A DNA stretch of 20,324 nt, filler included, from Trichodelitschia bisporula (lineage: Eukaryota), in assembly GCA_010356995.1 (NCBI GenBank). It is 11 parts of 11 records of this genome, joined end to end, with 100 filler letters (N's around TTAATTAATTAA, not from the genome) between each part and the next. Parts side by side here need not be neighbours in the genome. Positions count along the whole stretch, not along the records: positions 11,525 to 13,279 come from ML996725.1; 10 more parts are not named here. One strand, 5' to 3'. Below, in pieces: positions 1 to 20,324 of this stretch; positions within the stretch are counted from its first letter, which is position 1; each line of letters opens with the position of its first letter. Made by a program: the position numbers and the translations under genes. A model generated the notes under the pieces. The model had not been told where the DNA came from, did no database searches, and saw only the letters and a program-made list of their open reading frames with translations.

Positions 1-1
1 T

Positions 2-2335
2 GTATGGAGCACAGCTCTCGTCGACTTCGAAGTTTCGTTCTTCGGTCACCTGTCTTGTCCCTTCCTTCCAGACTTTGATGATGGATCCATTTGATCCATC
101 TGCGAATCCTACGAATCTCCCTCTTAATCCGCGTGGTGTGACTTTCTCAGACTGGGCTCGATGGTCGTTCTGATAGTACACAACACTTCCGAAGATGAGA
201 ATTCTCGAGAGGTCCGGTTTTGTGCCGTAAATGACTTCGTAGGGCGTTTTGCCGTCGAGTCGTCGCGCCGGGCTTCGTTTCTTCAGTTCGGCTGCATATT
301 GGATTGCAAGCGGCCAAAGGAATCGTGGAAGGTTCTGGTCAGACAACATTGCAGTTGCCTTCATGTGAAGGTGGAACTGTGTTACCTCCGCGAGGCCATT
401 CTGTTGTGGCGTGTCGCGGACCGTTGGGCGATGGGTAATTCCTTCTTCGCTCATCCAGCTTTGAAAATCGGTACTCATGAAGACGCCATCTCTGTCGGAG
501 AAGATGTAGGCGATGGGACTTTTGCCCTGAGCTTTCCGACGTGCTTGGAGGAGTTTGACGTGGTGTGGTGCTTGGTCCTTTGTGCGGAAGAGCCCTACAC
601 TTGCGCCTGTGGTGTAGTCGTCGGTCATCGATATGTATCCGCGACTGTGGTCGAATCCTTCTGGCTTGATCTGCGGCACGAGGTCCAAATAAATGATTTC
701 TCCCTCTCTTTCTGCGCGCTGTCTTTCGCCGAAGGGTCGTTTGCGAAGTTTGGAGCTTAGGCAGCACGTGCAGGTGGCGTGGTGGTAGCTGTCCAACTTC
801 AATCCGGTGGTGTTCTGCATGAGCTGCTTGAGATGGGAGTATCCGATGTGTCCCATTTTTCGATGTAGCTGCTCTGCTGACACTACCTTGGGCGACGATG
901 GCTTGGTGGCCAATGTCATGTGCGGCACGATTGCCGTCTTGGGAGTTGCCATGCGAATGAGGATGATTCCGTCTTCTTCGAATGCCATAGCAATCTCAAC
1001 GCCGTCTCTGTTCTTGATCCCTCCGTCGCTCCAATCGAGCATGAGTCCGGCCTTCTTCATCTTCATGGCTGAGAGAATGTTGATCGGGGAGTCCGGGTGG
1101 TACCAGACGTCGTTTACAGTATGGATGACTGTTCGACCGTCTCGAAGTCGGCATGGAAGTCGAATGGTTCCCTTGTGGGTGACATGAGTCGTTCCTCCGG
1201 TTCCGCTGAGAGTGCCTTCGGCTTCGTGCATTTCCGTGAACCAGGCCTTGTTGTTGCAGACGTTGACTTTGGATGAAGTGTCGTATGTGGTCTTCTGCCT
1301 GTCGGTGGAAGTGAAAAGACTGAGAGTGAGCCAGGATTCGGCTTCCGTGTTCTTTCCTTCTCTGCGACGGCTCTCCTGTCTTCTCCGCCATGCATCAGTG
1401 GCCTTGTCCGGATGCTTGAACCAGCAGTCCTCTTGCTCATTGCCTTCTTTCTTGCACCATGGACACGTGTTAGCGACGTGACTTGTGCCCATCCCTGGTT
1501 GCTTCCGTCGGTTCCCTGTGCTCTTCTGACCTTTCGAATTTGTCGCGAGCGAAACAGCCTTCGGTTGAGATTTCTTGTTGGCCAGCTCTTCATCCTGGAG
1601 TTGACTGATCAGGGTATCGTGCGAGAGCGTTTCAATTCCGGTGTCGCGTTTTCGATCCTGGAAGGAGGCGAAGTGCGATCCGAGGTTGTGGATCATCACA
1701 TGCTTGAGAATAAAATCGACGCTGATTTTATGTCGTGCGATGTCCTGGGTCAGGATCCCGAACTTGTTGGTGTAGTCCTCCATGTCCTTGCATGAGGCGT
1801 ACGTGGTTGTCCAGATCCTTTCGATCACGAGATACTTTTGCAGTTCCGTGTTGATTTTATACTGCTTGATCAAAGTGTCGATGACCCATCGGGCGGCCAG
1901 AATTCCGTCGACTTTGCGTGCTGGTATGTCCTCGCAATGAATGACGATGTCGTTGATCGCTTTGTCATTGTCGGGATGAAGTACCCAGTCGTCTTGGTCG
2001 TCCGTGAAGTCCAGTCCAAACTCGAAGTCCTGGTAATCTTCCGAGGTTCCGAACTTCGGTTGTTGTCTTCCCAGATCAGATCGATCCTGTCTTGGTGAAG
2101 AGGTCTTCTCAGTCGTCTCCGGATCTTTCGATGAGGGGTCCGATGCGCTGGAAGGGCTGATGTCCTTTTGACTTGGATGCGGAGGCGGAGTCGTTTGTCG
2201 CGTACTGAAGCGGTACGGTACAAATCGGACTGCGTCCCAGGTTCCCTTGGCGGTCATGTGCCTTTCGAGCCTGAACAGCCATATGGCCAAGTTAGAGGCT
2301 CCTTTCAGCTTCGGCACGCCAGTGTCGTTCGGCAT
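2..2335 (-). CDS. Ty1/copia family A gag-protease-integrase polyprotein, single open frame, runs off window start (absent from ORF track)
   Basis: Manual translation from ATG at 2335 (MPNDTGVPKLKGASNLAIW...) gives 778 codons without a stop. Motifs: knuckle CPWCKKEGNEQEDCW; protease region YDTSSKVNVCNN...NDVWYHPDSPINILS; integrase HHCC (LHRKMGH...CTCC); IIYLDL, FSDRDG and PQQNGLAE with exact D-35-E spacing; KTPYEVIYGTKPDLS. The PR-IN order is copia-type. Confidence 0.95.
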   Translation of the reverse strand, partial: MPNDTGVPKLKGASNLAIWLFRLERHMTAKGTWDAVRFVPYRFSTRQTTPPPHPSQKDISPSSASDPSSKDPETTEKTSSPRQDRSDLGRQQPKFGTSEDYQDFEFGLDFTDDQDDWVLHPDNDKAINDIVIHCEDIPARKVDGILAARWVIDTLIKQYKINTELQKYLVIERIWTTTYASCKDMEDYTNKFGILTQDIARHKISVDFILKHVMIHNLGSHFASFQDRKRDTGIETLSHDTLISQLQDEELANKKSQPKAVSLATNSKGQKSTGNRRKQPGMGTSHVANTCPWCKKEGNEQEDCWFKHPDKATDAWRRRQESRRREGKNTEAESWLTLSLFTSTDRQKTTYDTSSKVNVCNNKAWFTEMHEAEGTLSGTGGTTHVTHKGTIRLPCRLRDGRTVIHTVNDVWYHPDSPINILSAMKMKKAGLMLDWSDGGIKNRDGVEIAMAFEEDGIILIRMATPKTAIVPHMTLATKPSSPKVVSAEQLHRKMGHIGYSHLKQLMQNTTGLKLDSYHHATCTCCLSSKLRKRPFGERQRAEREGEIIYLDLVPQIKPEGFDHSRGYISMTDDYTTGASVGLFRTKDQAPHHVKLLQARRKAQGKSPIAYIFSDRDGVFMSTDFQSWMSEEGITHRPTVRDTPQQNGLAEVTQFHLHMKATAMLSDQNLPRFLWPLAIQYAAELKKRSPARRLDGKTPYEVIYGTKPDLSRILIFGSVVYYQNDHRAQSEKVTPRGLRGRFVGFADGSNGSIIKVWKEGTRQVTEERNFEVDESCAPY

Positions 2336-2419
2336 CTTGGTTTTGGGCAAGGTCTAATCGATTCAACAATTTCGGATCGGGTCGTTATGGTTGACGAGTG
2401 ATCAATGAGCTTCGCAAAC

Positions 2420-2433
2420 CCGGGCTCATAACC
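2420..2433 (-). promoter_or_regulatory. Primer binding site GGTTATGAGCCCGG (complementary to initiator tRNA-Met anticodon arm)
   Basis: Directly follows the ...CA end of the 5' LTR on the minus strand. Same type as the Ty5 / Drosophila copia PBS. Confidence 0.88.
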
Positions 2434-2690
2434 TGTTGGCGGAAGTGCTCAAAGAATTGTGTGAGAAAAGATTGATTGCCCAGCTTGTTGCCTTCTCTAG
2501 TTTACAGAATGAACAGTATATATCCGTGATGGGTCTCCAGGATGTTCCTGAACTTCATCGGACTTCCGGCGTCGTCCATCGGACTTCCGGCGTCGTCCAT
2601 CGGACTTCCGGCGTCGTCCATCTTCGCCACTTCGGTGTTCGCCGTGCCAAGCCTGCCTTTCTGGGTAACACGACATCGGGTATGCCGACA
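2434..2690 (-). mobile_element. 5' LTR of copia family A (257 bp)
   Basis: Termini TGTCGGC...GCCAACA with an imperfect inverted repeat, internal TATATA, followed by PBS and gag. Near-identical to the LTRs at 12054-12487. Confidence 0.95.
2556..2622 (+). repeat. 21-bp tandem repeat CATCGGACTTCCGGCGTCGTC x3 inside the LTR
   Basis: Three exact copies (2556-2576, 2577-2597, 2598-2618) plus CATC. The other LTR A copies have a single unit. Confidence 0.97.
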
Positions 2691-2818
2691 GACTCACCCC
2701 GTGAGAGGGAGTTGGACGAGCCGCACGAGCCGAGTCCTGCATCAGAGCATCACGACGAGCCCATTGAGCTGCGCGAGCCAACCGAGCCATATATGCCAAC
2801 CGAGCCAGATCAGCCAAA

Positions 2819-2918
2819 NNNNNNNNNNNNNNNNNNNNNNNNNNNNNNNNNNNNNNNNNNNNTTAATTAATTAANNNNNNNNNNNNNNNNNNNNNNNNNN
2901 NNNNNNNNNNNNNNNNNN
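2819..2918. other. Artificial contig spacer N44-TTAATTAATTAA-N44; repeated at 5662-5761, 7658-7757, 9556-9655, 11425-11524, 13280-13379, 14874-14973, 16449-16548, 17804-17903, 19117-19216
   Basis: Ten 100-nt spacers with the same core, which has stops in all six frames. Flanking contigs fall in descending length. Confidence 0.99.
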
Positions 2919-3035
2919 TGCAGCCAGCCATTGATGGGCCAAAAATCCGAGAGCGTCCGCATGGCTCGAGGCGCTTGTGTGTGCTAGCCAGTGCACGGCG
3001 ATCGCTTCACGAAGCTTGCCTGGTACGACAAATTC
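2919..3035 (+). repeat. 117-bp exact duplicate of window end 20208-20324 (contig-end overlap)
   Basis: TGCAGCCAGCCATTGATGGG...GGTACGACAAATTC is identical at the start of contig 2 and at the end of the window. Confidence 0.97.
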
Positions 3036-3866
3036 CACCTGACGCATCAGTCGTCGGACGTGAAGTTGTCCAGCATGTACCCGACGGTCACCGCAGAAAG
3101 GCGTCAACACCTATTAGAAGCCAGTACAAAGCCAATATGCGGCGGAAGACATACCGCTGCCGTCGAAAGAGATAGCAGAGAACCGCGCCTGCAACCGCAA
3201 CAAGGGCCCCTTCGCGCGGGTATACATCTACACGATGACGCGCCACCTGGAATCTGACGCTGGGGAAGGAGCCGGCGTGCGTCGATATGGATTGGCTGAA
3301 GGAGGGATTGGCGACAACCTACCCGAACAAAGCGTCAGGCTGGTCGGTGGTGATGAGATGCGTCTTCATGCTAGGCGTCTTTAGGGAGAAAGCAGATGGC
3401 AGTGGCAAGGCATCTCACGGCGTGACTGGTCCCTATACATATCGTCAGCGCTGGACAGCGGCGAGGAGAGATGTAAGTCCCAGAACCACGCCCCAACGCC
3501 TTGCGGCGATTTAAGCATGACTATGCAGTACGCGCAGGCCGCTTGGTGGGCAGCTGTGACCCATCCGAGCTGTTCCTGTGGCCCCCGCTTCCGGTGCAGG
3601 TTGCGGAGCGATGAAGGAAGAAGCCCGCACTCTGCGTGCACTCGGTCGAGCTCGAGCAACTTCGAGCAAAGCAGAGATCCAGGTATAGTGGCGATGGCGG
3701 GCAGCGGAAACGTGGAAGACGGGGAGAGAGGGCGACGTAGCCAAAGATGTATGCCCTGCAAAGAATGTTTGACAGTTAGCGGTACTGCATGGACAGGTGT
3801 GTAGAATGTAAAGTATAGACATACCTGCCAGTTGCAAGTTGCTATCAGCATAGGCTGTGGCCATAC

Positions 3867-4085
3867 GTGGTCCGGGCTGCCGTGGATCGCCAGGTCGAAG
3901 CCGTCCGGCTCGGTGACGCTAAGATGTCGCTTCAGGCGTTCCGCTTTGTCCGGCGTCGACGCGACGTGCACTTTACGGCCGCTCGGGTGGAGGAAGTGGC
4001 GCAGCCGCCGGCCGGTGTGGATGGCATGGCCGTGGATGTGGTGCGAGTGCGGGTGGTCGCCCTTTTCCAGGTCGGAGTCCGCCAT
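3867..4085 (-). pseudogene. First exon resembling the N-terminus of fungal LtrA (low temperature requirement A)-domain membrane proteins; remainder not found
   Basis: MADSDLEKG...HTGRRLRHFLHPSGRKVHVASTPDKAERLKRHL...FDLAIHGSPDH, then GTATGG donor. Recalled similarity only. The downstream sequence lacks the expected continuation and transmembrane region. Confidence 0.55.
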
Positions 4086-4376
4086 CTCAGCTGCTCACCG
4101 CTGGCGGCCATAGTCTTTATCAAGTACGCGTCGACTCGGCGCTGCCTCTGCGCGACTCCGAGCTGACTAACTGTGGCGTTCAGCCGCCCCGATTAGCGAT
4201 GAATCAGCGCCGTGCAGCGATTCGGGCTTGGGTGCGGATGGCGCCAACGCGCAAGGCGGACTGCATCTGTCGTGCTGTCTCGATGCCATCGGTGTCTGCG
4301 TTTCGGGAGACTGCCAGATCGGCGTTTGGAGCGTCTGCCGGCGGCGTTGCTGGGGTAATCTTACACCTGTTGCCCC

Positions 4377-5431
4377 GTGCCTAGCTGGCAGGTGACGCCC
4401 CAAATCCCTCCGCGCTCCAACGGCACGCTCGACTATGAGCGATGCGCCGCCCTGCACAACTTCATTGCGCAAGTCGCCTGGGTTGGCGCCGGAAACAGCC
4501 TCCAGGATCTGGCTCCACGCACCTGGTGGGATAACTGGGGGAAAGAGGAGCAGGCTGATCGGCTGGCGCCGTCGCTTGTCGAGTTCCTGAAGCGTGCGCA
4601 TGTGCTTGATAACGGGCTCTACTGGTTCTATTACGTTGGCGGCCTGTACCCACCGGACATGATGTTCGACCTTGAGATTATCTACCCGTACAGCCCCGCC
4701 ATTCTCGACCACACGCTCGCCGCGTATTGCGAGCTCATCTGCGCTATTAACGAGCGCCGCCCATCGCTCAGCACCACCCCGTGGATGGCTGGCCTCCGAA
4801 GCGGATCTGGACAACGCCGATATCCGCAGCCCGTTTCTTCGTGAGTTCCTCGCCCGCGCTCCGGCACCGAACTTTTCCTTTATCGCCCCCGGAGTTGCCG
4901 TGCAGACGCCGGCCCAGCTGGCGGGCCAGCTACACAGGGATACGGAGGTAACTTCCCATGATTGAATCTCATTCGGCCCGATGCTGCTCTTCCGCGGTGT
5001 CGGCGACATGATGACCGGGCTGGATAGCGGCATCTTCGACAATGTTACTACGCACCTGTCCGGCCTTCACCTGGCATATTTCTCCCCCCAAGATTACAAT
5101 CCCTTTACCGATGGTGTTAAGTTCATCCTGCCGTACGCCCTCGGGGGCGCCGGGTTTGCTCGCACAAGTGATGGGTAGCCGATGGGTGCGGCTCGGGAAT
5201 GAGCCGGAGCCGCGAGGTGTACACGACAATCTCTTCGACATGGGCTTCAACCCGTCTATGGATGCGCATCCGACGCAGCTGTACCACGTGCTGGAGCACT
5301 GGACAATGCTGGTGCAGGCGGGGGTATGGGAGGTGGGCGAGGACGGCGTCGAAGGCGGCATAGAGAAGTTCAAGGAGGCCGATACGGAGGAGCGCTGTGA
5401 GTGGTACGTGATTGAGCAATACTGGCAGTGA
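4377..5431 (+). pseudogene. Disrupted gene of an uncharacterised fungal protein family (LDYERCAxLHN ... GVWxVGxxGVxGGI)
   Basis: Protein-like blocks split over three frames: LDYERCAALHN...WFYYVGGL; FLREFLARAPAPNFSFIAPG; VKFILPY...ARTSDG; LYHVLEHWTMLVQAGVWEVGEDGVEGGIEKFKEAD. Frameshifts near 4785 and 5175, in-frame TGA at 4963-4965. Start uncertain. Confidence 0.7.
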
Positions 5432-5542
5432 TTGCGCTTGTGTGCCATGACTGCGGAGAGTTGGAGGGTTCACTCAAGAGGTCTTTTCTCCTTGGAGTCG
5501 CTGCGAAAGCTGGTGATGCTACAAGTCGTCGACAGAGAAGGT

Positions 5543-5576
5543 ACCTCCGCACCTCCGCACCTCCGCACCTCCGCAC
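5543..5576 (+). repeat. Minisatellite (ACCTCCGC)x4
   Basis: Four exact 8-mers at 5543-5574 plus AC. Confidence 0.95.
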
Positions 5577-5761
5577 TTCCCCGCATCCTCAACCCCGCAG
5601 CCCGTACCCCGCGCTATACCCCGCCATGTGACGTCACCGTTTTTTGCAGCGAACACAAAGANNNNNNNNNNNNNNNNNNNNNNNNNNNNNNNNNNNNNNN
5701 NNNNNTTAATTAATTAANNNNNNNNNNNNNNNNNNNNNNNNNNNNNNNNNNNNNNNNNNNN

Positions 5762-7603
5762 GACACGTCGCAGCGAGAAGAACGACAGCCTTACCAGCCT
5801 TATCTTCCTTCACCAGAAGAAACACCGATGCCCGCTACAAAACCAAGACAGGCAACGCGAGACATCAGCAGTAGCATATCCGCTTCGAATATTGTTGAAG
5901 GACCAAGAAGCAGAAAGAGAAAGGAGGCATATCTTGCCGAGCTCCAGCAAGTCAACCAGCTCTCTGCCTACCACTCTGCTTTCAGCGCAGGCATCAGTCA
6001 GAAACCGATGAGGCTACACCGAGATGGCCTCCCTCCGCCTCCAAAGGACTGGAAAGAACTGCAGCGTCACCAACACAGAGATGGTTTCATGGACGCAGCA
6101 AAGAAAGAGTACGAGGAACTCAAACGGCGGACTACGTTCCAAGCAGTCACTCGTCCGAGGAACACGAAGGTTTTACCCCTGATTTGGGTATTTACCTACA
6201 AATTTGACACGAATGGATACTTGCTCAAGTTCAAAGCGAGAATCTGCGTACGAGGAGATCTCCAGCCTGGGAACTCGGAAGACAACTATGCAGCAACGCT
6301 CGCGGCAAGGACTTTCCGCATGCTTATGGCTATCACGGCCATCGCAGATCTCGAAACTGCACAACTGGATGCCATCAATGCGTTTGTCAACAGCCCCATC
6401 GATCAAGTCGTGTATGTGGAATTCCCGGACGGATTTCAGATACCCGGCATGTGTCTGCAGCTTCTCAGAGCACTCTATGGATTACGACAATCGCCAAAAC
6501 TGTGGCATGGAGAACTTTCAAATGTGCTCACGAAGCTCGGTCTAGCCCGAGTGGACGACGAGATTTGCTTGTTCACAAATGGATGGCTCACCGTCTTCTT
6601 CTTTGTTGACGACATAGCCATGATCTACCCGAAGAAGCACACGCAGAGCTTCTATGACTTCAAAGCCGCTTTGATGAAGGAATTCGAATTCCACGATTTG
6701 GGAGAACTCAGTTGGTTCCTTGGAATTCGCATTCTCCGCGACAGATCACAGAAGAAGCTGTGGTTATGTCAAGACTCATACATTGAGAAAATTGCAAAGC
6801 GCTTCCACCTAAACGAGGGGTATGACAAGGGATACACGACTCCATTGGCACTGGAAACCCTTGAAAAAGCAACGCCGCTCGAGAAATCCACCCCGCAGCA
6901 GACATACGCCTACCAGCAAAGGGTTGGATCGATTCAGTACGCCGCGACCATTACCCGACCAGACGTGGCAAGAGCAGCAGCAAAGCTTGGTGAATTTCTG
7001 CAGAATCCAACAGCAAAGCATCTGCAGGCCGCAGACAGGGTGATACGATACCTCCACGGAACGCGAACGCTCGCAATCGAATATTCCGCTGAGAAAGATG
7101 GGACAATCTTTCAAGTCAGCAGCGATGCAGCCTTCGGAGATTGCACAGCATCGAGGAAGAGTACCGAGGGTTATCTCTTCAAGCTTTGCAACGGACCAAT
7201 CGACTGGAAATCTACGAAACAGAAAGCAGTCACCACATCGACGACTGAAGCCGAGCTACACGCCTTAGCTCACGCTGTACGAGAGACGTACTGGTGGCAA
7301 CGCATCTTTCACGCGATTAGCTTTGATCCAGGCCATGCGATTTCGAACGGATGCGATAATCAGCAAACGATTCGACTTCTCACCTCGAATGTGCCTCAGT
7401 TTACAACAAAGCTAAGACATGTAGACATAAACCATCATTGGCTTCGGCAAGAAGTTCAGGCTGGCAGAATTCAAATCCATTGGATTGAAACAGCCAACAT
7501 GCCAGCAGATGGACTGACGAAGGCTTTACCGATGCAAAGGCATAAAATTTTTGTCAAGCAAGTAGGACTTGTGGACATCTCAGACCAAGTCCACGATTCG
7601 TAA
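5762..7603 (+). CDS. Ty1/copia (family C) pol C-terminal part: reverse transcriptase + RNase H, 5'-partial, uninterrupted
   Basis: Frame is open from the contig start. RT motifs: WVFTYK...KFKARICVRGD, QLDAINAF, LRALYGLRQS, FFVDD, FLGIRI. RNase H motifs: SDAAFGD, STTEAE, CDNQ, RHVDI, ADGLTK. Confidence 0.96.
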   Translation, partial: DTSQREERQPYQPYLPSPEETPMPATKPRQATRDISSSISASNIVEGPRSRKRKEAYLAELQQVNQLSAYHSAFSAGISQKPMRLHRDGLPPPPKDWKELQRHQHRDGFMDAAKKEYEELKRRTTFQAVTRPRNTKVLPLIWVFTYKFDTNGYLLKFKARICVRGDLQPGNSEDNYAATLAARTFRMLMAITAIADLETAQLDAINAFVNSPIDQVVYVEFPDGFQIPGMCLQLLRALYGLRQSPKLWHGELSNVLTKLGLARVDDEICLFTNGWLTVFFFVDDIAMIYPKKHTQSFYDFKAALMKEFEFHDLGELSWFLGIRILRDRSQKKLWLCQDSYIEKIAKRFHLNEGYDKGYTTPLALETLEKATPLEKSTPQQTYAYQQRVGSIQYAATITRPDVARAAAKLGEFLQNPTAKHLQAADRVIRYLHGTRTLAIEYSAEKDGTIFQVSSDAAFGDCTASRKSTEGYLFKLCNGPIDWKSTKQKAVTTSTTEAELHALAHAVRETYWWQRIFHAISFDPGHAISNGCDNQQTIRLLTSNVPQFTTKLRHVDINHHWLRQEVQAGRIQIHWIETANMPADGLTKALPMQRHKIFVKQVGLVDISDQVHDS

Positions 7604-7624
7604 ACAGGAAAGCAGTGCCTGGCT

Positions 7625-7657
7625 GGGGGGGTGTGTCAGACTGAGCAATGACGGTAT
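7625..7657 (+). mobile_element. Polypurine tract (GGGGGGGTG) and start of 3' LTR (TGTCAGAC at 7634)
   Basis: G-run about 20 nt after the pol stop, directly followed by TG; the contig ends inside the LTR. Confidence 0.75.
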
Positions 7658-7757
7658 NNNNNNNNNNNNNNNNNNNNNNNNNNNNNNNNNNNNNNNNNNN
7701 NTTAATTAATTAANNNNNNNNNNNNNNNNNNNNNNNNNNNNNNNNNNNNNNNNNNNN

Positions 7758-7999
7758 CACCCAGCCACTGCGGGATGAAGATCTAGAATCTTCTATGATG
7801 ACAAATTGAGTATCTGGAGTATTCTTCCTGACAAATTGGTCAGATCAATGGAAGATACTGGAAGTCAGACGTTGTGTATATAGTCACTCATTCCCAACCT
7901 CATTCAGAGGTCGAGCTAGTCAGTCAGAGAGATCAATTGATACATTGGTTTTGGCTCGAGCAGTAGCCACTGCTAGTTTCCACGACAAACCCTCAGACA
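7758..7999 (+). mobile_element. 5' LTR (5'-truncated) of a copia element, probably family C
   Basis: Ends ...CAGACA immediately before the PBS; TATATA at 7877-7882. The GACA end pairs with the TGTC start seen at 7634. Confidence 0.75.
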
Positions 8000-8012
8000 G
8001 TTATGAGCCCGG
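8000..8012 (+). promoter_or_regulatory. Primer binding site GTTATGAGCCCGG (half-tRNA iMet type)
   Basis: Same motif as 2420-2433, adjacent to the LTR terminal CA and upstream of gag. Confidence 0.85.
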
Positions 8013-8358
8013 GTTGCTTTTGCTAGCAAGCCCAGCACGACGACCAGATTCCTGGCACCACGATCCTTTTGCCATTGCGATAGAATTCCCGAGGGATTCC
8101 AGCAACGACGGCAAAACGCGACGATCTGCGCCACGACGACGAATTTTGCCACCGAGGTAGAATCACGGCGATTCTTACCATTTCCGGCAATACCTCCGAC
8201 GATCTTTGCCACAGCGGCAAAGCCACAACACCCGCCACTTCGGCCCGAATTTCTCCGGATTCCCTCATTGGGAACGACAGTCCGAGAAAGAGCGAACATA
8301 GGCTCGACAGCCTATTAAGGTCACGCATTTGACCACCCGACAAACGACAAACGAAACC

Positions 8359-9555
8359 ATGGCGGCTCAGCAAGTCCGAAAGACGCCGATCGTGCTTGCA
8401 AGCCATGCCGACTGGGATGACTGGCTTGAAGTCATCAAGACCAAAGCAATTTCAGGAGACATTTGGGACTATGTGAACCCGGCAACGCCAGCGAGCTTGA
8501 TACCGATCCTCAGAGAACCCGAAGTCCCGATGCCCAGCACCGTCAATCCTCAGAAGACCAGCCTTGCACAGCTTGATGCAGACGAGAAGGAAGAGCTGAA
8601 ATTCCTTCGTTCGCAGCACAAGAGGCATTTGACGGAATACGACCGCAAGAAAGCCGCTCTAGGGAGCATTCGTGTCTTCATTCAAGAGACGATTTCCAGA
8701 GGCTTTCTGACGTACACATTCAACTGCAACAGCGCTTACGACATGCTCTTAGCGCTAAAGCAACGAGTCGCACCGTCCGATCGAGCACGAAAGATTGAGA
8801 TGAGTAACCTCTATCAGCAGCTCAAGAAACGGCCAAGAAGCGAAGCAATCGATACCTGGCTCAATCGCTGGGAAGAAGCCTACACGAAATGCCGAGACCT
8901 CAACCTGCCCGAGGTTTCAGATGACAATCCGCTTCATGATTTTTTGGATGCCGTCTCTGATCTAGCACCGCAGTTTTCAGGATTCTGGAAGAACAACCTG
9001 CAGCTTCTGCAATACCAAGGACAGCCTGTACCGGACATCTTCCAAATCATCGAATACTTCCGAAATGACCAGCGAATCTCCAAGGCCCAGGCCAAGGCAG
9101 CGTCGCACAACGCTTTCCCAGCGAGTTTCCAGGGACAGGAACTCACCCAAACGATCAAGCATGAGCATGGGAAAGATGACAGGAAGAAGGCATGCGTATG
9201 CGGCGAAGATCATAGGTTCAGGCAATGTCCGTATCTCATCGAGACGGTACGGAACAAGAAGAAGAACTGGCAGCCGAACCCAGAGGTACAACGCCAGATT
9301 GACGAGAAGCTGAAGAACCCACGGCTTCGTGAAATCATCGAGAGGATACAGAAGCAAGAGAAGGAAAAGGCTCCGAGGGACAACCTGCAAACGGCCGGCT
9401 TTGAGAAAGCCTATGCGACCGCCGACTCCCATTTGCATGACAGCTTCATCCTCGACTCAGGAGCGACCACCCACGTTTGCAACTCTCTCTCTCGATTCGT
9501 GGAATACAGACCTTCCACTTCGGAACGCCAATTCCTAGCTGCTGGCACGCAACAT
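8359..9555 (+). CDS. Ty1/copia gag-protease, 3'-partial
   Basis: ATG at 8359. LASHADWDDW gag N-terminus, variant knuckle CVCGEDHRFRQCPY, canonical protease FILDSGATTHVCN. Open to the contig end. Confidence 0.93.
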
Positions 9556-9657
9556 NNNNNNNNNNNNNNNNNNNNNNNNNNNNNNNNNNNNNNNNNNNNT
9601 TAATTAATTAANNNNNNNNNNNNNNNNNNNNNNNNNNNNNNNNNNNNNNNNNNNNAA

Positions 9658-11424
9658 GATACCAGGACCGAGCTGCTACGAGAAATTTCTGACTGGGCCG
9701 AGGATCCTCACGGCAAGTTCATATTCTGGCTGAATGGCGTTGCCGGTACTGGAAAGTCCACCATTTCTCGCACGGTTGCTCGGACTTTCGAGGGAAAGGG
9801 ACAGCTTGGGGCAAGTTTCTTCTTCAAGCGAGGCGAAGGCGACCGCGGCAATGTGTCCAAGTTTTTCACCACTATCGCCTCTCAGCTTGCGATCAAGCGG
9901 CCCCAAGTGGCACCATTCATTGCGCGGACCATTGGCAATGACCCCACCATCGTCAACAAGTGTTCACACGAACAGTTTCAAAAACTCATTATTCAGCCGT
10001 TGAAAGAGGCTCCCTTACACTCCTCGCCTCTGATCGTGGTGATTGACGCGTTGGACGAGTGTGAGCAGGAGCAGGACGTGAGGAGTCTCATTCGGATCCT
10101 AGAACAGGGGAAGGACGTGACTTCAGTCCAACTCCGGATATTCGTAACCAGCCGGCCGGAGCTCCCGATTCGTCTTGGGTTCATCAAAATGTCAAAAGAA
10201 ACACATCATGACGTTGTCCTCCACGAAATCCAGCAAGGCACAATCAGGCGTGATCTTGCCTTGTACCTGCATCACGAGCTTGCCATGATACGAAGGGAAC
10301 ACAATCTCCTCGGCCGTACCCAGTTGCCGTCGAACTGGCCAGGAGATGAAACGATCCAAAAGCTGGTTGAGATGGCGATCCCGTTGTTCATCTTCGCTGC
10401 TACGGTGTGTCGTTTCATCGCCGATACAACATGGAATCCCAAGAAGACTCTTGCCGCTGTCCTGGAGCACCAGCATGAGGAATCCAACCTTGAGAAGACA
10501 TATCTCCCGATTTTGCACCAGCAGATTGCCGGTCAAACCAGGAAGAGGACCAAAGATAGGCTTGTGGCAGAGTTTCGTGAGATTGTTGGCACCATCATCA
10601 CTCTTGCTACTCCACTCTCCATTATGTCGATTGCTGAACTCCTTAGAGTTCCAGAAGACGACGTCGAGATCAGATTGGACTCGCTACACTCCGTCCTCAG
10701 TATCCCGGTGGACAAAGAGAAGCCGGTTAGACTCCTGCATCTTTCTTTTCACGACTTCCTTGTGGACACCGAAAAAGTTGCCGGTGAATTTTGGGTGGAT
10801 GAGCACGAAATGCATGGAAAGGTTGCCATCAAATGTCTCGAACTAATGTCCCAACCCGATCGCCTTAAGCAGGATATGTGCATGGTCCAGGCCCCTGGAA
10901 CGCTTCGCGAGGACATCGACAACCAGACGATAGGAATTGCTCTGCCACCCGAAGTCCAGTATGCCTGCCAGTACTGGGTACACCATCTCAAGAAGAGCAA
11001 AAAACCTTTGCCCTACCAAGGCGCAGTGCAAGTCTTCCTGGAGAAGCATTTTTTGCATTGGCTCGAAGCCATGAGCCTCATTGAGAGAACGGCAGAGTCC
11101 GTTGATGCAGTTCGCACACTGCGGTCGCTTTTCTCGGTATGAGAGCCGCAAAATTTTGCTCGCAAGTTCGCTAACACAATAGACCAAGAGCGGCAAAAAT
11201 AGCGACCTCCAGAGTTTTCTTTTGGATGCAGAAAGTTTTCTCCTAAAGAACTGGGGGATCATCGAGCATGCGCCGCTCCAAACTTACATTTCCGCCCTTA
11301 CCTTTGCTCCGGAGAGGAGTGTCATTCGAAGGCAATTTCACACGCAGAAGCCCCGCTGGGTACGCCTGCAACCTAAAGTGCAAGACTGGGATGCGTTTTT
11401 GCAGACGCTCGAGGGCCATTCGGA
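9658..11424 (+). CDS. NACHT-WD40 fungal NLR (HET-E/NWD-like), partial at both ends; exons 9658-11136 and 11183-11424
   Basis: TRTELLREI..W, Walker A IFWLNGVAGTGKST, ASFFFKRG, Walker B IVVIDALDEC, VTSRPE, PLFIFAAT, LHLSFHDFL, YACQYWVHHL, HFLHWLEAMS. 46-nt intron GTATGA...GCTAAC...TAG (11137-11182) keeps the frame. Then APLQTYISALTFAP...LQTLEGHS, the start of the first WD40 repeat. Confidence 0.95.
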
Positions 11425-11524
11425 NNNNNNNNNNNNNNNNNNNNNNNNNNNNNNNNNNNNNNNNNNNNTTAATTAATTAANNNNNNNNNNNNNNNNNNNN
11501 NNNNNNNNNNNNNNNNNNNNNNNN

Positions 11525-11923
11525 GTCACCTGGACGTCGAAACGTCAAGCAACAGTGGCTCTGTCGACAACCGAAGCAGAATACATGGCACTTTGCCAAG
11601 CCGCTCGAGAAGCAGCATGGCTACGACAATTGCTCGCAGGACTCGGATTTCGCAAGAGCAAGGAGCCAGTCACGATTCACGTTGACAACAAAAGCGCCAT
11701 AGCCCTTGGAAAGAATCCAGAATTCCACAAGCGAAGCAAGCACATCGACGTTCAGTACCACTTTGTACAACAGCAGGTACGAGACGGACGAGTGACGACC
11801 CCTTACCTACCAACAGCCGAAATGGTCGCAGATGGATTGACGAAAGCACTGAGTCCAGAGCTTCACCAACGATTAATCAAACACTGCAGACTCAACCCAC
11901 AGGTCATCGAACGAGGGTATTAG
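11525..11923 (+). CDS. Copia family A RNase H C-terminus (5'-partial)
   Basis: VTWTSKRQATVALSTTEAEY...VDNKSAI...SKHIDVQYHF...ADGLTK. Followed by PPT GAGAGGGAG (12045-12053) and LTR A. Confidence 0.94.
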   Translation, partial: VTWTSKRQATVALSTTEAEYMALCQAAREAAWLRQLLAGLGFRKSKEPVTIHVDNKSAIALGKNPEFHKRSKHIDVQYHFVQQQVRDGRVTTPYLPTAEMVADGLTKALSPELHQRLIKHCRLNPQVIERGY

Positions 11924-12053
11924 GCCGATTGCCTTGGAGGAAGGAGGTACAAGAATGTGTTGAGTTTTTATTACTTGTTTGATCTTTGACTACAGTTTGG
12001 CAGCGATCAGGACTATCTCGCGAGGTTCTTGTGCTTGCAAGTCTGAGAGGGAG

Positions 12054-12487
12054 TGTCGGCATACCCGATGTCGTGTTACCCGGAAATGCAGGCTTGGCAC
12101 GGCGAACACCGAAGTGACGAAGATGGACGACGCCGAAGTCCGATGAAGTTCAGGAACATCCTGGAGATGTCGGCATACCCGATGTCGTGTTACCCGGAAA
12201 GGCAGGCTTGGCACGGCGGACACCGAAGGGGCGAAGATGGACGACGCCGGAAGTCCGATGAAGTTCAGGAACATCCTGGAGACCCATCACGGATATATAC
12301 TGTTCATTCTGTAAACTAGAGAAGGCAACAAGCTAGGCAATCAATCTTTTCTCACACAATTCTTTGAGCACTTCCGCCAAAAGGAGAACCATCACGGATA
12401 TATACTGTTCATTCTGTAAACTAGAGAAGGTAACAAGCTGGGCAATCAATCTTTTCTCACACAATTCTTTGAGCACTTCCGCCAACA
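12054..12487 (+). mobile_element. 3' LTR of family A, split in two (12054-12167 and 12388-12487) by a nested solo LTR
   Basis: The two halves sum to 214 bp and reconstitute the LTR seen at 2434-2690 with one repeat unit. TGTCGGC start, GCCAACA end. Confidence 0.93.
12168..12382 (+). mobile_element. Solo LTR of family A (215 bp) with 5-bp TSD GGAGA
   Basis: Complete LTR TGTCGGC...GCCAAAA (terminal CA changed to AA), flanked by GGAGA at 12163-12167 and 12383-12387. Confidence 0.92.
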
Positions 12488-12820
12488 ACGCAATGGGTAA
12501 ACGCTTCTGGCATTCTTTCCCCTCGTTTTTCCCACATGGTTTTTGAGGTTTTAATGAGGCCAGACACTGCCAACCCCTTCTTGTTTTTGTCTCTCTTGGA
12601 GTTTATTCCATCCCGGGACATGGGAGGCAGTGGGAGCTCACTGTTGGTGCACTTCCATCCACCTCGGTTTGAGTGGGAGTGCTGAATTTGTGGCGGCAAC
12701 CTGGGGTGGCTGGAGCGGAGCCAGGAGACAGGGATCGTCTCCTGGCGAGGTATATAGTCAGCTCACTTCCCACTGCTAGTCGATCAAGCAACTCAGTCAA
12801 GTTCACACTTAATTTTAACA
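12488..12820 (+). mobile_element. 3' end of copia family B: 3' UTR, PPT GAGTGGGAG (12671-12679) and short LTR 12680-12820 (141 bp)
   Basis: 12490-12719 matches 14644-14873 (10 mismatches in 230 nt by eye), which follows an RNase H. LTR TGCTGAAT...TTTTAACA with TATATA at 12751. Confidence 0.88.
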
Positions 12821-13278
12821 GAATGCGAGAACCAGCAGGAGTATTATAGGATCAAAGATGAGCTCCTCTGTCTCGGTAAGAATGTGGGTGGTTCTTGTAG
12901 AAGATTATCAGCATGCAAATGCCAAACTGAAGTTATTTACGGTCTGGGATTTCGCTCGTATCCTTTGTGAAAGATAAGGTTGATTTCCAGAACCAGCTTT
13001 TGTCTCATCCGTTCGGAATCACGGACTAAGGAGAGCCTGACATGCTCATAACGAAGAACTTTGGGTAATTCCCCATGACCTTGTTTGGCATACACCGGCT
13101 CTAGCAATGCCGCTGGCCTTGTTGTCGTAGCCATCGAAATCAGTATAACCAAGGTGACTTGGACTCGTAACGTCTCGTTGGTATACTGCAGTCTGTCCCA
13201 TTTCCAAAGGTGGTTGAGAAGGATGGCCATATCGGCAAAGCTTAGGACAGGCTTCGGCTGCCGTTCTCTACTGAGTCC
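12821..13278 (-). pseudogene. DUF3435 tyrosine recombinase (Starship captain-like) fragment, exons 13278-12941 and 12893-12821, interrupted by copia B
   Basis: GLSRERQPKPVLSFADMAILLNHLWKWD...TLRVQVTLVILISMATTTRPAALL...LRYEHVRLSLVRD...LVLEINLIFHKG...RP, then a 47-nt intron (GTAAAT...GCTGAT...AAG), then TTHILTETEELIFDPIILLLVLAF, cut at the LTR. The pattern KP..D...lW..D..RvQ..T..RP.aL..KG..E...L.fdPi..LLalAf fits DUF3435 as I recall it. Confidence 0.82.
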
Positions 13279-13381
13279 ANNNNNNNNNNNNNNNNNNNNN
13301 NNNNNNNNNNNNNNNNNNNNNNNTTAATTAATTAANNNNNNNNNNNNNNNNNNNNNNNNNNNNNNNNNNNNNNNNNNNNAG

Positions 13382-14653
13382 CCGACTGCCCGAGAGCAGC
13401 ACGAACAAAACGGAGTTGCGGAAGTCTTCAACCGCATTCTCCTTGAAAAACTCCGGCCGACGCTCATCCAGTCTGGTTTAGACTGGAAATGGTAGCCAGA
13501 GATTCTTCGCTCCATTGTCGTGATCCGCAACGGGCTCTACAGCCCTCGGATCAACAAAATGCCCTACGAGGCATGGTTTGGCGAGAAGCCGAACATCGGT
13601 TGGATCCGGACGCTTGGGTGTGACTGCTACGTCGCGAAGACGCAGCGCCACAAGCAGAAAATTGGATCCGACATGACTGAGTGGTGCAAGCTCGTTGGCT
13701 TTGACGGATCGAAGAACTACAGACTTTTGAACGCGAATGGCAACCTCATTCGGTCAGCAGATGCTGTCTTCAGAGAATCTCGACCGCATATCCCAGAGCC
13801 GCCACGGAGCCAAGAGCTGAGGGAATCTGCATCACCTCATGCAGGAACCGAGCTGCCTCCTCCAGCGGGAGCAAAGCGATCGGCTCCAGAGCCAAGGGCA
13901 GAGCGACCAAAGCGTCTCAGAGTCTCTGACGCTGCTCAGCCCGCCTCTGCAGGGGGAGAGGATCATCCCCTGCGGGCTGATCTGCATTGGCGTCCCGAGC
14001 AGCGGCCGAAGCACTGCACACCTGTTCAAGTCGACGCGCCCCGGAGCGGCTCGGATGCCGACACCCCAGGAGACGCCTCAACGGACCTTTCAGAGCAGAT
14101 CGACTCGCAATCCGATGGCCATCAGTCAGAAGCCGGAAGCAGCTCCACCTTGTCAAACATCAACTTGCAGTCAACAGACTTGGCAGACGAGGAAACTGCC
14201 GAACCACGCACAGAACCCCGACTCCCGGTGCGTGAGAACAGGGGGCGTCAGCGTGGTGCGGGATACCTCAGAAAATACGCCTTCCTTGTTGCGTTGATTG
14301 GTGCCGCCTCCCACAGTTCCGAGCCGTTCGAGCCACGGGATTTCCAGCAAGCAAAGGCCAATGAGGTCCACTGGCCCAGATGACTGAACGGCATGAAGTC
14401 GGAAGGCAAATCGCTCCAAGGCGCCATCTCGCTGGCAAAGAACCCCCAATTTCACGCCAGATCGAAGCACATCACCATCCAGCACCACTTTGTACGCGAG
14501 AAGCAGGCAGAGGGGGTCATCGACATGCGGTACATCTCGACGAAGGAGCAGATCGCCGACGGACTCACCAAGGCCTTGCCAAAGGATCGCTTTCTGGTTT
14601 TTCAGGAAAGCCTTGGGGCTGGAGTGTCGCTTTGGGCGGGAAAGCAATGGGTA
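13382..14653 (+). pseudogene. Defective copia family B pol: integrase core end, linker, then RNase H C-terminus with RT deleted
   Basis: EQNGVAEVFNR...KMPYEAWFGEKP...LVGFDG. Stops TAG 13493-13495 and TGA 14381-14383 fall at expected Trp positions. EPRDFQQA...GMKSEGKSL is joined directly to QGAISLAKNPQFHARSKHI...ADGLTK. Confidence 0.9.
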
Positions 14654-14824
14654 AACGCTTCTGGCACTCTTTTCCCTCGTTTTTCCCACAGGGTTTTTGA
14701 GGTTTTAATGAGGCCAGACACTGCCAACTCCTTCTTGTTTTTGTCTCCCTTGGAGTTTATTCCATCCCGGGACATGGGAAGCAGTGGGAGCTCACTGTTG
14801 GTGCACTTCCATCCACCTCAGTTT

Positions 14825-14873
14825 GAGTGGGAGTGTTGAATTTGTGGTGGCAACCTGGGGTGGCTGGAGTGGA
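14825..14873 (+). mobile_element. PPT and start of family B 3' LTR (TGTTGAAT at 14834)
   Basis: GAGTGGGAG then TG; matches 12671-12719. Confidence 0.85.
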
Positions 14874-14973
14874 NNNNNNNNNNNNNNNNNNNNNNNNNNN
14901 NNNNNNNNNNNNNNNNNTTAATTAATTAANNNNNNNNNNNNNNNNNNNNNNNNNNNNNNNNNNNNNNNNNNNN

Positions 14974-16447
14974 GTGAATGATCTTCCTGCAGTACTTGCG
15001 ATTGGATTGCAACGACGTGTTTGAGTAGCACGATCGCCTCGCCTATTCGCCCGTCTTCAAGGTATGCCGTCGCAAGTTCTTGCTCCGATCCTAGACGGTC
15101 TGAATGATCTTCCTGTAGCACTTTCCATCGGATTGCAACGACGTGTTTGAGTAGCTCGATCCCCCGGCCAGCTTGCCCGTCGCAGCTGTATGCGCTGGCC
15201 AGGTAATGCTCCGAATCAAGAGTTGCTGCATCATCTTCTCCGGAATTTTCTTTTCTCCATTTGAAAACTTGCTCATACCAGTATATACACTCCCGGCGTC
15301 TCCCATCCCACATAAAGAAGTGCCCAAGCAGCTTGCATAGGGTGTAATGGCTGGCCAAGTCTTCGCCCTGAGCAGATTGAGCAACTTTTAACGCGTGGGG
15401 CAGGTATTCTCGACCCATAGGGAAGTTGTCGTAGCTGTCCTGGGTATCTGGAAATACATCCGCAAGGTGCTCCACCGCCTCTTTCCTCGCCTCCTCTTTC
15501 AACAGGGGATGCTTGTCAAGCCAAATCTTGGTCGCCTTTTGCACGAGTCTGTGCATGTCGTACGTGTTGTCGTCCCGTTTGGTGAAGAAAGCGTATCCAA
15601 GAAGGGTACCAATGGCGCTCACCAAGCGTGCTTTCGTCGGCACTGGAGGCAGGATCGACCTAGGAATCGCCTTTGGCTCGATGTAAGACACGAAGGCAAG
15701 GAGGTTGGCAGCTGTCTGATCTGTCTGGCGGATTTGTTCGAAGGAGACGCTCCATGTGTTTGCAATGGCGTTCGAAGCACTCTGGGGTCGCGTACGGTCG
15801 GTGAACTCGGCGCTCATGAGATCGGCCATGTCTTGGTCGGTATTCCGCAGGAGCTGCAGATATTCGGAAATGGACATCGAGTTTCTCGCAATGTAGGCTG
15901 CTGCTTGTGCAATCGCCAAAGGAATGAACTCCAGTTCGGTCAAGAGCTTGTCTGTAATCGAAGCGTCGTAGAGTAACTTCTCTGACAAGGACTTTCGGAG
16001 AAAATCGAGCTAGTCTTCCTTGTTCATTTGGTTCAGTTGAATGATTTCGCTACATCCCAGCTCCGTTGCGATATGTCGAAAGCGCGTCGTGCAAACCACC
16101 TGGCCGTTCGGACTTTTCGGGAGAAAATGGACAAGATGCATGGACTGATCGGGGGACGGAGAAAATATATTCGCGTTGTCGACGTTATCAACAATCAAAA
16201 GCCAGCGCCCTGCCGTTTCGCTACTTAGATACTCCTTCACCAAATTCTTTACGTCCTTGTCCTTGTTTTGATCGGAAAGGAGAGACAGCTTGCTTGCGAT
16301 ATGGGAGCAGTCTTGGGTAAATGTTGCCTCGCTCACGGCGGAAATCCAAAACACGGAGCACTGGGGATCATTCTCTTTCACCCAGTAAGCGAACTGCAAG
16401 GCGATTTGCGTCTTTCCAGTGCCGCCGAGACCGTGAACTACCAGCAT
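14974..16447 (-). pseudogene. NB-ARC/P-loop + TPR fungal NLR, partial, with in-frame TAG at 16012-16010
   Basis: Walker A HGLGGTGKTQIA, VFWISA, Walker B WLLIVDNVD, VCTTR, LEFIPLAIAQAAAYI, TWSVSFEQI, YDMHRLVQ, YLPHA, then 42-aa TPRs (126-nt period, 14975 vs 15101). The two track ORFs are in one frame separated by a single stop (NKED*LDFLRKSL). Confidence 0.9.
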
Positions 16448-16862
16448 TNNNNNNNNNNNNNNNNNNNNNNNNNNNNNNNNNNNNNNNNNNNNTTAATTAA
16501 TTAANNNNNNNNNNNNNNNNNNNNNNNNNNNNNNNNNNNNNNNNNNNNCCGCGCACGCTATCTTCGCGTTGCCCATATTTAAAGGCCTGGAAGACATCAA
16601 CTGTTCATCAGTTTTTTCTCCAGAAGCCTGACAACCACATCAAGACACTTGAATGTTGGTGTTAGCCATCTCTAATCTGTCCGTGCGAGTCAAAAAGGAC
16701 TCGAAGTCAGATCCCCACTTCTACTTGCCCCTTGCCTCTCTACTCCAATTCCCTCACCGGAGGTAACTCCTCCAAGCCGAACCCTTCTTCCTCCTCCATC
16801 AATTCGCTTCACCTTTCTTCGCGCTTGCCTCACCGCCGCTCCGCATCCTCAACCCTGTCACC

Positions 16863-17803
16863 ATGACTACGGGATCGCGCGGCAGTATGATTGTCAGCTT
16901 TGACAACATCAAACTGCTCGAGCATCCGGACGACTGGATTCAGTGGGAGAAGGAGATGAAGCAGACGCTCAAAGCTGCTAGATACAACGACCTCCTCTCC
17001 CGAAACCGGACAACGCCTACGATCGAAGACGGAGAAACGGTCAAAGACTTTCGAGACCGCTTGACAACCTGGAAGGACAAGCAAGAGCAGGCCGTTGCCA
17101 TCGTTGAAAAACGCTGTGGGCCAGATGCGGAGAAACACATTGCATCTCTTTCTCAGTCCGACGACGCCTTTCCCACAGTTGAAGAAGTCTTTGCTACTCT
17201 TGAGCGGCACTACAAGCCTAGCGGGAGCGCCTACTTCAGGGACCTTGATCGCCAATATCAGGAGCTGAGGCTGGCCGACTGCAAAGACGTCACCGATTTT
17301 GCACAGCGGCTCAGTCACGCATATCACGAGCTCGTTGCCCTTGACGCCTCCGTTGAACTGAGCGAACACTTCCTTGTTAACAAGTTCCTCAACGGCCTCG
17401 GCGAAGATTACGACAATTTTATCACAGCCTTCGAACAAAACCACTGCCTCCTCCCGCTGCGAAACGCGGAGAAAGTCATCACCACGGCAGCAGTGTCCTT
17501 CAGTACCGTCCGCAAGGCCGTCCAAGAAGAGGAGCACAAGAAGAAAGTGAGAAGGGAAGAGTCCACAGCATTTCTGTCCAGAGCGAAGCCTCCAAGACCA
17601 TCCATTCGAAGAAAGGAGTGCACCGACTGTGGGCGTCTAGGCCACATGAAGGAAGAATGCTGGGAGACGCACCCTGAGCTCAAGAAGGCGCACGACATCA
17701 AGAGGAAAAGGAAGAAGGGAAAAGAGGCGGAGAGAGGAACGGACAAGAGGGCAAGATTTGAGGGTGGGGACGAAGGCGAGGAAGATAGAAGAAAGTCGGT
17801 GAT
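16863..17803 (+). CDS. Ty1/copia gag, 3'-partial (family link unknown)
   Basis: KLLEHPDDWIQW gag N-terminus, LRLADCKDVTDF, KFLNGLGEDYDNF, canonical CCHC CTDCGRLGHMKEECWETHP, basic tail. Confidence 0.88.
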
Positions 17804-18305
17804 NNNNNNNNNNNNNNNNNNNNNNNNNNNNNNNNNNNNNNNNNNNNTTAATTAATTAANNNNNNNNNNNNNNNNNNNNNNNNNNNNNNNNNNNNNNNNN
17901 NNNAGGCGCTCATTGCGAGGCTGTCAGGGGCGTGCAAAAGTGTGGAAGTCACGATGGGTATGATGCAGGCATGAACAAGTTACTTCCACAAAGATCTATC
18001 TGAAGGGCGAGCCGCCAGACTCTTGAGCAGATCGCGCTGCCGTCTGCCTAAGGCATGGCGGGGTGCGGGAAGGCTGGCGTGACGTGGCAGCAGCCGCGGG
18101 GGAAGATCGTGGGGAGCCAATGAGGTTAAGGCCCGGCATTGGTCTCCCACGACAGAGGCCGACAGATAATGTCAGGGCCCAGCTAGGCTCACGGGTGGAA
18201 TTCAATTGGCATGGCCAAACAAACAATACTTCTATGAAGAATCTATGTAAAGTGGAGGAGGAGCAAACCTAAGTGATGGGTGGTGGTCTAGGCGTCGAGA
18301 CCCTT

Positions 18306-18319
18306 TGGTCACGTGACCA
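18306..18319. promoter_or_regulatory. Perfect 14-bp palindrome TGGTCACGTGACCA containing a Cbf1/bHLH-type GTCACGTG box
   Basis: Palindrome seen directly; function is inferred only. Confidence 0.35.
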
Positions 18320-18789
18320 GGAATGGTCTGTGGTTCCTGGAGGACGAGTGACCAGTGTTGGCAAGCATTAGTCTTACCTCCTTGTTATGGGAGTTGTCCC
18401 AACTAGGTTGGGCTCGTCCCATGACTGATAACTAAATTGGGAGCAGCATTTTGCCGTGGAAATGGGTGAGTGCAGAAGGCATTGCTTTGGCGGGTGCGAC
18501 TTGGTCTAATAAACTGAGCGGTGCTGTCGCGTCGACGGATGGCAGCGAGCTAAACGATCGATCTAGATTAGAACGAAAATGAGCAAGTCCAAATGAGGGT
18601 TACCGAGCCTACAGCGATGGCGCAGCGATGGCCCGTGAGCCATATGGGATCAACTAATTCACGAGCTTGGGTTCGTCAACAGAAACGCGGATTGCGATGA
18701 AGCGTTCTGCGGACTAAAGACCGAATCCTTGGCATCCAACCGCCCTGCCTCAAGCGACAACAAAATGCAGAAATCAAGAGAAACGGAGC

Positions 18790-19116
18790 CTATGCGGACT
18801 GGCCGTAGCCGGTGCCGGTTGGAACCGACTCATAGCCAGTCCCGCTCGGAGCCGAATTCCCATAGCCTGTGCCTGTCGGAGCAGGCACGCCATAGCCAAT
18901 GCCGACGGCCGGTGGCCCAGAGTCAGCTCCTGTCGGAGCTTACCTATAGCCATTGCCATTAGCGGACAGCCCGTCACCAGTTCCGGCCCCACTGGGCTAT
19001 TAATAACCAGTCCCCGGCCCGCCGTCGCCGCCGGCATATAGAGCCGCAGCCACGGGACATTTCTTCGGGGCGTGCCGCCGCCGACACGCAGAGCAGTACG
19101 GGCGGCGGAGAGCCTA
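18790..19116 (-). pseudogene. Stop-interrupted coding remnant: CCHC-like motif followed by ~10-aa GTGY/APT repeats
   Basis: Manual translation: *ALRRPYCSACRRRHAPKKCPVAAALYAGGDGGPGTGY**PSGAGTGDGLSANGNGYR*APTGADSGPPAVGIGYGVPAPTGTGYGNSAPSGTGYESVPTGTGYGQSA*. CATAGCC recurs at 18831, 18861 and 18891 on the plus strand. Confidence 0.65.
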
Positions 19117-20324
19117 NNNNNNNNNNNNNNNNNNNNNNNNNNNNNNNNNNNNNNNNNNNNTTAATTAATTAANNNNNNNNNNNNNNNNNNNNNNNNNNNN
19201 NNNNNNNNNNNNNNNNGCTGTTGCTTGGAAACGGAGCGACGTTTGCACGGGGCACGGTCAGCACGGTGTGAGTGGGAGGGTCGCGAACACGGGGAACCCG
19301 CGCCGGGCATCCTGCTCAGCAGCGCCTTCTTCAATATTGTGACGAATGCCGTCTGTTGGGCCAAACCCGCCCCACTTCTCGGGGCGAAGGGGTCGAGGGA
19401 CCAAGCTTGCCGGAGGCGCGCCGAGGGAAATGTCAGTATGCTCGGAAATGGTTGAACTGGCTCACGGCCGTGACGAAGGTGATTACCTCGGGTGGACCAG
19501 ACCGTCATTAAGGTATGCTCCCGCAAGTGAACGCTACGACGACAGTTTGGCGCGTGCAACCGCCCACGCCTCTGCCTTGGGCGCATGCGTTTCTGCTGCG
19601 CCCGCCTTTCCTGCCGGCGGTCCTGCTGGCGGGGGCCGATATCTCGCAGCAGTGGTGTCTGGCTCACTGCGCTCCGGCGCGCAGAACCCTAGCTGCTAAC
19701 CTGTGCTCCGGAGACCGAGATACGCGGCCCGGCGGGTGTGAAGCTGAGCGGTTGCAATGTCAGCGGGAGGGCCATAGCCGCTGAACGGGACCGGAACTTA
19801 GCAAGCCAGCTGTATCCCGAGTCTGCCATGATAGCGCCGCCCACAGCGCGACGGCCGGTATGAAGCGGCGATGCGATGGATTTGGTTGCGGGTGGCTCGG
19901 GCGGCTCGGCGAGAAGGGGAATGAAGCTCCTCAACCAAGGACCATCGGCTGGGGGAGGGACGACCGCAAGCGGTGCGAGGATACCTCGCGTCGACGATGC
20001 TGCACGAGGGCCACTGGCGACAGGCAATCATCGGCAGCGCACTGATGCCTGATGCCGGCAGGACACGCATTTTGATTGAGATACTTGCCGCAGCTCGAAG
20101 CTGCGTGACTACGCCGCCGTTGATACCGACGGAGACCGAAAGCACACAAGAGGGAAAGCGAGGTGCGAGCACTGCGGATGCTAGAGCGGTGGCCTAGAGT
20201 ACATAGGTGCAGCCAGCCATTGATGGGCCAAAAATCCGAGAGCGTCCGCATGGCTCGAGGCGCTTGTGTGTGCTAGCCAGTGCACGGCGATCGCTTCACG
20301 AAGCTTGCCTGGTACGACAAATTC

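Follow-up and report, generated by a model that had tools for sequence, protein, structure and literature searches.

The window analysed here, a stretch of 20,324 bases, is made up of 11 contigs sorted by decreasing size from 2,818 to 1,108 bases and separated by ten 100-base spacers, which appear as N runs around TTAATTAATTAA; linkage between neighbouring contigs is not implied. Positions 11525-13279 correspond exactly to one of these contigs, which is small (1,755 bp) and unplaced. It consists almost wholly of repeats, with repeats at both of its ends. From left to right, it carries the end of the pol gene of a copia element (family A), the 3' LTR of that element with a further family A LTR inside it, the tail and LTR of a second copia element (family B), and a minus-strand frame of the DUF3435 family. 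A and B are represented by 3' halves only; for both A copies, B and the DUF3435 gene, the 5' half lies outside the contig. Small unplaced contigs are, as a class, enriched for repeats by selection.

The plus-strand frame at 11525..11923, open from the start of the contig to a stop codon at 11921-11923, encodes the C-terminal end of a Ty1/copia pol, namely the RNase H end with an ADGLTKAL motif. It shares 35% identity (44/125 residues, E 6e-24) with the C-terminus of an RVT_2-bearing pol on contig 3 of the window. Searches recovered 3053 database relatives, the best of which are 72-79% identical, and several top matches carry RVT_2 together with copia gag or integrase domains. A Pfam scan of the 132-aa pol end returned no family, and its homology is drawn from BLASTP and phmmer. 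The 3' untranslated stretch that follows (11924..12053, plus strand), as read from the sequence, occurs once within the window; its final bases, 12045-12053, form the polypurine tract GAGAGGGAG. Directly after this tract, at 12054, the LTR starts with TGTCGG.

An independent copy on contig 1 fixes the ends of the family A LTR to the base. There, a 5' LTR on the minus strand (2690-2434, TGTCGG...CCAACA) is followed by GGTTATGAGCCCGG, a primer-binding-site-like motif, and then by a copia gag-pol frame. The contig 1 LTR contains a 21-nt tandem unit that is present three times. The gag-pol frame that follows it aligns colinearly with P0085 (N-terminal 726 residues, 45% identity), and is still open at the contig end, inside an SH3-like domain (residues 709-783 of 784). 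P0085 is a full-length relative, and it matches the pol end on the nest contig at 76%. The LTR termini TGTCGG...CCAACA are found across three copies, with one variant end, CCAAAA, that differs at the penultimate base and belongs to the inner LTR of the nest. With a copia-type pol, TG...CA LTRs, a polypurine tract, a putative primer-binding-site-like motif and a 5-bp duplication, element A is assigned to Ty1/copia.

An earlier note on this DNA had held that the LTR of A is itself split, and this is borne out. Repeat search and alignment place the left part of the outer 3' LTR at 12054..12167 (plus strand, 114 nt) and the right part at 12388..12487 (plus strand, 100 nt, ending ...CCAACA). Between them stands a complete family A LTR of 215 bp in the same orientation as the outer one (12168..12382, plus strand, TGTCGG...CCAAAA). 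The last five bases of the left part, GGAGA at 12163-12167, are the first copy of a target-site duplication whose second copy was aligned at 12383..12387 on the plus strand, and the inner LTR is thereby flanked by a perfect 5-bp duplication. Duplications of 5 bp are a general feature of Ty1/copia elements. Both the LTR termini and the duplication at the inner LTR are observed directly. One base beside the duplication and the penultimate base of the inner LTR deviate from the reference forms.

When the inner LTR and one GGAGA are taken out, an outer LTR of 214 bp is obtained, whose alignment to the inner LTR has 206 of 214 bases in agreement and a single 1-base gap. The eight differences comprise four transitions and four transversions, and so are not RIP-like; their number, 8 in 214 positions, indicates that the insertion event was not very recent. 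Aligned end to end, the inner LTR and the 5' LTR of contig 1 share 210 matches, with 5 mismatches and one 42-nt gap that equals two units of the 21-nt tandem, extra in contig 1. Among the k-mer contigs of four runs (X1-X4), hereafter run contigs, one joins 12162 straight to 12383. It skips 220 bases (215 + 5), the form expected of a plain, intact LTR.

Repeat search and Tandem Repeats Finder also report adjacent direct repeats with periods of 114 and 105. Insertion of an element L into itself at one point predicts the arrangement L1-L1-L2-L2, which fits both periods. The same report could be taken to mean that two independent tandem duplications, of 114 and 105 bp, occurred in one LTR without any nested LTR, and the family A LTR on contig 1 does duplicate in tandem, as its threefold 21-nt unit demonstrates. 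Yet the first base of the LTR is exactly where copy two of the first repeat begins, its last base is exactly where copy one of the second repeat ends, and GGAGA is duplicated at the junction. Each duplication would have needed to strike one particular base of approximately 215 by chance, and we consider this explanation extremely improbable.

The insertion point of the inner LTR lies 114 bp into the 3' LTR of A, just upstream of a TATA-like motif, in the U3-like part. During replication of LTR retrotransposons, the U3-like part of the 3' LTR is copied to both LTRs of daughter elements. The nested LTR could for this reason have been inherited from a parent A element instead of being inserted at this locus: the arrangement would have arisen once in an ancestral A element and been copied by retrotransposition, and the outer A would have reached B already carrying it. 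The position ahead of the TATA-like motif and an event that was not very recent, as the 8/214 differences indicate, both suit such a history. It is opposed by the plain LTR form found elsewhere, namely in the 5' LTR of contig 1 and in the run contig that skips 220 bases. In addition, a composite LTR of 435 bp with two promoters and two terminators would probably harm expression. Inheritance seems very unlikely, and insertion of the inner LTR at this locus is the reading preferred here. In the contig as assembled, there is a single inner LTR with the duplication on both sides and no internal region; a full element could nevertheless have been collapsed to one LTR by a short-read assembler, which bears on its "solo" status.

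Beyond the 3' LTR of A, which ends at 12487, the contig continues with ACGCAATGGGTAA. The uninterrupted copy of family B has AAGCAATGGGTAA at 14642-14654, and the earlier note was correct that the A LTR is followed by B sequence from just after RNase H, with this match. That note's "other B copy" lies on the next contig (contig 7, 13380-14873) and not on the nest contig, so the sequence match stands and its apparent nearness in the window is an artefact of joining separate contigs. The family B tail, downstream of RNase H, occupies 12488..12679 on the plus strand, where it matches 14642-14833 of contig 7, and its polypurine tract, GAGTGGGAG, is at 12671-12679. Over the B stretches 12488-12719 and 14642-14873, 11 of 232 bases differ, and 9 of the 11 differences are transitions. 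The open 65-codon tail of B was considered as coding sequence, an interpretation disfavoured by eight amino-acid differences between the tail translations of the two copies.

In contig 7, B sequence is directly seen to run uninterrupted upstream of 14642 into B pol. Run contigs of X1-X4 that match from 12490 onward likewise extend upstream with B pol, which is the empty-site form. The insertion site of A in B is approximately 20 codons past the ADGLTKAL motif of B, between RNase H and the polypurine tract. ACGCA (12488-12492), the 3' flank and the only flank of the outer A element visible in the nest contig, is presumed to be the target 5-mer of this insertion, the empty copy having AAGCA.

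The 3' LTR of family B is 141 bp long (12680..12820, plus strand, TGCTGAA...TTTAACA), with TG..CA ends, an imperfect terminal inverted repeat and a TATA-like GGTATATAG. Both ends are supported by the divergent flanks of run contigs: on the left, at the LTR start, the match of contigs with a variety of flanks breaks off shortly before 12679-12685, and on the right others diverge behind 12820/12821, one of them going on with GTTATGAGCCCGG, the same primer-binding-site-like motif as in family A. As many as 49 different run contigs show a variant letter at a single position of the B LTR, indicating that family B is multi-copy. A search of the window for a further B LTR found only 37 bases at the end of contig 7.

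The contig 7 copy of B encodes a retroviral integrase SH3-like domain (PF25597, E 4.4e-11). A Pfam scan of two frames of contig 7 (13496-14383 and 14384-14640) found no RVT_2, in-frame stops are present, and the copy appears, from its sequence, to be internally deleted. On the basis of a copia-type pol and an LTR, element B also belongs to Ty1/copia. Its RNase H end on contig 7 shares 54% identity with that of A over 54 aa, and its integrase end shares 25% identity with P0085, whereas the A pol end shares 76%. We conclude that A and B are distinct copia lineages.

As had been proposed, the B LTR (12680-12820) abuts recombinase coding sequence on the minus strand. The N-terminal region of a DUF3435 gene, of the tyrosine-recombinase family, lies at 12941..13279 on the minus strand (approximately 13278-12940), in a frame open to the contig end. 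It matches Pfam PF11917 with an E value of 5.4e-11 and 42.5 bits against a cut-off of 25.8, over profile positions 3-80 of 418. For this main piece, phmmer recovered 76 relatives at E <=0.001, including full-length proteins of 600-800 aa. A 47-nt stretch downstream in the gene (12894..12940, minus strand) changes the frame and contains, at 12937-12939, the TAA at which the upstream frame terminates. The stretch may be a short intron with an atypical acceptor (GT...CTGAT...AAG), or may reflect decay of a pseudogene. DUF3435 coding homology then continues at 12821..12893 on the minus strand (...THILTETEELIFDPIILLLVLAF), and is directly seen to stop at the base adjoining the B LTR.

Evidence for this last portion comes mainly from a custom DUF3435 profile, built from 19 relatives of at least 300 aa and run on the six-frame pieces of the nest contig. 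This profile gave the main minus-strand piece 110 bits, over positions 127-236. Second, with 13.9 bits, came the stretch 12904-12818, which is read in a different frame, covers positions 235-260 and is exactly colinear with the main piece; none of the others among the 50 six-frame pieces listed exceeded 1.0 bit. P0011 and P0038 give weak, colinear tblastn matches in the 12821..12893 region, and Pfam returned no family for the short minus-strand pieces 12844-12936 and 12603-12851. About 135 N-terminal residues of the protein are present (custom profile positions approximately 127-260). The insertion of B is inside the coding sequence, approximately 40% along the custom profile and upstream of the expected catalytic region.

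The closest relatives of the fragment are themselves incomplete. All are hypothetical proteins of Trichodelitschia bisporula. P0002, of 79 aa, is 99% identical and terminates at that same TAA; for P0003, which is frameshifted, and for P0078 the identity to the fragment is approximately 91%, and P0001, P0079 and P0080 are 86% identical and partial. The annotated DUF3435 relatives in Trichodelitschia bisporula number six, all short (79-215 aa) and on six scaffolds. The recombinase gene is thus itself a repeat, present in many decaying copies.

The earlier note had called the interrupted gene a captain. By the definition of Gluck-Thaler et al. (2022, PMC9156397), Starship captains are DUF3435 genes that occupy the 5' end of giant fungal elements, which are themselves bounded by target-site duplications. 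The fragment shares with captains a Pfam DUF3435 match above the curated threshold and the match to full-length DUF3435 proteins of 600-800 aa. It differs in that its N-terminal residues alone are present; the contig includes neither the catalytic region nor the boundaries and 5'-terminal position by which a captain is defined. The name given in the note was thus an overstatement for an N-terminal fragment that is broken by an in-frame stop or contains a short intron. The evidence extends to a DUF3435 gene fragment, captain-like, and no further.

Four nested layers had been claimed for this contig, and all four can be read in it, with every junction where the claim had placed it. The retroelements were also correctly said to share one orientation, antisense to the recombinase, with A and B on the plus strand and DUF3435 on the minus strand. 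At each layer the inner element interrupts the outer one, which gives the relative order that had been put forward: DUF3435, then B, then the outer A, then the inner A LTR. We regard this relative order as well supported. Both copies of the target-site duplication are visible only for the innermost insertion.

Whether the contig itself is sound bears on all of these layers. It could be a chimera formed through repeats, or the inner LTR could represent a full-length A element whose two near-identical LTRs were collapsed by a short-read assembler. An unplaced contig of 1,755 bp that is nearly all repeat, and whose repeat parts match many different run contigs, is a plausible place for such errors, and an X4 run contig in which the B tail and B LTR are followed directly by a primer-binding-site-like motif shows that k-mer paths through LTRs can link 3' and 5' contexts. 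Among the 29 of 1,571 pieces listed for X1-X4, none bridges a junction of the nest with at least 31 bases on both sides. At the junction of B and DUF3435, an X1 piece (12802-12908, 7 differences) reaches no more than 19 bases into the LTR, and an X3 piece (12814-12874, 0 differences) no more than 7. Two runs of one sample contain 0.63-0.67 of the sampled words, and in X3 and X4 some parts of the nest stretch are without coverage.

False k-mer joins, however, fall inside homologous sequence, unlike the joins of the nest contig. Those at 12167/12168, 12487/12488 and 12820/12821 coincide exactly with LTR termini that adjoin unrelated sequence, and a perfect 5-bp duplication accompanies one of them; this is a signature of integration and not of mis-assembly. 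A collapse of the inner element, for its part, would only turn "solo" into "full-length" and would leave the nesting unaffected. The argument against a chimera is thus internal to the contig, drawn from joins at LTR termini and the duplication, and is neither confirmed nor contradicted by the run contigs. We judge an assembly artefact to be unlikely.

The reading that we favor, and consider probable, is that the nest is genuine but ordinary, formed by successive integrase-mediated Ty1/copia insertions into already repetitive DNA. The first event would have been insertion of a family B copia element into the N-terminal third of one copy of the multi-copy, decaying DUF3435 gene. A family A element would then have entered the B tail between RNase H and the polypurine tract, and a further A copy would have entered the 3' LTR of the first, 114 bp from the LTR start and immediately ahead of the TATA-like motif. 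This second A copy appears as one LTR, which may result from LTR-LTR recombination to a solo LTR, or from collapse of a full element by the assembler. We infer a solo inner LTR, a series of steps that all took place at this locus, and relaxed selection in repeat-rich DNA, not targeting, as the cause. In this reading, the 5' LTR of the outer A element is expected to follow a B pol ending in a ...GGGAAAGCA-like sequence with the 5-mer of 12488-12492.

The earlier note had instead raised the idea of an insertion hotspot at this locus, or of Ty5-like targeting of silent chromatin; the latter would amount to a preference of A (and B) for other retroelements or such chromatin through tethering. Ty5 of Saccharomyces is targeted to silent chromatin by an integrase motif that binds Sir4. 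It shares with the elements described here the copia superfamily and insertion into silent repeat DNA, presumably so in this case, and the likeness is otherwise the suggestion of that note only. Three successive insertions within 1.75 kb, one of them into the LTR of family A itself and all three in the same direction, would be compatible with targeting. But two agreements in orientation have a chance probability of 1/4, which is not significant, and the contig comes from a set of small unplaced contigs selected for repeats. Moreover, the window has one other A flank, at 2691-2818, which consists of neither A nor B sequence, and other LTR copies of A and B in the run contigs have varied flanks. 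Nested insertions into TE-rich niches are described in PMC9970103 as common in fungal genomes, of little fitness cost and nearly neutral; relaxed selection alone makes nests according to the same account. Targeting or a hotspot is, on balance, quite unlikely.

A stronger form of this proposal would be that the A integrase prefers retroelement or heterochromatic DNA, including its own LTR, and that such nests truncated every DUF3435 copy in the lineage, grounding its Starships. One observation can be credited to it, in that all six relatives annotated in Trichodelitschia bisporula are short fragments. We nonetheless consider it very unlikely.

Nested insertions of LTR retrotransposons are known from the intergenic nests of maize and from the clusters of solo LTRs within LTRs near yeast tRNA genes. 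The nest described here has the same element-in-element layering, with an order that can be read from LTR termini and duplications, as those examples and as the TE-rich niches of fungal plant pathogens (PMC9970103). As in known nests, gene-like sequence at the bottom has been destroyed and the innermost junction retains intact LTR termini and a target-site duplication. There is no difference of substance, other than that only 3' halves are seen in 1.7 kb.

Similarly, A and B resemble the Ty1/copia (RLC) elements of filamentous ascomycetes, as presented in PMC5445492, in their short LTRs (141-257 bp here), TG..CA ends, 5-bp duplication and ADxxTK at the RNase H end. In the same work, LTRs of 138-311 bp, TG..CA ends and a 5-bp duplication are given for copia elements of the fungal GalEa clade (Donnart et al., 2017, PMC5445492). 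The post-LTR sequence GGTTATGAGCCCGG found here is neither the palindromic conserved hairpin of fungal GalEa nor the FunCo1 primer-binding site, as quoted there. A GalEa clade label for A and B was dropped on account of this unlike post-LTR sequence, as judged against the motifs quoted in PMC5445492.

We conclude that this is an ordinary transposon nest that involves no new mechanism, nested insertions being routine in repeat-rich fungal DNA. If family A were found to land in retroelements genome-wide far beyond what selection predicts, this would amount to targeted copia integration in a fungus; nothing yet points that way. A and B are two undescribed copia families of a known type in a Dothideomycete-like genome. 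The value of the locus is in annotation: for two copia families, it defines the LTR ends exactly and yields a primer-binding-site-like motif as well as a target-site duplication, and it places on record one more copy of a DUF3435 gene killed by a retroelement.

The window chains 11 unplaced contigs (1-20324) in order of size, the largest first and the smallest last. Adjacent contigs are separated by spacers of N, TTAATTAATTAA and N at 2819-2918, 5662-5761, 7658-7757, 9556-9655, 11425-11524, 13280-13379, 14874-14973, 16449-16548, 17804-17903 and 19117-19216. Features that span or compare adjacent contigs have no positional meaning. A 117-base exact direct repeat is shared by the start of contig 2 (2919-3035) and the end of contig 11 (20208-20324), and looks like a contig overlap left unmerged.

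Long frames bearing P-loop motifs occur on two contigs: GVAGTGKST on the plus strand at 9656-11424, and GLGGTGKTQ, together with repeated TPR-like units, on the minus strand at 14974-16448. Among the TPR-like units of the latter lies a 126-base tandem (14975-15226). Both frames look like putative NLR-type genes. Genes of this type are reported in PMC9156397 as travelling with DUF3435 genes in Starships. Neither contig has linkage to the nested insertions of contig 6 (11525-13279).

Within the copia family A LTRs, the 21-base unit GGACGACGCCGGAAGTCCGAT occurs as three tandem copies in the 5' LTR on contig 1 (2570-2640, minus strand) and as a single copy in each of the two contig 6 LTRs (12130-12150 and 12240-12262). 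Directly after the contig 1 5' LTR lies the motif GGTTATGAGCCCGG (2420-2433, minus strand), and a copy with one mismatch is found on contig 4 upstream of a third copia gag (7999-8012, plus strand), giving two matches in the window vs 0.13 expected. The same motif also follows a copy of LTR B, the LTR of the second copia family, in sequencing run X4, as seen in the run-contig flanks at 12821, the base where DUF3435 homology adjoins LTR B on contig 6. We take GGTTATGAGCCCGG to resemble the complement of the initiator tRNA-Met anticodon arm, as in classic copia.

On contig 7, the family B copy (13380-14873) has an integrase SH3-like domain followed by a long low-complexity linker, which leads directly into the RNase H tail. 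RVT_2 was not found in the two frames of this copy that were scanned, and in-frame stops are present. It appears to be a non-autonomous, internally deleted element. A further B sequence was recovered from X4, the run of another organism, in which a 1,242-base contig (record 28) comprises the B pol end, its tail and LTR B, with the primer-binding-site-like motif directly after the LTR. Two readings fit this arrangement: B-LTR-B units arrayed in tandem, or an artefact of a k-mer path that runs through the LTR.

A contig from run X1 (record 6), matching 12802-12908, differs from contig 6 at 7 positions, all within 12840-12865. Coming from the DUF3435 side, it also reaches into LTR B, by 19 bases, too few for bridging. 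A differing contig that enters LTR B in this way hints at a second copy, now diverged, of the same B/DUF3435 junction; such a copy would place duplication of the interrupted gene later than the B insertion. The six annotated Trichodelitschia bisporula relatives of the DUF3435 fragment, hypothetical proteins P0001-P0003 and P0078-P0080, are spread over six different scaffolds, and all are 79-215 aa or partial. The DUF3435 family in Trichodelitschia bisporula looks uniformly truncated.

Follow-up and report, generated by a model that had tools for sequence, protein, structure and literature searches.

The minus-strand frame that ends at position 12821 of the window (the whole stretch of Trichodelitschia bisporula DNA analyzed here, 20,324 bases) is very probably a relic: a decayed piece of a captain-type gene that exists in many copies and was interrupted by a retrotransposon. 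About one fifth of a DUF3435 tyrosine recombinase gene of the Starship superfamily remains in it (137 residues, profile positions 131 to 264 of 681). The gene is interrupted on its 3′ side by the 3′ LTR of a copia element of a first kind (family B), in which a copia element of a second kind (family A) is nested; on its 5′ side, nothing but the end of a 1.75-kb scaffold cuts it off. This copy may have been inactivated by the LTR insertion and not by decay that preceded it, and its lineage may once have moved as Starships.

The window is composed of 11 small scaffolds, sorted by size from 2,818 down to 1,108 bp and joined by linkers of 100 nt each (N44-TTAATTAATTAA-N44). These linkers lie at positions 2819 to 2918, 5662 to 5761, 7658 to 7757, 9556 to 9655, 11425 to 11524, 13280 to 13379, 14874 to 14973, 16449 to 16548, 17804 to 17903, and 19117 to 19216, and features that cross them are artificial. 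The fragment lies on the sixth scaffold, whose features are collected in the table below. A probable reason why this scaffold was left unplaced is that the genome has multiple copies of the LTRs as well as of the recombinase gene. The right limit that the earlier note had drawn for the fragment, 13278/13279, proved to be the end of the 1,755-bp scaffold, followed by a linker, and is thus not a biological boundary; the scaffold end cuts the gene 131 codons short of its start in the paralogues. Elsewhere in the window, the first 117 nt of contig 2 (2919 to 3035) are 100% identical, in the same orientation, to the last 117 nt of contig 11 (20208 to 20324), and these two scaffolds may overlap and be neighbors in the genome.

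Features on the scaffold that carries the recombinase fragment (positions are those of the window).
Feature	Positions	Strand	Remarks
Unplaced scaffold, sixth in the window	11525..13279	.	1,755 bp; artificial linker on either side
Ty1/copia pol C-terminal (RNase H) tail, family A	11525..11920	+	Enters from the scaffold end
Polypurine tract before the family A 3′ LTR	11936..11947	+	GGAGGAAGGAGG; read from the sequence
Family A 3′ LTR	11958..12487	+	TGTTG...CAACA; internal tandem duplications; start possibly 11956
Family B copia 3′ LTR	~12494..12820	+	TGGGTAAACG...TTTTAACA (TGGG...AACA); adjoins the recombinase fragment
GAATG, candidate half of a 5-bp target-site duplication, family B	12821..12825	+	From sequence only; the 3′ flank alone is on the scaffold
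Exon B, DUF3435 fragment	12821..12893	-	24 residues plus one base of the split codon; ends ...LVLAF against the LTR
Intron, 47 nt	12894..12940	-	GTAAAT donor, CTGAT branch-like site, AAG acceptor; in-frame TAA inside
Exon A, DUF3435 fragment	12941..13278	-	112 codons and 2 bases of the split Pro codon; frame still open where the scaffold ends

Translation of the minus strand yielded, over positions 12940 to 13278, an open frame of 113 residues with the motifs KP, LWKWD, RVQ, TTTRPAALL, and HKG, and the frame at 12818 to 12904 reads ...LIFDPIILLLVLAF. Splicing exon A to exon B gives a peptide of 137 residues. To score it, we used a profile of 681 positions built from 12 full-length relatives. 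The spliced peptide reached 125.9 bits, compared with 99.9 bits for exon A alone, and it aligned without gaps to positions 131 to 264 of the profile, where exon B occupies positions 242 to 264 and contributes the additional 26 bits. Given this rise in score and the gapless alignment, the predicted 47-nt intron is well supported, and the spliced frame with its motifs, as the earlier note had described it, was confirmed. The same note had named the gene a DUF3435 tyrosine recombinase and had proposed a Pfam comparison as a check. The Pfam model DUF3435 (PF11917) matches the fragment with an E value of 5.4e-11 and 42.5 bits, against a curated cutoff of 25.8, over profile positions 3 to 80 of 418; this match is well beyond chance and bears out the identity. 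In addition, the blocks KP, W..D, ER.RVQ, T..RP, KG, and LAF stand in register with those of full-length relatives of 523 to 818 amino acids. A search of the window by tblastn with 13 full-length relatives revealed no further piece of DUF3435.

The fragment is already cataloged, both as a public gene model and as a published match. The gene model (P0082, 97 amino acids) is identical to the window, belongs to a 1,755-bp contig, and has a precomputed Pfam match to PF11917 (DUF3435). The published match is a row of Table S3 of the starfish survey by Gluck-Thaler and Vogan 2024 (PMC11162782), scaffold39:1416-1754 on the minus strand, which equals window positions 12940 to 13278 minus 11524. One residue within the ER.RVQ block, the Thr encoded at 13171 to 13173, is the only one in which this copy differs from the two paralogues nearest to it, which have Arg there, as do 11 of the 12 full-length relatives. 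Every read-set contig that covers position 13172, in X1, X3, and X4, carries the Arg codon as well. The Thr is either a change peculiar to this copy, which was lost from the contigs, or a base error of the scaffold sequence.

The Arg of TTTRPAAL and the Lys of HKG occupy alignment columns without any variation among the 13 sequences (the 12 full-length relatives and the fragment). In the numbering of the full-length relative P0016, which spans the whole DUF3435 profile (E value of 7e-111), these invariant residues are R191 and K239, both within the fragment, and the nearly invariant R359, H381, and Y391 all lie beyond the LTR cut. The fragment's frame stops at LAF, profile position 264 of 681, and the complete active site is absent: the positions of Y/H-x-x-R, of the His, and of the nucleophilic Tyr are found downstream in the relatives and are missing here. 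The earlier note had stated that the insertion parts the first catalytic Arg from the downstream catalytic region, which is correct given the location of these five residues on the two sides of the cut. Because the Y/H-x-x-R, His, and nucleophilic Tyr positions are missing, the fragment cannot encode an active recombinase. What the note wrote as H-x-x-R reads Y-x-x-R in most of the aligned full-length relatives, as it does in HhpA, and the distance of 35 from Y356 to Y391 in P0016 equals that from Y381 to Y416 in HhpA. The Arg and Lys of the fragment would thus correspond to positions of the RKHRY pentad. A profile made from the 12 full-length relatives and exon A gave no match to a recombinase among solved structures, so this assignment draws on conservation, spacing, and the literature. 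The same profile gave weak matches of C2H2 zinc fingers to the C-terminal tail (best E value, 0.0096); in P0011, P0016, P0019, P0043, and others, the C-terminal ∼70 residues are rich in Cys and His and weakly resemble the C2H2 fingers of ZIC3 and WT1.

On the other side of the junction lie two copia LTRs. The pol tail of family A was recognized by comparison with the copia pol on contig 3 (35% identity, E value of 6e-24, to residues 480 to 603 of the open reading frame at 5762 to 7600, which lie downstream of the RVT_2 domain), and Pfam gave nothing significant on 11525 to 11920. Contig 1 contains a family A LTR that is 98 to 99% identical over 12236 to 12487, ends with CAACA, and is followed by the copia-type primer-binding site GGTTATGAGCCCGGG. 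The family B LTR is 95% identical over 233 nt to 14641 to 14873 in contig 7, where it follows a copia pol tail and a purine tract. Given that the family A LTR ends at 12487 and the family B LTR starts six bases later, the structure is a nested one, in which family A went into the family B element immediately before its 3′ LTR. What seems to be a single LTR of 863 bp at 11958 to 12820 is the family A LTR plus the family B LTR. Read-set contig depth was not used as a measure of copy number; its sum over the last ∼140 nt of the family B LTR (12680 to 12820) is far above that over 12600 to 12680, and many copies start near 12679 to 12684, which suggests that 12680 to 12820 is a module common to several LTR variants. 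The copia element of contig 7 has an integrase SH3-like domain at 13496 to about 13800 and a pol C-terminal tail at about 14418 to 14600, with no reverse transcriptase between these two in the region 13496 to 14640, and this copy looks internally deleted.

The earlier note had placed the end of the frame exactly at the CA terminus of a copia LTR at 12820, and this was reproduced in independent read sets. The last codon of the fragment (Phe) ends at 12821, and the LTR ends with ...TTTTAACA at 12820. Directly after 12820, copies of the LTR run into unrelated flanks in the contigs of public read sets, 6 copies in X1, 5 in X3, and 3 in X4 (X3 and X4 are RNA by guess only), and in one 5′ copy of the LTR the sequence runs on into the copia-type primer-binding site GTTATGAGCCCGGG... 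Since the scaffold is tiny, unplaced, and made up mostly of repeats, and since contig ends of the window fall within repeats, one could suppose that LTR and recombinase were joined by the assembler at a repeat. Such a chimera is very improbable. Record 21 of X4, from another sample and study, spans 12781 to 12895 with 1 mismatch and reaches 40 nt beyond the junction in one direction and 75 nt in the other; the junction is therefore no assembly chimera. Record 11 of X3 (556 nt) is 97% identical over 12821 to 13052 and then continues with 324 nt unlike the LTR; it is therefore a paralogue without the insertion, and it parts from the scaffold exactly at the LTR end. Short contigs of X5, a run under a second organism label, also cross 12820/12821, with 7 nt on the LTR side. 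Bridging was counted only at 31 nt or more; X1 record 4 and X5 records 29 and 30 fall short of this, extending 19 and 7 nt into the LTR, respectively, and were not counted as bridges.

An exhaustive search of 1.84 billion representative proteins returned 76 proteins at E values of 1e-3 or below and only 3 at 1e-10 or below, all of these 3 being T. bisporula models. The best full-length relatives are only 32 to 39% identical to the fragment; five of them were traced to their sources, which are lichen-forming, rock-inhabiting, and other ascomycetes. In T. bisporula itself, seven close models of 79 to 215 amino acids are spread over as many contigs. By length (with identity to the fragment), they measure 79 (99%), 215 (96%), 215 (86%), 213 (82%), 96 (83%), 97 (80%), and 110 (51%) amino acids, where the values for the models of 96 and 97 amino acids refer to the whole alignment and rise to about 92 to 94% before a frameshift. 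A frameshift after VRL is common to two of the models, and three “partial” models stop at the same spot, although this shared end point could reflect a habit of gene calling and not a common lesion. Taking the 8 rows of Table S3 together with model 531149, which is not among them, at least nine loci are related to the fragment, with protein identities of 80 to 99% for all but one (51%). None of them is full length, either in the gene models or in the published table.

The family to which these loci belong looks like a decaying repeat. Of the 26 variants of exon A among paralogous contigs, the 19 that were listed were counted by hand: 3, 9, and 7 of them affect the first, second, and third codon positions, respectively, which is no sign of purifying selection. 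One set of paralogous contigs has a 1-nt deletion at 13071, and 26 of the 33 differences in X1 contigs are transitions, from which no RIP is deduced. The state of the relatives bears on the claim of the earlier note that the recombinase was knocked out by a retrotransposon. The cut by a copia LTR at 12820/12821 stood, and with its 137 codons open and its splice signals good, this copy may have been intact when the LTR landed. “Knocked out” may nevertheless overstate the case, because the relatives in this genome are all short, partial, or frameshifted, and this copy could have been dead earlier.

A rival interpretation, along the lines of the earlier note, is that the fragment comes from the working or recently derelict captain at the 5′ end of a cargo-carrying Starship, which copia disabled, leaving a nonautonomous giant element that the assembly did not place. 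We regard this as unlikely. In its favor, the frame is open over 137 codons with an intact intron, and the LTR interrupts it at a boundary sharp to a single base, with a paralogue that is free of the insertion. Starships were described by Gluck-Thaler et al. 2022 (PMC9156397) as regions bounded by target-site duplications whose 5′ end is occupied by a DUF3435 gene, and such genes define their captains (PMC9156397 and PMC10104507). Moreover, paralogues are placed in the Phoenix family of the Starship superfamily: Table S4 of PMC11162782 lists 534970 (P0001, 86% identical) and 522931 under fam01, the family that its Table 1 names Phoenix. On the other hand, neither an element end nor cargo nor an empty site is present on the 1.75-kb scaffold, and the published size range of Starships is 15 to 511 kb (PMC11162782). 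The relatives are partial or frameshifted, and the substitutions among copies lack the excess at third positions. The published surveys point in the same direction: none of the 8 T. bisporula “tyr” matches in Table S3, of 258 to 1,616 nt, is full length, the median YR having 812 amino acids, and Table S8 gives this species a tyrCount of 3 and an elementCount of 0 (PMC11162782). This zero is weak evidence against a Starship, as the species was represented by one genome and the method needs an empty site. The survey of PMC9156397, whose tree already includes three T. bisporula sequences, had 1,890 DUF3435 homologues, and it linked only some of them to Starship or Starship-like regions, of which there were 194. 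A full-text literature search for Trichodelitschia together with Starship found no paper, the species appearing only in supplementary tables. The statement of the earlier note that the element would be nonautonomous is speculation.

Besides large cargo, co-location with DUF3723, ferric reductase, patatin-like, or NLR genes marks a Starship, and the scaffold of the fragment has nothing else on it. Pieces of NLR-type genes were observed on two other scaffolds of the window, at 9658 to 11139 (plus strand) and 14975 to 16447 (minus strand). One has NPHP3_N/NACHT, and the other has NB-ARC/NACHT together with TPR_10/TPR_12 and a 126-nt tandem repeat at 14975 to 15226. They are unlinked to the recombinase fragment and thus provide no evidence of Starship cargo.

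A different history would be that the lineage spread as a compact, multicopy “solo captain,” Crypton-like in its behavior, or as nonautonomous copies moved in trans, with the fragment as one of the decayed copies. The number of loci and their close similarity are compatible with such a spread, and the frameshift and stop that some copies have in common could mean that copying went on after inactivation. The authors of the starfish survey consider that many predicted YRs may be pseudogenes, with “solo” captains as another, unclear possibility for those assigned to no element (PMC11162782). The same picture would result, however, from segmental duplication or from a number of old Starship insertions that later decayed, and the common end points may be artifacts of the gene models, so we hold this history to be improbable. 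It is similarly doubtful that the at least nine loci record a burst, specific to this species, of a captain lineage of the Phoenix family, some of them apparently copied after the common frameshift. If there was such a burst, captain-derived sequences would have spread as compact or nonautonomous multicopy elements and not as rare giant Starships, a “solo captain” mode that the starfish authors raised as an open question (PMC11162782).

As a decayed, interrupted copy, the fragment has little significance in itself: relics of captain-type recombinases are common in Pezizomycotina genomes, and this one was already listed. What is new is a detail of an ordinary kind, namely, that the gene was truncated on its 3′ side by the clean insertion of a copia LTR, nested with a second copia element. 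An intact sister copy within a delimited Starship, or a spread as small elements, would bear on whether captains can move alone.

With regard to known systems, the LTRs resemble those of Ty1/copia retrotransposons in their TG...CA ends, their polypurine tract, and the copia-type primer-binding site that follows 5′ LTR copies, as well as in the integrase that precedes the RNase H tail in contig 7 and the homologous tail after RVT_2 in contig 3. They differ from a simple copia insertion in the nesting of family A within family B; moreover, the scaffold contains just the 3′ part of the element, and the target-site duplication is a candidate. The fragment shares with the Phoenix captains (family 1, clade 1) a PF11917 match above the cutoff and conserved blocks in register, and two of its paralogues (86% and 51% identical) carry the fam01 label in the table of PMC11162782; its own Phoenix label is borrowed from these tabulated paralogues and not from a tree. 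Unlike those captains, it covers ∼20% of the protein, without Y/H-x-x-R, His, and Tyr and without the context of an element. HhpA, the captain of the Starship Hephaestus and the only functionally tested captain, has a Tyr at the usual His position (Y381), the nucleophile Y416, and an RKHRY pentad (PNAS 2023, PMC10104507). It is of the same superfamily, and the full-length relatives of the fragment mostly share its Tyr at the usual His position and the 35-residue spacing; however, HhpA is intact and moves its own element, whereas the fragment lacks the whole region mutated in HhpA (Y381 and Y416). Orphan or pseudogenized captains, such as that of Wallaby with its many premature stops and the “solo” YRs that are assigned to no element, resemble the fragment in being nonfunctional and in having no delimited element (PMC11162782), although the lesion of the fragment is an LTR-retrotransposon insertion plus a scaffold break and not stop codons. 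Finally, Crypton DNA transposons resemble the fragment in being fungal mobile elements with an intron-bearing tyrosine recombinase gene, and DUF3435 repeats were initially annotated as Cryptons; yet DUF3435 captains form a clade of their own, equally distant from Crypton and bacterial YRs (PMC9156397).
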